A DNA stretch of 64,000 nt from Promethearchaeota archaeon. GTDB taxonomy: Archaea; Asgardarchaeota; Heimdallarchaeia; Hodarchaeales; Hodarchaeaceae. The stretch is from the NCBI GenBank assembly GCA_048938105.1, contig JBHLMN010000001.1, forward strand, positions 416,001 through 480,000, written 5' to 3'. The notes beneath the pieces were generated by a model that was given only the letters and a program-made list of their open reading frames with translations, had not been told where the DNA came from and made no database searches. This document shows, piece after piece, positions 1 to 64,000 of this stretch. The position numbers and the translations under genes are program-made. The stretch's first letter is position 1. The number at the start of each line of letters is the position of its first letter.

Positions 1-1
1 T

Positions 2-562
2 GAAGTTGAAATCATTAAGGATGAGGTTATTCCTGATGTTCTTCTCCAAGAAGGCCATAAATACTCGTTAGATAGACCCACAACTGTTGTTGAGACTCCC
101 ACCCAAATTCAAGAGGAGAAACCAGAACCAGAATACGTACCTTCTTTTTTGACTCACGAACCCGATTACATTCCTCCCAGCCAAATTATAGAGGAGAAAT
201 CAGAACCAGAATATGTACCTACTTTTTTGACTCAAGAATCCCCAATTCCTGACACTAAAGCGCCTATACAACCAGAAACTAAACCTGACCTTTATCAAGA
301 ACCTTTATCTGCTGAAGTATTGAAAAAAGCAGAAGAATTTGTCGATGATGCTGAAAGTATTGCTGGTCGTTTTATAATTGCCCTTACAAGAATAGGTGAT
401 GTGTACATTACAAAAAAGAACGATCATTACTCCCTAGAGTATTCGGCTGGTCGTGTTGATTTTCGTGTTAGTAATGGTGATATCGATATCCTGAAAACTA
501 AGCGAATACCTACAGATGATCAGACACTAGAGCAAGCAATTTCTGCTGCAACACGTAAATAA
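2..562 (+). CDS. Hypothetical protein, 3' part only (runs off the window start); acidic Pro/Glu-rich region plus small C-terminal domain
   Basis: The frame of ORF 149..562 is open back to position 2 (EVEIIKDEVIPDV...); contains an EEK(P/S)EPEYVP(S/T)FLT duplication. Confidence 0.75.
   Translation, partial: EVEIIKDEVIPDVLLQEGHKYSLDRPTTVVETPTQIQEEKPEPEYVPSFLTHEPDYIPPSQIIEEKSEPEYVPTFLTQESPIPDTKAPIQPETKPDLYQEPLSAEVLKKAEEFVDDAESIAGRFIIALTRIGDVYITKKNDHYSLEYSAGRVDFRVSNGDIDILKTKRIPTDDQTLEQAISAATRK
113..238 (+). repeat. Intragenic duplication of about 48 bp
   Basis: gaggagaaaccagaaccagaatacgtaccttcttttttgactcacgaa (113-160) vs gaggagaaatcagaaccagaatatgtacctacttttttgactcaagaa (191-238). Confidence 0.85.
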
Positions 563-570
563 CCTTGGTT

Positions 571-2862
571 CTATAATATGATTTCACGACTACGTGTAGT
601 ATAAGTCATTATTTCTTGTGAAAACAATTCTACTAGGTTTTCATTTGTCGTGATCACCCCAATTAAATCCTCTTTTTCAGGATGTTTTGGCTCAGGACAA
701 ACCAACAACTCCTCGGCATCACGAATACATCCCCAAAAATCTACAGTATCTAATTGTTTCAGTCTGAGATTAGCTGATGACAGAATTTTCTTCAGTGTAG
801 ACTCGGGAACCTTCCTGAAATCTCCAATAATATTCACTCGTGTCTTCATAGGTAATTTAGAGGCTACCATCAAGGTTTGAATTTCAGGACGAGGCATGAG
901 AATTGTTAAGGATGACTTAGCACGTAAGGTTAAATCTCTTAATATCATTATAATAGCTGTTTCTCCAACAGCTAAATCACTGGATAATAGTGAGGGCTCT
1001 ACTTCTGAAATATCAACTGATCTTGACAATTCAGAAAGTTTATTAAGCTTCTGTTTCATTTCTTTAATTGAAAACGATAAAGCAGATATCTCTTGTTCTA
1101 GTTGATGTTCAATTTTAATAACCTGAGTATTTAGAATTTCTTCAGCTTTATCCAAATTGGAATTAAAATCTTCCAGCTGTGTTTCAGCAAAACTCGTTAT
1201 AAATGTATTCATTCCAGAGATAAATAAGCTAAATGTTCTTTCAATATCAGTGATCTGATTTAATGCACTTTTTGATTCAATACTAGATTTTTCACCAAAC
1301 TTGTCAATTTCTTCTGAAATTTTATTAAGATTACTTATACTTACATCAAAAGTTTCATCTTTCTCAAAATAGGATTCCAGATTAGCTTCAAACTCTTCTG
1401 AGATATTTTGGATCAGATTAGATATCTCGTTAGAGAATTTAGCAGTAATTTCATCTAACTGTTGGTTGAAATTAGTTATTTTTTGATCAAATATAGTTTC
1501 TACATTACCTATTTTTCCCTTTATATCATTTTTACTATTATTTAGATATTCTTGGATCGAATTTCTGAACTCAGAGCCAATCTTAAGCTTTATGTCATGC
1601 ATGCTGCGTGAAAGGAGTTGAACCTCATCATCTAATATTTTCTGAACTTCATTCAGTCCATTTTCAGTTGCTTGAACAATTATGTTCTCTGTTTCATTTA
1701 AAGTATTATTCAAATTATTGACTTTTTCCAATATCATCAATTTGTCTTTGATAGTTTGTTGAATTACTTTTCTATCTCCATCTACTTGTATCAGATTAGA
1801 GATGAATTCATCTTTTCCTTTGAATAATTTTCTACTCTGTATGTCAGATATTGAGTCTTTCAATAAGGATTCTATATTATTAAGTCGGGTATCGAGTTGA
1901 GTAAATAATTCCCTCACCATTTCATTAATATCATTATATCCCTCTTTAATTTCAAGAAATTTTGACTTCTTTTGAATCGCATTCAATCTAAGACTTTCGA
2001 TTAGTGAGCCTGTTTGGTTTATTTTTCCCTCGAAATTCTTTTGTTCTTCAGAACGGTCTGTTTCAAATTGATCAAGAATTTTACCGATTTCCTCTTTAAA
2101 TACTGTAATTCCTTCTTGAATATTAGTCTTTAATAACTCAAAATTAGTTTTACTGTCCGCTTCAAGTCTTTTTAGATCTTTATTTATCATTTGAGACGCT
2201 AATTTCAATTCTTGTTCTACTTTAGGTGTGTAATGAACAAAAATACTTGGGATATTCTTTAATTTTTCAAGATTTACTTTTATAATTTCTTCATTGAGTT
2301 CTTTTGATTGTTTAACTAATAATCCTGTCTTGTTCATCAGTTCTCCGATATTATTCAGTATATTTTTTTCTGAAGATTCGATTATTTGGCGAAAATTATC
2401 CGCTAGCTTGTTAAAGTTCAGTTTAATTGGATCTAAACTTTGTGAAAAATCGTTTTCCAGCCTTGTTGTATGTTTTTGGAAATTATTTGATGCTTCCTTA
2501 AACATTTCAGAAATTTGCTTTAATTGAACCTGAAAAACACTTGAAGCTTCTTTATGGATATTAACTAAGGTGATTGGGTCATATGCAAGAAAAAATGCCT
2601 TTAGAAATGGTTCCAAAGCAATATAGCGCCCAACTTTTCCTGGAATTCTTTTAGCAAGTTTACTACCTACTAAGATTTGAAGGATTTCTTGTGTTTTTAT
2701 GTAATCTAGTCCTGAAAGTAAACTAATTTGGCCAAGAGTTGCCATCCCTAAAGAAAGCAAGTATAAGTATATTTTACCTTGATCATCATCGGTTAACCCA
2801 AGGATTGGGATAATTTCCTTAATTTCTTCTGAAGAAATCTTCAGTCCGACCATTATCCTCAC
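571..2862 (-). CDS. TrmB-like protein: N-terminal winged HTH, very long coiled coil, C-terminal TrmB effector-like domain
   Basis: N-terminal LGLTDDDQGKIYLYLLSLGMATLGQIS...GRYIALEP is TrmB HTH-like; about 520 aa of heptad-rich sequence; C-terminal RAKSSLTILMP...IRDAEELL. Confidence 0.7.
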   Translation of the reverse strand: MRIMVGLKISSEEIKEIIPILGLTDDDQGKIYLYLLSLGMATLGQISLLSGLDYIKTQEILQILVGSKLAKRIPGKVGRYIALEPFLKAFFLAYDPITLVNIHKEASSVFQVQLKQISEMFKEASNNFQKHTTRLENDFSQSLDPIKLNFNKLADNFRQIIESSEKNILNNIGELMNKTGLLVKQSKELNEEIIKVNLEKLKNIPSIFVHYTPKVEQELKLASQMINKDLKRLEADSKTNFELLKTNIQEGITVFKEEIGKILDQFETDRSEEQKNFEGKINQTGSLIESLRLNAIQKKSKFLEIKEGYNDINEMVRELFTQLDTRLNNIESLLKDSISDIQSRKLFKGKDEFISNLIQVDGDRKVIQQTIKDKLMILEKVNNLNNTLNETENIIVQATENGLNEVQKILDDEVQLLSRSMHDIKLKIGSEFRNSIQEYLNNSKNDIKGKIGNVETIFDQKITNFNQQLDEITAKFSNEISNLIQNISEEFEANLESYFEKDETFDVSISNLNKISEEIDKFGEKSSIESKSALNQITDIERTFSLFISGMNTFITSFAETQLEDFNSNLDKAEEILNTQVIKIEHQLEQEISALSFSIKEMKQKLNKLSELSRSVDISEVEPSLLSSDLAVGETAIIMILRDLTLRAKSSLTILMPRPEIQTLMVASKLPMKTRVNIIGDFRKVPESTLKKILSSANLRLKQLDTVDFWGCIRDAEELLVCPEPKHPEKEDLIGVITTNENLVELFSQEIMTYTTRSREIIL

Positions 2863-3640
2863 TTTCTAATCAATTTATTTCCCAAATTCTAATGATAACG
2901 CTGTTTTTTTTGTATAAAGTGTTTATATTGTTTTAAATGGAGATAATCATATTCCTTAAATATATCAGTGGAGTTTTTCTATACATTTTCATAGGAAGTA
3001 TAGAACTCTAGTATTTACTACTATTAAATAATATAATGCAATATTGGTTTTGTTTCACCCTAGTACCAAAAACAGCCAAAAGGCTAATTTTAAATTTTAT
3101 TTGCCCGATAATCATATAATATGTTTCTTATTCCCTTCATAGGTTAATTAGAGGAGATTATAGCCTTAGTAAAAGGAAAAAGGTCTCTAAAAGATAAAAA
3201 TTGAACAAATAATAATGTAAACCACACAGATCATTGATCAATTTATTCACTTATCTTGAAAATTCTTCAAAAATTCTTTAATTATGATTAATAAGTATTT
3301 AAATTCATAAGACACTAATTATCAATCTGTGGTTTGATTTCCTCACTATCAGTAAAATTTCTGGAAAAATCGGTTAGAAGTAGAGATACACATTTCTTTA
3401 ACTTTCAGCAGCAGAGGCTGATCTGTTTCTATAAAATCAGAGATAAAACAAGAAGTTAATTTATCCTGAGGGATACTCTTAAATTGTTTTAATAATTTAG
3501 AAGTGTTTAAAAGAAAACTGAAATTATGGGTTTATAGCAAGTATTTAAGTATCTAATTTCTAACCTTATAACTTGAAAACCACCTACTTTCTAGAAGCCA
3601 CAAGACGAATGTGAATAGGAGCTGACTTCAACTGCTACTT

Positions 3641-4195
3641 ATGAAAGTCTGTTTGCTAGGTGACGGCGCAGTAGGGAAAACTGCTTTACGTGAACGGTAT
3701 TTAGGCAAGCAATTCTCTAGTGGGTACGTGATGACGATAGGCGCAGACTTTGCTGTAAAAAAAACAAGAATAAAAACGGAAGAAGGAGAGAAAGACGTCA
3801 AATTTCAAATTTGGGATCTTGCAGGACAACCACGTTTCAATAGTGTCAGAGAGCTTTATTATAAAGGCTCCCATGGAGGGTTATTAGTATTTGATATTAC
3901 ACGAAGAGATTCTTTTTCTAATTTAAACTCTTGGATAGAAGAATTATTCAAAAATTCGGGCCGAGGAGCGATGCCTATCGCTGTATTAGGAAATAAAGTA
4001 GATTTAAGAAATGAAGCGGATGATTGTGTCACTAGAACTGAAGCCCTAGATTATACTACAAAAATTAAGGAAGATTTTCAATTTAATTGTAACATTCCCT
4101 ATTTAGAGACTTCAGCTAAAACAGGTGAAAATGTGGATGAATCCTTTAGTGAATTAGCTCACAATATCCGAATATTTTTAACGCAATCAAAATAA
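3641..4195 (+). CDS. Rab-like small GTPase
   Basis: G1 GDGAVGKT, G3 WDLAGQ, G4 NKVD, G5 ETSAK; RabF-like IGADF, KFQIW, RFNSV, YYKGS, LVFDIT; possible CTG start at 3632. Confidence 0.93.
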   Translation: MKVCLLGDGAVGKTALRERYLGKQFSSGYVMTIGADFAVKKTRIKTEEGEKDVKFQIWDLAGQPRFNSVRELYYKGSHGGLLVFDITRRDSFSNLNSWIEELFKNSGRGAMPIAVLGNKVDLRNEADDCVTRTEALDYTTKIKEDFQFNCNIPYLETSAKTGENVDESFSELAHNIRIFLTQSK

Positions 4196-4219
4196 CTGAA
4201 ATATGAGAGCGGCCTTGGG

Positions 4220-4765
4220 TTGGTCACTATTTTTCGAATTGGCCATCGGATTAATCGTGATAAAAGGATAACTACCCATCTTGTTCTTGTTGCTCGAGCT
4301 TTTGGAGCTGACAAAACAATTATTGCAGGGGAAGAAGATAAAAATCTACTTAATACAATTAATAAGGTTACTCTAGAATGGGGAGGAAACTTTCAATTAG
4401 AAATGATCCCCTATATCGAATGGAAGGCTTTTATTGAGCAATGGAAGAGTGAAAATGATAAAAGAATAGTACATCTTACAATGTACGGAGAAAATCTATC
4501 TACCTTTGAGAGATCAAGAGACTTCAGCACCATGAGAAAAAGGCTGGAGAACTTGTTAATTGTGGTTGGGGGAGAAAAAATTCCAAGGAAAATATTTCAT
4601 TATGCAGATTGGAATATCGCAATTTCCAACCAACCGCATTCCGAAGTTAGTTCCCTTGCAGTTTTTTTAGATCATCTCAATCCCAAAGCTCTTCAAATTC
4701 AGTTTAAAAAAGCCCACAAACAAATTATTCCTTCATTAGAAGGAAAAAAAGAATATTTTGGATAA
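4220..4765 (+). CDS. trm56: tRNA (cytidine(56)-2'-O)-methyltransferase (SPOUT)
   Basis: RIGHRINRDKRITTHLVLVARAFGA, VHLTMYG, VVGGEKIP, NQPHSEV. Confidence 0.95.
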   Translation: MVTIFRIGHRINRDKRITTHLVLVARAFGADKTIIAGEEDKNLLNTINKVTLEWGGNFQLEMIPYIEWKAFIEQWKSENDKRIVHLTMYGENLSTFERSRDFSTMRKRLENLLIVVGGEKIPRKIFHYADWNIAISNQPHSEVSSLAVFLDHLNPKALQIQFKKAHKQIIPSLEGKKEYFG

Positions 4766-5303
4766 TAGAGAAATGATGATTAGAAAAAAAATTCAAGTTG
4801 GTGTCATTGGTGATTCACAAATTCGTTCTGACGCCCAATACGAAATCAGCTATGAAATTGGTAGAGAGATTGCACAATCAAACGCAATTCTTATCTGTGG
4901 TGGGCGTGGAGGAGTGATGGAAGCAGCATGTAAAGGAGTATATGATGCAGGCGGAATCTCAGTCGGAATACTACCAACTAATGAGTCTGATCTTGAAGTG
5001 AATAAATATCTCACAATAAAAATTCCAACATTAATGAATCTAGCTCGTAATGCGATCGTTCCCTTAGCCTCCGATGGTGTGATTGCCTGTGGAGGAGGTG
5101 CAGGTACATTATCAGAGATTACATTTGCGTGGATTTATCAAAAGCCAATTGTTTGTATTAGTACGATTTTGGGATGGAGCCAAGAGATTGGAGAACGAGG
5201 ATTTATTGACCATAGAAGCTCTAAAGTTCATATTATGACTGCAAAAACAGGAAAAGAAGCAATCAAAAAAGTTCTTGAAGCTATCTTACGATTTAAACAA
5301 TGA
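4758..5303 (+). CDS. TIGR00725 / LOG-like (SLOG) Rossmann-fold protein
   Basis: ICGGRGGVMEAACKG, GILP, ARN, GGGAGTLSEI. Confidence 0.88.
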   Translation: MDNREMMIRKKIQVGVIGDSQIRSDAQYEISYEIGREIAQSNAILICGGRGGVMEAACKGVYDAGGISVGILPTNESDLEVNKYLTIKIPTLMNLARNAIVPLASDGVIACGGGAGTLSEITFAWIYQKPIVCISTILGWSQEIGERGFIDHRSSKVHIMTAKTGKEAIKKVLEAILRFKQ

Positions 5304-6113
5304 TAAAAGCCCAGATTTATCATTCAGAATTTCAGAAATTCCATCGCATAACGCTTTCAATAATCCATCATTTTTGGGATTGATTAAATCAGAGTAATCA
5401 TTTAGTGTAGAATGCAATTCTAAACTATCTAATCTTTGCACAGCATTAAATATTCTATTAGCAATCTCAAGATAGTTTTCTGTGTTGGAAACAGTCGAAT
5501 TGGCTTTATCTTCAAATGAAAGATATTTTCCGCAATCTTCTATCTCATAAGCATTAATTTCAGCTAGGGTCAAATAGGTTCTCATTTTTGGAGAAAGAAT
5601 TGACATTTCCTGGCTCCAGGAATATAACGTTTCAAAACATGATACAAAATCTTTTTTGTTGCAGAATAATCCTGCATAGCAATAATAAAGGTCTGAGACT
5701 ACATTATTATTATGCTTTCTTGCTTCAAGAATCAAATTATGTAGATATGAAAGGAATTCTGACTCCTGAAACTTCTTATCTATTATTATATAATTACGAA
5801 TAGTTTGAATGCAATTTTCAAGCGAGACTGCTCTTAAATCTACAAATATCCTTGGTATCAACTCAGCATTAACTCGTTCATTTGGGTTTCGACTGATATT
5901 CATTATAAGAGCAAGTGTTAAATCACAGGCCAATTTTGCCTTATTTCCTGAAGCAAAAAGAGGTATAGCCTTAGAAATCACCATTCCAGCATGCTTAGGC
6001 TCACCAGAACGAAATGCCCTTTGAATAGCTCCTTGTAGCATTTGAAGACCATCAAACCAGTGACCTTGGTGGAGTTCAGCCAATCCTTTGCTAAACCAAG
6101 GATCTTTTATCAT
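5286..6113 (-). CDS. Alpha-solenoid protein, putative Get4/TRC35-like
   Basis: ATG at 6113 with AGGAG RBS; N- and C-terminal segments resemble recalled eukaryotic Get4 (see findings). Confidence 0.55.
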   Translation of the reverse strand: MIKDPWFSKGLAELHQGHWFDGLQMLQGAIQRAFRSGEPKHAGMVISKAIPLFASGNKAKLACDLTLALIMNISRNPNERVNAELIPRIFVDLRAVSLENCIQTIRNYIIIDKKFQESEFLSYLHNLILEARKHNNNVVSDLYYCYAGLFCNKKDFVSCFETLYSWSQEMSILSPKMRTYLTLAEINAYEIEDCGKYLSFEDKANSTVSNTENYLEIANRIFNAVQRLDSLELHSTLNDYSDLINPKNDGLLKALCDGISEILNDKSGLLSLFKS

Positions 6114-6371
6114 TTTTATTCTCCTTTTGTTTTGTGTTTTAATGAACTCATTAATTTTTAAAACCTTGGGAAAATTTAAAAAAACAATCGCTTCCAACAA
6201 ATGAACAGAACCTTACTTCTGAGCTTTTGTTGTGTACCACAGATTATAACAATTATAACAACATATTTAACTAGTAAGGACTATGAATTATAACAATTAT
6301 AACGATAAAGATAACTAGCAAGAACTATCAAGCTTTATAAAATCGTAATAGGTACAGAGTGTTGATATACC

Positions 6372-7292
6372 TTGAGTGATTCTGAATATGTTAAAAAATA
6401 TTCTGTAGAAGATGATGGCACTTTAACTCCTACCTCTCTTTCTTCGATGTCAGATCTTGCTGATAACAATGTTTTCATAATTGTTGATGAAGATACGCGT
6501 AAAATATTCATTTGGAAAGGTGAGAAAGCACCTGTAAGGAGAAAATTCATCTCAGCTAAAGCAGCACAACAAATGCGGCAGGAAAAGTATGGAATGGTCT
6601 ATCGTATAGAAAGTCTTGATCCAGGATTGGAAGGAGCTGACTTCCTCGCATTATTTGGTGTAAAACCTGAAGACAGAGAAGTAGCGACACCTGCAGCCTC
6701 AGTAGCAGAGACACCAACCCCCAAACCAGCTCCCACACCAGCTCCAACTCGCGCACCTGCCCGTGCGCCAACCCGTGCACCAACTCCTACATCAGCTCCA
6801 GCCCGTGCAGCAACCCCAACACCAGCTCCAGCCCGTGCACCAACTCACAAACCAACACCAGCTCCAACTCATGCAGCAACCCCCGTACCAGCTCCAATCC
6901 ATGCACCAAAAGTTGTAAAAGAAACCGAAGTAGTAGTTACAGCACCTGTTAGGACTGTCACACCAACCACTCTTGACGAAGTATCCATAAAACTAAAAGA
7001 TCTAGAAATACCTGATAATATGGAACGTGAAATCGTCATTATTGGTAATTTGGTCTTTTCTGTTATTAAAGAGCACCTAGCTCTATTTTCCAAAGATGTC
7101 GTGAAGTTAGAACCAATGGATGACCTTCCCTCAGGAATTTTCCCAGCTGCTGATTATCAAGTTAGACTTTTCATTGAAAATGGAAGGGTAATATTCACTG
7201 AACTTCTTAGAAAAAAAACGCGCTCTGAGAGAGAAGAATTCATTGATGACATGCGAAAATCTCTCCAAGATTTATCGAAGATGGGAATTTAA
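6372..7292 (+). CDS. Gelsolin-domain protein with Pro/Ala/Thr linker and C-terminal domain (1DGelX-like architecture)
   Basis: VFIIVDEDTRKIFIWKGEKAPVRRKFISAKAAQQM is a gelsolin-repeat core; followed by PAPT/RAP repeats and a C-terminal domain of about 100 aa. Confidence 0.8.
   Translation: MSDSEYVKKYSVEDDGTLTPTSLSSMSDLADNNVFIIVDEDTRKIFIWKGEKAPVRRKFISAKAAQQMRQEKYGMVYRIESLDPGLEGADFLALFGVKPEDREVATPAASVAETPTPKPAPTPAPTRAPARAPTRAPTPTSAPARAATPTPAPARAPTHKPTPAPTHAATPVPAPIHAPKVVKETEVVVTAPVRTVTPTTLDEVSIKLKDLEIPDNMEREIVIIGNLVFSVIKEHLALFSKDVVKLEPMDDLPSGIFPAADYQVRLFIENGRVIFTELLRKKTRSEREEFIDDMRKSLQDLSKMGI
6712..6910 (+). repeat. Intragenic low-complexity tandem repeats (PTPAP/RAP)
   Basis: Recurrent acaccagctcca and gcccgtgcac units. 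Confidence 0.85.
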
Positions 7293-7314
7293 CTAATTAT
7301 TTGGAGAACCTAAA

Positions 7315-7851
7315 GTGCCCGACGAATATTTACTCAAAATTTGTGCTATTGGATCAGGTAGTGTTGGAAAAACCTCACTTATCAGGAGATTTGCTGAGGG
7401 AAAGTTCACAACGAACTATTTACCTACACTAGGAGTTGACATTACTACTAAACAGATTCAAGTAGATAACAACAATGTTAAACTAATCCTTGTAGATACA
7501 GCGGGCCAGGAGTTTTTTGGCAAATTACGACCAAGTTATTACCGAGGTGCATCTGCTTGCCTTATCATGTTTGCCTTAGACGAAAAATCATCATTTGAGG
7601 CTATTCCTGACTGGTTAGCAGAATTTCGAAAACACATTCCAGAGGTCTCGGTTCCGATTGCTTTGGCTGGGAATAAGAAAGATCTTGAAGAAAAACGCCA
7701 AGTATCTACTGTTGAAGCTAATACGTTAGCTTCAACCTATAATATGACTTATTATGAAACTTCTGCAAAATTAGGCGGAGAAGAGATTGAGGAAATATTT
7801 GTTGGTTTAACGAGGCGTGTATTACAAAAGAAACAACAAAATAGCATTTAA
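7315..7851 (+). CDS. Rab/Ran-like small GTPase
   Basis: GSGSVGKT, TLGVD, DTAGQEFFGKLR, YYRGA, GNKKD, ETSAK. Confidence 0.92.
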   Translation: MPDEYLLKICAIGSGSVGKTSLIRRFAEGKFTTNYLPTLGVDITTKQIQVDNNNVKLILVDTAGQEFFGKLRPSYYRGASACLIMFALDEKSSFEAIPDWLAEFRKHIPEVSVPIALAGNKKDLEEKRQVSTVEANTLASTYNMTYYETSAKLGGEEIEEIFVGLTRRVLQKKQQNSI

Positions 7852-7889
7852 ATGACATTTACAACAAATAAAAATTCCAGGGATGAACA

Positions 7890-8642
7890 ATGCAGGCAAA
7901 TTCCGACTTTGAAGTCATAAAAAGAGACCATCAAGGGGTTCCAGTAGTCAAAATAGTATTTTGGGGACCAACCTTAGCGGGAAAGACCACTGCACTCACT
8001 ATTACAAAAGTATTGAAGAGTCTAGAAGACCCTGAGAACGTTTATAAATTCTTAAAATTAGAAGATCCCACAGGTCGGACTTTATTTTTCGATCAGGCGA
8101 TTTTTGGCGTAGGGAAAACCGCTGCTGGATTACCAATTCTAAAATACCATCTTTTTACTGTTCCTGGCCAAGAACGACATGCTGGACAACGAAAAGTCGT
8201 TTTACGTGGAGCACATGGTTTGATTGTCGTCATTGACTCCGAGAAATCCCGATGGGAAGAAAATAAGTTCTCTTTACGGGAAATTAACACTCTTGCTGGT
8301 GATAAGCTAGCTAGTGGTACGTTACCTTACCACATTATGTTAAATAAGATGGATCTTCCACGAGAACAACGAATTTCATCACTAGAAGTAGGAAAATTAT
8401 TGAGTGAATCTGGAGTTGCAGCAAGTCTTCGAGATGCAGCTGTTAGAATAGTTGAAGTATCATGTCTCGAAGCAAGGGATGACTTAAAAGCACTTCTCTC
8501 AAAAAGTGACCGAAGTACGATCGTAGATGCTGATGGAAAGTTAAGAAAAGAAGTTCGACCGTTAAGTGTCACCCGTGTCATTAAATCTGTTGAAAGCCTG
8601 ATTCGTGAAATTATCATCCAAATGATGAAACAACAAAGTTAG
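7890..8642 (+). CDS. MglA-like small GTPase
   Basis: KIVFWGPTLAGKTT, RTLFFD, LFTVPGQ, VLRGAHG, NKMD are MglA-family signatures. Confidence 0.85.
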   Translation: MQANSDFEVIKRDHQGVPVVKIVFWGPTLAGKTTALTITKVLKSLEDPENVYKFLKLEDPTGRTLFFDQAIFGVGKTAAGLPILKYHLFTVPGQERHAGQRKVVLRGAHGLIVVIDSEKSRWEENKFSLREINTLAGDKLASGTLPYHIMLNKMDLPREQRISSLEVGKLLSESGVAASLRDAAVRIVEVSCLEARDDLKALLSKSDRSTIVDADGKLRKEVRPLSVTRVIKSVESLIREIIIQMMKQQS

Positions 8643-8758
8643 TGAAAAAGAGTGAAATTACTTTCAAGATAACGACAAAGATTTCATCTTATTCTTCTGT
8701 CTTTTTCCTCTCAACTTCCTAATCTATTTAAGATATTTCACAAGGAGAGATCAACTCT

Positions 8759-9388
8759 GTGAGAATCTCTATAACGAGTCCAAATGTTATTTCAATCGCT
8801 ATAAGAGAGTTTCAAAAGGGATCAATTATTGTTTTCCCAACTGACACAAGTTACGGGTTAGGAACAGTTGGATTGAAGTGGAATGATAAAAATATAAAAC
8901 GAATATATAAAATTAAATCAAGGGAACTTGATAATCCCCTTAGTCTTCTCATCACAAAGACTATGGTTTCAAAATACATTGAGATGTCATCAGGGACTCG
9001 GGAGCTATTAATGAAAGTGTGGCCAGGTGAGCTCACAGCGGTATTGAATTGTGATTCTAAGGCTTCTCAGACCTTATCCTCATTTTTAAACATGAATAAT
9101 CCAAAAAAAATTGCGTTTCGTGTTCCCAAACACAATCTTTTATTAAAGATTATTGAAAAGGTTGATTGTCCAATCATTGGAACCTCTGCTAATAGATCAG
9201 GTTCAGAACCAAAATATGATCTTCCCTCAATTATTCAGGAACTTCCCCCAAAGGAAATTGATCTTTGGATAGATTCAGGAATATTAAAAGAGAATCCTCC
9301 TTCCACTGTGGTTGATCTCACTGATCCATTGAATCCAATCATTCTTCGAAAAGGAAATGTTGAGATCGAGAAGTTTTTGGGGAAGTAA
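8759..9388 (+). CDS. sua5: L-threonylcarbamoyladenylate synthase (Sua5/TsaC, YrdC domain only)
   Basis: FPTDTSYGLG, IYKIKSR, WPGELT, FRVP, TSANRSG, PSTVVDL. Confidence 0.93.
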   Translation: MRISITSPNVISIAIREFQKGSIIVFPTDTSYGLGTVGLKWNDKNIKRIYKIKSRELDNPLSLLITKTMVSKYIEMSSGTRELLMKVWPGELTAVLNCDSKASQTLSSFLNMNNPKKIAFRVPKHNLLLKIIEKVDCPIIGTSANRSGSEPKYDLPSIIQELPPKEIDLWIDSGILKENPPSTVVDLTDPLNPIILRKGNVEIEKFLGK

Positions 9389-9443
9389 AGTGTGAATCTG
9401 AAACTTTAATAATAACATCATAAGGAAGAAAGAATGAATAAGT

Positions 9444-11402
9444 ATGATTAGTCAAGAGACTTCAAGTGACATTCTTGTGATCCATCAAAACAAGATTGTC
9501 TTTAGCTCTGGTCAGGGACCCCTGACGAAGCACTCAAAGATTAGTGCAACAGTAACTCAAGTACTCACCCTGTTTTCTGAACGTATAATGAAAGGAGAGC
9601 AAATTCATTTCATTCGTTTTGAAAAACACCGTATGATTTTTCTGTTCTCTCAAAAAATCAAAGAAAATCAATTAGTTGCTACTGTTTTAATTCCTATCGA
9701 ACGAAGTGCTAGACAAGTCATACCTGCCATGAGTATTATTTTGCATATGCTAGAGGAATTCTATAAAGGCAATATTGAAGATGCAAAAAATAGTCAATTA
9801 GATTGTTTTTATCAGATTCTATCCTCGCCAGAAAATTCGCTTATTATCGTTCCAAGATCTCCTGAAGGAATATTAGCTGCTCTAATCATATTGACCGCCT
9901 TTGCTCATGACATGCAACTTGGGGTTCAGAGGATTGCCTCTAATTTACACTTTGTGGATCCTAATAACCCAATAGAACTGAATGAGATTGTTCGTATATC
10001 TGAAACTAATAGGATCCTTTCTTTCGTCCCTCTTCCTGGAGGAGAAGATAATGCCAATATCCTTCTATTTGGTTTGGCCTCACCTCGCAGACAATACTTC
10101 TCTGCTTATCCTGATGAGCAAATTTATGATGTTATTAGTCGCATTTTCGGAAATCAATCTAATGCAGCAAAAATGAGAAAATTTATTGCAAATAAAGATG
10201 CACAAGAAATTGCACAATCAATCTCTCTTCTTCCTCAATCTGAAGATGATTTTGTTCGTAAAGAAGTTCTTTTATCCACTGTTTTACAACCTGGTAAAGA
10301 TATAATTGTTACTATGACAACTCCAGTTATGCAAAAACTCCGAAACTTAGCTTCTACTACTCCCATTACTGAAAAAGTTCCTGTTATTAAGGAAACCCCT
10401 GCTTTCAAGGAACCTCCTATTGTTAAAGAAACTCCTGTTATCAGGGAAACTCCTGTCGCTAAAGAGACGCTTTTCACGAAAGAAGTTCCTAAGTCAACTA
10501 CTGATCTCGAAAGCATACCAATTCAATCTCCTGTTAAAATATCCAAAGAAGGCCAACAAGGGCTAAAGCATACAGATTTTGAATTAGACACAACATTAGA
10601 GCTAGTTGCAGAACCAGACGCGATTCCAGAAGAAACACAAAAATTGGTAACTAAACCTATCGAGACCATACCAGTAAGACATGTTGATGTTGATAGCGAT
10701 GTTTTAGCGCGCTTAGATGAATCAAGAAGAAGGGGGTTTGAATATAGATTAGATTCAGTTCCCTTGATAATTGATACTACTCCTTACGTAATTAATATGC
10801 CAGAAACTCAGAATTTACCTTTTCAAGAATCTAGTATTACTATCAGGCTTTTTCAGGAAAGAAATGGTCATTTTGTAATACATATTTACACATTTCTTGA
10901 TCGCTTGTCTGCTTTGAGAAACTCTTTAGAAGATCTTTCAATTAGGATTGGAGGAGAAACTCACTTAAGAGAAAATCATGTCTCTTTAGAAGGCCCTATT
11001 GATAAACAACAATTGGTTCTTCGAGCATTACTATGGTTAGGCATTATAGAATATCTTACACAAGTTGAAATAAAATTACAAAAGCTTCCGAGATTATTTG
11101 AGATTCCTAATGAAGGTTCAATCCTAATTATTCCCCCAAAAAGAGAATACATAAAGGAAAAAATTCCTAGCAAATTTCAGAACTTCGTTGAAGAATTGAA
11201 AATCCGCAACCAAATTGAACAAGAAGAACTCTGGACACTAGGAAAAGCTCAAAATGAAATCATCTCCCAAATAATGTCTCCTCTCAAACATGGAGAAGGC
11301 GTAGTTTTCATAGCTTCCGAAAATAACCAAGAAATGGAAGAAATAGCCTTATTTCTATTATATGTTTCTGAAATCTGTGGTATTGGATTTTCGAGATGGT
11401 AA
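9444..11402 (+). CDS. Hypothetical 652-aa protein; longin/DENN-like N-terminal half, PxxKET repeat linker, C-terminal domain
   Basis: Long ORF; N-terminal beta-beta-alpha-beta-beta-beta-alpha pattern; fold call is inference. Confidence 0.5.
   Translation: MISQETSSDILVIHQNKIVFSSGQGPLTKHSKISATVTQVLTLFSERIMKGEQIHFIRFEKHRMIFLFSQKIKENQLVATVLIPIERSARQVIPAMSIILHMLEEFYKGNIEDAKNSQLDCFYQILSSPENSLIIVPRSPEGILAALIILTAFAHDMQLGVQRIASNLHFVDPNNPIELNEIVRISETNRILSFVPLPGGEDNANILLFGLASPRRQYFSAYPDEQIYDVISRIFGNQSNAAKMRKFIANKDAQEIAQSISLLPQSEDDFVRKEVLLSTVLQPGKDIIVTMTTPVMQKLRNLASTTPITEKVPVIKETPAFKEPPIVKETPVIRETPVAKETLFTKEVPKSTTDLESIPIQSPVKISKEGQQGLKHTDFELDTTLELVAEPDAIPEETQKLVTKPIETIPVRHVDVDSDVLARLDESRRRGFEYRLDSVPLIIDTTPYVINMPETQNLPFQESSITIRLFQERNGHFVIHIYTFLDRLSALRNSLEDLSIRIGGETHLRENHVSLEGPIDKQQLVLRALLWLGIIEYLTQVEIKLQKLPRLFEIPNEGSILIIPPKREYIKEKIPSKFQNFVEELKIRNQIEQEELWTLGKAQNEIISQIMSPLKHGEGVVFIASENNQEMEEIALFLLYVSEICGIGFSRW
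10380..10490 (+). repeat. 18-bp tandem coding repeat (PVIKET-like, about 6 copies)
   Basis: PVIKET PAFKEP PIVKET PVIRET PVAKET LFTKEV. Confidence 0.8.
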
Positions 11403-11406
11403 GAAA

Positions 11407-11536
11407 GGCTAAAGGAAATCCTCGGCGAAGGCTGCTATTATATCGGTCAGCAGAGGCCTACCCGTAGCAATGATGCTGAATACCGTCCGGAATGGCAGAA
11501 AAGCTTATTGCTGAAATCTTTGTCGTATTTCTGGCC
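11407..11536 (+). ncRNA. Putative structured RNA of unknown class (three-way junction)
   Basis: GC-enriched gap between convergent genes; stems 11423-30/11518-25, 11415-19/11527-31, 11432-36/11449-53, 11465-73/11505-13, with G-U pairs on the + strand. Confidence 0.45.
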
Positions 11537-11577
11537 AATTCACCTTCCCATCTCCTATTATTCCAGTGAAATGCCGT

Positions 11578-12264
11578 TTAAAAATTATATTTGGGCTGGC
11601 ATTGAATTTTTACAATCTCAAAGTACCCTTCCTCACGATATTCATCCCAATGAACCTTAGATTTAAGAATTTCCAAATGTGCTGGAAAAAATGGAGCATC
11701 TAAAACGAATGATTCAAATTCTCCACCTTCACCAACCATTGATAAATCAGATTCAGGAACATTTTGTTGAAGTGTTTTTAATAACTCAGGAGTGATTTTC
11801 TTTCCTAGAAATTCTTTCTTCAACCCCATACCAGAAACAGAGGAAATTATGATATGAAACTTATTATCTAATAGTTCAGATAACAAGATCTTAGGAGATA
11901 TTCTCCATAAAGGGGAAAAACATTTCATATTCGCTAGCTGAGCTGCGCGATTGAACTTATATCGTTGAAATTCTGAACGTATTCCCCCTGTAATTACCGC
12001 ATCTGCTCCAGATTTAAGTAAAGCAGACTTTAAAGTGATTATTTCTTTTTCAACATCGCAAGTATCGATCATTATGGTCTGATGCGGAATGTCCAGGATA
12101 TTAGCGACCATAGCCACATGCTGACTGTTTGGTATATGAAAAAGTAAACTTTCTAAGCATGAAGATATAACAGTGAGAATTGATATTACCTCAAATTGAT
12201 GTAACGCTAGCCATAAAGCTAAAATGGAATCTTTACCCCCTGAAACAAGTGTAGTGACTTTCAC
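11578..12264 (-). CDS. dph6: Diphthine--ammonia ligase (PP-loop ATPase)
   Basis: SGGKDS, FH, QR, PLW, GEGGEFESFVLDAPFF. Confidence 0.88.
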   Translation of the reverse strand: MKVTTLVSGGKDSILALWLALHQFEVISILTVISSCLESLLFHIPNSQHVAMVANILDIPHQTIMIDTCDVEKEIITLKSALLKSGADAVITGGIRSEFQRYKFNRAAQLANMKCFSPLWRISPKILLSELLDNKFHIIISSVSGMGLKKEFLGKKITPELLKTLQQNVPESDLSMVGEGGEFESFVLDAPFFPAHLEILKSKVHWDEYREEGYFEIVKIQCQPKYNF

Positions 12265-12423
12265 AATAAATCAACTCTATTATTTCAAGAGAGTGAAATG
12301 TCCTCTTGGAAATTTATATCTTCTCTTTTCAAATCCCTTTCCTCGTAATTAAATTAAGCTTCTATTGGTATAATTTTATTTATCTATTCTTTAATTGTCA
12401 TTATTTTCCAAGAAATTAAAAAT

Positions 12424-13371
12424 ATGAAAATTCGATTCTTAGAGAGAGAAGAATTGTCTATAGAAATTGTTGAAGAAATAGAATTGCTCAAAAAGGAGCG
12501 TAATGCCCTTCTATTGGTACATAACTATCAGGATCCCAAGATTCAGGAACTTGGGGATTTTATAGGTGATAGTTTTCAATTAGCTCGGAGAGCAAAATTC
12601 ACAGATAACGATATCATTGTATTTGCGGGTGCCGAGTTCATGGCAGAGACTGCTGCTATTTTAAACCCCAATAAGAAGGTTTTAATTCCATCCCTTATGG
12701 CCAAGTGCCCTATGGCACATATGCTCTCTCCAAAGGAAATGAAATATTATAGAACTCAATATCCAAACGCCACTATTGCAGTCTATGTAAATACTACTGC
12801 TGAAACAAAAGCCATGGCCGATGTTTGTATTACTTCTGGAAATGCTGTTAAAATAATAAGGAACCTTGATAAGAAACAAGTTCTAGTAGGGCCTGACACA
12901 AATCTTGCTTACTACATTCAACAACAAATCCCTGATATAGAAATTATACCTTTTCCACAAGATGGGCATTGTTACGTTCACCGGAAATTTAATCCTTCTG
13001 ATATTGAAAAATTAAAAGCTAAATTCCCTGACGCGGAAATTCTTGCCCATCCAGAGGTTGGCCCTTCAGTTCAAAAGCTTACTAATAAAATCTATTCAAC
13101 TAATGGCATGTTAAAAGAGGTTGACAAATCCTCGGCTGAAAAGTTCATTATTGTGACTGAAAATGGGCTAGTAGATCGTTTAAGATCAGATTTTCCTACT
13201 AAAATATTCATTCCTACTCGTAAAGATGCGATCTGTATCCAACAAAAGAATATTACTACTTATAATCTATATCTTTCACTTCTGAATGACCAATATCGAA
13301 TTCAAATTCCACCAAATGTTGCTAAAAAAGCTCGTCTGCCCATCGAGCGAATGATCGAGCTTTCAGGATAA
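12424..13371 (+). CDS. nadA: Quinolinate synthase A
   Basis: HNYQ, GDSFQLA, FMAETA, CPMA, YVNT, CYVH, AHPE. Confidence 0.96.
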   Translation: MKIRFLEREELSIEIVEEIELLKKERNALLLVHNYQDPKIQELGDFIGDSFQLARRAKFTDNDIIVFAGAEFMAETAAILNPNKKVLIPSLMAKCPMAHMLSPKEMKYYRTQYPNATIAVYVNTTAETKAMADVCITSGNAVKIIRNLDKKQVLVGPDTNLAYYIQQQIPDIEIIPFPQDGHCYVHRKFNPSDIEKLKAKFPDAEILAHPEVGPSVQKLTNKIYSTNGMLKEVDKSSAEKFIIVTENGLVDRLRSDFPTKIFIPTRKDAICIQQKNITTYNLYLSLLNDQYRIQIPPNVAKKARLPIERMIELSG

Positions 13372-13388
13372 GTAAAAGAGGTCTCATC

Positions 13389-14288
13389 ATGTCATTTATT
13401 CCTCCAAAATTATTGGAACAAAGACTCCTTCAATTCCTCCAGGAAGATATTCAATATGGAGATATTACTAGCGAATTAGTCCCAAACATACAGGTTCATG
13501 CTAATTTGGTCTCTAACCAAGAAGGAGTTCTTTGTGGATTAGATTTTGCTAAGATTATTCTAGAATCATTAAATATTGAAGTTTCAAGTTTATTCAAAGA
13601 TGGAGACATTATCAGAAATGGGGATGTAATTTTGCAGTTACGAGGCTTGAGTCGGGCAATTCTCGTCTCAGAACGTACTATCCTAAATCTAATGATGCGG
13701 CTTTCAGGAATTGCTACTCAAACACGAAATCTGGTAGAAAAAGTTGAAAAATCAGGACACGCCATAAGGATCGCTTCTACGCGAAAAACAACTCCAGGAT
13801 TTCGATTTTTTGAAAAATATGCTATAAAAGTCGGAGGAGGAGATCCCCACAGATGGAATTTATCTGATACCATATTGATTAAAAAAAATCATCTCAGAAT
13901 AATTGGAGAGGAGGCTATTCCCTCAATCTTCAATCAGTTAAAAAATAAAACTTCTTTTACAAAGAAGGTTGATGTTGAGGTAGAAAATATATCTGAATTG
14001 AAGATAGCTTTGAAGTTTTCCCCAGATATAATTATGTTAGATAATTTTTCTATTGAGGAAATTGAGACTGCAACTGAAATTGTACAGCAGGAATCAACAC
14101 AAGTACGTCCACTTATAGAAGTTAGTGGAGGAATCTCTAAAGAGAACATAGATTTATACCTCATTCCTGGTATTGATATTATTTCTATGGGAAGTCTTAC
14201 TCACTCTGTTGAAGCTATTGATTTTTCGCTAAAAATCATGAAAACCGCTTCACCAACCCCTTTTGGAGAAATTAATAGTGATAATTAA
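13389..14288 (+). CDS. nadC: Nicotinate-nucleotide diphosphorylase (quinolinate phosphoribosyltransferase)
   Basis: ERTILN, STRKTTPG, GGGDPHR, EVE, IMLDNF, EVSGG, SMGSLTHS. Confidence 0.96.
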   Translation: MSFIPPKLLEQRLLQFLQEDIQYGDITSELVPNIQVHANLVSNQEGVLCGLDFAKIILESLNIEVSSLFKDGDIIRNGDVILQLRGLSRAILVSERTILNLMMRLSGIATQTRNLVEKVEKSGHAIRIASTRKTTPGFRFFEKYAIKVGGGDPHRWNLSDTILIKKNHLRIIGEEAIPSIFNQLKNKTSFTKKVDVEVENISELKIALKFSPDIIMLDNFSIEEIETATEIVQQESTQVRPLIEVSGGISKENIDLYLIPGIDIISMGSLTHSVEAIDFSLKIMKTASPTPFGEINSDN

Positions 14289-14532
14289 CTTGTTTCGTGG
14301 CTTATGTATTGCCTTTTTATCCGCTATAATTATAGCTTTTGTGATTTTCATTTTTTCACCATTACTACCTTTCAACATCTTTGAAGGGCCATTAGGATTG
14401 TTATTCTTTCTTGTAGTTATAGGATTATCCTTTATAGTGTATATTGTTCTACCCCCTGAATATTCATCTGATAATTCTACCTTAAGAAACACGAAGACAA
14501 ATCAGATTCAAAAATCAGAGAATTCCAATTAA
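14263..14532 (+). CDS. Small two-TM membrane protein
   Basis: Two hydrophobic stretches; fills the gap in a co-directional run. Confidence 0.55.
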   Translation: MEKLIVIINLFRGLCIAFLSAIIIAFVIFIFSPLLPFNIFEGPLGLLFFLVVIGLSFIVYIVLPPEYSSDNSTLRNTKTNQIQKSENSN

Positions 14533-14548
14533 GAAAGAAGGCCTTAGC

Positions 14549-15274
14549 ATGTCTAAAAATCAAGGATTTCAGTCTAAAAGAGCAGTTATGGAATCATCAT
14601 TCATTTCGAAGACCAGTTGCATATATGGACCCTCTAAAATCAAAAAAAAATCAATCATTGACTCTTATGTTGTTATAGGATATCCTACGAGAGAGAAAAT
14701 CAAACAATTACCTCTAAATAACGAAGAGCAATTAGACCTTGAAAATTATTATGATAAAATTTCAATTGGTTCCATAATTGGTGAAAGTAATCACATTCGA
14801 CCTTTTACGACTATTTATGAAACCTCTTCTCTGGGAAACCACGTCGAAACAGGAACAAATGTTATTATTAGAGAAAAATGTCAAATTGGGTCTGGGAGTA
14901 TCATTGGAAGCGGTACAGTTCTTGATAGTGGAGTAATGATTGGAAAAAAGGCACGAATCCAATCGAATAACTTTATTCCCCCAAAAATAACACTAGGAGA
15001 CAATATTTTTCTTGGTCCAGGTGTGCAATTTGCTAATGATACGTATCCTGTAAGTAGAAAATTAGTAAAAACTATTGTAGAAGATAATGCAATTATTGGG
15101 ATCGGAGCTATTATATTAGCAGGAATAACTATTGAGAATGGAGCTGTCATCGCAGCTGGTTCTCTTGTTACTAAGAATGTCCCTAGTGGCCACGTTATGA
15201 TGGGAACTCCCGCAAGATGTGTTATGACTCGAGAAGAATATGATTTGAAACAAAAGAATTATGAAAGATTATAA
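14549..15274 (+). CDS. Hexapeptide-repeat (left-handed beta-helix) acyltransferase, DapH/GlmU-like
   Basis: IG/LG hexapeptide repeats, GPGVQFAND, IAAGSLVTKNVP, GTPAR. Confidence 0.88.
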   Translation: MSKNQGFQSKRAVMESSFISKTSCIYGPSKIKKKSIIDSYVVIGYPTREKIKQLPLNNEEQLDLENYYDKISIGSIIGESNHIRPFTTIYETSSLGNHVETGTNVIIREKCQIGSGSIIGSGTVLDSGVMIGKKARIQSNNFIPPKITLGDNIFLGPGVQFANDTYPVSRKLVKTIVEDNAIIGIGAIILAGITIENGAVIAAGSLVTKNVPSGHVMMGTPARCVMTREEYDLKQKNYERL

Positions 15275-15354
15275 AAGAGGTCGCTAGGAACTCCCTTAAT
15301 TTATATGGGTAGAGAATCGAAGAATTCCTTTCTAAAAATATATCTTAAACGAAA

Positions 15355-15654
15355 TCAAAGAGGGGGGCAGCTACACGGATTGGCGCTACATTTAGGGCAA
15401 CAAGAAGGATATTTTCTCCATGCAGCAGTTTCTATATCTATATTAAGAAGATTACAAATAGAACAAAGCCATGCGAATACATCAGCTACTTCTTCTTCTA
15501 GGGAATTTTGATCATGATTTAAGTAAGCTTCTATTAGTTCCCCAATTTCTGTATATAACCACAATAGGCTTTTCTCAATACCTCTTTTCTGGTCTCGTTC
15601 TCCATAAAGTGTGAACATTAGCTCTTGAAATTCGTGAATTGAGTGATTTGCCAC
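15355..15654 (-). CDS. MazG-like nucleotide pyrophosphohydrolase
   Basis: EIGELIEA...EEVADVFAWL; C-terminal CPKC..PCSC. Confidence 0.88.
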   Translation of the reverse strand: MANHSIHEFQELMFTLYGERDQKRGIEKSLLWLYTEIGELIEAYLNHDQNSLEEEVADVFAWLCSICNLLNIDIETAAWRKYPSCCPKCSANPCSCPPL

Positions 15655-15667
15655 TATATACTCTCCT

Positions 15668-16684
15668 CTATATCAATTGAACCTTTGAGTGATCACCAAT
15701 GTTTAAATCATATCCTTTTCCGATCAGTTTGACCTTATCACCAATAAGTGAGTCATGAATATTTGTATTACAAATACGGGAATAATTTCCGACGATTGAA
15801 GACGAAATTATTGACTTCTCAACAATTGTACCTTTATCAATACTTACATAAGGACCAATAATAGAGTTTGAGATGAGACAGTCCTCTTGAATCGCAACAG
15901 GAGGAATTATCGCTGTATTATCCAATTTACATTCAATTGAGGACATCTTACTTCTGTCTAATACAAATGTGTTTGCTGCTAAGAGGGCCTCTTTTTTACC
16001 ACAGTCAAACCATCTACCAGAGTTAATTATTCCAAGAATAGAGCCCTTTTTCACCATTATTTGAAGAGCATCGGTTAATTGCAATTCTCCTCCTTTTCCA
16101 ATTTGATTAGAAGTGACTAATTCTTGTAAGGCGTATTTTAATTTTAAAGAGTCCCGTATCATATAAACTCCAGTAATTGCTAGTGATGAGGTTGGATTCT
16201 CAGGTTTTTCTATTAATTGTTTCACTATATTAGAATCTTCATGGGTAGTAACGATACCATAAGCTTGAGGATTAGAAACTGACTTAACAGTGATTGCCCC
16301 CGTCCATTTGGGATGTTTTCTAAACTCATCAAGCATTAGAGAAAATGGATTCTCATAAAGACTATCTCCAAGGGTAATTAAAACGGGTTCCCCATCTAAA
16401 AAATCTACAGCTGTATATATTGCATGGCCTAAGCCTCTACGATTTTCCTGCTCTATGAAAGTATAATTACAGGTTTTTTCATAATTAGATTCTATATAGT
16501 TAATTAGCTTTTCTTTTTCGTAACCTACAATAATAATTATCTCTTTAATACCCGTTTCAATAAGGTTATCTAAAATATGGGAGATTAAGGGTTTATTTCC
16601 TAATGAAAGAAGAACTTTTGGTTTTGTGTTAGTATGCGGCCGTAATCTAGTTCCCTTTCCAGCAGCAGGTATGATACATCGCAC
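15668..16684 (-). CDS. Sugar-1-phosphate nucleotidyltransferase (RmlA/GlmU-like) with C-terminal beta-helix
   Basis: IIPAAGKGTRLRP, PK, GLGHAI, LGD, EKP, ELQLTDA, WFDCG. Confidence 0.9.
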   Translation of the reverse strand: MRCIIPAAGKGTRLRPHTNTKPKVLLSLGNKPLISHILDNLIETGIKEIIIIVGYEKEKLINYIESNYEKTCNYTFIEQENRRGLGHAIYTAVDFLDGEPVLITLGDSLYENPFSLMLDEFRKHPKWTGAITVKSVSNPQAYGIVTTHEDSNIVKQLIEKPENPTSSLAITGVYMIRDSLKLKYALQELVTSNQIGKGGELQLTDALQIMVKKGSILGIINSGRWFDCGKKEALLAANTFVLDRSKMSSIECKLDNTAIIPPVAIQEDCLISNSIIGPYVSIDKGTIVEKSIISSSIVGNYSRICNTNIHDSLIGDKVKLIGKGYDLNIGDHSKVQLI

Positions 16685-16788
16685 GATTACAACTCCATAA
16701 ATCAGGAATGTTAAGTTCTAGTTCTAAATCCATTGGATTGTCTTTAGTTATATCCTTTTAATTCATTCTTTTTTTTAGCTAATTCATA

Positions 16789-17826
16789 ATGATAACATTA
16801 GAAATACTCGTTACTGCTCTCCTTGCGCTAGTTATTTCCGCAATCATAACACGTGTTCTCATCCCATGGGTAATTGAGTCCTCTTTAAAACAGGGAATTA
16901 CAACAGTTGATGCTCATAAAAAAAATAGCCCCGAAATCGCTGAGTCAGGAGGATTAGCACCACTACTGGGATTTATCTTTACTATTCTTATTTTTGTATT
17001 TATTTGGGAAAACATCATCTCGGATTCTCAAGTAGAAATATTTGAATCCCTCTTAGCAGGGCTTCTGAGTGTAGTGATTGCTGGATTAATTGGATTCTTA
17101 GATGATATTTTCAAAATTCGATGGCGCGACAAAATATTGCTAGGATTTCTACCAGCAATCCCTCTAATGGCTCTGAAAGTTGGCAAAAGTAGTATCAACC
17201 TAGGAATCCTAGGTATTATTGACTTTGGTAACTTAATAAATCTACCTTATATTGGATACATTAATCTTTACAGTCTTATCATAATACCATTAGCAGTGAA
17301 TTTCGCATTCAATTCATTTAATATGCTTGCTGGTTTTAATGGATTAGAAGCTGGGAATGGAACAATCTCCTTGACCATAATTCTTATTGCAGCACTTTTT
17401 GTAGGCGACCCCATTGTTGTTCTTTTTGTAACCTCATTACTTGGTGGTTTTCTGGTTTTACTCAAATTTAATTGGTTTCCTGCAAAAATCCTGATTGGTG
17501 ATACAGGAACTCTAACTCTAGGAACAGGAATCATAGTTGCTCTAATCATCGGTAACATGGATAGGTTGGCGCCAGGACTATTCGGATTGCATTTTGTAAA
17601 TTTTTCATTGTTCTTTCTATATCTTATTACTCATCAAACTGCAAAGATAGCTACTATAGATGATGAAGGTAATATTAAGGCTCCATGTCCCTATACTGTA
17701 TATTGGTTCTTTCCATATTTTTGGAAAATTGGAGAAAAGAAGAATGTAATCATCCTTCTTTTAATTCATACAATTATATCTGTAAGCATCTTAATCGTCT
17801 CATTACCAGCGTTCTCTCCTGTTTAG
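16789..17826 (+). CDS. aglH: UDP-GlcNAc:dolichyl-phosphate GlcNAc-1-phosphotransferase (GT4/MraY family, Alg7-like)
   Basis: DAHK..P.IAESGG, IGFLDD, NSFNMLAGFNGLEAG, FNWFPAKILIGDTG; multi-TM. Confidence 0.85.
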   Translation: MITLEILVTALLALVISAIITRVLIPWVIESSLKQGITTVDAHKKNSPEIAESGGLAPLLGFIFTILIFVFIWENIISDSQVEIFESLLAGLLSVVIAGLIGFLDDIFKIRWRDKILLGFLPAIPLMALKVGKSSINLGILGIIDFGNLINLPYIGYINLYSLIIIPLAVNFAFNSFNMLAGFNGLEAGNGTISLTIILIAALFVGDPIVVLFVTSLLGGFLVLLKFNWFPAKILIGDTGTLTLGTGIIVALIIGNMDRLAPGLFGLHFVNFSLFFLYLITHQTAKIATIDDEGNIKAPCPYTVYWFFPYFWKIGEKKNVIILLLIHTIISVSILIVSLPAFSPV

Positions 17827-17854
17827 CTAAAAGAAGCATGTAGTTGTATCCCCT

Positions 17855-19459
17855 TTGTCTCAAAATAAGTTACTGATAGCTTTAGATGACCTTATTCAAT
17901 CACTCATAGATGAACCAGCTCCATCAAGAGCTAAACTCGAGACTCTTAAAAGAAGCATTGCGAAACAGTATAGACTTAAACGGTTTGTTCGAAATTCGGA
18001 AATTATTGAGTACATTCTCACTTCGGAAGATTTTACTGAATATGAAAAAGATTACTTAATACAATTTCTCCAAATCCGAAAAGTTAGAACAATCAGTGGT
18101 ATCGCAGTTGTTGCAGTGATGACAAAACCCTACTCCTGTCCAGGAGACTGTATTTATTGCCCTGAGGTTAATGGAGCACCAAAATCTTACACAGGAAAGG
18201 AACCTGCAGCAATGAGAGGGGCTCAAAACAACTTCATTCCAAAAAAACAAGTACAGGCTAGATTAAAACAACTTAAAAGTATAGGTCATCCGCTAGATAA
18301 GATCCATCTTGTAATAATGGGTGGAACATTTTTAGCAACACCCTTAGAGTACCAAGAATATTTCGTAAAGGAATGTCTTGATGGAATCACGGGAAAAACA
18401 TCAACGAATCTGAAAAACGCGCAAAGGTATGCAGAAACTAGTATTAATCGAAATGTCGGCATAACTTTTGAAACTCGGCCAGATTATTGTACTGGACCAC
18501 ATGTTAGTAAAATCTTGGAACTAGGGGGCACTTTTGTAGAAATTGGACTACAAACACTTTCTGATAAGATATTAAAGTTCATACAACGTCATCACACATT
18601 AGAAGACATAGAAAAAGCAATCCGTTACGCGAGGGATGGAGGACTGAAAGTGACTGTTCATATGATGCCAAACCTCTTTCAAACTCCTGAAGAAGATGTT
18701 CTTATGTTTGAAAAGCTCTACACGGATTCTAGATATATACCAGATGCCATTAAAATTTATCCCACCTTAGTTTTGCCGAATACTCGCTTATATAAGTTAT
18801 GGAAGGAAAAAACCTATATTCCTTATGATATTGATGATGTTTTAGATGTAATAACCTCAATTAAATCGAAAACGCCTCCTTTTGTACGCATACAACGTAT
18901 TCAAAGGGATATTCCTGCATACTTGATTGTGGATGGTGGTCGTTCGGGAAATCTAAGAGAAATGGCTCGAAGGAAATTATCAGAGCAAGGTGGGAAGTGT
19001 TCTTGTATTCGATGCAGAGAAGTTGGTCATCAAACTAATCTTGGGGATAAAACTTGGATAGATAAAGAGAAAAAATACCATATTTTTGAATATCATGCAT
19101 CTGATGGAATTGAACACTTCATTTCCTTTGAAACCAGTGACAGAGAGACACTTTTTGGATTTTTACGCCTTAGAGAACCATCATCTTATTTATTCCGTCC
19201 TGAGACAATCGATCCTCCAGCAACTTTGATCAGAGAACTCCATGTTTATGGAAGATTAGTAGGAATAGGAAAAATACCTAAAGAGCTGGAATGGCAGCAT
19301 AGGGGTCTGGGACAAGGGTTGATTTCGCTCGCAGAAGAAATCTCACTTGAAAGAGGATATAATAAAATTGTTGTGACGTCAGGAATCGGAGTTCGTGATT
19401 ACTATCGAAAACTCAAATATAACCAAAAGGGGCCATACATGGTTAAATCTTTAACATAA
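17855..19459 (+). CDS. elp3: tRNA uridine(34) acetyltransferase Elp3 (radical SAM plus GNAT)
   Basis: RTISGIAVVAVM, CPGDCIYCP, MGGTF, ETRPDYC, RELHVYG, QHRGLG. Confidence 0.96.
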   Translation: MSQNKLLIALDDLIQSLIDEPAPSRAKLETLKRSIAKQYRLKRFVRNSEIIEYILTSEDFTEYEKDYLIQFLQIRKVRTISGIAVVAVMTKPYSCPGDCIYCPEVNGAPKSYTGKEPAAMRGAQNNFIPKKQVQARLKQLKSIGHPLDKIHLVIMGGTFLATPLEYQEYFVKECLDGITGKTSTNLKNAQRYAETSINRNVGITFETRPDYCTGPHVSKILELGGTFVEIGLQTLSDKILKFIQRHHTLEDIEKAIRYARDGGLKVTVHMMPNLFQTPEEDVLMFEKLYTDSRYIPDAIKIYPTLVLPNTRLYKLWKEKTYIPYDIDDVLDVITSIKSKTPPFVRIQRIQRDIPAYLIVDGGRSGNLREMARRKLSEQGGKCSCIRCREVGHQTNLGDKTWIDKEKKYHIFEYHASDGIEHFISFETSDRETLFGFLRLREPSSYLFRPETIDPPATLIRELHVYGRLVGIGKIPKELEWQHRGLGQGLISLAEEISLERGYNKIVVTSGIGVRDYYRKLKYNQKGPYMVKSLT

Positions 19460-19500
19460 CGTAATAAAACAAGAAATGAAGGAGGATTTTATGGATGTCC

Positions 19501-20388
19501 TCATTCCAATCTCATGAGCATTTCCCATTCAAATTGAATATCTTTCTTAAGTTCTTCAATTTGCTCAGGGGTCATCTTTTTAAAGCGCCCTTGTTTATTT
19601 AGATACTCTTCTAATGGTAGTCTATTATCAGGATCTCGGTACTTCATTCCACGTTTACTGAAGGTAAGTTTCCCATTTTCAATTTCAAAAAGTGGAAAAT
19701 ATCCCGTTTGTACAGATAATTTACCAAGTTCTGGAGTAATAGCGGGATCAGAGTTCCAACCAGTAGGACATGGAGCATCTATAAGAATGAATCGGTATCC
19801 TTCTATGTTTCCAGCTTTTTTAGCTTTTGTATACAAATCTCGAGGATAACCAATGGATGAAGTTGCAATATAGGGTACATCATGAGCAGCCATAATACGA
19901 GTAACACTTTTTCTCTTTTCCTGTTTACCTATTGGAGTTGTAGTTGTAGATGCACCTCGAGGAGTAGCCCCGCTTCGTTGAGCGCCAGTATTACTATAGA
20001 AACCATTATCGTAGCAAAAGTGGAGGATGTCCTCACTTCTTTCGGCTGCTCCAGACCAAGTAGCAACACCAATATCATAGGTTCCCCCGTCTCCAGACCA
20101 AACCACAGTTGTCACTTTCTCTCCTCTCCTTTTCTTAGCCCTTGAAATTCCAGAAGCTGCACTAGCATGAGCTGCAAATGCAATGTTCAAAGTAGGAACA
20201 TTATAGGTGACGTGTGGATGGAGACTTTGGATAACAGAAGCACAACATGCAGGAATCACTACAATAGGTCGCTCTAACGCTGATATAGCAGTACGATACG
20301 CAATAGAAAGGCCACAGCCAGCACATGCAAAATTCCCTCTTAATAGAACTTCTGGACGATCTAGCATCTCTTTTATCTTGACACTCAT
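19501..20388 (-). CDS. porB: Pyruvate/2-oxoacid:ferredoxin oxidoreductase beta subunit
   Basis: ACAGCG, GDGGTYDIG TPP motif, YDN...NTGAQRS, PCPTGW. Confidence 0.92.
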   Translation of the reverse strand: MSVKIKEMLDRPEVLLRGNFACAGCGLSIAYRTAISALERPIVVIPACCASVIQSLHPHVTYNVPTLNIAFAAHASAASGISRAKKRRGEKVTTVVWSGDGGTYDIGVATWSGAAERSEDILHFCYDNGFYSNTGAQRSGATPRGASTTTTPIGKQEKRKSVTRIMAAHDVPYIATSSIGYPRDLYTKAKKAGNIEGYRFILIDAPCPTGWNSDPAITPELGKLSVQTGYFPLFEIENGKLTFSKRGMKYRDPDNRLPLEEYLNKQGRFKKMTPEQIEELKKDIQFEWEMLMRLE

Positions 20389-20403
20389 TTCTTCATTCCT
20401 CTA

Positions 20404-21552
20404 TTACATGATTTTTTCTACTTCAAAAGCGATATCCATGTATGTAACATCCATTCCTCCTAGACCTCGGATAATTTGGTGAAATTCAATATCTACCTTA
20501 TTTGCGTACAATTCAGCCTGAATTTCAATTGCAAGCTGACCAGCATTGCCAAACGAAACAGATCGATCAATGACTAAGACTTTTGGTACTCTTCTCAAAG
20601 CTGCAATTAATTCTTTTTTTGGAAATGGTCGAATAACACGTGGTCGAATAACAACAGCCTTAATACCTTTCTTATTCAAAACTTCCAGCGATTGTTCAGC
20701 TTCTTCCCCTAAAGTTCCTATGGCAACGATAGCAACGTTTGCGTCGTTAATATCACCCACGATTTCAACCATTTCTTTGCTGAGTCTTCCGAATTTTTCG
20801 TAATACTCATTGAAAACTTTAGGGATAATAACTCGTGCATTGTTAAATCCATCAATTAATGACATTCTTTGCTCCCAAATGCCTTTAGAATCAGTAAGGG
20901 ATCCATGGGCGAAAGGATCATCAGGATCTAACATCGCAAGTGGTTTAAAAGGAGGGAGAAATTCATCAACTTCCTCTTGGGTTGGAATTTCTACCTGAGC
21001 TGATGTATGACTCAGGATGAATCCATCCAAACAAATCATAACTGGCATCCACACCTTATGATGTTCAGCAATTTTGAATGCACAGAGGGTTAGGTCTAAC
21101 ACTTCTTGATTGTTCTTTGCATAAAATTGAATCCATCCCGCATCCCTAAAAGTCATTGAATCTTGGTGATCTGGCCATATATTCCAAGGATTTAGAGAAC
21201 GATTCACTACTGGCATTACAATAGGAACCCGTGTCACTCCAGCCCACCATACCAACTCCCCCATGTAAAGAAGACCGTGGGCACTAGTTGCAGTAAAAGT
21301 TCGTACACCTCCTAATGAAGCACCAATTGCAGCACCCATTGCACTATGTTCACTTTCGACGTTTACAAAATCACAATCAAACTCTCCCCTTGCGATCATT
21401 CCTGATATAGTCTCAACAATAAGTGTTTGAGGAGTAATAGGATAAGCTGGAATAACTTGTGGCCTTGCTAGTTTTGCTGCAGTAGCCACAGCGGCATTTC
21501 CAGTCAATAATTGAATATTAGATTTTTTCATTGTCTGTACCACTTTTCTCAC
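20404..21552 (-). CDS. porA: Pyruvate/2-oxoacid:ferredoxin oxidoreductase alpha subunit
   Basis: AYPITPQT, ESEHSA, FTATS, DGFILSH. Confidence 0.92.
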   Translation of the reverse strand: MRKVVQTMKKSNIQLLTGNAAVATAAKLARPQVIPAYPITPQTLIVETISGMIARGEFDCDFVNVESEHSAMGAAIGASLGGVRTFTATSAHGLLYMGELVWWAGVTRVPIVMPVVNRSLNPWNIWPDHQDSMTFRDAGWIQFYAKNNQEVLDLTLCAFKIAEHHKVWMPVMICLDGFILSHTSAQVEIPTQEEVDEFLPPFKPLAMLDPDDPFAHGSLTDSKGIWEQRMSLIDGFNNARVIIPKVFNEYYEKFGRLSKEMVEIVGDINDANVAIVAIGTLGEEAEQSLEVLNKKGIKAVVIRPRVIRPFPKKELIAALRRVPKVLVIDRSVSFGNAGQLAIEIQAELYANKVDIEFHQIIRGLGGMDVTYMDIAFEVEKIM

Positions 21553-21834
21553 CTATTCTTTCTCCATTTTAAGCGCGTCTTGAGGGCAGACATGTACACA
21601 CACCCCACAACCTTTACAATAAACATAATCAATGTAGGGATATTCTCCTTTAGCATCAACACGAATAGTGCCTTCTGGACAAAACATCCAGCATTGATAA
21701 CATTTAGTGCACTGTTCTTCAAAGAAAACTGGTTTACTTGTTCGCCAATCACCAGTCGTACCTGGACCTGGAGCAGAACCTACCGTAGGTCTACCTAATG
21801 GTAAAACGGGATCTTTCATTTCACTTTCATCCAT
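21553..21834 (-). CDS. porD: 2-oxoacid:ferredoxin oxidoreductase delta subunit (2x[4Fe-4S])
   Basis: TGDWR, CTKCYQCWMFCP, CKGCGVCVHVCP. Confidence 0.93.
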   Translation of the reverse strand: MDESEMKDPVLPLGRPTVGSAPGPGTTGDWRTSKPVFFEEQCTKCYQCWMFCPEGTIRVDAKGEYPYIDYVYCKGCGVCVHVCPQDALKMEKE

Positions 21835-21848
21835 TGATTTGACCTCAG

Positions 21849-22430
21849 TTAGTTAATGAATTCAAATCTTTCAAAGGCCATTCTTATCGATCGAATATTA
21901 GCCTCAGCCAGTTCTCCTTCTCCAAATTGATGTTTGATAGCAGCAATAAGCTCTTCTAGACTAATCAACCCTGTAGCTTTGACCCAAGCTCCCAACATTG
22001 TTGCGCTAACCATCATTGTTCCTGATTTAATCAATCCACATTCTCGAGCAATATCTACCGCATCGACTTTTCCTATTCTTAGGGTTTCGTTTCCTTTTAA
22101 TGCAGGAGGAATTTCCGATGAATTAAGTACGATAATTGTTCCAGGAGTTATATCATCGAGAGGCATGGTTTCGACTAACGAGGGTTCCAACACGATCCAA
22201 CTATGAGTATTTTCTGTAATTACTGGAGCATGTGTTTTCACATGTTTGTCAGATATTCGTACATCTGCAAAAATAGGAGCACCTTTACGTTCAGCTCCAT
22301 ATTTGGGAATTGCCTGGACGAATTTTCCGCCAAGATGGCCACTATATGCTAGTACTTTCGCAGCTGTTACTCCACCCTGTCCTCCCCGGCTTAGAATTCG
22401 AATTTCAGTCATCATCCATTTTCCATCCAT
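21849..22430 (-). CDS. porG: 2-oxoacid:ferredoxin oxidoreductase gamma subunit
   Basis: EIRILSRGGQGGVTA, YGAERKGAP. Confidence 0.9.
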   Translation of the reverse strand: MDGKWMMTEIRILSRGGQGGVTAAKVLAYSGHLGGKFVQAIPKYGAERKGAPIFADVRISDKHVKTHAPVITENTHSWIVLEPSLVETMPLDDITPGTIIVLNSSEIPPALKGNETLRIGKVDAVDIARECGLIKSGTMMVSATMLGAWVKATGLISLEELIAAIKHQFGEGELAEANIRSIRMAFERFEFIN

Positions 22431-22580
22431 AAAAAAAGCCTTTTAGAATCCTCTAGGCCTATATAGATCCACAATGACTTCTAAAGATTTATAATTAAGA
22501 CATCTTTATGCTTATTTAAGAACTATTTGTGAGGACAATTTGCAAACATTTACCAAAAATAAATTATCATAAAACCTTAT

Positions 22581-22621
22581 TATTGAAAGAGATAGCCACC
22601 TCACTATTGAAAGAAATAACC
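22581..22621. promoter_or_regulatory. Direct repeat upstream of the por operon; candidate regulator sites
   Basis: tattgaaagagatagcc (22581-97) and tattgaaagaaataacc (22605-21), 15/17 identical. Confidence 0.4.
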
Positions 22622-22867
22622 TTAGTTCTTTAAGAATATTATTAGGTAATAAATCTTTTAAAATTTACTTCGAAATTTATGAAAAAAAATGCTAATGATT
22701 CAATTCTTAGCCATACTAAGGTATTAGAGTTATTAATACTCGTAAAAGCCATTTAATAAACAAATCTTTGATTTTTAAGAAAAACTAGATAAGGATAAAT
22801 TAATAAGAAAAAAGCAAGTATTCAGATACAATCCCATATTAGACTTTATGAATTTGCTGGAATGGTC

Positions 22868-22972
22868 GGGCCGATAGCTCAGCTTGGTAGTAGCGCCTGC
22901 TTGGCAAATAGTACTCTCTTGAGTATAAATCCTGAATGCAGGAGGTCGTGGGTCCAAATCCCACTCGGTCCA
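22868..22972 (+). tRNA. tRNA-Ala(GGC) with a 30-nt intron at 37/38 (22907-22936)
   Basis: Acceptor GGGCCGA/TCGGTCC-A with G3:U70; anticodon stem CCTGC/GCAGG, GGC at 22903-05; T-arm GTGGG-TCCAAAT-CCCAC; CCA not encoded. Confidence 0.93.
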
Positions 22973-23213
22973 TTTCCCTTCTTTTCACCTAAATGCAATA
23001 TCAGAATAGTTAAAACCCAATATCACTCTAAAATGTTCACAATTTCCTCAATAATGATTAGCTTATTTCAACTAAGAATATTAAGAGTTTTAAGGGTGGA
23101 TATTACGCATTTAATTACAAGACAACAATTATTAATCACCGATATGAAGGCTTTTAAAGGTTGAAACTGGTTCCCTTTGCATAGACGTTTATAAATTTGA
23201 GAAGGCTCATAGC

Positions 23214-23987
23214 ATGTCACACACTTATTGTACGAATTGTGGGAAAGAAATTAGCGTAACTGCTCGTTTTTGTCGTTTTTGTGGAACCCCAATAAAAAGA
23301 TCTCAAGATCCAGCTCCAACTCCAAGATCTTCTTCCCCCTCTCTAAGTGTACCTCCCGCACCTACTAGAGAAACGATTACACCTCCAGCTGAAGTAGTCG
23401 AAAGAATTCCAGATGAAATTGTTGAAATTCTTTATGCACGAAAGAGAAAAGATCAAATCAAGACTGAGTTAAAGAAATTACTTGATGAGATTGATGAACT
23501 TACTAAAAAAGTTGAGATTGGACTTATTGATGAAAGCGAATCTACAGAAATGATAGAAGAAATCCAATCCAATGTAGTTACACTTCAAGAAGAACAGAAA
23601 ACTCTTGAAACTCAACCACTAGAGCTTGAAACCTTGGTTGAAGATGAGAAAAAATGGCAAAAACGCTTAGAAAAAATCGAAGAGAAAAGACGAGTTCAAG
23701 CTGTTTCTGATAGTGTATATTCTTCTCTTCGAGATGAATACTCTTCGGAATTAGCTGCTATTCAAAAGAAAGTAGCAGTTGAGGAGCGAAAAGCAAGACG
23801 TTGGCTTGTGGACCTTCAGAAAGAGGCAAGAGATCTTGAAACAAAAATTGAAAGAATTCGTGTTCGTGGGGAAATAGAAGGTCTAAATAAGTCAGAAATC
23901 AACCAAAAAACGGAGGAATTATCCTTAAACCAAGCCAAAAAAGCAACAGCTTCAGAAGTTCTCACACAGATACTAGGATCTCTTTAG
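23214..23987 (+). CDS. Zinc ribbon, Pro-rich linker and CdvA-like coiled-coil protein
   Basis: CTNCG...CRFCG; repeated helix-turn-helix units (KVEIGLIDE, VSDSVYSSLRDEY, RIRVRGEIE). Confidence 0.6.
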   Translation: MSHTYCTNCGKEISVTARFCRFCGTPIKRSQDPAPTPRSSSPSLSVPPAPTRETITPPAEVVERIPDEIVEILYARKRKDQIKTELKKLLDEIDELTKKVEIGLIDESESTEMIEEIQSNVVTLQEEQKTLETQPLELETLVEDEKKWQKRLEKIEEKRRVQAVSDSVYSSLRDEYSSELAAIQKKVAVEERKARRWLVDLQKEARDLETKIERIRVRGEIEGLNKSEINQKTEELSLNQAKKATASEVLTQILGSL

Positions 23988-25309
23988 TGTAAAAAATTAA
24001 GGATTTTTTCTTTTTCTTCTTCCACCTCCTGGGAAAAGGATAATATTTTTTCTTTTATTTCAGGAACCTCCTTTTTAAGTCTGGTAATTTCAGATTCCAT
24101 TTCATTAAAATCTTGAATCGTGTTTTGAGCTTCAGAATATTGAGGATCTTGTAGCATCTTTGTCTCGATTTCGTCAAGTTCTTTCTCAAGTTTTCTAAGA
24201 TGAGCAAATTTTTCTAAAGTATCTTTATTTACTATAAATTGTCGTAATTCGCTTGGATCTTCGAACTTAAACCAATTCTTTCCACTTAATAACTCGAAGC
24301 CGTGGGTTTCAAAAATAAAGACGATCTGTCGCCATAATTCTTCGTTTAATCCTTCATATCTCGTTGGTTCAAGGATTAAACCTAGGAAGTCTTCTTTTTG
24401 TTCCAAACTACGACTTTCACGTCTTTCAATCATCTTCATATAGCGTTCTAAACCTGTAGTTAGAACTTTTAGGAACAGAGATAAGTCTGGATCTAAGAAA
24501 AGCCCTTCTTTTTCCCGTATTATTGATGGAATTCCACTTTTTTCCCTATGAAGTTCAATTTGATTTCCATAACGAGGCAAATCTACTTTTATTTCTGCTA
24601 AGCTTGCACTTAATTTTGCTATTTCATTATTTTTCTTTTTAAATAAGATTTCATATTCTCTTTTCTCTGCATTTTTTTTGGTCAAAATATTTAATAATCG
24701 AGAGAGGGAATCAAAAAAATTTTTCCCATCTGAATCTTCGATAATAAATAATTCTTGCTTTTTGATAATATCTTCAAGAATAAGGGGATAATTTTCATCA
24801 GATAGCAATTTTTGATACGCTTTCTTAGCATTGCGGATAAATTTCATGTCTTTTTGGTATTTTACTGGGGGATTCACGCTTTTCTTAAATTCCAATTCAA
24901 TCTTTCTGAGATCAAAATCTACAACTTCCAGTTCTTTTCGGTATCCTCTACGAGATCGTGACTTCAATTGAGAAATTACCTGATACGAACTCAAATTTTC
25001 AAAAATTTCTTGACATACTGTTCCATAACGAAACATATTCGCAGTAGATTCTGGGATTGTGTCATCTGACTCCTTTGCTTTTTTAACTATTGTTTTAGAC
25101 CGATTTATTAATTCTATAGTGCTTTCTCCCAAACGAAAACCTTTTCTTCCTGTATTAATCTTTAACTGATCTTTCGGAAAATATTTTGAACAAAGTCTAA
25201 GCAACCTTTCTTTTGCATACTCCTTGGAATCAAATTTTGATACCATATGATATATTTCCTTGATTTTTAATAACCTGAAATCGTCGTCATTATTACTGAA
25301 AGGAAACAA
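23984..25309 (-). CDS. Hypothetical coiled-coil protein (likely start ATG at 25246)
   Basis: Long K/E-rich helical ORF. Confidence 0.7.
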   Translation of the reverse strand: MFPFSNNDDDFRLLKIKEIYHMVSKFDSKEYAKERLLRLCSKYFPKDQLKINTGRKGFRLGESTIELINRSKTIVKKAKESDDTIPESTANMFRYGTVCQEIFENLSSYQVISQLKSRSRRGYRKELEVVDFDLRKIELEFKKSVNPPVKYQKDMKFIRNAKKAYQKLLSDENYPLILEDIIKKQELFIIEDSDGKNFFDSLSRLLNILTKKNAEKREYEILFKKKNNEIAKLSASLAEIKVDLPRYGNQIELHREKSGIPSIIREKEGLFLDPDLSLFLKVLTTGLERYMKMIERRESRSLEQKEDFLGLILEPTRYEGLNEELWRQIVFIFETHGFELLSGKNWFKFEDPSELRQFIVNKDTLEKFAHLRKLEKELDEIETKMLQDPQYSEAQNTIQDFNEMESEITRLKKEVPEIKEKILSFSQEVEEEKEKILNFLH

Positions 25310-25322
25310 ATATCATAAAAGT

Positions 25323-26009
25323 TCATTCAGAACTCTCAGGTGTAAGAATAACCCAGTCACTCATTCTGAGATTAAGCATCATATCTTCACCATTAGGACA
25401 TTCAATCCTCAAAACTAATTGTTTTTTGCTCTGTAATATGACTTCAGGATGCAAGCATCCCTCGCGTAATTTTTCTAGTAAGAAGCGAACATAAGAATCA
25501 GAGATCGCAGTCAAAGAACCATCTTGTAAGTTTTCAGCCATCTGTCCAGGATATATTTGCACTTTACGACCACTACGTTTTGTTATTATCAGATCAACGT
25601 TTTCTAGTCTATTTAGATGATATCTAACTGTATCATGATGAACAGATGGAGTTATTCCTTGAGCAATTTGGCTTTGAAAGGCACCAGGGTTGTTTAATAC
25701 ATAATTAAAGATTTTATTGGCTGTTTTTGGCCTTAAGACAGCGAAAATCCGCTCCGCTTCAGCCGATCGAAGCCCTGCTGGGTAGTAAATGCGTTTTCCC
25801 GCATATTTCAGTGATTTAATAAGATGATCTTCCTCTAAACGCTTCAAATGCCAATTTAGAGTTCCTTGAGGTAGGTCTAGATATTTAGCCAAATCAAAAA
25901 AATACGAGCCAGGATTTTCTGCTAGGATTGAATATATTTTCCTTCGAAGTGGGTGTAATAAAAGACTAATTTCTCTGTCATCAGAAGCTAAGGTCATATT
26001 ATGATTCAT
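25323..26009 (-). CDS. Double winged-helix transcriptional regulator (ArsR/MarR-like)
   Basis: RRKIYSILAENPG...LNWHLKRLE and KIFNYVLNNPG..QSQIA...YHLNRLE. Confidence 0.85.
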   Translation of the reverse strand: MNHNMTLASDDREISLLLHPLRRKIYSILAENPGSYFFDLAKYLDLPQGTLNWHLKRLEEDHLIKSLKYAGKRIYYPAGLRSAEAERIFAVLRPKTANKIFNYVLNNPGAFQSQIAQGITPSVHHDTVRYHLNRLENVDLIITKRSGRKVQIYPGQMAENLQDGSLTAISDSYVRFLLEKLREGCLHPEVILQSKKQLVLRIECPNGEDMMLNLRMSDWVILTPESSE

Positions 26010-26340
26010 CTTCTTCGTAGGATTTTTGTTTAGCGATAGGAAGCGTTCAATGAAGCTCTTGAATAAGAACTGTCTATTGGGGCTCTTGTGTAGCCCTCGG
26101 TTTTTATTCTTTCTTTTTTAAAGATTTGTACCTGAACCTGAATTAACAGAATATTTGGGTGAATAAAGGCTTTTAATGGTATTGTTAGTCTCTTTGAAAA
26201 TTATAACTGGAATTCTTTATTTAAAAATAAATGACTGATATACTTTAGAAGAATCAAAAAGTAGAAAATGAAAAAGGGATGCCCACTTCTTAATCTAAAT
26301 TAATTGAGGAAAAAAGGAAAAAAGTGAGTCAAAAAGGAAG

Positions 26341-26760
26341 TTAGGCTACAAGTGTGGTTATATCTACCTTACTTACGCCTTTAATTTCCGCTAGCTCATC
26401 TTTCAGCTGTTCTTGTGAGATTGTTAGGTCACTGGAATCCAAATAGCCTTCATAGGTACAGCTATCTTGTGTGAAACACAGCCCTGTGCTGTAAAGGGTC
26501 TTTATTTTACTTCTCATAAAGACAACACCCAACTCTTGCAAGAAGTCAGGTGATAGCTCACCGATTTCTATAGCAACTTTAACAACTTCAGGACTTTTAG
26601 TCGGAATAATCCTAATGATTTTTGTCGAAGGAGCAAGGATCATTACAGCAGAACTTTCCTCAACATCCTTGGGGCGTAAGGTTTCAAGAAAGTCAGCAGG
26701 AAGGGAAATCGGTTTTGACTCTTGAAGTTGAATCATTTTTGCGATTGTAACAGCAGACAT
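26341..26760 (-). CDS. Hypothetical protein, AbrB-like N-terminus and ACT-like C-terminus
   Basis: GGAGG RBS; ISLPADF..., C-terminal LKDELAEIKGVSKVDI. Confidence 0.55.
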   Translation of the reverse strand: MSAVTIAKMIQLQESKPISLPADFLETLRPKDVEESSAVMILAPSTKIIRIIPTKSPEVVKVAIEIGELSPDFLQELGVVFMRSKIKTLYSTGLCFTQDSCTYEGYLDSSDLTISQEQLKDELAEIKGVSKVDITTLVA

Positions 26761-26893
26761 TTATCTATTATCCTCCGCTAATTATTCTAATTTTCATTAT
26801 GATCTGAAGGGGTTTCTTATGCTTTGAGCTGCTAAGACTAGCAAATCTCATTTACAAACAATTTGGATTGCTTTCTATTTATTAAGGTTTTTA

Positions 26894-26935
26894 TTTTTGC
26901 GAGAATTTCGAATTTTTTTGCGAGAAATTCGAATT
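26894..26935. promoter_or_regulatory. Tandem 21-bp direct repeat in a divergent promoter region
   Basis: tttttgcgagaatttcgaatt and tttttgcgagaaattcgaatt, 20/21 identical. Confidence 0.6.
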
Positions 26936-27593
26936 GAACCTTTGCCTCATAATATCAAAAATCTTTAAGATGTGGGACAGTTAGGTGCTTAGGTTGAGAC
27001 TAGAGAGGTAAGTACTTCAAAACTAATTTTGTGTTGAAAAACCTATTAAATATCTTCACATTAGGATCCAATCCAGAATCGGTCATGATTAAACACTTAT
27101 TTTTATTTATTTGCCCAAAAAAAACAATAATTCTACTTATAGCTAATACTATCTCTGGAAGATTATTTAAAAATCGGTAAATTTCAGCTTTAATAGTTTA
27201 ACTTCAATTAATTGTATCTTAACTCAATACATAGAGAAAGAAGTGATTCATGCTTCATATGGCTGAATATTGATTTTTACTGCAAATATAATTCTGTATT
27301 CTTGGGATAAGCATACAAAATCATCTAAAAGTGTTTGAATTTATTCGTCATCTTTCTGTTGTGCTAATGATTATTTCTATACTTTCTTCTTATTGTCATG
27401 TTGGTTTAGTGATGAAACAAAGATGCTCATGTTGCATATCGATAAGAGTTCTAAGGATAACTGCAGCTAATCCGAAAATAACTTAATGAAAGGTTATTTT
27501 TATAAACCACTCATTAAAGCTAATCTTTTTGATGAAACATCACCCCTTTTGTTGCTTTTCTCAAGTGTAAGAAAAAAAGTGGGGAAAATTATC

Positions 27594-28220
27594 ATGGTAT
27601 TAGATAGAGACATTCGATTGACGATCCTTGGTCATACTGGTGTAGGAAAAACCAGTCTAATCAAGCGATTGAAAGGAGAAGATCCTACTTCGACAGAAAG
27701 AACTTTAGATATAACTGTAGAGAAAAAGAAAATAACTCTACTGTCGAGTAGTAAGCATTCAAGATTATCCTTTGAGCGATACAGAAAATATAACGTGATT
27801 GCAGTAGATAATCCTGGAGATTTCAAACTTCGCCGTAAGTGGCGCGAAGCAATGAGAAAATACAAAACAGACGGAATTTTATTTATGTTAGATCCTATCC
27901 AAGGAGTAGAAACTCAAAGAGTGGCAATGGAAGATTCATTCAATTATTTTCTTGACAGTTTGAGCTTAGATCCTGATAAAGCTGATAGAAAAGCAAGAAA
28001 AAAGAAAACTCTTTTTTATTTTGTAATCAATAAGATGGATACAATTGATAATGATAAAAAGAAAGCACGTGTGTTTTTAGAGAATTTCAATATCGTTATC
28101 CAAGACTATAAAATGACTTTTCCTTTCGCTAAATTCTTAGAGGCATTCATTAGTGTTCATAAATCCCCCTACGAGGAAATTGATGCAATTTTTGAAAAAT
28201 GTAAACGAGCATTATATTAG
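27594..28220 (+). CDS. Divergent small (TRAFAC) GTPase
   Basis: GHTGVGKT, ERT, DNPG, NKMD; likely start ATG at 27594. Confidence 0.8.
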   Translation: MVLDRDIRLTILGHTGVGKTSLIKRLKGEDPTSTERTLDITVEKKKITLLSSSKHSRLSFERYRKYNVIAVDNPGDFKLRRKWREAMRKYKTDGILFMLDPIQGVETQRVAMEDSFNYFLDSLSLDPDKADRKARKKKTLFYFVINKMDTIDNDKKKARVFLENFNIVIQDYKMTFPFAKFLEAFISVHKSPYEEIDAIFEKCKRALY

Positions 28221-28233
28221 AAATTATTGGAAA

Positions 28234-29058
28234 ATGTCTAGGATGGAGAAAATTCGACAAGTAATTGTTCGGGATACTCCTGAAAGAGGACTCGATGTCG
28301 TAGCTTCTAATTTGCATGAGAGTCAAACACAAAATATCTCTTTATTCATTCCGGACGAAGAACTTTCTGACTTCAATGAAGTTTTTTTGACTAAATTCCA
28401 ACATCCTTCAGGAAATATTATCCTACGATTCACATTTGATGATGGAATAGACCACTTTGGACGTCAATCAATAAAAACTCACACATTAATCATTGATAGC
28501 TCTTTCTATAATGAAAAAACAGCTCAGTATTTTATCTCACCATTAATAAATGGATCTATGAATATAGAAGATAATAATATTTTAAAACTGAATGATTTTG
28601 AAACACTAGATCCATATCCTATATCTTCGAAATTTGTTGAACTTGTTTTAACCAAGAAGCAAGTTCAATTGATGAGTCAAGAAAAAATAGATCCTTTGAA
28701 TCTTATTCAAATATTTGGAGCTTTAGATCGTGTAATACCTCCCCCGTTAAATCTAACATTTTCTTTTCAAACAATTGTCTCTCCTAGTCATAAAAAAACT
28801 TTAAGGAAACATTCAATAGTTTATTCATTAGAAAAATTACCCCATTCAGAAGTATTCGAACAGATTCAATTGAAGGAATCGGAGTTTACTTCTATTCAAG
28901 CAATATCAAACTGTATTTCAGATCTGTCCTTGCTCAGGCAGCTACAAAAACAGTTATTCCTAGGGATCCCCGAAAAATGGCTAAATCTAAGACTACAATG
29001 GCGTTTTGGGATCAAAAGATTTTCTCATATTCGAGAGAACCTGAATACCTATTTCTAA
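28234..29058 (+). CDS. Hypothetical protein, GAP1-N2/GAP1-M-like (uDENN-like)
   Basis: GLDVVAS, GIDHFGRQSIKTHTLII, PPPLNLTFSFQT; directly downstream of the GTPase. Confidence 0.5.
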   Translation: MSRMEKIRQVIVRDTPERGLDVVASNLHESQTQNISLFIPDEELSDFNEVFLTKFQHPSGNIILRFTFDDGIDHFGRQSIKTHTLIIDSSFYNEKTAQYFISPLINGSMNIEDNNILKLNDFETLDPYPISSKFVELVLTKKQVQLMSQEKIDPLNLIQIFGALDRVIPPPLNLTFSFQTIVSPSHKKTLRKHSIVYSLEKLPHSEVFEQIQLKESEFTSIQAISNCISDLSLLRQLQKQLFLGIPEKWLNLRLQWRFGIKRFSHIRENLNTYF

Positions 29059-29061
29059 CTT

Positions 29062-29277
29062 TTAAGGAATAACTTCTTTATCTTCAAGAATTTTACGAAT
29101 GCAATGAACTACTTCTGGATCAGTATCCTCCAAAACAGCTCTCTTTAAATGATTTTTACTTATTAAAAAATTGTATTTAGCAAGATATTGAGCAGCAAAC
29201 ATCCTTTCGAATTTATCAGGATCCTTCTGCAATTTCTCAATCATTAATTCAACATTTTCTTTTTTTGTCTTTGTCAA
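29062..29277 (-). CDS. Small HEAT-repeat protein
   Basis: LQKDPDKFERMFAAQYLA...EDTDPEVVHCI. Confidence 0.65.
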   Translation of the reverse strand: MTKTKKENVELMIEKLQKDPDKFERMFAAQYLAKYNFLISKNHLKRAVLEDTDPEVVHCIRKILEDKEVIP

Positions 29278-29375
29278 TAGACTCAGTTGAACTGATTCAT
29301 ATTTAAATAAAATAAGTTCTTGTCATGCGAAGGAAATAAGAATCTAAATTCTTACTAGAACGTGCACATATTAAT

Positions 29376-30137
29376 TTGAAGATATCTTGTCTTGTTGGAC
29401 ATAAAGCTCAAAATAAGGTTAGAAATGTGAATCTACAATCATCTTTTTCTACCGAACCCGAAAAAATCGATCACATTTTAACAAGATTATTGCAGGCAAC
29501 AAAAGAACTAAAAGATCCAATAGTGACGAGTATATCTAAAACTCGAAAAGATCCTTTTCTAATACTTATAGCTACTATCTTGAGTTTGAGGACGAAAGAT
29601 GAATTAACATACAAAGCAAGTCAGCTACTCTTTGCCCGAGCAGATACACCTGCTAAAATACTCGCAATTCCTCTTGAGGAACTTGAACAACTCATCTTTT
29701 CTGTAGGTTTTTATCGTCAAAAAGCAAGAACTATTCATGAATTATGTAAAAGACTTATTGATGAATATAATGGTAAAGTTCCTGATTCTCTAAACGAATT
29801 GATAAGTTTTAAAGGTGTGGGTCGCAAAACTGCTAATTTAGTTATTACAAAAGGATTTGACAAACCAGGGATATGTGTTGATGTTCATGTGGCTCGTATT
29901 ACTCAACGAATCGGTATCGTACCAATCAAAGGTGAAAATGACAATAAACCTATCTTTCATAATGCAGATCAGGTTGAAATGATTTTGAGAAAGATTTTAC
30001 CAAAGAAATGGTGGATACCAATTAATGATATTCTAGTGAGGTGGGGACAAAATATATGTACTCCAATCAGTCCTAAATGCAGTCAATGTGTCATTTACGA
30101 CTCCTGTTTGAAAATTGGTGTTCAAAAGCATCGTTAA
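29376..30137 (+). CDS. nth: Endonuclease III (HhH-GPD, 4Fe-4S)
   Basis: PFLILIATILS, GVGRKTAN, VDVHV, CTPISPKCSQCVIYDSC. Confidence 0.95.
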   Translation: MKISCLVGHKAQNKVRNVNLQSSFSTEPEKIDHILTRLLQATKELKDPIVTSISKTRKDPFLILIATILSLRTKDELTYKASQLLFARADTPAKILAIPLEELEQLIFSVGFYRQKARTIHELCKRLIDEYNGKVPDSLNELISFKGVGRKTANLVITKGFDKPGICVDVHVARITQRIGIVPIKGENDNKPIFHNADQVEMILRKILPKKWWIPINDILVRWGQNICTPISPKCSQCVIYDSCLKIGVQKHR

Positions 30138-30163
30138 ATCTGAAAAAAAGTCTAATGTAGAGT

Positions 30164-31321
30164 TCAATAATTTATTTTTGATTGTCTGATAGTCCTATAA
30201 GAACCTGAAACATATTTTTCAGTCTCTAGTCCTCCTCGAAATTGGTTTGTATCAAATCCTTTGCTTCTTGCAATAAAATATGAAAAAAATTCCACTGGAA
30301 TGGTATAAATCAATGGGGATAACACCTCCTTCTTGGGTGTTTTTATAGGTACGAAGTTATAAACTGATGTATCATGCAAGTCTGAGTTTACTAAAACAAT
30401 AGTCTTAGCATTAACTATCTCTCGAATAACTGGCTCAATCTCCATTATGCGATTGAAGGAAGAGATGTCAGGGGCTAAAAATATGACAAGACTATGCTGT
30501 GTTGTTATAAAATAATTAGTGTGACAATATTCCTCTATGTCACACGCGAATCCATTCAAAGAAAATTCATACATTTTATACGCCCCAAACAATCCAGTAG
30601 GAGCATTAGATCCTGAAGAAACAAAAATAATCTTATCTACTAAATTATTTAGGCCATCACTGAGTTTGAGATAAGTTGTTCGCTGATTTAAAGCCCCATT
30701 AACTAATTGGAGAACCTCTTGAAAACGATTAACCCCTTTTTGTAAAGAAAAATGTGATAAGAATTTAATTTGGACTGCAAGATTTGCTAGATAAGTTTTG
30801 GTTTGAGCTATATCATGATGGTATCCTGTATATTCTTTAGCACCTTCAGTAATATATGAGGAAGTTTCCAATGCATCTGGAGGAGACGCATGGATGTAAA
30901 GTGTATGGTTTGCCTCTTTAGCAACCTTACCCTTGGGATTATCAGTGATCCCTAAGATTTCTCCACCATTTTTTTGTGCAAAACGAAGTGCTTCAACTAC
31001 TCTAGGAGTGTTTCCAGAAACTGAAAGAACAATTACAAGGCTTTTATTCAAATATTTGCGATTCAGATAATTTACAAATTCAAATGGAGCGTAATGCTGA
31101 ATGTTCAGGTCAGGTCGCCATTTAGTACCAAGATTCGATCCAAACCAAGCAGCGCAATAGCTATCTCCGGATCCTGTAAAATAGATACGTTTAATATCGC
31201 TTTCTAGCAAAGAATCGGAAATATTCTTAATGTTATTATCATTAAAAATTGAATCAATAATTCTAGGTTGTTCTAACATTTCTGAAAGCATGAAATCAGG
31301 TTTTTCATGAATTTTTGACAT
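30164..31321 (-). CDS. Double SIS-domain sugar-phosphate isomerase/deglycase (GlmS C-terminal/FrlB-like)
   Basis: EMLEQP, TGSGDSY, SVSGNT, TKTY, EEYCH. Confidence 0.85.
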   Translation of the reverse strand: MSKIHEKPDFMLSEMLEQPRIIDSIFNDNNIKNISDSLLESDIKRIYFTGSGDSYCAAWFGSNLGTKWRPDLNIQHYAPFEFVNYLNRKYLNKSLVIVLSVSGNTPRVVEALRFAQKNGGEILGITDNPKGKVAKEANHTLYIHASPPDALETSSYITEGAKEYTGYHHDIAQTKTYLANLAVQIKFLSHFSLQKGVNRFQEVLQLVNGALNQRTTYLKLSDGLNNLVDKIIFVSSGSNAPTGLFGAYKMYEFSLNGFACDIEEYCHTNYFITTQHSLVIFLAPDISSFNRIMEIEPVIREIVNAKTIVLVNSDLHDTSVYNFVPIKTPKKEVLSPLIYTIPVEFFSYFIARSKGFDTNQFRGGLETEKYVSGSYRTIRQSKINY

Positions 31322-31672
31322 AAATTCCTTCCTCTAGTAGAAGAACTTATTCTGATGAAAGTAATTATCATGAATTAAAAGTGAAAAAAGAAGTTTATTA
31401 TTCACTTTCATTACTTCTAAAATAGTTTTAGACACAAAAATTGGTTAATTCATTGACTTTAAATGTGTCTTCCACTGTTTTTACATCACAGAGGGAAACT
31501 TGTCACCAAAATCTATTTTTACGATGTTTATTTTAGTAATATTGTGTCACTTAACCAATTTACAATGTAAAAAATTGTAGAAATTTCATATTTTTGTCTT
31601 GAACTAAATGTTTATATTGCACATTTTTCACAACTTTCACAGTTTTCTCTAATCGATTAAGTAGGGAAGTTC

Positions 31673-32128
31673 ATGATAACTCTAGAGGATTCTATAGAAA
31701 TCCAAACAACACCTGAAAAAGTGTTTGCTGCCTTGATAAGAGTTTTTTCTTCACAAGAGTATTTTAAGAAATGGCATCATGACCATATAAAATGTAGTTG
31801 GATTAAGGGTGAATCATTTGAGGTAGGATCGATTCTTTATGTGGAGGAGTATTTACACGGTAAATTGGGAAAAATGAAATTTCTAGGTACAAATGTGGAA
31901 ATAAACAAAAAAATTGAGTATAAACTCCTATTTCCAACATCAATTATTTGTCCTAAAGGTTCTTTTATAATAGAACCAAAAGAAGGAAGTTCTATCTTTA
32001 CTGCTACCCTTTATTTCAGGTTTGGTAGGTTTTTCCAGAAATTTGCTAAAAGTAGAGTTGAAGCTATTACCAAACATATGAAAGTAGAAGGTGAGAATCT
32101 TAAAAAAATCTTAGAAAATGAAATATGA
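31673..32128 (+). CDS. SRPBCC (START/Bet v1) family protein
   Basis: SIEIQTTPEKVF...W, C-terminal helix ENLKKILE. Confidence 0.8.
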   Translation: MITLEDSIEIQTTPEKVFAALIRVFSSQEYFKKWHHDHIKCSWIKGESFEVGSILYVEEYLHGKLGKMKFLGTNVEINKKIEYKLLFPTSIICPKGSFIIEPKEGSSIFTATLYFRFGRFFQKFAKSRVEAITKHMKVEGENLKKILENEI

Positions 32129-32506
32129 GAAAAATCTAGTTCTCTTAATTCTTTTACACTCAATTGACGCCCATTGACCAATTTGTTCTATAAATTCTAT
32201 CACTTATTTTCAAGAGAGATTTCCATTTGTTTAGAAACCAGAACATTACATAAACCGGTCCAATTTTTATTATATCTACTCGACCTGATATTCAAAGTTT
32301 AAATCCTTCTTATTTCCTTAGTATGTACCGAAGCATATAATTTTCCTGATATAACCAACTTTAAACGAAATTTTTCAAAGCTGAACAACTTAGTTTCCCG
32401 ATATAACATGAAAAATCCTAAATAAATGAAGAATAAAGAAATTCTCGTACGAGAGTAAAATTTGACGATAGTGTTTAAACCATAGGACAATCTTAGTTTA
32501 AAAAAT

Positions 32507-35500
32507 TCAAAAGATATAGTCTTCTAAACCAATATCAATATTCCTTCCTTTCTTAGTTGGTTCTATTAATTCCTTTGCTAATTTCAAAGTTGTTTTAGCT
32601 AATTCTGATCCAAAACCTGGCAGCTGACTTAATTCGGTATCAGTAAGTTTCAATAGCTTAGTTATATCACGAATCCCATGGTCTAACAGAATACGAGCCC
32701 TTTTTCGTCCTATTCCTTTAATTCTGGTTAAACTAACCGCATCACTTTTGATCCCATACTTGACTCTATCACTTAGAGATAAAGCTGCTTTCATTAGGGG
32801 ATGATATTTTTTATTACTTCTTGACTTTAAATGAGCAATTTCAGCTGTTGCAGATATCAACCAAGTAGCAGTTTCTACTATTCGCTGAACATCACCAGAA
32901 CCAATCTTGTACCGCATGATGATTCGTTCAATTGGCAATTCTTTTATCCAATCCCACAAAAACAGAACCGTACGGAAATCACGTAAACGAAACTCATATT
33001 CAATCTCGTGTGCTTTTGGAACATCTCGTACTAATCTAAAGGCGAATCGTTCAAATCTTTTCTCTGTAGTTTTCCAGTCACTCTTACGAAATGACAATGT
33101 AACCATATCAGGGGTACCGACTATTAGATCAAGAAGCGCAACGGGATGGACTTTTGATCGGGACTGTTGAATAGCTCCATTAAGCCCTTCTACTATAGTT
33201 GCTGCGGTTTCGGGATCTAAATAGAGTTGACTAACACGAAGCCCATAAAGGGTGGGTTCAAGAGTTTCATTTACATCAAGCGGTTTAATCATTTCCCATC
33301 CTATAAGAAGATCGACCACTTCCCTGATTTTTCCCTCCAAGAATACTGCTTCAAATTGAAAGCCATAGAAAGTCTTTTCAAAAAAATGTAATAAATCAGG
33401 TATAGTACCAACTACTTTTGAGGCAATTAATCCTAAGACAGCTCTACGTAATGCAGGTTTAGCAGCTAATTTCGAATACACAGCTTCAGGATCACGAAGA
33501 ATATAGCGGTCCATTAGCCAACTTACCGCCCTTGGCTGCTTTGCTAACAAGATCGATTCCCCCTCGTTGTCAAATTGAGGACGCCCAGCTCTTCCGGACA
33601 TTTGTTTGTACTCTAGGGTCTTGATAGGATGAGATCCTTCTTCGATAGAATATCTATAAACACTGGAAACAACAACGCGCTTCGCAGGAAGATTGACACC
33701 TGCAGAATTATGTACAATGAAACCATTAGCCACAAACATATGATCATTACTTGGATTATTCGCTAATACAATATCATATACAGGAGCGTTATTAGGGACA
33801 CTTCTAACTGATCGTACAAAATCCCAAAAAATATCTTTATCAAAATCAGAATCTCTCCATCCCTTTTTCATTGAATACTCAATGGGGTTATTACATAAAG
33901 GACAATTAAGTAATTTAAATACATTATTAAAATTTTTATCTTTTTTAAGTAAGTTTTCAAAGATCCAACATCCAATTGGGTTCAAGCTCCAGAACCACTC
34001 TGTATTACTTATTTTTCCTATTTTTTTCTTCTTAATCAACTCATAATGATGATCTAATCTTCTTTCACCTTTTTTAGGTTCAAATCCAAGCAATTCTTTA
34101 ATTTTTCTCGAACCTAACTCACCTCTATTTCCGAGTAATTTAATAATTTCTAATTTCTTCTTTCCCCACTCTTTTTGTGATTTAGTCCTCCCTGAAAATA
34201 GATCCCTATAGATTTTATATTTGCACCTTAGACATGTAATATAATGTATATTGGATTTAATTTCTGTTACTAATTTCATCAAATCTCGTTGTTTTCTTTG
34301 AACTCCAAACCCAATGGATTCAGAAAATTCAAGAATACATTTTTTTTGAGAAATCAATAGCTCAGAATATTTTTTTGTTCTATATTTCTTATCATGCATT
34401 TTTATGATATTTTCTTTTCTTGGCCTTAAGCTGCATACAATACCAAATCTGAGTAATAATTTTTGAATTTGTTTAACTAATATTTCAGAGGTATTAGAAA
34501 ATCCTATTGACCTACCTTTATTGACATAACCATCTGAATCAAAGAGACCCATCAATAAAGAAGTAATATTCTCATTTTGCATTTCCATGATTTTTTCAGA
34601 AATATATTTTCTTATTGATTTTTCAACTCCACATCGCACTAGAAATGTTCTGAACCATTTATTTTTTCCCATGACGAGTTCAGGAGTTCCATATGAGTTT
34701 ACTTTCCTTTTGAAAGATACATTTAATTTCGTACACACATTCTGACAATATTTTAAGATTTCCTCGTCTGAATTAACAATAGTGGGTGAACCTTTGAAAA
34801 TTATCCTATCTCCAACCGTTTCTGCTCCTGAATAACCATCACCTAGCATAAGTCCAATGAAATAAGCTAAATGAGGATCAAATTCATATGATCCAATATT
34901 TCTGTCACAATTTTGGGTGAAATTATGAATAATGTATTTTTTTGTATTTTTAATTCTTAAATTTCCAATTGTAGCGATTCTATCATTTTTCCGAACTAAA
35001 GCAGCTCGAATAGTTGATTTTTTGTTTTTTCTTTTCACTAACATTTTATGGTTTGGTGTAACTTTGATAGTGTATCCAGAAACAGACGTGATCTCAATTA
35101 AATCTGAATCATTGTTATTGATATTGATTTCCTCAATTGTTAATGGGATTAGGGAGTTATTTTGTAATACAAATGGTCTTGTAGAGGAATCTAATTGTGA
35201 TACTTTAGTTTGGCAAGTTCCGTGCCAGATCATGGTGTCTTCAGCAAGACAAAGTGTTGGTGTAGCGCAAAGAACCTTGACCAATCCTTTTTTGAACGCT
35301 TTTTCAATAAGATCTCGTTGTCGTGAATTGAGTCCTGCATGATGGAAGGTAACTCCACGTTTAATGGTTTCAGCTAACTTTGAAGAAAGAGGGTCAGAAA
35401 GATTAAGAACAATTTGAGAGGAAAGGTCATTTAAGTGCTTTGCATCCCCTGGTTCAATCAATGATTCAATACTTTTGCCAATTCTCTCCGCTGTAGCAAC

Positions 35501-36301
35501 CGCTGACCTTCTTGATGGATTGAAAATGAGTACTTGTTCTTGGGAGTGAACTGAATCAAGTGCAATATTGAGCAATTGATCTTTACGGCGAAAAGGTATT
35601 TCTCGAGAGGAAAAATCTGAATAAGTTATTTGATCCTCAAAAAAAACTCCTTCCTTTAAAGGAACTGGTCTCCAATCGCTTTGAACTAGTTCCGCATTCA
35701 ACCATTCAGCAAGCTCATCTGCATTTCCAATAGTGGCACTCAAAGCTATAATCTGAGAGTGAGAATTTTCAATCAATAATCGAGCTATTAAAATTTCTAA
35801 CGTTGGTCCTCGATGTTGATCATTTAATAAATGACATTCATCAACGATAACCAGGCTGACTTGATCCTTTATCCAGCTGACTTGATGACGTAGAAGGGCA
35901 TCCATTTTTTCATTAGTTGACACTATAATGTCATATCTGGGAAGATAGCTATCCGCTGAATCATAGTCACCAGAGGTAACAGCTACCCGAATTCCTAGAC
36001 TCTCAAACCGTTTCAGATCATTATATTTTTCTGAAGCCAATGCTCGTAATGGACATAGATAAATGGCTTTTCCGTTAAGTTCAATTACATGCTTTAAAGC
36101 TGCTATCTCTGCAAGCAATGTTTTGCCTGCAGCTGTAGGAATAGAAATAACAAAGTTTTTCCCTGTTAATAATCCTTGATTAATAGCTTCTATCTGGGGA
36201 GGATAAAGGTTTTTAATTCCATCTTTTTCAATTATCACTTTTTTAATTCGCTCATCAAGAGCAAGTGACTCAATAAGCATAAATAACCCAGATTGCATCA
36301 A
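32507..36301 (-). CDS. hel308: Ski2-like DNA helicase Hel308/Hjm containing one intein (mature protein about 749 aa)
   Basis: PTAAGKT, DECH, LSAT, FHHAGL, ATPTL|SAGVNLPA, QMSGRAGRP, C-terminal HhH. Confidence 0.93.
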   Translation of the reverse strand: MMQSGLFMLIESLALDERIKKVIIEKDGIKNLYPPQIEAINQGLLTGKNFVISIPTAAGKTLLAEIAALKHVIELNGKAIYLCPLRALASEKYNDLKRFESLGIRVAVTSGDYDSADSYLPRYDIIVSTNEKMDALLRHQVSWIKDQVSLVIVDECHLLNDQHRGPTLEILIARLLIENSHSQIIALSATIGNADELAEWLNAELVQSDWRPVPLKEGVFFEDQITYSDFSSREIPFRRKDQLLNIALDSVHSQEQVLIFNPSRRSAVATAERIGKSIESLIEPGDAKHLNDLSSQIVLNLSDPLSSKLAETIKRGVTFHHAGLNSRQRDLIEKAFKKGLVKVLCATPTLCLAEDTMIWHGTCQTKVSQLDSSTRPFVLQNNSLIPLTIEEININNNDSDLIEITSVSGYTIKVTPNHKMLVKRKNKKSTIRAALVRKNDRIATIGNLRIKNTKKYIIHNFTQNCDRNIGSYEFDPHLAYFIGLMLGDGYSGAETVGDRIIFKGSPTIVNSDEEILKYCQNVCTKLNVSFKRKVNSYGTPELVMGKNKWFRTFLVRCGVEKSIRKYISEKIMEMQNENITSLLMGLFDSDGYVNKGRSIGFSNTSEILVKQIQKLLLRFGIVCSLRPRKENIIKMHDKKYRTKKYSELLISQKKCILEFSESIGFGVQRKQRDLMKLVTEIKSNIHYITCLRCKYKIYRDLFSGRTKSQKEWGKKKLEIIKLLGNRGELGSRKIKELLGFEPKKGERRLDHHYELIKKKKIGKISNTEWFWSLNPIGCWIFENLLKKDKNFNNVFKLLNCPLCNNPIEYSMKKGWRDSDFDKDIFWDFVRSVRSVPNNAPVYDIVLANNPSNDHMFVANGFIVHNSAGVNLPAKRVVVSSVYRYSIEEGSHPIKTLEYKQMSGRAGRPQFDNEGESILLAKQPRAVSWLMDRYILRDPEAVYSKLAAKPALRRAVLGLIASKVVGTIPDLLHFFEKTFYGFQFEAVFLEGKIREVVDLLIGWEMIKPLDVNETLEPTLYGLRVSQLYLDPETAATIVEGLNGAIQQSRSKVHPVALLDLIVGTPDMVTLSFRKSDWKTTEKRFERFAFRLVRDVPKAHEIEYEFRLRDFRTVLFLWDWIKELPIERIIMRYKIGSGDVQRIVETATWLISATAEIAHLKSRSNKKYHPLMKAALSLSDRVKYGIKSDAVSLTRIKGIGRKRARILLDHGIRDITKLLKLTDTELSQLPGFGSELAKTTLKLAKELIEPTKKGRNIDIGLEDYIF
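33707..35251 (-). mobile_element. Intein (515 aa) with LAGLIDADG homing endonuclease in Hel308 motif V
   Basis: Begins CLAEDT, ends FVANGFIVHN before Ser; block B VTPNH; IGLMLGDG and LMGLFDSDG. Confidence 0.93.
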
Positions 36302-36303
36302 TC

Positions 36304-39300
36304 TTATGGCCGTTTAACATATCCTGGCTGGGGTTCAAACAATATTCCACGTCGTGTCATTTCATCTATAGCTTTCACTATTTGATTCTTACTAATACCT
36401 TCCTCCACTGCTTTATCAATTATATCTTTAATCGCCACTGGTTCCTCATCCTCAGCCTCTTCAAACATTCGATCAATCAATGTATCAATCTGATCTAGCC
36501 GACGTCTCGATCTTGCACTCATATCTGACGCATACTTATCAATATCCAATTTCCCTGTTTCAGTATCTTTGGCCAACTTCTCCAACGTAGCATTCATCAA
36601 ATTGACGGCACCAGACGCATCATCGTACGATACTTCATTGGTTAGACGCATTTTAGCTCGCGCCTCGGCTAATCGAACCAATGATTCTAATTGACGAGGA
36701 GTGATTGCTATTGGTTCGAGCTGACCTTCTTCCACTTTCCCACTTGAACGACGTAATTCCTTGTAGTATTCCAAAAGACGTTCCTCAGCCTCATCTGAAA
36801 GGCGAGGATGAATTTCTCGTCTCGCATAAGCAATATACTTACGTAATAAATCCTGTTCAATTGGAGGGCTCGTAGGAAGAGTTTGTGATTTATGAAGTTG
36901 TAGAATATGAGTAGCTAAATCGTGATCTTCTTTTAAATCTGGTTTGTCCTCTAAGACAAAAATTAAATCAAATCGGGATAAAATTGTAGGAGGAAGATTT
37001 AAATTGTCTGCGGTGGCTTTAAAGGGATTCCATCTTCCCCTGCGAGGATTAGCTGCCGCTAAGATTGAGGTTCGAGCGTTGAGGGTGGCTACTATCCCTG
37101 CTTTAGCGATAGATATCGTGTGCTGCTCCATCGCTTCATGGATAGCACTCCGATCTTCAGCACGCATTTTATCGAATTCGTCAACCATCGCGATCCCCTG
37201 ATCAGCCAGAACGAGGGCTCCTGCTTCTAACGTGATTTCTCCTGTGTCTTGGTCTCTAATCACAGCTGCAGTATTATGTGTTACAAACCCATTCACGATA
37301 AAGTTATGTGTTTCAGGGATCGTTAAATCATATACAAACTCATCCTTTGATGATATTATTTCCTCTACTTGAGTGATTTCATCCCACATTATATCTGAAT
37401 CACAAAGTTTCACTAATAAATCATACTTTTTCTTAATTACTTCTTCTTTTTGATTGATAGACCAAATTAGCTCATTAAAATATCTAGTTATCGTATTAGA
37501 GAGAATGATTTCCGTCTCATTCAATATTTTTGCTATTAATCCAATGGGAATCCAGGGGTTTCTATTCTTTCTTATAAAATACTCATAAACCTTATCTTGA
37601 GCAATCTGTGTTTGAGAAGAGTTAAAAAATGTTTTAAGTTCCTTATACAATAGAAACCTCATTTCATTAGGTATTCTAACTTTATGACGCATCCAATTAG
37701 TATCAATTTTCTCAAGAATTGACTTCAATTGTGAACGAGTCATTGCCTTTTTAAGTTGGGAACGAGAAAATGCTCCTTTATAACCAGTTAATTCCCTACT
37801 CGTATATCCATAAAAATTAATAATTGGTTTTAATAAAACTCTCGCTGAAGGTACATTGTCGATATTTCTATGGTCATTTTTCTTAGTTAAACAGTAATTA
37901 TGAAGAATTTCACTCTTTTTGGGATGCCTAAAGCCAATAAATTGCTCAAATATTTTGAAATCAGAATAAGAATTAAATATTAATTCAAATTTCACTTTTT
38001 TACTGATTATTTTTCGTCCAGATTTTGTAGTTACGATTCGTGGCTCTCTTTGTCGAGTATAAGTAATAATACCAAGTGTAAGTAATGCATACCTTATGAA
38101 TTCGATTAGATCTTTACTTGTCGAAGTTATTCCAATTTGAGAGGATCCCTCTTCACGGACGCTTATCCAACCGTCTGAATCAAATAATCCTCTCAAAAAA
38201 TTATGAAGGTACCCTTCAGGATAATATAACAAATCTTTTGTGGGATTGAGAGTGCTGGATTTTGGAGAAGGTGATAAGCCAAATTTTGAAAAAATGTGAT
38301 ATAGTATCCTAGACCAAATTCGGTATTCCATTGGTCTTTCTTCACTTTCTTTCCCTTTATTTACTTTGATAGAAATTTTTTCACAAAATTCATCGAATTC
38401 TTTCAGGATTCTCTCCTCTCGATTAGAAAGGCCAATGCACACGCCCCCATATCTACCCTCTTGGTTATCCTCCAAAACCCTTCCATCTCCAAATATTACT
38501 CCAAGTATATAAAACCAGTTTTTATCTAATCTTTTTGGTAATTTTAACCGTTGTCCTTTCTTAATTTCGACTTCTATTATTTTTGGCAATTGTGTTTCGA
38601 CATTACTTTCAGCTAATTGACATAAATCTTCGAAAAGCTTTAATGAAATATTTCCTAGTCGTTCACTATTCTTCCATCTATATATTGCATCTTTTGCAAC
38701 ACCTAGTTGGTCAGTAATATCTTTGTTTGTCATTAAAGTTTTTTTCTTAATCCTATTATGTAATTTAGTAACAATTTGAGCAACATTTGTTAGGATTATT
38801 TCATTCGGGTAATCCTTAATCAATTCATAAACAGAGGGTACTTCTTTTCTTTCCTTAATTAATAAACAACGAGAAGTTGCTACTCTTTCATTTATCTTTA
38901 TGGTTTTCGCTTGTTTCCAGACTAATCCTTCATCACTCATTGAAAGGAGACTCGTTTCCGGAGTTAATACAATCTCATTTCCTGTTCTAGTACTTATTCT
39001 AAATAATTTTTCAGGATGTTTGATTCGCCATACTCGGGAAATAGGATCTGTGGTTATATTCAGATTTTTTGAATGGTAGGTCCTATAATCAGCTGTTATT
39101 TTCTTATATTCTATTTCTTCAGTATATTTCTCTACTCCACCTTTTTCAAATTCATTATTAACAAAATCAGATATAGATGTGACTCTATCAGTGAGAAAAA
39201 TAGTACTATCTCCAGAAACACATAGCCCTGCCGCGGTACTTCCCTTACCTGTCGTATATAACGCTCGTGGGGCCAATTGGGACACAAATTTAAGAATCTG

Positions 39301-40326
39301 GCTTTTTCCCGTTCCAGGATCCCCTACAATGAGAATGTTCGACTCTCCCCTCAATTTCATCCCATCAGGCATCTCTTTTGCCGTTCCACCAAATAATAAT
39401 GATGCAATTGCTTCTTTTACAAGGTCATGTCCATAAATGGACGGAGCTAATGAATCTCGAATTTTCTCAATTACATATGGGGATTTAGAGAGATCGATAA
39501 TTTTTAACTCATCCTCCTCAGAAATCTCGATATCAACATATTCTTCTGTTTCGCGTGAAATCGAAATCCCATGAAAAAATTTCCCATAGGTAGCCAATTG
39601 TCCTCTTTTTAAAAGACGAGATGCTCTTGCTTTAAGAATTCCTACAATTTCCACACGATCTCCAGGTCTAGCGTGATCTACCAGGTCATCAAGTACATGG
39701 ATGGACGTACTTTGGGGTAATTGTCCTGGTGGAAGTTCTTCAGGCTTTTCTTGCAAAGTAATCTTTTGCCAGTCTATGAAATCACTCCTATCTAATTGAA
39801 GCTGTAGGGATCCTTTTCTTTGACAATGTTCATTACGACATTGATACGGGGGTGTATAAATACCCTCAGGAAAATCAACAGTTTGATTTTCACCACACGA
39901 TGCACATTTAAAATGGCCTCGTATTAACAGAGGCTTAGCGTCTGTCACTCCAATGACAATACCCTCAAAACATGTGAGAATTTCTAAATGTTCAGTTTTT
40001 AAAGAACGTAACAGGAGTTTTTCTGAAAGGTCTGTAATTCTAACATGGACTTGCTTTATTCGCTCTATATATTCAGGATTTATTTCAACTAATTTTGAGC
40101 GTAATACCTCCTCACCTGCAGAGATGCTTAGCTCTGGATTTACTAAAGTTTCCTTGGCTAATTTTGGATCTTGAATAAGCAAATCATTATATGAGATATA
40201 TAGACTCCTTGCGCCTATTGTCTCCATTTCGCGGATTTTTTCCTGATAGTGTAATTGGCCATCCTGGTCTGTAAATTCCTCAATGAATGATTCAAATCGG
40301 CCCCTTAAATCAAATGGAAAACCCAT
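36304..40326 (-). CDS. mcm: Replicative helicase MCM containing one intein (mature protein about 690 aa)
   Basis: Zn finger CASC...CRNEHC, GDPGTGKSQ, VDEFDKM, SRFD, ITPRQLE. Confidence 0.97.
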   Translation of the reverse strand: MGFPFDLRGRFESFIEEFTDQDGQLHYQEKIREMETIGARSLYISYNDLLIQDPKLAKETLVNPELSISAGEEVLRSKLVEINPEYIERIKQVHVRITDLSEKLLLRSLKTEHLEILTCFEGIVIGVTDAKPLLIRGHFKCASCGENQTVDFPEGIYTPPYQCRNEHCQRKGSLQLQLDRSDFIDWQKITLQEKPEELPPGQLPQSTSIHVLDDLVDHARPGDRVEIVGILKARASRLLKRGQLATYGKFFHGISISRETEEYVDIEISEEDELKIIDLSKSPYVIEKIRDSLAPSIYGHDLVKEAIASLLFGGTAKEMPDGMKLRGESNILIVGDPGTGKSQILKFVSQLAPRALYTTGKGSTAAGLCVSGDSTIFLTDRVTSISDFVNNEFEKGGVEKYTEEIEYKKITADYRTYHSKNLNITTDPISRVWRIKHPEKLFRISTRTGNEIVLTPETSLLSMSDEGLVWKQAKTIKINERVATSRCLLIKERKEVPSVYELIKDYPNEIILTNVAQIVTKLHNRIKKKTLMTNKDITDQLGVAKDAIYRWKNSERLGNISLKLFEDLCQLAESNVETQLPKIIEVEIKKGQRLKLPKRLDKNWFYILGVIFGDGRVLEDNQEGRYGGVCIGLSNREERILKEFDEFCEKISIKVNKGKESEERPMEYRIWSRILYHIFSKFGLSPSPKSSTLNPTKDLLYYPEGYLHNFLRGLFDSDGWISVREEGSSQIGITSTSKDLIEFIRYALLTLGIITYTRQREPRIVTTKSGRKIISKKVKFELIFNSYSDFKIFEQFIGFRHPKKSEILHNYCLTKKNDHRNIDNVPSARVLLKPIINFYGYTSRELTGYKGAFSRSQLKKAMTRSQLKSILEKIDTNWMRHKVRIPNEMRFLLYKELKTFFNSSQTQIAQDKVYEYFIRKNRNPWIPIGLIAKILNETEIILSNTITRYFNELIWSINQKEEVIKKKYDLLVKLCDSDIMWDEITQVEEIISSKDEFVYDLTIPETHNFIVNGFVTHNTAAVIRDQDTGEITLEAGALVLADQGIAMVDEFDKMRAEDRSAIHEAMEQHTISIAKAGIVATLNARTSILAAANPRRGRWNPFKATADNLNLPPTILSRFDLIFVLEDKPDLKEDHDLATHILQLHKSQTLPTSPPIEQDLLRKYIAYARREIHPRLSDEAEERLLEYYKELRRSSGKVEEGQLEPIAITPRQLESLVRLAEARAKMRLTNEVSYDDASGAVNLMNATLEKLAKDTETGKLDIDKYASDMSARSRRRLDQIDTLIDRMFEEAEDEEPVAIKDIIDKAVEEGISKNQIVKAIDEMTRRGILFEPQPGYVKRP
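37273..39222 (-). mobile_element. Intein (650 aa) with HTH and LAGLIDADG homing endonuclease at STAAGL|TAAV of MCM
   Basis: Begins CVSGDS, ends FIVNGFVTHN before Thr; LGVIFGDG and LRGLFDSDG. Confidence 0.93.
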
Positions 40327-40341
40327 ATATAACCCTTCGAC

Positions 40342-40932
40342 CTATTTTTGAATGAATTCTGCTTTCCAGGTTTGAATCCTATCAACGATTTCTTTGAATA
40401 AGATTTGTTCTGATGATGTCAGGTTTTTTTTCTTCTGAGCAAGAACCTTTCTACTATCGGTCATTTTTACGAGTTTTGAGATTCTTTCGTGAGTCAATTG
40501 ATTATACTTGGTCTTTTGTCTTTTCTGCTCCAATTCACTAAATTGCGAATCTTTATCTTCCATAGAAAAAACGAAATCCTGCAATAAAAGATGGAAATAG
40601 GGGTGAATAGGTTGTAATTCACCCGCACGAACTTCTTTACGGACTGCTCCTTCTAAATCCTGCAAAGTGACGGGAAAATTCATCCTAAAATCTTCAATCA
40701 TTGATCTTTTCCGCAATATTTCTGCAATGAAATAAGGAATATCAATTTGGGTTCCTTTAGGGGAAGGTGGAATATTTATGTTTTCAAATGAAAAACCAGA
40801 AAAGTCCTGAAGAAATTTCACGGATACATTGCTTTCTGTTAGCTCAAATCGTACTCTATCTAGCTCACTTGCCATTTCTAGTTGTTTAAAACCCATATCT
40901 GTTAATTCAGGTGCCTTTGACAAAATTATCAC
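40342..40932 (-). CDS. GINS subunit, Gins23/Psf2-like (B-A domain order)
   Basis: VKFLQD...GTQIDIPYFIAEIL B-domain; ELQPIHPYF, RISKLVK, NLTSSEQ; directly upstream of mcm. Confidence 0.75.
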   Translation of the reverse strand: MIILSKAPELTDMGFKQLEMASELDRVRFELTESNVSVKFLQDFSGFSFENINIPPSPKGTQIDIPYFIAEILRKRSMIEDFRMNFPVTLQDLEGAVRKEVRAGELQPIHPYFHLLLQDFVFSMEDKDSQFSELEQKRQKTKYNQLTHERISKLVKMTDSRKVLAQKKKNLTSSEQILFKEIVDRIQTWKAEFIQK

Positions 40933-41357
40933 TTCAAATACCTGTTAAAGAGCAATAATCCCTTTGGTATTCAATATACTTATTTTCATTTCAGATGATC
41001 TAGTTTTTTATAGCTTATTTTAATGAAAAACCTGGTTGTAATTTGCCTCTTAAACTCTATGTTTTCTTATAAGCCTTATTCTAAGTATAATCTTGGAATT
41101 TTTAACAAGTATGTATCTTTGTACCTAGGTTAAAAGCTCTTTCTCCCCTAATTAAAAAGAAATGATCTCCCTAGACTGTACAATATCTCATGTAATGGTT
41201 ATAATGAACGGAAACAACACCCTTTTCGATCGAGATTTTCCATTTTCCTTTCAATGTGTTAATAAATCAGCTATAATTTTCATTTTGCTTATTTATTTGA
41301 ATATTTTCGGCATTAGGTTCAATGAATTATATGATCAAACCTCAGTAGGGGATTTAA

Positions 41358-42578
41358 TCATGATTTTTGGAACCTCTTTGAGAGAAATACCTCAATACGT
41401 TCGATTAGTACTGCTGCTGGTACATCATGAATTGTTAAGCGTGCACGAACCCCTTTCCGACCCTTTACCCCCTTCGTCACCTTTCCTAATATCCCAATAG
41501 CTTCCAACGTTGACAGGTAATTTCGGAATGCAGCTTCAGCATTTGGTCGCAAACCCCATTCCTCACAAATTATCCTGTAGTTTTTAAATGAGTGTTCTAT
41601 AGTAGTAGCAGTAATTCCTTTATGGTGCAATCGTCTTGCAATACTCAGAGCAGCAAATAATTCATGGGTTTTTAACTCTTCTAGGATATCCGCACGTAAT
41701 TCAGGAAAGACATCATTCTTAGCTCTTCGAATCAGCTCTGGTGTAAGCTCATCTAATCTCTGTTGATCTGCTGCACGACCTGTTCGGTATAAAATCTCGA
41801 TTCCATGACGTAAATTTTTTGTTTGGTCAGATATTTCTGCGACCATTTCAAGAATGTCTTCTGAAAGGGCTGTTGTTTTGAAAGCTAAATGTGCTCTGTA
41901 GTCAAGTATTTTTCTAGTCTCTTCCAAAGTATATGGTTGAAATTGTATTACATCAGCAATTCTTTGGGAGACCATTGAGGAAAGTGTTACTTTCCACTCA
42001 GTAGGGCGACTAATCATTATTATTGAAATACGGTGTTCAGCTCCGAACTCTTCAGGAAGGTGAATAAACCCACGGATATCTTTCTGAGGTAATACACTCA
42101 CCTCATCTAGTATTAATATTAAATAAGCCTGTTCAGAATTCAAACGACGAATTAAAATATCAGTAGACTCCTCATCACTAAAACCTCGACTTGCTACTCC
42201 GAATTGATCTCGCAGAAAACTGCGGAGAATTGAGGTTTTAGTACGTGTTGTCCAACAATTCTTATAATCAGTATAGAGCTTAATATGATGGCGTTCAGCC
42301 ATAACTTGCAAATGATCAACTGTGTATCTTGCAGTCACTGTTTTACCAACACCAGCAGGCCCAGTAAGAGCAATATTAGTTGAAAAACCTTCGATTCCTC
42401 TATTTTCTGATAAAAATAAGGGTCGAAAGTTTTGACTAATTCTTCGTATATTATCTTCTCGAAATTTCAGTTCATTGGGAATATAGGCCTGGTTGAGAGT
42501 TTTCTCTCCTCCTTCTTTAAAGATAGATGATGAAAACACTGCATCACGAATTATATCAACTGATTTCTTATTATTCAT
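41358..42578 (-). CDS. cdc6: Orc1/Cdc6 replication initiator
   Basis: YIP..L.FRE, GPAGVGKT, NCW, LILDE, FQPY, C-terminal winged helix. Confidence 0.93.
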   Translation of the reverse strand: MNNKKSVDIIRDAVFSSSIFKEGGEKTLNQAYIPNELKFREDNIRRISQNFRPLFLSENRGIEGFSTNIALTGPAGVGKTVTARYTVDHLQVMAERHHIKLYTDYKNCWTTRTKTSILRSFLRDQFGVASRGFSDEESTDILIRRLNSEQAYLILILDEVSVLPQKDIRGFIHLPEEFGAEHRISIIMISRPTEWKVTLSSMVSQRIADVIQFQPYTLEETRKILDYRAHLAFKTTALSEDILEMVAEISDQTKNLRHGIEILYRTGRAADQQRLDELTPELIRRAKNDVFPELRADILEELKTHELFAALSIARRLHHKGITATTIEHSFKNYRIICEEWGLRPNAEAAFRNYLSTLEAIGILGKVTKGVKGRKGVRARLTIHDVPAAVLIERIEVFLSKRFQKS

Positions 42579-42860
42579 GCTTTAGGAAGGCCTCCTCCTA
42601 TTTTATGGAGTTTAGAGATGAAATTAGCATTATGAAGGTGGCATTGATTGTTTTTCAGGAGATCTTTCTTCTTTAAATATGCCTTGTTACTATTTCTTAC
42701 TTATTATTATAAAGGAACAATAGAATTAATATGGACCTAAAGTACTCCTATATGCAATTGTTCCACTATAAATTCTCTGAATGATGAACCTTAGCTCGTA
42801 AATTAGAAAAAAGTAGTATATGAAGAGAATAATTTCATCACAACAGCCAATTGAACTGAA

Positions 42861-44060
42861 CTAAGTCTGAAAAAAAGTTTCACAGGCTTTCCAGTCAGGA
42901 ATAGGTTTTAATAATGATTTTAAGTAGTTTAATGATTGTTCAGTAGCTTCTATTATCTCCTCTTCAATGAATGGATACCCATCAAGCTTCTTCCAATCAA
43001 GGGGTGGATCTTTTAATTGAGGACAAACTTTTATGCCGTAATTTTGTAAACAAAAGTCTATCCAGTTGGAAGGAGAGGCTTTTGGTATCGATATTCCTGT
43101 GATACCAACCAAACTTGCCAACCAAACACGAGCAACAGAATCAGGGGTATAACCACCTCCACCCAATAGTAATAATCTACCCTGAGAACTACATTTTCGA
43201 CTTAATTCAGCTATTCGATTACCAAGGTAGGAATACAATCCAGTTGTTAAAGCAAGATGGCCTAAAATGTCATGATAATGGCCATCAGCGCCACACTGCC
43301 AAATAACGAACTCAGGATCGTATTCTTCCCATATACATGGTATGATGTTCTCAAAAGCCATTATATACAGATCATTCCATGTTCCAGGGAAAAGTGGGAT
43401 GTTTATTGTATAACCCAACCCTGGTCCCTTTCCAATTTCGTCTGTGAATCCAGTACCAGGAAAAAGGAACCTTGGAGACTCATGTAATGAAACTCCTAGG
43501 ACGTTTTTATCCTCATAAAATGCCTGTAAAACACCATCTCCATGGTGTACATCTGTATCAATATAAAGAACTCGCTCAATTCCGTATTTTTGTTGAAGAT
43601 ATTTGATAGATATGACTACATCATTATAGTAACAAAATCCTGTGGCTTTCTCTGCAAACGCATGATGCAAGCCTCCGAGAAGTGCAAAAGCTTGCTGCAC
43701 TTCACCACTTTGAATTCGTTTAATACCCTCAAGTGCACCGCCAACAACTAAACTAGAAGCTTCATGCATTTCAGAGAAGACAGGACAATCTCCTGTTCCT
43801 AATCCTAATTCCAACTGAGCCCCTTCCCCAGTTTTTGATAATGTCTTCATTGCATTTAAATAGTTAAGAGAATGAAAAAGAAGGATCTCCGAATCTGTTG
43901 CAGGAGAAGGAGTAAAGAACTGAAAATCAGGTAGATTAAATAAATTTAAACTTTTGAATAGCTGATAAGGGATAAGCAAACGTTTAGGATTCATTGGGTG
44001 CCCTTCCCCTAAATTATACTTTAAATAACGATCTGACCAAATAATCCCTGTTTTTATCAA
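42861..44060 (-). CDS. Histone deacetylase family protein (class I/AcuC-like)
   Basis: GEGHPMNPKR, GDCP, GGLHHA, GFCYYND, DVHHGDG, GGGGY. Confidence 0.92.
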   Translation of the reverse strand: MIKTGIIWSDRYLKYNLGEGHPMNPKRLLIPYQLFKSLNLFNLPDFQFFTPSPATDSEILLFHSLNYLNAMKTLSKTGEGAQLELGLGTGDCPVFSEMHEASSLVVGGALEGIKRIQSGEVQQAFALLGGLHHAFAEKATGFCYYNDVVISIKYLQQKYGIERVLYIDTDVHHGDGVLQAFYEDKNVLGVSLHESPRFLFPGTGFTDEIGKGPGLGYTINIPLFPGTWNDLYIMAFENIIPCIWEEYDPEFVIWQCGADGHYHDILGHLALTTGLYSYLGNRIAELSRKCSSQGRLLLLGGGGYTPDSVARVWLASLVGITGISIPKASPSNWIDFCLQNYGIKVCPQLKDPPLDWKKLDGYPFIEEEIIEATEQSLNYLKSLLKPIPDWKACETFFQT

Positions 44061-44214
44061 GCTCTTGTCTCACCTTGACAACATTGGTTTCCATCTAACC
44101 ATGAGTCCCTGTTCCTAACAGACCTATAGAGTAACTTAAAATCCGCTTCATTACGTTAACTTCAAATTCTCTAGGAAATCGTTAATTTTTTAAATTACCG
44201 GTATTATTGTAAAA

Positions 44215-44859
44215 ATGTTATGGTCTTTTCTTAAAAACTATCAAACGGAAATTGAAAGAATGTCGAAAAAAAATGCGAAAATTAGCGTTCTAGGATTGGA
44301 TAGAGCTGGAAAAACTACCATGCTCCAAAGACTGAAGACAGGTCGCTGGATACCCGATACAACCCCCACTATTGGTATGAACGCCGAGACAATTCAAATA
44401 GGTGACGTTACTTTCTCAGCATGGGATCTTGGTGGACAGCTACAGTTTAGAAGAGCCCTTTGGGAAATGTATACAAAGAATTCTGCTGGTTTGATTTATG
44501 TGGTCGATGTAAGTGATCCATCACGTTATCCAGAGGCTAGAAGCAATCTGTGGCGAATGTTAAAAATGAACCATTTGAAGGATATCCCATTGGCTATCTT
44601 TGCAAATAAAGTTGATCTTCTCGAAAATAACAAAACAGAGCTTAATGAGGAAGATTTAGCTAATTTCATGGGTATCAATAAGAAAATGAGTCGAGTGTTG
44701 AATATATTCAGGACAAGTGCGAAAACTGGCGAGGGAATACATAAAGGAATTTATTGGTTAGCTGATGCTATTCAGGAAGGAAGACAGGTATCAATGGATA
44801 TGTACCAGATCAAGTCCCTGTTTGGACGACCCTCAACTATTCTAAGCATTACTAGTTAA
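44215..44859 (+). CDS. Arf-family small GTPase
   Basis: GLDRAGKTT, PTIGMN, WDLGGQ, W..Y, ANKVD, TSAKTG. Confidence 0.92.
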   Translation: MLWSFLKNYQTEIERMSKKNAKISVLGLDRAGKTTMLQRLKTGRWIPDTTPTIGMNAETIQIGDVTFSAWDLGGQLQFRRALWEMYTKNSAGLIYVVDVSDPSRYPEARSNLWRMLKMNHLKDIPLAIFANKVDLLENNKTELNEEDLANFMGINKKMSRVLNIFRTSAKTGEGIHKGIYWLADAIQEGRQVSMDMYQIKSLFGRPSTILSITS

Positions 44860-44866
44860 ATTAAAA

Positions 44867-45568
44867 TTAACTTTGTTCTATATTCATCTCAGATTGGCGC
44901 AAAGCACGACGAATGAGATCCGTATCTTCCTTGTACAAATGGTTAATGTCTTTTAAAAGCCATTTCTCGGCCTGCACTAGAAATGAAAGATCTTTTAGCA
45001 GATTTCCCTTAAGTAACAATTTTGCTCCTTGATAGAAATAGCTATTAACAATTGAGGGAGGGATTTTTGATGCCAATTCAGCCATTAAATGGGCAGCTGC
45101 AAATACATCCTTCGCTAAAAACATACTGAGAATCGCACAAGAATAATTCATTGCAGCATTTTCATAAAACTTTAGTTCTAGATGTTTCTTTCCTGCTGCT
45201 AAATAGGCATCTTTAGCAGCTAAAAAGCGAGGCCTTTCTACCTCATCTATAGTCAAAGCTGGCCGTATTTCCTTCGGAATATTCCTAAGAAAGGATCCAA
45301 AGTCTTCCTGACGTAGTTCATTTAGAATATCACTTGTTATATTATCTTGGATGATAACGGAATCTTGATCACTAATAGATGGTTTCGTTGTAGATTCAGG
45401 AAAAGGAGGACGTGCTATAATGTCTAGAGGTTGCGTAGGGGAAGGGGGCAGATCAGATGGAGCGTAAAGAGATGAATATTCATGATCTAACAACGATGGA
45501 GGCTTTGGAAGGTCTTTAACGTCAGAACTTGAACCTTTTCTTTTGATAGACCGCTTGAGCGGTGACAT
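44867..45568 (-). CDS. Hypothetical protein: Pro/Ser-rich disordered N-terminus plus TPR/SNAP-like helical domain
   Basis: AKDAYLAAG...AAMNYSCAILSMFLAKDVFAA helical-repeat pattern. Confidence 0.55.
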   Translation of the reverse strand: MSPLKRSIKRKGSSSDVKDLPKPPSLLDHEYSSLYAPSDLPPSPTQPLDIIARPPFPESTTKPSISDQDSVIIQDNITSDILNELRQEDFGSFLRNIPKEIRPALTIDEVERPRFLAAKDAYLAAGKKHLELKFYENAAMNYSCAILSMFLAKDVFAAAHLMAELASKIPPSIVNSYFYQGAKLLLKGNLLKDLSFLVQAEKWLLKDINHLYKEDTDLIRRALRQSEMNIEQS

Positions 45569-45697
45569 AAGGTTTCCCTTTTAGAATAATTTCCTCGACT
45601 TATCAAGGGATTTCCAAAGCAAAGTCGTATAAAAATACTTGCTAGTTTTTCAATGAATAAATACCTTACCCTAAAGATCCTTAATAGTTGGAGTCTC

Positions 45698-46279
45698 ATG
45701 GAAATCGAAATGAAAATACCTCTTAAGCCAAAATATTCCATTGACAAGATAGTAACACTCCTTTCAAAGAAATTTGGCGCTCATTCCGAGGAGATCACTC
45801 AAATTGATACATATTTTACAAGCCCAAACCATAATTTTATGAAATCTGATGAGGCGCTTCGATTACGCCAGATTTTGACTGAATCAGGAGAAGAAAAGAT
45901 TGAAATTACCTATAAAGGCCCAAAGCAAGGTAAAACAATGAAAATCCGGGATGAAATTACTATCGAAGTTTCAAATATCATTAATGCAAAAAGAATTCTA
46001 CTAAACTTAGGATTTCAGATATTTACTAAAATTAAGAAGAAGAGAATGAATTGGATACAAAATAATATTATAATTTCATTTGATAGAGTAGAAGGCTTGG
46101 GACTATTTCTTGAAATTGAGACTATAACAACTTCAGAACACTCGGAGGAAATTACCAAAAGGAAAGACAAAATCATTCACATTGTAAGAGAAGTTCTTCC
46201 CAATTGGTCTGGAGAAGATGAAAGAAGATCGTACCTAGAATTACTAATAGAAAAACAGCTTAAACCAAAAGGAATCTGA
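45698..46279 (+). CDS. cyaB: CYTH-family protein (class IV adenylate cyclase / triphosphate tunnel enzyme)
   Basis: EIEMK, QIDTYF, ALRLR, TYKG, KKR, D.VEGLG.FLEIE. Confidence 0.88.
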   Translation: MEIEMKIPLKPKYSIDKIVTLLSKKFGAHSEEITQIDTYFTSPNHNFMKSDEALRLRQILTESGEEKIEITYKGPKQGKTMKIRDEITIEVSNIINAKRILLNLGFQIFTKIKKKRMNWIQNNIIISFDRVEGLGLFLEIETITTSEHSEEITKRKDKIIHIVREVLPNWSGEDERRSYLELLIEKQLKPKGI

Positions 46280-47215
46280 GTGATGAGTCAAAATAAAATT
46301 CCAAAGGAATTTGCTGAAAGGTGGAAGTCATTCTACGGAGAGTTTCAGACTGAATCTATTATACGCAATCTTAGACAAGATGATCCACGTATAATTGTAC
46401 CAAATCTGCTTAAAACTGATATTCCCACTTTAATATTTCAGTTAGAAAGAAAAGGTTTCAAATTTAAAAAGATAAATGAATTTAATGGATTGATTGTGAC
46501 AATTGAACCGTTTAATATCGTTTCAACACCTGAATACTTATCAGGTATGTTTTCTATACAAGCACTCTCATCTTTAATCCCACCATTAAGCTTGCAACCC
46601 TCACCCCACAGTATTGTTGCTGATTTAACTGCTTCTCCAGGAATAAAAACTAGTTTTTTAGCTCAACAAATGAATAACCAAGGAACTATAATTGCTATCG
46701 AAAAATCTAGCAAGCGGATACCAGCATTAAAAGCAAATCTGATAAGAATGGGAGTTTTAAACACAATAATCCTGAACTTTGATTCTGTTTTGTTCCCTAA
46801 GCTAAACATTCAAGTAGATCATATCCTTCTTGACGCCCCCTGCACAGGAACAGGACTTAAACTTGCTAAAACCAAACGCTTGAGACCAAGAATGCTTAAT
46901 GATATTTTTCGCCTTGCAAAACAACAAGAAGCTCTAATAGAAAAGGCTTGGGAACAATTGAAACCAAATGGAACTCTTATTTATTCCACCTGTAGCCTAG
47001 AACCTGAAGAGGGGGAAGTGCAGATTGATAACTTCCTTGAACATCATGAAAACGAAGTTGTTCTTCTTCCTATACCTTTTGATATTGGCTCTCCTGGTAG
47101 GAATACCAACTGGAAAACCCCGCTCAATACTCAATTAGTGAAAACTAAACGTATATTCCCGAAACCAGGTTATGATGGCTTTTTCACTGCTATTTTAAAA
47201 AAAGTGATTAACTGA
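46280..47215 (+). CDS. NOL1/NOP2/Sun family RNA m5C methyltransferase
   Basis: DLTASPGIKT, ILLDAPCTGTG, YSTCS, DGFF. Confidence 0.92.
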   Translation: MMSQNKIPKEFAERWKSFYGEFQTESIIRNLRQDDPRIIVPNLLKTDIPTLIFQLERKGFKFKKINEFNGLIVTIEPFNIVSTPEYLSGMFSIQALSSLIPPLSLQPSPHSIVADLTASPGIKTSFLAQQMNNQGTIIAIEKSSKRIPALKANLIRMGVLNTIILNFDSVLFPKLNIQVDHILLDAPCTGTGLKLAKTKRLRPRMLNDIFRLAKQQEALIEKAWEQLKPNGTLIYSTCSLEPEEGEVQIDNFLEHHENEVVLLPIPFDIGSPGRNTNWKTPLNTQLVKTKRIFPKPGYDGFFTAILKKVIN

Positions 47216-47760
47216 TGTTCTTCAAACCATTAACAATAGATGAAACAAACCAGGTTGAAACAACAATCAACCAACTACTTGACTCTGATGCTATGACCAT
47301 TATTCTCAAAAGAAAAGAACTTATCAAAATAAAGGGGGACAGAAATGATGTTTATTTAGTTTCAAAAGAAGATATTCATTTATTTGAACGGCTTTCCTCA
47401 AAACTCCCAAAAAAGGATTTGAATATTGTACATGCACGGATCAAATTAGGTTTCTTTATTCATGAGAAATTCCTTATTGGAATCGAATCTTTGTCTTTTT
47501 TATCCCCATTAACACATAGAAGAATTTCTTTGGACACAAAAAGCACACAAAAGTTTATATATGGTAATGATATTGTCATTAACACTGTTTCATTAAAGAA
47601 GCAGATAAAACACCTTGAAGAGAACACTACTATCATAGTATTTTCGGATACCAACATTCCAATCGGATATGCAAAGATTCTTTCAAAAGAGAAGAAACCA
47701 TGGTTACAGAATTTAGTAGATATCGGTATTTTCTTACGTTCAGAAAAAAGTGCTTTCTAA
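47215..47760 (+). CDS. nip7: Nip7-like PUA-domain ribosome biogenesis protein
   Basis: FIYGNDI, IGY, NLVDIGIFLRSE; translationally coupled to the Nop2-like gene. Confidence 0.75.
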   Translation: MFFKPLTIDETNQVETTINQLLDSDAMTIILKRKELIKIKGDRNDVYLVSKEDIHLFERLSSKLPKKDLNIVHARIKLGFFIHEKFLIGIESLSFLSPLTHRRISLDTKSTQKFIYGNDIVINTVSLKKQIKHLEENTTIIVFSDTNIPIGYAKILSKEKKPWLQNLVDIGIFLRSEKSAF

Positions 47761-47798
47761 TAAATGCACTAAAATTCATCATCATTTGTGAAAAAGAC

Positions 47799-47854
47799 CA
47801 TAATCTTGGACTGAGGATTCATAACATTGGACTGGGGGAACATAAGTTTGGACT
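47799..47854. repeat. Three tandem 21-bp-period repeats, consensus CATAAnnTTGGACT
   Basis: cataatcttggact (47799), cataacattggact (47820), cataagtttggact (47841). Confidence 0.8.
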
Positions 47855-48017
47855 AGACTTCCTAGAAAAGGGATTGTTAAACATAACTTGAGAATAATAG
47901 AATAAGAATGTTAAATCCTAAAATCGAAAAGGCTCGCAAAGAGATTAATGATATAATGATGTATCCAAAGCGTACCTGCTATTCATAAAAATTAATCCAT
48001 ATTAGGAGTAACTTAAA

Positions 48018-48914
48018 TTACAATCTTTTTTGCTTATTTTCTTTATTTTGCCAGGCAAGGTAAGCATATAATGTTGCCCATTTACTAGGTTTCCCTACCC
48101 TTTCTTTTGCCAAATATGATTTATTTAGAGTTCCCTCCAATAAAATTCTACCTTGTTGATCCCTCTTTTTATCCAAAAGATCCCAGGCTTCCTGAAATTC
48201 AGATGCATGCCCATACCCCAATATTGCAAGTGCATCAAGCAGTACCGGCAATCCGATACGCATGAATTCAATTGGAAAAAACACATCAGTCATTCTTCGA
48301 CCGGGACGGCAATTGAGTACCAATTGAGTAGGATTATCAGTTCGATAAAAAAGTCGACGTTTAAGAAAATAATTTACTAATTGTTCACTCCTAATAAAAT
48401 TGAACCCCTGTTTTTTTAGTTCACCAATAAGCAATAGACCATGCATAGCGACTTTTATGCAGCTTTTTGGTATTCTTTTCAGCTTTCTGACACGATGAAG
48501 GCAAAGCCACCCGCCATCAGGTAATTGAGTATCTACTACTTGAGTAAGACGTTTCTGAACTCGTAAATCATTTCCATAACCCAACATTATCAGGGCACGT
48601 AGAGTCATCAGATCCCCACAACCAGCATCAAATGGTTGTAAGAGTAGCTTGTCGACTACTGATTCTATTGGAACATCCTGATGTGATAATCCCGATTCAG
48701 CTAATGCGGTTAAATTATATACGAGTACCTGCCCCTTCAGTGGCATCCAAGACAAATCATATGCTGGTTTAAGAGTCTGGATCACGATGTGTCGTGCAGC
48801 CTTTACCTTCTCATGATTTTCTGGAAGACCGCACAATCCAGTTAATGTACGCATACGTACTGCGGGATTATTTTCCTCCAATAACCAACTTGTTATTTCA
48901 GGAGTAATTCTCAT
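48018..48914 (-). CDS. Prenyltransferase/terpene-cyclase-like alpha-alpha barrel hypothetical protein
   Basis: WLLEENNPAVR, QLPDGGWLC, GKPSKWATL. Confidence 0.65.
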   Translation of the reverse strand: MRITPEITSWLLEENNPAVRMRTLTGLCGLPENHEKVKAARHIVIQTLKPAYDLSWMPLKGQVLVYNLTALAESGLSHQDVPIESVVDKLLLQPFDAGCGDLMTLRALIMLGYGNDLRVQKRLTQVVDTQLPDGGWLCLHRVRKLKRIPKSCIKVAMHGLLLIGELKKQGFNFIRSEQLVNYFLKRRLFYRTDNPTQLVLNCRPGRRMTDVFFPIEFMRIGLPVLLDALAILGYGHASEFQEAWDLLDKKRDQQGRILLEGTLNKSYLAKERVGKPSKWATLYAYLAWQNKENKQKRL

Positions 48915-48996
48915 TGTATAACCTATGGAAATCTTTTACCAATTTTATGATACCATTTACATCATTTTAGTCGTAGAAATTAGCGTGTACTGAATC

Positions 48997-50031
48997 TCAC
49001 GTTCTTAAAGTAGCTCGACATTTTTTACATCTAGCTTTTTTGCTTTCTATTATTTTATTCGTTGTATTGCATTTGGGACAATTAACGAACACTTCTTTCA
49101 ACCCAAAATTACCTAAAGTGCCTTGTCCTACTAGAACTGATTTTTCAGCTTGCTGTTTCATTTTCAAAAACAGAGGACTATCCGATTCACTTAAATTTTT
49201 CAATGAATCCCTTAATTCATCTAAATTCGCAGCTTGCTCTTGTTCTTTTCTCTTCTTTTGAAAGTATTCCTTTTTCTGTTTCTGTGTCATCTTTTCTATT
49301 AGCTGTAATTCTTTTAAGCGACTATTGTACTGATTTCGCTGAGAAATAGGTAATTCAGAGAGGAATTCTGGTATATATTTTTTCAATTCAGCAAGAGTCA
49401 TATTAGAAAAATCAAGATCACTAGTAATAATTTTCCCATTATCTTGAGTATTGGTCTTTGGAGGAGGTGGGGGAGGAGGAAGAGATCTCTGAGCTGAAGA
49501 TAAGTTACTTTTTATAGATTTTAGATCATGTTCAATATCCTTTCGGATTGTAGCAAGAATTTCATCTATTATGTCACTCATATAATCTCGTGAGCTTGAA
49601 TTTCCTAATTTCGATTCCATATTTCTTACTTGAGCTTCTAATTCCCCTATTTTCCTATTTTGCGCATGTATTACTTCCCCCTTCCTATAACAATCAAAAC
49701 AAACACCTGAAACAAGCTCATTTTCCATGGTTCCTTTACCGCAAATACCACAGACTCTGAACATCTCACCAAGATCTCTCAATACCTTGGTAAGGCTTTC
49801 ACCTGGATTATTACTCTCTTCCTCAACCTCTATGAGCGCTTTTCTCGCTTTCTCACCAATAGTGGGAAATTCTAATTCCTTCTGATACTCTCCTTCACTT
49901 ATATTCTGAAAATCTTTGTCAATTTCTCCTAATTGTGTAAGAATGTCTTCTAAATTCTTATAAGGATTCTTCAAGACGCTTGAAACCGAAGTAAGCTTCT
50001 TTATTGTTTCTCGTTCTAATCTGTCAGACAT
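48997..50031 (-). CDS. Hypothetical protein: Zn finger, coiled coil, polyproline, C-terminal Zn ribbon
   Basis: CGIC...CFDC, LPPPPPPPK, CPKC...CKKC. Confidence 0.75.
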   Translation of the reverse strand: MSDRLERETIKKLTSVSSVLKNPYKNLEDILTQLGEIDKDFQNISEGEYQKELEFPTIGEKARKALIEVEEESNNPGESLTKVLRDLGEMFRVCGICGKGTMENELVSGVCFDCYRKGEVIHAQNRKIGELEAQVRNMESKLGNSSSRDYMSDIIDEILATIRKDIEHDLKSIKSNLSSAQRSLPPPPPPPKTNTQDNGKIITSDLDFSNMTLAELKKYIPEFLSELPISQRNQYNSRLKELQLIEKMTQKQKKEYFQKKRKEQEQAANLDELRDSLKNLSESDSPLFLKMKQQAEKSVLVGQGTLGNFGLKEVFVNCPKCNTTNKIIESKKARCKKCRATLRT

Positions 50032-50041
50032 TATGCTTACC

Positions 50042-50737
50042 TCATCTACGTTCTAGAGACTGGGCACGGCGAAGGAAAGTACGTGCAACTGTTCGTTCTA
50101 TTGAATCGACCTCAGATCGACTTTCATTTATCACAACAGTAACTATCTTAGCAATTAAATCAAAGTTTGGATCAGCAATTTGAGGAATACCAGATTTCAA
50201 TAATTCTGCAGGTGTAATGTTACGTTGTCTTGCTGCAGTAGTAATCAGATCAAATTGTTCTTTAATCACCTTTATAATCAGGGGATCAATTTGTTCGCTA
50301 TTTTCTAAAGTTTGTTGTTTCAGAAATTTAATCTGTAATTCTCTATCTTCTAATGTACGATATAGATTGTTAACTGTTTTTTGAAGCTCTTCAACTAGAG
50401 AAGTATTTAGAGGGGTTGTTTGAGGTTCCGACTCTTTTAAGACTCTGAGAGGATCATTAAGAAGAATATTTTCTTCTTGGACTATTATGTCTTGATAGAA
50501 TCGTTGCCAATAGGTTTTATGTGGTAAACCAATATATCTTCGACGTTGGCCTTTTGGTAATGAAACTTTAACCACAGCTACTTTGTTTTTATCCTGTAAA
50601 CGATTGATCGCACCGTCAACTTTCCCTCGACTCCAATTTAATCGTGATGTAAGATCATTAATTGTTACAGGACGTTCAAATGACTCTAATTTTGAGTGTA
50701 GAATTTTGTCTGTAACTTCAGCAATTCCTTTTGGCAA
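50042..50737 (-). CDS. Winged-helix plus coiled-coil hypothetical protein
   Basis: TINDLTSRLNWSRGKVDGAINRL wHTH; central coiled coil. Confidence 0.7.
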   Translation of the reverse strand: MPKGIAEVTDKILHSKLESFERPVTINDLTSRLNWSRGKVDGAINRLQDKNKVAVVKVSLPKGQRRRYIGLPHKTYWQRFYQDIIVQEENILLNDPLRVLKESEPQTTPLNTSLVEELQKTVNNLYRTLEDRELQIKFLKQQTLENSEQIDPLIIKVIKEQFDLITTAARQRNITPAELLKSGIPQIADPNFDLIAKIVTVVINESRSEVDSIERTVARTFLRRAQSLERR

Positions 50738-51231
50738 CTATAAACGCTTCCAAATGCTCCTTTCTCATTTATAACTTTAACAGATATCATATAGGCAAGT
50801 CTAAATTGAAATAAGCTATTAATTTTTGTAAGATCTCATTAGAGGCCCAATTATATGATATAAAATTAACATAATCAGGCCTATATAAATTTGTTTATAT
50901 AGAGAAACTTGAAACAGTATTATTATATCAATCAGAATAATATAGACATGTCTAATATTGATTATGTTATTCAATTATTCTAAATTCCTGTTAATCAAAA
51001 GAAAGAAGAAACACCCAAATAGAACATCCATCAAAAAAAAAGAGAATTATACATTTACTAGAGATAAAAACTTAGGTTATCCTTTTATGGCTATTAAATT
51101 TGGTTTGATACATCTGAATTCTCAATATCTAAATGTTAAATTTTTTAAACAATGATTTAGGAGTAATAAATCGATTCAGGGTACAGAATCCTCATATAGA
51201 AGAATTTATGGTATGAGAACAGGCGTTAAAA

Positions 51232-52056
51232 TTGTCATTTGCTATTTATATGATAAGAAATGGACTTTTTGGTCACGATTATGAAATGAAACTATTATTA
51301 ACGTTAATTGGACTGGGTGTTTGCGTCCTATTCATTGTTTTTTCTAAAAAAAATGATTACATCTTTGTTTTTATTACGGGATTGATAATTTGGTCGACAT
51401 TCGAATTAATGATCACTGCTTTTGGCATCAGATCCAGTATTGATGCCTCACTATTTGGAATTGATCTGCATTGGAGCTTAGCGGGTGTTATAAGGGGATC
51501 ATCAGAAGGTTCGGTTGTTGCAATTGTAGGAATCATTTTTGGTGATTATATTCCTAGTAAAAAACATAGAAAAATTGCTATCCCTGCTGCAATTCTATTA
51601 CTCACTTATTTTGTTTCTAGAACTCTCCTAAATGGTCTTCCAGGTAAAAACATAGGAGGAGATGTAATTTCACGAAGAGAAATTTTCGCCTGGCCATCAG
51701 TACTATTTTTTCTTATCTTTACAATCCTTGTTACTACCTGGTATATCTCTCAAAAAGATTCTCAAATCAAGAATAGAGCTCGAAATATGTTCATCTCGAC
51801 TTGTATTTTTTCTTCTATTTGGTCAATTGCTCAATATATTGCAAATACTCGTTGGATAGAAGTGAAAACAAATTCTACTTTCATACAAGCTCCTCCTGTT
51901 GTCGAATTCTTTGTCTTTGCTTGGGATATATTTTTTGAAATTTCTCTATGTTATGTGACTTTTCTGGTTATCCCAATCATGTTGAATTTAATAAAACAAC
52001 CTCAAGAACTTCTTTCATCCATAACGACCAGTTTCAAGCTGGAGATAGAGGAATAG
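51232..52056 (+). CDS. Multi-pass membrane protein
   Basis: About seven hydrophobic segments. Confidence 0.75.
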   Translation: MSFAIYMIRNGLFGHDYEMKLLLTLIGLGVCVLFIVFSKKNDYIFVFITGLIIWSTFELMITAFGIRSSIDASLFGIDLHWSLAGVIRGSSEGSVVAIVGIIFGDYIPSKKHRKIAIPAAILLLTYFVSRTLLNGLPGKNIGGDVISRREIFAWPSVLFFLIFTILVTTWYISQKDSQIKNRARNMFISTCIFSSIWSIAQYIANTRWIEVKTNSTFIQAPPVVEFFVFAWDIFFEISLCYVTFLVIPIMLNLIKQPQELLSSITTSFKLEIEE

Positions 52057-52070
52057 AAATAGTATGGCTT

Positions 52071-52130
52071 CAGAGAGTAATCTAGCTTCTGTTAACTCTT
52101 CAGGGTCACCCATCGGAGTTTCTGACATCA
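52071..52130. repeat. Dispersed repeat, copy 1
   Basis: 52/61 identical to 55723-55783, same orientation. Confidence 0.85.
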
Positions 52131-52425
52131 CTCTCAATGTAACAAAGAAATATCGTTTATATAAAGCCATGTTAACAAGAAATTGATAAAAATAGCAGAA
52201 TGAATAAGACCTTTTAAACCTCAATAATGATAGAGGGATTTTAGAAGATTTTTCCTCTAGGAACAACTGGAAACATGAATTTGCATTTGGAGGCGTAATA
52301 TAACGAAGAAAGAATTTTTAAAGGAGTCAATCAAAGAAAGTAAAATAATTGGTAGAATTAGAACGCATTTAGAGAAACAAAGTAAAAATCTCCCTACTTT
52401 AGTTAAATTAAACTTTCTGGCAATT

Positions 52426-54210
52426 ATGGTGGGTGTGATAGGAGGATTGGGCTCATGGGTCTTTCGATTAGCAATTTCACTTATCTATGAGGTCTTTTTT
52501 TCGCTACCAATGCATATATTGAACCTTTTAGGATTATCTTTCATTAATTGGATACCTTTTCTTCTTGCTCCAATTATTGGTAGTTTAATTGTGGGTTATC
52601 TCACCTCACGAGTGTCAAAAGAAACAAAAGGGCACGGGGTTCCCGAAGTTATTGAATCGGTTGCTTTAAATAATGGAAAAATGAATTTAAGGGTTCCTTT
52701 CGTCAAGATCATTGCTTCTGCAACAACTATTGGCTCTGGTGGATCAGCAGGACGAGAAGGACCGATCTCTCAGATTGGGGCTGGATTTGCGTCCTTAGTA
52801 GGACAGAAATTGAATCTTCCTCCCAAAGAATTGCGGATTCTGGTAATTTCAGGAGTCGCAGCAGGAATAGCGGCTACATTTAATGCACCTATCGGGGGAT
52901 CACTATTTGCCTTGGAAGTATTAACGGGAGAAGGGGGGGCCATAGGGTTATTGATTCCAATAATAATAGCTGCTGTTGTTGGTGTAATAACAGGACAACT
53001 CTTACTGGGAACAAATCCCGCTTTCATTGGATTCCCTACTTTAGAATATCATGAGCCATACTTAATCCCACTTTTTGTGATTTTAGGTTTAATTTGTGGA
53101 ATAGGCTCTGCATTATGGATCAAATTCTTTTATAAAGCAGAAGATATATTTGAATATATATTTAAGAAGCTTAACATTCCTGATATCTTGCAACCAGTTT
53201 TTGGGGGGATATTTGTGGGCTTGACATTAGTTTTGACATACTTTATTGTTGGTGATCAATGGGAAACATTCACCACCATGGGACATACCTATCTTCCCAT
53301 AGATTCTGTTTTCCTGGGTTCATTGTTACAAGGATCTGTTCTGCTAGTTCTCTTTATATTAACTTCACTATTTGTTCTGAAAACCCTTAATACTGCATTC
53401 ACAATCGGTACTGGTGGTTCAGGAGGAGTATTTGCTCCCACTTTGTTTTTAGGGGTCATGTTAGGGGCGATATTTGGAATCATTGTAGATGATATCATTA
53501 TTATTTCCAATACTCCAATATCTCTACTCGCTTTATTAGGAATGGCTGCGTTTTTTGCAGGAACAGGTCGTGCACCATTAACAAGTATTATTATGACTGC
53601 AGAAATGACAGGAGATTATTTCTTAGCCATTCCCTTAATGATAGTAGTTTCAATCAGTTGGATCGTTTCAATAGTTCTTGAGAAAGACAATATTTATACT
53701 CTGAAACTTATTAGGAGAGGAGTCGTCTTACAGGAACCTCTCGCTGATATCCTTGAAACCATAACGGTCGAAAAAGCAATGATCCCAAGGGATAAAGTAA
53801 TCGTGGTAGATACCAAGACAAGATTAGAAACAGTTTTGGAACTTGCCCGTACTACTCGTCACGAGGGATTTCCAGTAGTTGAAAAAGATCTGTTACTTGG
53901 GGTAATCACATTAAATGATGTCCAACAGGCATTATATAACTCTCCGAAGGATTGGAATGTATTTGATGTCTTGTTAACCAAGAAAAAAAATCTTATTTGT
54001 ATACATAAGGAGGCAGCTTTAATGCATGCTGTTCATATTATGGAAAAAAAGGATATTTCTCGTCTTCCTGTGGTAGAAAAACATAGTCAGAAAGACGAAT
54101 TTCCTAAGTTAATTGGGTGGATAACACACCATGATATAATAAGAATCTATATATCAGAAAAAGCACTTGCAACCCTTCAAGCATCTGAAGAACATATATT
54201 TTCTTATTAA
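52426..54210 (+). CDS. ClC chloride channel/antiporter with C-terminal CBS pair
   Basis: GHGVPE, GREGP, FNAP, GGVFAP, RAP, NIY; CBS pair; true start probably ATA at 52300. Confidence 0.93.
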   Translation: MVGVIGGLGSWVFRLAISLIYEVFFSLPMHILNLLGLSFINWIPFLLAPIIGSLIVGYLTSRVSKETKGHGVPEVIESVALNNGKMNLRVPFVKIIASATTIGSGGSAGREGPISQIGAGFASLVGQKLNLPPKELRILVISGVAAGIAATFNAPIGGSLFALEVLTGEGGAIGLLIPIIIAAVVGVITGQLLLGTNPAFIGFPTLEYHEPYLIPLFVILGLICGIGSALWIKFFYKAEDIFEYIFKKLNIPDILQPVFGGIFVGLTLVLTYFIVGDQWETFTTMGHTYLPIDSVFLGSLLQGSVLLVLFILTSLFVLKTLNTAFTIGTGGSGGVFAPTLFLGVMLGAIFGIIVDDIIIISNTPISLLALLGMAAFFAGTGRAPLTSIIMTAEMTGDYFLAIPLMIVVSISWIVSIVLEKDNIYTLKLIRRGVVLQEPLADILETITVEKAMIPRDKVIVVDTKTRLETVLELARTTRHEGFPVVEKDLLLGVITLNDVQQALYNSPKDWNVFDVLLTKKKNLICIHKEAALMHAVHIMEKKDISRLPVVEKHSQKDEFPKLIGWITHHDIIRIYISEKALATLQASEEHIFSY

Positions 54211-54286
54211 ACAACCACTGGATTCAGTATATATTTTCTCTCACTTGAGTTTCCCCTTTCAATCATAAGTTAATTACTCAAACTAA

Positions 54287-54745
54287 TTATTTTTTTTTGT
54301 AAAATGGCCACTGAGAAACCCAACCCTTACCAATGGGTAAAGTTGGAGATAATCGCTGTTCTGTTATCAGCCAAACCATTCCTATCCCTAGTAACAAAAT
54401 TACTGGAAGCATTATACCGATCATATACCAAGTGAGATCTTGTCCCAGGACAGAAAAAGGTGGGATGTCAAAGGTAATCCCTATCGTAATCGTATAGTAA
54501 AGGGTAAAGTCAAGTAGGAAACCAGCTCTTAACCCAACGATGAATAAAACATCTTTATCTTCCATTTGTTTCCATAAAATCACTAATAATATTAGAAGTT
54601 CCCGTAACCCAAACACTAGCCATGTCAAAATAAATAAATTAGATCCTAATAGTGATAGTTGAACATCTCTAAGAACAGCTGCGAGAATCATGAATGTTAG
54701 GCCAATAAAACAACCTACAACATGGAAAAGAGATGCTGGACGCAG
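54287..54745 (-). CDS. Membrane protein (about four TM segments)
   Basis: ORF 54287..54691 extends in frame to a CTG at 54745 downstream of AGGAG. Confidence 0.6.
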   Translation of the reverse strand: MRPASLFHVVGCFIGLTFMILAAVLRDVQLSLLGSNLFILTWLVFGLRELLILLVILWKQMEDKDVLFIVGLRAGFLLDFTLYYTITIGITFDIPPFSVLGQDLTWYMIGIMLPVILLLGIGMVWLITEQRLSPTLPIGKGWVSQWPFYKKK

Positions 54746-54842
54746 TTTAATCTCCTATTTTTTGTACACCTATTACTCGAATTAACAGTCCTCATCTTTA
54801 AGATTTTCGATCCCACTTTTACCGAATAGCTCTAGTGTTACT

Positions 54843-55628
54843 TTAGTCTGAAAAAGCATTCTTAACCTCTTTTAGAAATGAGTCTCTTTCTGTAAAGAAT
54901 GATTTGATTGGTTTGCCGTTAACAATGCAGAAAGAGATTTTTCCACGCTTCTCACATTCCACAGGCTCATTATATTGATTAATGATCCTTATCGGGGCCT
55001 GTGGTACCGCTTCCTCTACCAATTTCTTGATAGCTTTAGTAAAACGAACACAAAAAGGACATGAGATGTCAACGAAAATTAATACTTTTCCTTCATCCTC
55101 TTTTTGAGGAATATAGCACGTATATTTCGGAACATATACAAATCCCTTTTGAATAGGATAATAGAGGAGAAAAGGGTGATTATCGTAAACTTTTTGAAAG
55201 CCTCCAAGAATAAAGAATTCCTTTTGAGAGAAGCGCCCAGGCACATCAAATGTATGTGCTACAAGTGCCAATGGTGGTTTGTCATTAAAATAATGTTGAG
55301 GGTATTGCATCTCTTCAAGTAACGCTTTTAATAAGGCATTACCCACTCCTCTACGATGATACTCCTTTTCAGGTACAAATATACATGTTATCTTAATTAA
55401 ACGCTCATCAATATCTGGTAAGTACTGAATAAATCCAACAAGTTTTGAATTGAAAAAAGCTAGTTTGGCAATGCTTCCATATTTCTTTAGATTCTGCTTT
55501 ATCCATTTTTTCTTTAGCTTAGATCCTTCTATAAAAAGGGGATCATCTTGTTGGTCAGGTGGAAGACACAAGTTGATCAGATCATCAATATGTGCCATAT
55601 TGAGGTCTTTAAGTTCAATTCTTGTCAA
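54843..55628 (-). CDS. GNAT acetyltransferase with C-terminal YoaP/thioredoxin-like CPFC domain
   Basis: VGFIQY, ITCIFV, RRGVGNALL, CPFC. Confidence 0.8.
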   Translation of the reverse strand: MTRIELKDLNMAHIDDLINLCLPPDQQDDPLFIEGSKLKKKWIKQNLKKYGSIAKLAFFNSKLVGFIQYLPDIDERLIKITCIFVPEKEYHRRGVGNALLKALLEEMQYPQHYFNDKPPLALVAHTFDVPGRFSQKEFFILGGFQKVYDNHPFLLYYPIQKGFVYVPKYTCYIPQKEDEGKVLIFVDISCPFCVRFTKAIKKLVEEAVPQAPIRIINQYNEPVECEKRGKISFCIVNGKPIKSFFTERDSFLKEVKNAFSD

Positions 55629-55722
55629 TACATTCTACTCATATGATTTAAATCGGAATTTTCGAGACATTAAAGAAGAAAGATAGCCAAACCTCTTACA
55701 AAGAAGTGAGAGGGCGTCGATC

Positions 55723-55783
55723 CAGAGAGTAATTCAGCTTCTATTAGCTCGTCAGGGTCACTCCATCAGAAGTTCTGACATCA
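55723..55783. repeat. Dispersed repeat, copy 2
   Basis: 52/61 identical to 52071-52130. Confidence 0.85.
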
Positions 55784-55869
55784 AAGTACGTGTCGTTCAT
55801 TAAATTTACCCTGAAATCTTTTTAAATTTATAGGGAAATGGAAGTATCTGAATGTGAGGGATAAAGAAG

Positions 55870-57939
55870 TTGAAGAAATATCATTTGAATCTAGTATTTA
55901 GATCTCTTTTATTCTTTATTTTGATTAGGACTATGCTCTACAATTCATCTATAAATTCATTAGATTCTGATGAGACATTAAGTCCACTAAAGGCTACTTC
56001 TATAGAAGCTAAAACAAGTTATTACGATATTTCTAATTATATATATGTTGAGAATGACTCTGAATTAGCCAAAGTAGCAAGTAGCGGCAGCGGCTTAAAC
56101 GAAGACCCCTATATCATCGAGCGCAAAAATATAACCACAACCTTTCCTTTGGGAATCTATATCAGTGGTACATCAAAATATTTTGTAATTAGAAATTGTT
56201 TTGTTAGTACGGGTCTGATTTGGGGTCATATTGGGATTTATCTAGAATATGTAGCAGCAGGAACAGCTAGGATCATTAACAATACCTGCAAAAATAACAG
56301 TGATGGAATAAAAATCTATTATTCAAACAATTGCACAATTAGCAACAATACTTGTCAAAACAATAGTCTAGGATTTTTCACCGCAGGAATATCAATCTAT
56401 CATTCTAATAATTGTATAATAAATAATAACACTTGTAAAGGAAATGTTGTTGGAATTAATATTGAGAATTCCAATTCAGCATTAGTTTTGAATAATTCGT
56501 GTAGTCAGAACATACAGGGAGGTGTTAATATCATTAATTGTGAGTTTATACAAATTATTAACAATACATTCTTTGATAACAGCATTAGATTCAATACTTT
56601 CACGAAAAAGAGCTACTTTTCATATGTAGTCCAAAATAATTTTTTTGACTCCCTCCCTATTGGCTATATTATCAATCAAAGCGATATATTAATTTCGAAA
56701 ATTTATAGACAACTCATTCTAGTCAATTGTATAAATGTTACTATTCGTGATTATGATAATACAATTCTAGCCTTAAATTTTTACTATTGCACGAGTTGCC
56801 ACATCATCAATAATAGTTTCGCTCATACTTGGTCTGGTGTGGAACTTTTAGGTTCGATCGCTATACGGATCCATAATAATACGTTCTTAGATTGTTACAT
56901 AGGTCTATCCACTGTTTTCTCTAATTCCTCTTTCATTACCAACAACTCATTTTTTCAATGTATGGCTGGTATTTATTTAAGTCATTCTTCTTCTTCAATA
57001 TTAACTAACAATTTATGTAATCAAAATGAGGCATTTGGAATATATGTTGGGTACCAATCGCCAAATACTATTATTGACAGTAATATCTGTAATCACAATA
57101 AAGGAAATGGAATTCAGACTGAAGATGCAGGATCACCTATTCTGAAAAACAATTTATGTAATGAGAATAGTCGTTATGGTATAGATATTGAGGATAAAGC
57201 CAGTGTTATAAATAATACATGCAATCAAAATGGATTGGAAGGTATTCAACTTTTTGATTTTGAATCATCTAGCGTTAGTAATAATACTTGTAACGAAAAT
57301 AATGGGAGTGGTATTTTCATATGGTCTTCAGATAACGTTATTGCTTCTAACAACAATTGTACGAAAAATAAAATAAGTGGAATACAACTATTATCGTCAG
57401 GTTCCTCAATAATTAAGAAAAATTTCTGTACACACAATGATCGCGATGGACTTCTGCTTGAGCGTTCTGATGACTGCATTATCAGTTTTAATTCTTTTGA
57501 ACACAACACTGAATATGGGGTTACACTTAGTGACGAATCCTCCAACAATATTATATATTCCAACCGTTTTATTGATAATGGGGTAACTAAAAATTTCAAT
57601 TCTCAAGCTTATGACGATTCAATGAATAATTCTTGGTATGATTCATCAAGGAGTGTAGGTAATTGCTGGTCTGATTATTCTGGGTCTGGGTTTTATGTTA
57701 TTGCTGGGACTGCAGATTCGGTAGATCAATATCCAAACTATTGCGATAACAAAACATCTATCAGTACATTTACTCAGGTGCCTTTATCTAACTCTTCTAT
57801 CCAACCAACTTCTATAAGTCAAACTTCTGTAACAACCAGACTTATTACGACAACTTCGATAGCCTTAGTTCATGGTTTTGGGATTATCCTAATATTTGTG
57901 ACAGCTGTTCTGGCAAGGATGAAAAGAAGAAACAGATAG
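55870..57939 (+). CDS. Surface right-handed beta-helix (NosD/CASH) protein with Ser/Thr linker and C-terminal TM anchor
   Basis: N-terminal hydrophobic segment, GSG...DPYIIE, many GI.I..S.NN.C..N repeats, GNCWSDYSG, D.YP, HGF-TM-KRRNR. Confidence 0.85.
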   Translation: MKKYHLNLVFRSLLFFILIRTMLYNSSINSLDSDETLSPLKATSIEAKTSYYDISNYIYVENDSELAKVASSGSGLNEDPYIIERKNITTTFPLGIYISGTSKYFVIRNCFVSTGLIWGHIGIYLEYVAAGTARIINNTCKNNSDGIKIYYSNNCTISNNTCQNNSLGFFTAGISIYHSNNCIINNNTCKGNVVGINIENSNSALVLNNSCSQNIQGGVNIINCEFIQIINNTFFDNSIRFNTFTKKSYFSYVVQNNFFDSLPIGYIINQSDILISKIYRQLILVNCINVTIRDYDNTILALNFYYCTSCHIINNSFAHTWSGVELLGSIAIRIHNNTFLDCYIGLSTVFSNSSFITNNSFFQCMAGIYLSHSSSSILTNNLCNQNEAFGIYVGYQSPNTIIDSNICNHNKGNGIQTEDAGSPILKNNLCNENSRYGIDIEDKASVINNTCNQNGLEGIQLFDFESSSVSNNTCNENNGSGIFIWSSDNVIASNNNCTKNKISGIQLLSSGSSIIKKNFCTHNDRDGLLLERSDDCIISFNSFEHNTEYGVTLSDESSNNIIYSNRFIDNGVTKNFNSQAYDDSMNNSWYDSSRSVGNCWSDYSGSGFYVIAGTADSVDQYPNYCDNKTSISTFTQVPLSNSSIQPTSISQTSVTTRLITTTSIALVHGFGIILIFVTAVLARMKRRNR

Positions 57940-58218
57940 TATTGAATGATATCTTCTTTGGACTCAAGGTCAGTTTTAAATGGAGCCATATCATTACAAG
58001 TCTCATTAATGTAAAAGACGTGAGAAGGGTTAGGTTTGATCTTGTTTCTATCACTTAGGCTTTTACGGTTGATTTTCAATAATTTTCCCTTAAGAGAAAT
58101 TTACTAAGATTGGAAGTCATTTTAATTTAATATTATTATGAATATTTTTAATTACAAAAAATATCAGGTTTTTTAAATGGACTCAGAAATAATCCTCATA
58201 TAATCAATTCAATGAAAG

Positions 58219-59232
58219 GTGATCCATATATCATCTCAAGAGAAACAGCCTCATCCTGCATGGTATAAAGTAAGTGAAATTAATTATGGTCGTGAAACTA
58301 TTATCTGGATAACAATCATGGGTCTAATCTTAAGTGTGATTGGAACTTTCATTAGTATATTGTTTTTATTCTTCTTAGGGATAATTAATCTCCCAAGGGA
58401 ATTCCAAATCATTATTGATCCTGTTTCCCCTCTTATTGTTATGTTGATTATTGGATGCTTTCATGAAGGAATTCATGGTCTTGTTTTTAAATTCTATGGA
58501 AAAAATGTAAAATATGGATTCAAAATTATGTATAATGTTATTCCTGTTTTCTATGCTTATTCTAAAGGAATTTTCTTTAGGAACCAACTTATCATCGTCT
58601 GTTTAGCCCCTTGTTTTCTGATCACAGCTGCCCTTTCAATTATTTTGATTATAACTATTTATCAAAACTTAGTTTGGATTTCATTATTTCTTATTGCAAT
58701 AATTCTTGCTCATCTTGCGGGATGTGGTGGAGATTTCTATCTCACATATCAATTATTGAAATATCCTTCAACAGTAATTGTAGAAAATACAGGAGTTGAT
58801 GATCCATTCATTATTTGGAATGATTCAGAATTAAAATCACTGAACTATTCTATTATTCCCCAAACTTGGATTATTCCTAGATATCTGAATCCAGTACTAA
58901 AATATAGCAGAAATTTAGCAAGTGGTTTATGTCTATTCCTTCTATTGGTAATATTAGGAGTAACAATTCTAGGTATACTTCTTCCAGTGATAATGATACC
59001 ACTGATGACAAAAGAACTTCAACTGTTGGGTTTTCATTATATAAGAACTTCAATTGGGATAGAAATTAGCTGGGTTCATCCCTGGGAATTACTAATGATT
59101 AGCTTCCTAGGAACTATTTCAATTTATGTTAGTTATAGGAAGATCTTCAGTTTAAAACGAAAGAAATCATTAGAAAGTGAAGTAGATGATTCTTCTGAAA
59201 ATGAAAATGCAGGAATCCCATTTTTTATTTAA
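58219..59232 (+). CDS. DUF3267-like membrane zinc metalloprotease
   Basis: HEGIHG, LAP, GCGGDFY; multi-TM. Confidence 0.75.
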   Translation: MIHISSQEKQPHPAWYKVSEINYGRETIIWITIMGLILSVIGTFISILFLFFLGIINLPREFQIIIDPVSPLIVMLIIGCFHEGIHGLVFKFYGKNVKYGFKIMYNVIPVFYAYSKGIFFRNQLIIVCLAPCFLITAALSIILIITIYQNLVWISLFLIAIILAHLAGCGGDFYLTYQLLKYPSTVIVENTGVDDPFIIWNDSELKSLNYSIIPQTWIIPRYLNPVLKYSRNLASGLCLFLLLVILGVTILGILLPVIMIPLMTKELQLLGFHYIRTSIGIEISWVHPWELLMISFLGTISIYVSYRKIFSLKRKKSLESEVDDSSENENAGIPFFI

Positions 59233-59287
59233 AAAATCAATAGCTATTAACAAAAGGATTCAATGAGATGAAAAAGGAGAAAGACCG

Positions 59288-59350
59288 ATGAGGAACAAGC
59301 GAGCATTTAAAGACAAAATTGTGACCCTCACGGATTTTTTCAGTGCCTAG
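59288..59350 (+). CDS. Candidate 20-aa microprotein MRNKRAFKDKIVTLTDFFSA
   Basis: AAGGAG 8 nt upstream of ATG; too short for the ORF track. Confidence 0.25.
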   Translation: MRNKRAFKDKIVTLTDFFSA

Positions 59351-59408
59351 CACTCCTTCTTCCTTTAGTTTTTATAATAGTACAGTAGTAATTGACAGGA
59401 AAGGTATA

Positions 59409-60851
59409 TTACTTATTATATAGTAGTAATCTGGTTTCGAGGTCTGGATTTTTCATGTCTAGTTGAAGAAACGTTTTTAATATTTGAAACCCAGCTAAAT
59501 GGTCGTTAGGAGGAGCTTTCCATAATTTCATTGAGTCACCTCCCATAAATCGCAAATAGAACGTTTGTTTAGATTTTTCAATATTGAGAAGAGCTTTTTT
59601 CGGGATTATGAGGGAAGTGATTTCTTTTTGGAAAACTTTGTTTGAAATGTTTATGAATACTCCCCAAAATTCAATATATTTCCGACTAATAACATCTGTT
59701 AGGAAAAGATATCCAAACAATAATGAGATTAATGAGATAATTATAGAGATTAGAAAAAATACAATAATGCCAATTTCTTGAGGAGACTTAGAAAAATCTC
59801 CATTAGGAAGCGTAGATCCATTAGATATGATATATAGAGTTAATATGATGAGGAGAGCTAATACACAAAGGAAAAATATTAAGAATGTAGTAATAATTAT
59901 TCTTCCCAATATATTTATATTCCCTCTTTTCTTTGCACGAAGAATATAAACATCATGATGGGATTCTATATCAAATTTTGTTTTAAGGGGTTTGTATTGG
60001 TCAACTAAGTCATTCAAAGGAAGCCCCTTTACTTTTGTATAAGGATCTAGATCATCATTTTTTTCTATAATTTGGTCAATGACAGTTAAAATGTTATGAC
60101 TTGGAAAGACAGTAGATGTGGATTTATGCGGACGATTACGAAATTTTTTCCACTGACTTAGCTCTACTGAACCTTTTGTTACAATCAATACAGGATAATG
60201 ACTGAGTATGTGAATGAGCTTATAGTAAAACGGGGCTACATTGGCTAGTCCTGCCCATGTCCACATTTTTATTGGGTCATCGGATTCTGAGAATTCTAGT
60301 TGATTGTAAAACCTAACTGAGATAAAATAACTCCTTGTGCTTACTCGAATTTCAACACTTTCGACCTGTTCTAAATTGATCTGATCTGTTACTACTTGGG
60401 TGTAAAAATCTCGAATTGAATAAAGAACCTTATTAACAGAATCATGAATAATGTGGTGTCTTGGAAGGTTTATAAAGATTATAACCCATCCAGTCAAAGA
60501 TAATAGACCCTGAAAAACCAAGATAAATATGAATAATTCTAAATCAAATCGATTACAGATAAAATTGAATAAGATAAAGATCATGACCGTTAAAACCAAT
60601 AAATACTGTTTCCAAGGGACATGACATGTCTGGTTTGGCCATTTTAACATTAAGTACCCAATGCTGATAAGTAAAAGCGCAAGTAACATAACGAAACCAT
60701 TTATGGTTAACGTTATTAGTTCTGAATTGATTATAAATACAATAATAAAGAATAAGGAGTGAAGAAAGATACCAAAAAGGGAATTGACAACAGAATATAA
60801 TCTAGATCCCATAGGTATTTTCAAATTATTCTCTAATGCGTAGTACTCCAC
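59409..60851 (-). CDS. Hypothetical membrane protein
   Basis: Four N-terminal and two later TM segments separated by soluble domains. Confidence 0.7.
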   Translation of the reverse strand: MEYYALENNLKIPMGSRLYSVVNSLFGIFLHSLFFIIVFIINSELITLTINGFVMLLALLLISIGYLMLKWPNQTCHVPWKQYLLVLTVMIFILFNFICNRFDLELFIFILVFQGLLSLTGWVIIFINLPRHHIIHDSVNKVLYSIRDFYTQVVTDQINLEQVESVEIRVSTRSYFISVRFYNQLEFSESDDPIKMWTWAGLANVAPFYYKLIHILSHYPVLIVTKGSVELSQWKKFRNRPHKSTSTVFPSHNILTVIDQIIEKNDDLDPYTKVKGLPLNDLVDQYKPLKTKFDIESHHDVYILRAKKRGNINILGRIIITTFLIFFLCVLALLIILTLYIISNGSTLPNGDFSKSPQEIGIIVFFLISIIISLISLLFGYLFLTDVISRKYIEFWGVFINISNKVFQKEITSLIIPKKALLNIEKSKQTFYLRFMGGDSMKLWKAPPNDHLAGFQILKTFLQLDMKNPDLETRLLLYNK

Positions 60852-60997
60852 AAAATTGCCCTCTAGATAACATAATGCATTCTGATTTTCAAATACTCTG
60901 GGATTTAATTGTATATTATCCTTTAAAATGTTATAGATCCAAAACTTTTAGAGGAGGAGTAAATTAAAATTTCAGTAAGTTAGATGGGTATTGAAAT

Positions 60998-61798
60998 ATG
61001 AAAGAAGTGCAACCTATTATTGACATAAGAGGTTTAATAAAGAATTATGGTACATTCCCTGTATTCGATAGACTATCATTGACAGTCAACAAAGGTTCTT
61101 GTACTGGCCTAGTTGGGCCTAATGGGTCGGGGAAGACCACTTTGTACAAATGCTTACTTGGTTTCACCGATGTAACATATGGCCAAATTTCTTTTTTTGG
61201 AGACGAAACATGCAAAGACGGTCTTGTAAGACACCAGAGTTTACACACCTGTAGAAAACGTATTGGTTATGTTCCAGAAGAGAATGTCTTTTACGAACAT
61301 TTATCTCCAAAAGAATACCTCCAGATGGTTGCCTCTGTCATTCGAATACCAAAGGACGTTCAAACCATTCGCGTAAACGCATTGCTAAGTGCATTTAAAT
61401 TGGAACGTTGGGCGGAGCAGATGATAACCACCTTATCTGAAGGAAATAGACAACGTTTATCTATCGCTGCTGCCTTTATCCAAGGACCTGAACTTCTACT
61501 TCTGGATGAACCTCTTAACGGACTTGATCCTGGTGGAAGACATTACTGCCTTAATTTACTCTCACAATTCACGGATAAAGGTGTGCCTGAACTCGCTATT
61601 ACTTCTCCAGGAACTATTCTTATCAGCAGTCATTTACTTGGAGATATAGAGCGTATTTGTACGGACGTTATAATATTGAACCATGAATGTCAAGTAGTAG
61701 CTCGTGGTTCACTCTCTGAGGTACGTAATAGACTAACCGAGGATGCAAACCTTGAGGATGTTTACCTCGCTGTAGTTGAAGGTTGGGAGGAAGAATAA
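60998..61798 (+). CDS. ABC transporter ATP-binding protein (ABC-2 exporter type)
   Basis: GPNGSGKTT, LSEGNRQR, LLLDEP, SSH. Confidence 0.93.
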   Translation: MKEVQPIIDIRGLIKNYGTFPVFDRLSLTVNKGSCTGLVGPNGSGKTTLYKCLLGFTDVTYGQISFFGDETCKDGLVRHQSLHTCRKRIGYVPEENVFYEHLSPKEYLQMVASVIRIPKDVQTIRVNALLSAFKLERWAEQMITTLSEGNRQRLSIAAAFIQGPELLLLDEPLNGLDPGGRHYCLNLLSQFTDKGVPELAITSPGTILISSHLLGDIERICTDVIILNHECQVVARGSLSEVRNRLTEDANLEDVYLAVVEGWEEE

Positions 61799-63262
61799 TT
61801 GGAAATAATGAGGGATTTATTTGAGAAAGTTTATTATTTAAGTTGTTTACGAATAAAAATTGGTTTTAAAAGACATTCTCCTATTATCTTTGCAATTGGT
61901 ATATTGTTTCTTTTGTTTTATGCTTTGATTTTTGGAATTCTTTTAGTTATTCTTTTCTTAGGTATTTTCTCACAACAAAACTTCCAACCACCAATTCCTT
62001 ATAGAGATTTATTATCATTCGGATTTTTAGCCTTTTTTGCCACAATCTTGTCTTATTTGATTACTGCTGGAGCGACTGGACTTCGAAACCCTTTTATTAG
62101 TGGGCGGCAGGATGCTCACTTTTTTCAGCGCATCCCAGTTGAATCATTTGTAATGTATGTCTCAACACAAATAATTGAGCCTCTCAAAATAGCCTTACTA
62201 TTTGGACCGATGATTGTGTTTCTGTTCGGTCCTTTAATGCTGGTACTTCATTTACCTTGGTGGAGAATAGTAGGTGTACTAATTGTATGTTTCCTTACCT
62301 ACATTCTTTGTGAAAACATGGCACAATTAGCTTTCTTTACTCTTAGGAGGTTCAGGCGTAAAGGAAGTTGGTCCTTAATATGGATAGAATATAATTCTCT
62401 AATTGGCGGTATATGTATTCTAGGAATTCCTGTAATAGCACTTCTATTGTTACAACAAAATATTATCACCAATTTCAAAACTCTTACCAATTATACTCTT
62501 TTCCCCTTGGTTAATACAGCAGTATCAGCAACAGGTTTTTTCTTCCGGTCTGGTGTTCCTTTAGTAAGCTGGTTTGCTCTGTTAATTCTATTTTTGGAAT
62601 CAGTCATACTTTCATGTGTCGCTAGCATTGTTGCAGTGAAATACAAACCAATGGAGGACATAACAGAGATCATACCTGTATTATCATTTCAAGCAACACA
62701 AATAGAAGATCTTATTGGTGGGAAAACTATTGAACCCCCTGAGCTAATTAACGAAAATATCAAAGGTACAACCATTATCAGTGGTAAATCACCTTGGCGA
62801 GCTTATTTATTAAAAGATTGGCTTGCTATTAAACGTATTCGCATGTTACGGAACCAATTTTATCAAGCTCCGATTATTGTTATTGGAATTATCATTATTA
62901 TTTTATTCGTTATACCGAAAGAGAATACATTATCCCATATAATACTAATCTTAGCTATTTATCGAATGGCCGAATTTTGTATGCAAATTATGCAACTAGA
63001 AATTAAGGATCCAATGCAGCGTTTCCCAGTTAATCCATGGGATATGAGAAAAAGTAAGTTTCTCCTTGGCCTCTTAGGAACAGGTTTTTATAGTATTCCT
63101 TTGTTAGTAGTTAAAGGACCAATTAGTTTATTGATCATAATCCTTATATCAGGACTGAGTATAATTCTTGGGAAGACAAAATTAATAAACTCCAAGCTTA
63201 CCAGATACTTCATATTATTAATGATTGCATTTTTGACAACATTATTACTCTTGTTATTTTGA
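61799..63262 (+). CDS. Putative ABC exporter permease
   Basis: About ten TM segments; directly follows the ATPase. Confidence 0.7.
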   Translation: MEIMRDLFEKVYYLSCLRIKIGFKRHSPIIFAIGILFLLFYALIFGILLVILFLGIFSQQNFQPPIPYRDLLSFGFLAFFATILSYLITAGATGLRNPFISGRQDAHFFQRIPVESFVMYVSTQIIEPLKIALLFGPMIVFLFGPLMLVLHLPWWRIVGVLIVCFLTYILCENMAQLAFFTLRRFRRKGSWSLIWIEYNSLIGGICILGIPVIALLLLQQNIITNFKTLTNYTLFPLVNTAVSATGFFFRSGVPLVSWFALLILFLESVILSCVASIVAVKYKPMEDITEIIPVLSFQATQIEDLIGGKTIEPPELINENIKGTTIISGKSPWRAYLLKDWLAIKRIRMLRNQFYQAPIIVIGIIIIILFVIPKENTLSHIILILAIYRMAEFCMQIMQLEIKDPMQRFPVNPWDMRKSKFLLGLLGTGFYSIPLLVVKGPISLLIIILISGLSIILGKTKLINSKLTRYFILLMIAFLTTLLLLLF

Positions 63263-63578
63263 GTTTCTTCCTCCAATAATTCCTATTATGAAGAAGTTAT
63301 GTGGAATGTGAAGTCTTTCTTAGAATTCCACCTTATTAGTGGGAAAAAGTTTTATTTCTCTGTAGGTGGTGTTTTTTTCGCAAGAATTAACTAACCCACA
63401 CGCTTTGGGCACCATGCTTTTAAAGGAAGGATGTGTCAAAAAGCTAGATATCCTTGCTTTTACAGGGGGTAAGTAACGATTGGACGGTTGATTGAAAAGA
63501 ATTACAAATAATAATTGCATTGGAATGATAGACATTCCGAAATGTTTTAGAAAACAGCCACTTATTTTATTAAATCGT

Positions 63579-63998
63579 TTATGCGGTAGATGGTTTTAAA
63601 TTATGGTAAATTATACCAAAACAAAAACAAAGAAAGTAAATACATAGTCCAATCAGAAATAGATCATTGTTATTCATTATTAAGAGAGGAATATGAATAC
63701 AAATTACAAGAAGAAATGATAATAGCCATTTTTCTGTGATTAAAGCTGTTTTGGATATATCAAAATGGCGAACGAATGTTTTTGATTCTTTAAACCACAA
63801 AAAGAGACTGATAATAATGGTGATCACAGGTACAATAATAAGATAGCCTGGATATATTGTTACTTTAGTAAAAATCCAAAATACAAGTAAACCGCTAATT
63901 AAAATAAAAGCACAACTATAGAGTAATGATATTCTGAATTTATCCAAAAGTAAGAAATCTTTCTTGAGTAAACTACTAATTTCAGATAGGAAACGACT
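63579..63998 (-). CDS. Membrane protein, C-terminal part (5' end lies beyond the window)
   Basis: The frame of ORF 63579..63947 stays open to the window end. Confidence 0.6.
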   Translation of the reverse strand, partial: SRFLSEISSLLKKDFLLLDKFRISLLYSCAFILISGLLVFWIFTKVTIYPGYLIIVPVITIIISLFLWFKESKTFVRHFDISKTALITEKWLLSFLLVICIHIPLLIMNNNDLFLIGLCIYFLCFCFGIIYHNLKPSTA

Positions 63999-64000
63999 TT

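Follow-up and report, generated by a model that had tools for sequence, protein, structure and literature searches.

A Get4-like gene in a Hodarchaeales genome

We identified a gene for a 275-residue protein on the minus strand of the window, the 64,000-nucleotide stretch of a Hodarchaeales genome that was analyzed here. The ORF is a genuine, conserved gene, and its position and those of its parts are given in Table 1. A longer frame that opens with TTG starts at position 6200. Its use is unlikely, and the ATG downstream of the Shine-Dalgarno-like sequence is probably the start codon. The surrounding gene order (Ras-like GTPase, Trm56, SLOG, the Get4-like gene, a gelsolin-like gene and a second Ras-like GTPase) is the same in each of the genus's 20 genomes. 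This synteny amounts to genus-level colinearity and is uninformative on function.

Table 1. Positions of the Get4-like gene, its start signal and the parts of its product in the window
Feature	Position	Strand	Remarks
Gene for the 275-residue Get4-like alpha-solenoid	5286..6113	minus	ATG 6113-6111, stop 5288-5286 (included); from translation
Shine-Dalgarno-like AAAGGAG	6121..6127	minus	7 nt upstream of the ATG; read from the sequence
N-terminal domain, residues 1-136	5706..6113	minus	8 helices; of all parts, the one most similar to the N-terminal domain by which Get4 binds Get3
Most conserved motif, residues 17-35	6009..6065	minus	G-H-W-F-D-G-x-Q-M...G-A...R..R; invariant columns in the family
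C-terminal domain, residues 137-265	5319..5705	minus	Invariant Y..LAE.N..EI block and D.LLK.L...I..IF helix
Flexible linker and short hydrophobic C-terminal tail	5289..5318	minus	K-S-G-L-L-S-L-F; family consensus S-G-L-F-S-L-F

All 44 close homologues are annotated as hypothetical and come from Heimdall/Hodarchaeales MAGs. The family occurs as a single copy in each of the 19 sampled genomes of the genus, and among the 300 Asgard genomes sampled it is otherwise restricted to one genome in each of two other Asgard families. A phmmer search of 1.84 billion representative sequences matched 16 clusters, all belonging to the family itself. Its two subfamilies, A1 and the P0178 group, connect over their full length at 94-95% probability.

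The AF2 model of the protein (pLDDT 91.4, pTM 0.88) is an all-helical, two-domain alpha-solenoid of 16 helices. The N- and C-terminal strings on which the first-pass annotation had based its proposal of a helical Get4/TRC35 candidate are present as it wrote them. Within the most conserved motif, F20, D21, G22, Q24, G28 and R32 are invariant in the family alignment and W19 is nearly so. This motif is in register with G-D-Y-Y-E-A-H-Q...R..R of Get4, both in yeast (residues 27-45) and in vertebrates.

The last nine residues (267-275) are modeled with pLDDT below 50 and include a short helix at 269-272. G268 is invariant in the family, and L269, L272 and F273 are near-invariant. Vertebrate GET4 carries G-G-L-L-G-N-L-L in the same place, and the relative P0179 ends in G-G-L-F-P-L-F. 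The arrangement of a C-terminal helix after a flexible linker, typical of Get4, is seen here as a conserved S-G-L-F-S-L-F behind a linker of low model confidence. In yeast Get4 the C-terminal amphipathic helix (residues 299-308) forms a lid over the Get3 chamber together with helix 8 of Get3 (PMC12506534), and the C-terminal domain of Get4 is the binding site for Get5 or Bag6 (bioRxiv 10.1101/154351).

Sequence similarity to Get4

Several searches failed to connect the protein with Get4. Pfam PF04190 (GET4) is the former DUF410, and structures of Get4/TRC35 include 2WPV, 3LKU, 3LPZ, 4PWX, 6AU8, 7RU9 and 9NS5. Comparison with the Pfam GET4 family, which the first-pass annotation had put forward as a check, came out negative at E<=10 for the protein and for 43 family members. 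The same HMM finds no match in the protein's own genome and none above its cut-off (gathering score 30 bits) in 300 Asgard genomes. Neither phmmer nor a profile of the A1 subfamily retrieved Get4 from the PDB, and a family profile built without divergent relatives gave a P of just 0.018 against GET4. An HMM of vertebrate GET4 proteins places the gene 7th among 4045 ORFs of its own genome, with an E-value of 2.7.

Other leads proved unspecific. The relatives P0178 and P0179 score 18.6 and 15.5 bits against Pfam GET4, but we dropped these matches as bridging evidence because an unrelated 632-residue Asgard TPR protein reaches 24 bits on the same model and because the matches are inconsistent within the P0178 subfamily. 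Two 278-residue proteins of another Asgard family that were flagged by a GET4 HMM are ordinary TPR_12-type proteins. A language-model search with P0178 was ambiguous, with 0.89 for SNAP/HAP40-like clusters vs 0.88 for GET4.

A positive signal appears with the A5 profile, which combines the family with two divergent Asgard relatives (51 sequences). Searched against 177,635 distinct PDB sequences, its top eight matches are all Get4: yeast Get4 at E-values of 0.0019-0.0056 and human TRC35 at 0.035-0.048, followed by designed helical repeats at 0.086. SNAP and Sec17 are absent from this search of all PDB sequences at E<=10. As a decoy test, the profile was run with filters off against the 4045 ORFs of the genome together with 24 vertebrate GET4 proteins. 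The gene itself ranks first, and the GET4 proteins occupy ranks 2-24 and 26 (13-22 bits), outranking 4043 of the 4044 other ORFs, the best of which scores 11.3 bits.

Profile-profile comparison by hhalign of A5 with GET4 (vertebrates only, Neff 1.6) gives a score of 38.0, an E-value of 1.6e-4 and a probability of 50%. The alignment has 235 collinear columns, pairing residues 12-266 with GET4 35-291. Controls score lower: 18.4 for reversed GET4, 17.9 for Get3, at most 26.7 for thirty block-shuffles, and 21.3 and 17.2 when GET4 is compared with two Asgard families of generic TPR proteins. The A1 subfamily (24.8) and the P0178 group (36.7) independently match the same N-terminal stretch of GET4.

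This alignment bears out much of what had been noticed by eye. The 54-residue fragment of human GET4 that the first-pass annotation had quoted is genuine (98-100% identity to vertebrate GET4 proteins with PF04190), and the ungapped register assigned to it (residues about 14-74 vs GET4 about 37-97) was picked independently by hhalign and HMMER. The C-terminal domain pairs collinearly with that of GET4 as far as YLDRIGQLFF, and the resemblance claimed for the C-terminus, NAVQ...DYSDLI..DGLLKALCDGISEI with LAV...CEQYQPSL..DPMY..YLDRIGQLFF, recurs as the identical pairing in the full-length alignment.

In a feature search of the ESM Atlas with the window's protein, 21 of the best 30 clusters are PF04190 GET4. 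The top score is 0.94, with 217 of 256 features shared, and the first SNAP appears at rank 14 with a score of 0.87. Judged by the controls, the similarity to Get4 is above chance level, yet it is weak to marginal in absolute terms. The sequence relation is specific, though weak, and profile methods prefer bona fide Get4 over other families on a marginal signal.

Structural comparison

According to 10.1101/154351, Get4 is an alpha-solenoid built from 14-16 helices and divided into an N- and a C-terminal domain. The model's 16 helices and two distinct domains agree with that description, and the model also shows the twisted helical sheet and C-terminal bundle of SNAP proteins. With the whole model as query, the best Foldseek match is human TRC35 (6au8_A, E 6.6e-4), and Sec17 follows in a near tie (8.6e-4). 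By full-length Z, Sec17/alpha-SNAP (12.7-13.2) exceeds Get4 (11.2). With the N-terminal domain alone, the two top Foldseek matches are Get4, Get4 is the best by Z among natural proteins, and no SNAP stands in the top 50 (Foldseek, VIA). The predicted structure by itself does not decide between Get4 and Sec17/alpha-SNAP. The comparison that had been suggested for the model bore out the proposal in part: TRC35 came out on top and the N-terminal domain led to Get4, but Sec17 was nearly tied and had the higher full-length Z.

The resemblance to Get4/TRC35 extends over several features. The proteins share a size of about 275-330 residues and a two-domain alpha-solenoid of 14-16 helices. Helix 2 bears an aromatic-aromatic-acid-small-x-Q...R..R motif in identical register, a helix of the C-terminal domain (D/x..L..I..[LI]F) pairs collinearly, and a linker leads to a short hydrophobic C-terminal helix with a G-L-[LF]-x-x-L-[LF] tail. 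A CxxC-type Get3 is encoded in the same genome.

There are also differences. Identity in structure-based alignments is only about 15-19%, and the archaeal protein lies under every Pfam GET4 threshold. The superhelices differ in shape (TM 0.33, rmsd about 12 A over the full length). No counterpart of Get5, Bag6 or Sgt2 was identified for the archaeal protein, which is found in a few Asgard lineages only, whereas Get4 has been described from eukaryotes only. The PCI-domain solenoids (eIF3a, Rpn/CSN subunits, TREX-2 PCID2/Thp1) exceed the archaeal protein in size and terminate in a winged helix that it lacks, and they give no sequence signal.

The Get3 partner and predicted docking

The first-pass annotation had observed that the window lacks a Get3/ArsA gene. 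This is correct, and no match lies anywhere on the window's contig (C52). The Get3/ArsA matches of the genome are on contigs C38, C33, C41, C15, C50 and C61. The search of the genome for a partner, which had also been suggested, turned up P0184, a eukaryote-like Get3 that has both CxxC and a Met-rich insert. For ScGet3, the secondary citations from which we took contact residues list 11 positions for binding Get1, Get2 and Get4. By that list P0184 keeps or conservatively replaces seven (E253, E304 and E320 are the same; F246 is replaced by I, Y250 by W, D308 by E and K69 by R), and four are lost.

We co-folded the Get3 dimer with ATP/Mg and the Get4-like protein. The complex reached an ipSAE of 0.50 (0.47, 0.50 and 0.50 in separate runs) vs 0.00 for the best control, a result classed as 'weak support'. 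Of 80 solved complexes, 58 attain the mark that it passes, as do 2 of 110 mismatches, and values at 0.60 or under comprise 7 of the 80 solved complexes plus both mismatches. At least 60% of the contacts agree between runs, and the pLDDT of the partner is at least 84. This weak pass may in part reflect likeness to solved Get3-Get4 complexes.

A regulatory salt bridge between D74 of Get4 and K69 of Get3 is described in PMC10248533, which cites Gristick 2014. The equivalent residues in the genome are D64 of the Get4-like protein and R57 of Get3, so a salt-bridge pair is possible there. In 18 genomes with both proteins, the residue at position 64 varies among D, N, E, Q and K, and that at position 57 among Q, R, K, H and S. 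No charge covariation between the two positions was found in these 18 pairs, and the salt bridge appears not to be conserved. Docking of the Get4-like protein on Get3 is plausible.

Alternative interpretations

The proposal that the gene encodes an archaeal Get4/TRC35 is backed by the A5 profile and by hhalign, both of which prefer Get4. The Pfam GET4 threshold and the full-length Z, however, do not bear it out. We consider it rather probable that the protein is an archaeal homologue of eukaryotic Get4/TRC35 that evolves fast and has diverged strongly. Alternatively, the family may be a TPR-like scaffold peculiar to its lineage that has no particular kinship with Get4 and a partner other than Get3, the likeness being due to convergence of two helical-hairpin solenoids of about 280 residues with TPR-like first repeats. 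The N-terminus weakly matches consensus TPR, nine family members touch TPR_IFT121, and structure searches of the ESM Atlas with both the Atlas model and the AF2 model returned just generic TPR proteins (TM 0.4-0.6). Individual E-values are marginal throughout, and generic TPR proteins can score as high on Pfam GET4 as the 24 bits noted above. This origin seems unlikely: with the A5 profile, yeast and human Get4 outrank the PDB's many TPR proteins without exception, and vertebrate GET4 outranks every TPR protein in the genome. Generic Asgard TPR families reach only 17-21 against GET4, where the Get4-like family reaches 38. In addition, the 235-column alignment takes in the C-terminal domain, which is not TPR, and the common C-terminal tail is likewise a non-TPR feature.

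The near tie with Sec17 in Foldseek and the higher full-length Z for Sec17/alpha-SNAP raise the prospect that the protein is related to the SNAP family (alpha-SNAP/Sec17/gamma-SNAP/HAP40), as an archaeal adaptor that would bind Heimdall SNARE-like coiled coils and recruit a Cdc48/NSF-like AAA ATPase. In the language-model search P0178 has SNAP/HAP40-like clusters as its nearest neighbours, and Heimdall-group archaea carry SNARE-like proteins without a known disassembly factor (bioRxiv 10.64898/2026.10.19.760048). If SNAP-like, the protein would fill the vacant adaptor role in the disassembly of Heimdall SNAREs. We regard this as very unlikely. The PDB profile search that gave eight Get4 sequences gave zero SNAP at E<=10, Pfam SNAP (PF14938) is unmatched at E<=10 by about 55 family members, and the N-terminal domain retrieves no SNAPs in the top 50. 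The Atlas feature search ranks GET4 above SNAP for the window's protein, and the Get3 co-fold passes where the controls are at zero.

Possible role in tail-anchored protein targeting

In eukaryotes the adaptor Get4/TRC35 primes the Get3 ATPase for the uptake of tail-anchored membrane proteins. Archaea are known to have Get3 and Oxa1-type insertases. To our knowledge, the upstream pre-targeting factors Sgt2, Get4, Get5 and Bag6 have been described from eukaryotes only, and a literature search found no paper that names Get4/TRC35 together with Asgard archaea.

By analogy with Get4, we infer that the probable archaeal homologue may bind Get3, regulate its ATPase and have a role in the delivery of tail-anchored proteins. 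Its N-terminal domain, with the W-F-D-G-x-Q...R motif on helix 2, would dock onto the closed, ATP-bound dimer of the CxxC-type Get3 and keep that dimer poised for a tail-anchored protein's transmembrane tail. The C-terminal domain would engage an upstream partner. The hydrophobic GLFSLF tail could help to cover the client groove of Get3 in the manner of the C-terminal helix of yeast Get4.

Hodarchaeales are a proposed sister group of eukaryotes, and a probable, very distant relationship to Get4 means that an adaptor step supposed to be exclusive to eukaryotes may predate them. We tentatively suggest, as a possibility, that Asgard archaea of the Hodarchaeales type had a working Get4, a cytosolic adaptor that docked on Get3 and primed it for clients with tail anchors, the Heimdall SNARE-like proteins among them, and that GET pre-targeting arose in the archaeal lineage ancestral to eukaryotes. 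The family could also stand close to the point from which the Get4 and SNAP solenoids diverged. With a Get4 homologue in these archaea, the pre-targeting step would join the eukaryotic signature proteins, beside the SNARE-like tail-anchored proteins and small GTPases of the same genomes. The pair of Get3 and the Get4-like protein would then also offer a simple two-protein system for testing how the regulated hand-off to Get3 evolved.

Gene neighbourhood and distribution

The candidate Get4-like gene has 44 close homologues (42–74% identity, 269–308 aa) from Heimdallarchaeota, Hodarchaeales and 'Promethearchaeota' metagenome bins. Every one is 'hypothetical' or unannotated, and precomputed Pfam domains are found in none of the 44. 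An exhaustive phmmer search of 1.84 billion cluster representatives matched 16 clusters, all belonging to the candidate's own family. Among 300 sampled genomes of the phylum (Asgard), a narrow profile of the family detects exactly one copy in each of the 19 genomes from the window's genus and no member in any other taxonomic family. A widened profile (A5; 51 sequences), which adds the divergent Asgard relatives P0178 and P0179, recovers the same 19 of 19; beyond the genus it detects the family in one of the two sister-family genomes, in a single genome from a distant family, and nowhere else in the 300. Either the distribution is patchy or divergence elsewhere is beyond detection.

The order Ras-like GTPase, Trm56, SLOG protein, candidate (opposite strand), two-domain gelsolin-like gene and Ras-like GTPase is the same in 20 of 20 genomes of the genus, and the candidate protein evolves faster (34–74% identity) than the products of the adjoining genes. 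Given its ORF and Shine-Dalgarno site, its homologues, its single-copy presence throughout the genus, the fixed gene order and the fast divergence, the candidate is a real, conserved, fast-evolving gene.

Features of the locus and of related loci (window coordinates unless a locus is named)
Feature	Position	Strand	Remarks
Get4-like candidate gene	ATG at 6113, stop 5288-5286	minus	275 codons
AAAGGAG site	7 nt 5' of the candidate's ATG	minus	
Two-domain gelsolin-like protein	6372-7292	plus	306 aa; divergent from candidate gene
Small GTPase genes (three)	3641-4195, 7315-7851, 7890-8642	all plus	flank the locus
763-aa protein	571-2862	minus	N-terminal TrmB-type winged helix, E 1.2e-5
CxxC-type Get3 gene (P0184)	L001:1477-2430, contig C38	plus	same genome
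Predicted membrane protein	L001:734-1360	minus	208 aa
Second Get3-like paralogue	L002:1471-2133, contig C33	plus	same genome; cut by contig end
P0185 (family of ~632-aa proteins)	L008:931-2829	minus	another Asgard family; relatives L011, L012, L015-L017

The gelsolin-like protein consists of two conserved domains of ~105 aa (residues 1–113 and 201–306) joined by a variable linker. Domain 1 matches the Pfam Gelsolin repeat (E 1.7e-4, 21.8 bits; cut-off 21), and from its sequence the protein looks like a two-domain Asgard gelsolin. Its gene immediately precedes a Ras-like GTPase gene, a position conserved across the genus. Small GTPase genes are typical 'eukaryotic signature' content of Asgard genomes; two of the three here encode clear Ras/Roc-family members (E 6e-45 and 3e-50) and the remaining one a divergent 250-aa Arf/Ras-like protein. 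The 763-aa protein has no recognisable family in the ~680 residues past its winged helix.

Sequence similarity to Get4

The first-pass annotation named the protein a candidate archaeal Get4/TRC35 from a by-eye alignment to a fragment of human GET4. The fragment proved genuine and was used to obtain 24 full-length vertebrate GET4 proteins. Aligned with these, the narrow family places residues 14–74 against 37–97 in hhalign (P 0.018), exactly the register chosen by eye. Pfam GET4 matches none of 43 family members at E ≤ 10, and searches of PDB sequences with the single sequence or the narrow profile found nothing and did not reach Get4. The GET4 model has no match in the organism's own genome and none above the cut-off in 300 Asgard genomes.

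P0178 (284 aa, from another Asgard family, with four close kin) aligns with the candidate family over its full length at 94.5% hhalign probability. The tie of P0179 (290 aa, from a sister family of the same order, ending in G-G-L-F-P-L-F) is weaker. Both match Pfam GET4 weakly in collinear register (E 0.0016 and 0.015, respectively). We do not count these matches, because the ~632-aa Asgard TPR protein P0185 scores higher (24 bits) and the match is inconsistent among the kin of P0178. The best Pfam match of P0185 is itself GET4, above the TPR models (E 3.3e-5, residues 343–443 against model positions 12–112), and its family is matched in 41 of 68 sampled genomes at E ≤ 1. In hhalign this family aligns only weakly with GET4 (21.3), so its members are probably generic TPR proteins; their example shows Pfam GET4 matches below the threshold to be unreliable.

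With A5 the outcome is different. In an hmmsearch of all PDB sequences its eight best matches are all Get4, ahead of any other protein: six yeast Get4 constructs (E 0.0019–0.0056) and two human TRC35 (E 0.035 and 0.048). Against vertebrate GET4, hhalign gives a score of 38.0 (E 1.6e-4, probability 50%). The alignment is collinear and spans 235 columns, starting at the helix-2 motif and ending with the helix pair D-G-L-L-K-A-L-C-D-G-I-S-E-I-F / D-P-M-Y-N-E-Y-L-D-R-I-G-Q-L-F-F. Controls score 18.4 for reversed GET4, 17.9 for Get3, and at most 26.7 over at most 69 columns for 30 block-shuffled GET4 alignments. When the 24 vertebrate GET4s were mixed with 4045 ORFs of the own genome and searched with every HMMER filter off, they took ranks 2–24 and 26 (13–22 bits), and the top unrelated ORF reached 11.3 bits. 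These GET4s are not mutually independent, but yeast Get4, matched in the PDB search, provides separate evidence. Judged by sequence, the Get4 signal is weak in absolute terms, yet specific, collinear and decoy-surviving, and it recurs with each of two subfamilies as well as against two eukaryotic Get4s that are distant from each other.

Predicted structure and alternative assignments

The AlphaFold2 model, built with the family alignment, is an all-helical solenoid of 16 helices (pLDDT 91.4, pTM 0.88) with a disordered loop at ~190–208 and, at the C-terminus, a low-confidence linker followed by a short helix. There are 14 helices in fungal Get4 and 16 in human TRC35. Each binds Get3 through its N-terminal domain and Get5 or Bag6 through its C-terminal domain, and the two halves hinge to some extent (bioRxiv 10.1101/154351).

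The structural rival of Get4 is the SNAP family, a member of the same broad TPR-like class. In Foldseek the whole model finds human TRC35 at rank 1 (6au8_A, E 6.6e-4, TM 0.34), Sec17 chains just behind (E 8.6e-4 and up, TM 0.43–0.49), and further Get4 entries, HAP40 and PCI proteins below them. An exhaustive comparison with 48,161 PDB representatives is headed by Sec17 (Z 12.7), Get4 (11.2), gamma-SNAP (11.0) and alpha-SNAP (10.6). Whole-model comparison is thus consistent with Get4 but cannot separate it from the SNAP family. Folded separately, the N-terminal domain (residues 1–136, pLDDT 94) has Get4 as its two best Foldseek matches (9ns5_B, E 0.010; 7ru9_C, E 0.011), with many further Get4 entries and no SNAP in the top 50. 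By Z score its best natural matches are the Get4s of yeast, human and Chaetomium (10.2–10.4), and designed helical repeats tie with them. The A5 search of all PDB sequences likewise contains no SNAP at E ≤ 10. In the ESM Atlas, GET4 families make up 21 of the candidate's 30 nearest clusters (best 0.94, 217 of 256 shared features) and SNAP first appears at rank 14 (0.87); P0178 is ambiguous, at 0.89 for SNAP/HAP40-like and 0.88 for GET4. We regard a SNAP-like adaptor as quite improbable.

A TPR-like scaffold unrelated to Get4 is a somewhat stronger contender, albeit still an unlikely one. In hhalign with GET4, scores of 21.3 and 17.2 are obtained for two generic Asgard TPR families, compared with the 38.0 of A5. 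The most economical explanation is that the candidate is a highly diverged Get4 homologue.

Get3 and the putative interface

Get3 has been noted in Heimdallarchaeota beside SNARE-like tail-anchored proteins (bioRxiv 10.1101/810531). P0184, from the window's genome, is a single-domain protein of 317 aa (ArsA_ATPase, 285 bits) with a Met-rich insert and a C-x-x-C motif, the eukaryote-like kind of Get3. Head-to-head with its gene lies that of a 208-aa predicted membrane protein with an N-terminal hydrophobic segment and a C-terminal TM, and directly 3' is a Pro/Thr/Ala-rich low-complexity ORF. The second Get3-like paralogue is 42% identical to P0184 across residues 5–207; the 426-aa protein directly upstream of it we take, reading the sequence by eye, to be aRF1/Pelota-like. 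Almost every genome of the class carries Get3 (55 of 60), and its co-occurrence with the candidate is therefore uninformative.

PMC11170914 lists 11 ScGet3 residues as needed for Get1/2/4 binding. Mapped onto S. pombe Get3 by the printed alignment, P0184 keeps E253, E304 and E320 of this list, replaces three conservatively (F246 to I, Y250 to W, D308 to E), and differs at Q257, E258, D265, Y298 and E307.

On the candidate side, W19, F20, D21, G22, Q24, G28 and R32 are (nearly) invariant in the family and R35 is mostly kept; the yeast Get4 counterparts are Y29, Y30, E31, A32, Q34, T38, R42 and R45. A-C-D-L of the family is matched in yeast by G-T-D-L, whose Asp, D74, forms the salt bridge to Get3 K69 that regulates the ATPase (PMC10248533). 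The own-genome equivalents would be D64 and, in Get3, R57. Both positions vary among 18 paired genomes, with no charge covariation, so a contact of the D74–K69 type does not appear to be a conserved feature of the family. The tail consists of a flexible linker and a near-invariant G-L-[FL]-S-L-F, compared with G-G-L-L-G-N-L-L in vertebrate GET4. The client chamber of yeast Get3 has a lid made up of Get3 helix 8 and the amphipathic helix at the Get4 C-terminus, residues 299–308 (PMC12506534).

Co-folding of two Get3 copies, ATP/Mg and the candidate, with alignments for both proteins, scored 0.50 (0.47, 0.50, 0.50) compared with 0.00 in three of three controls; the tool classes this as weak support, and no contacts are reported. 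Among solved complexes 58 of 80 attain the mark, and among mismatches 2 of 110; scores ≤ 0.60 that reach it occur in only 7 of the 80 and in both mismatches. The pass could stem from likeness to solved Get3–Get4 complexes.

Possible function

Among the papers searched, none combines an Asgard term with Get4 or TRC35. We somewhat favour a Get4 homologue that works with Get3. By analogy with Get4, and as the weak co-fold pass suggests, the N-terminal domain would dock on ATP-bound Get3; the C-terminal domain would bind a partner, and the C-terminal tail may form a lid.
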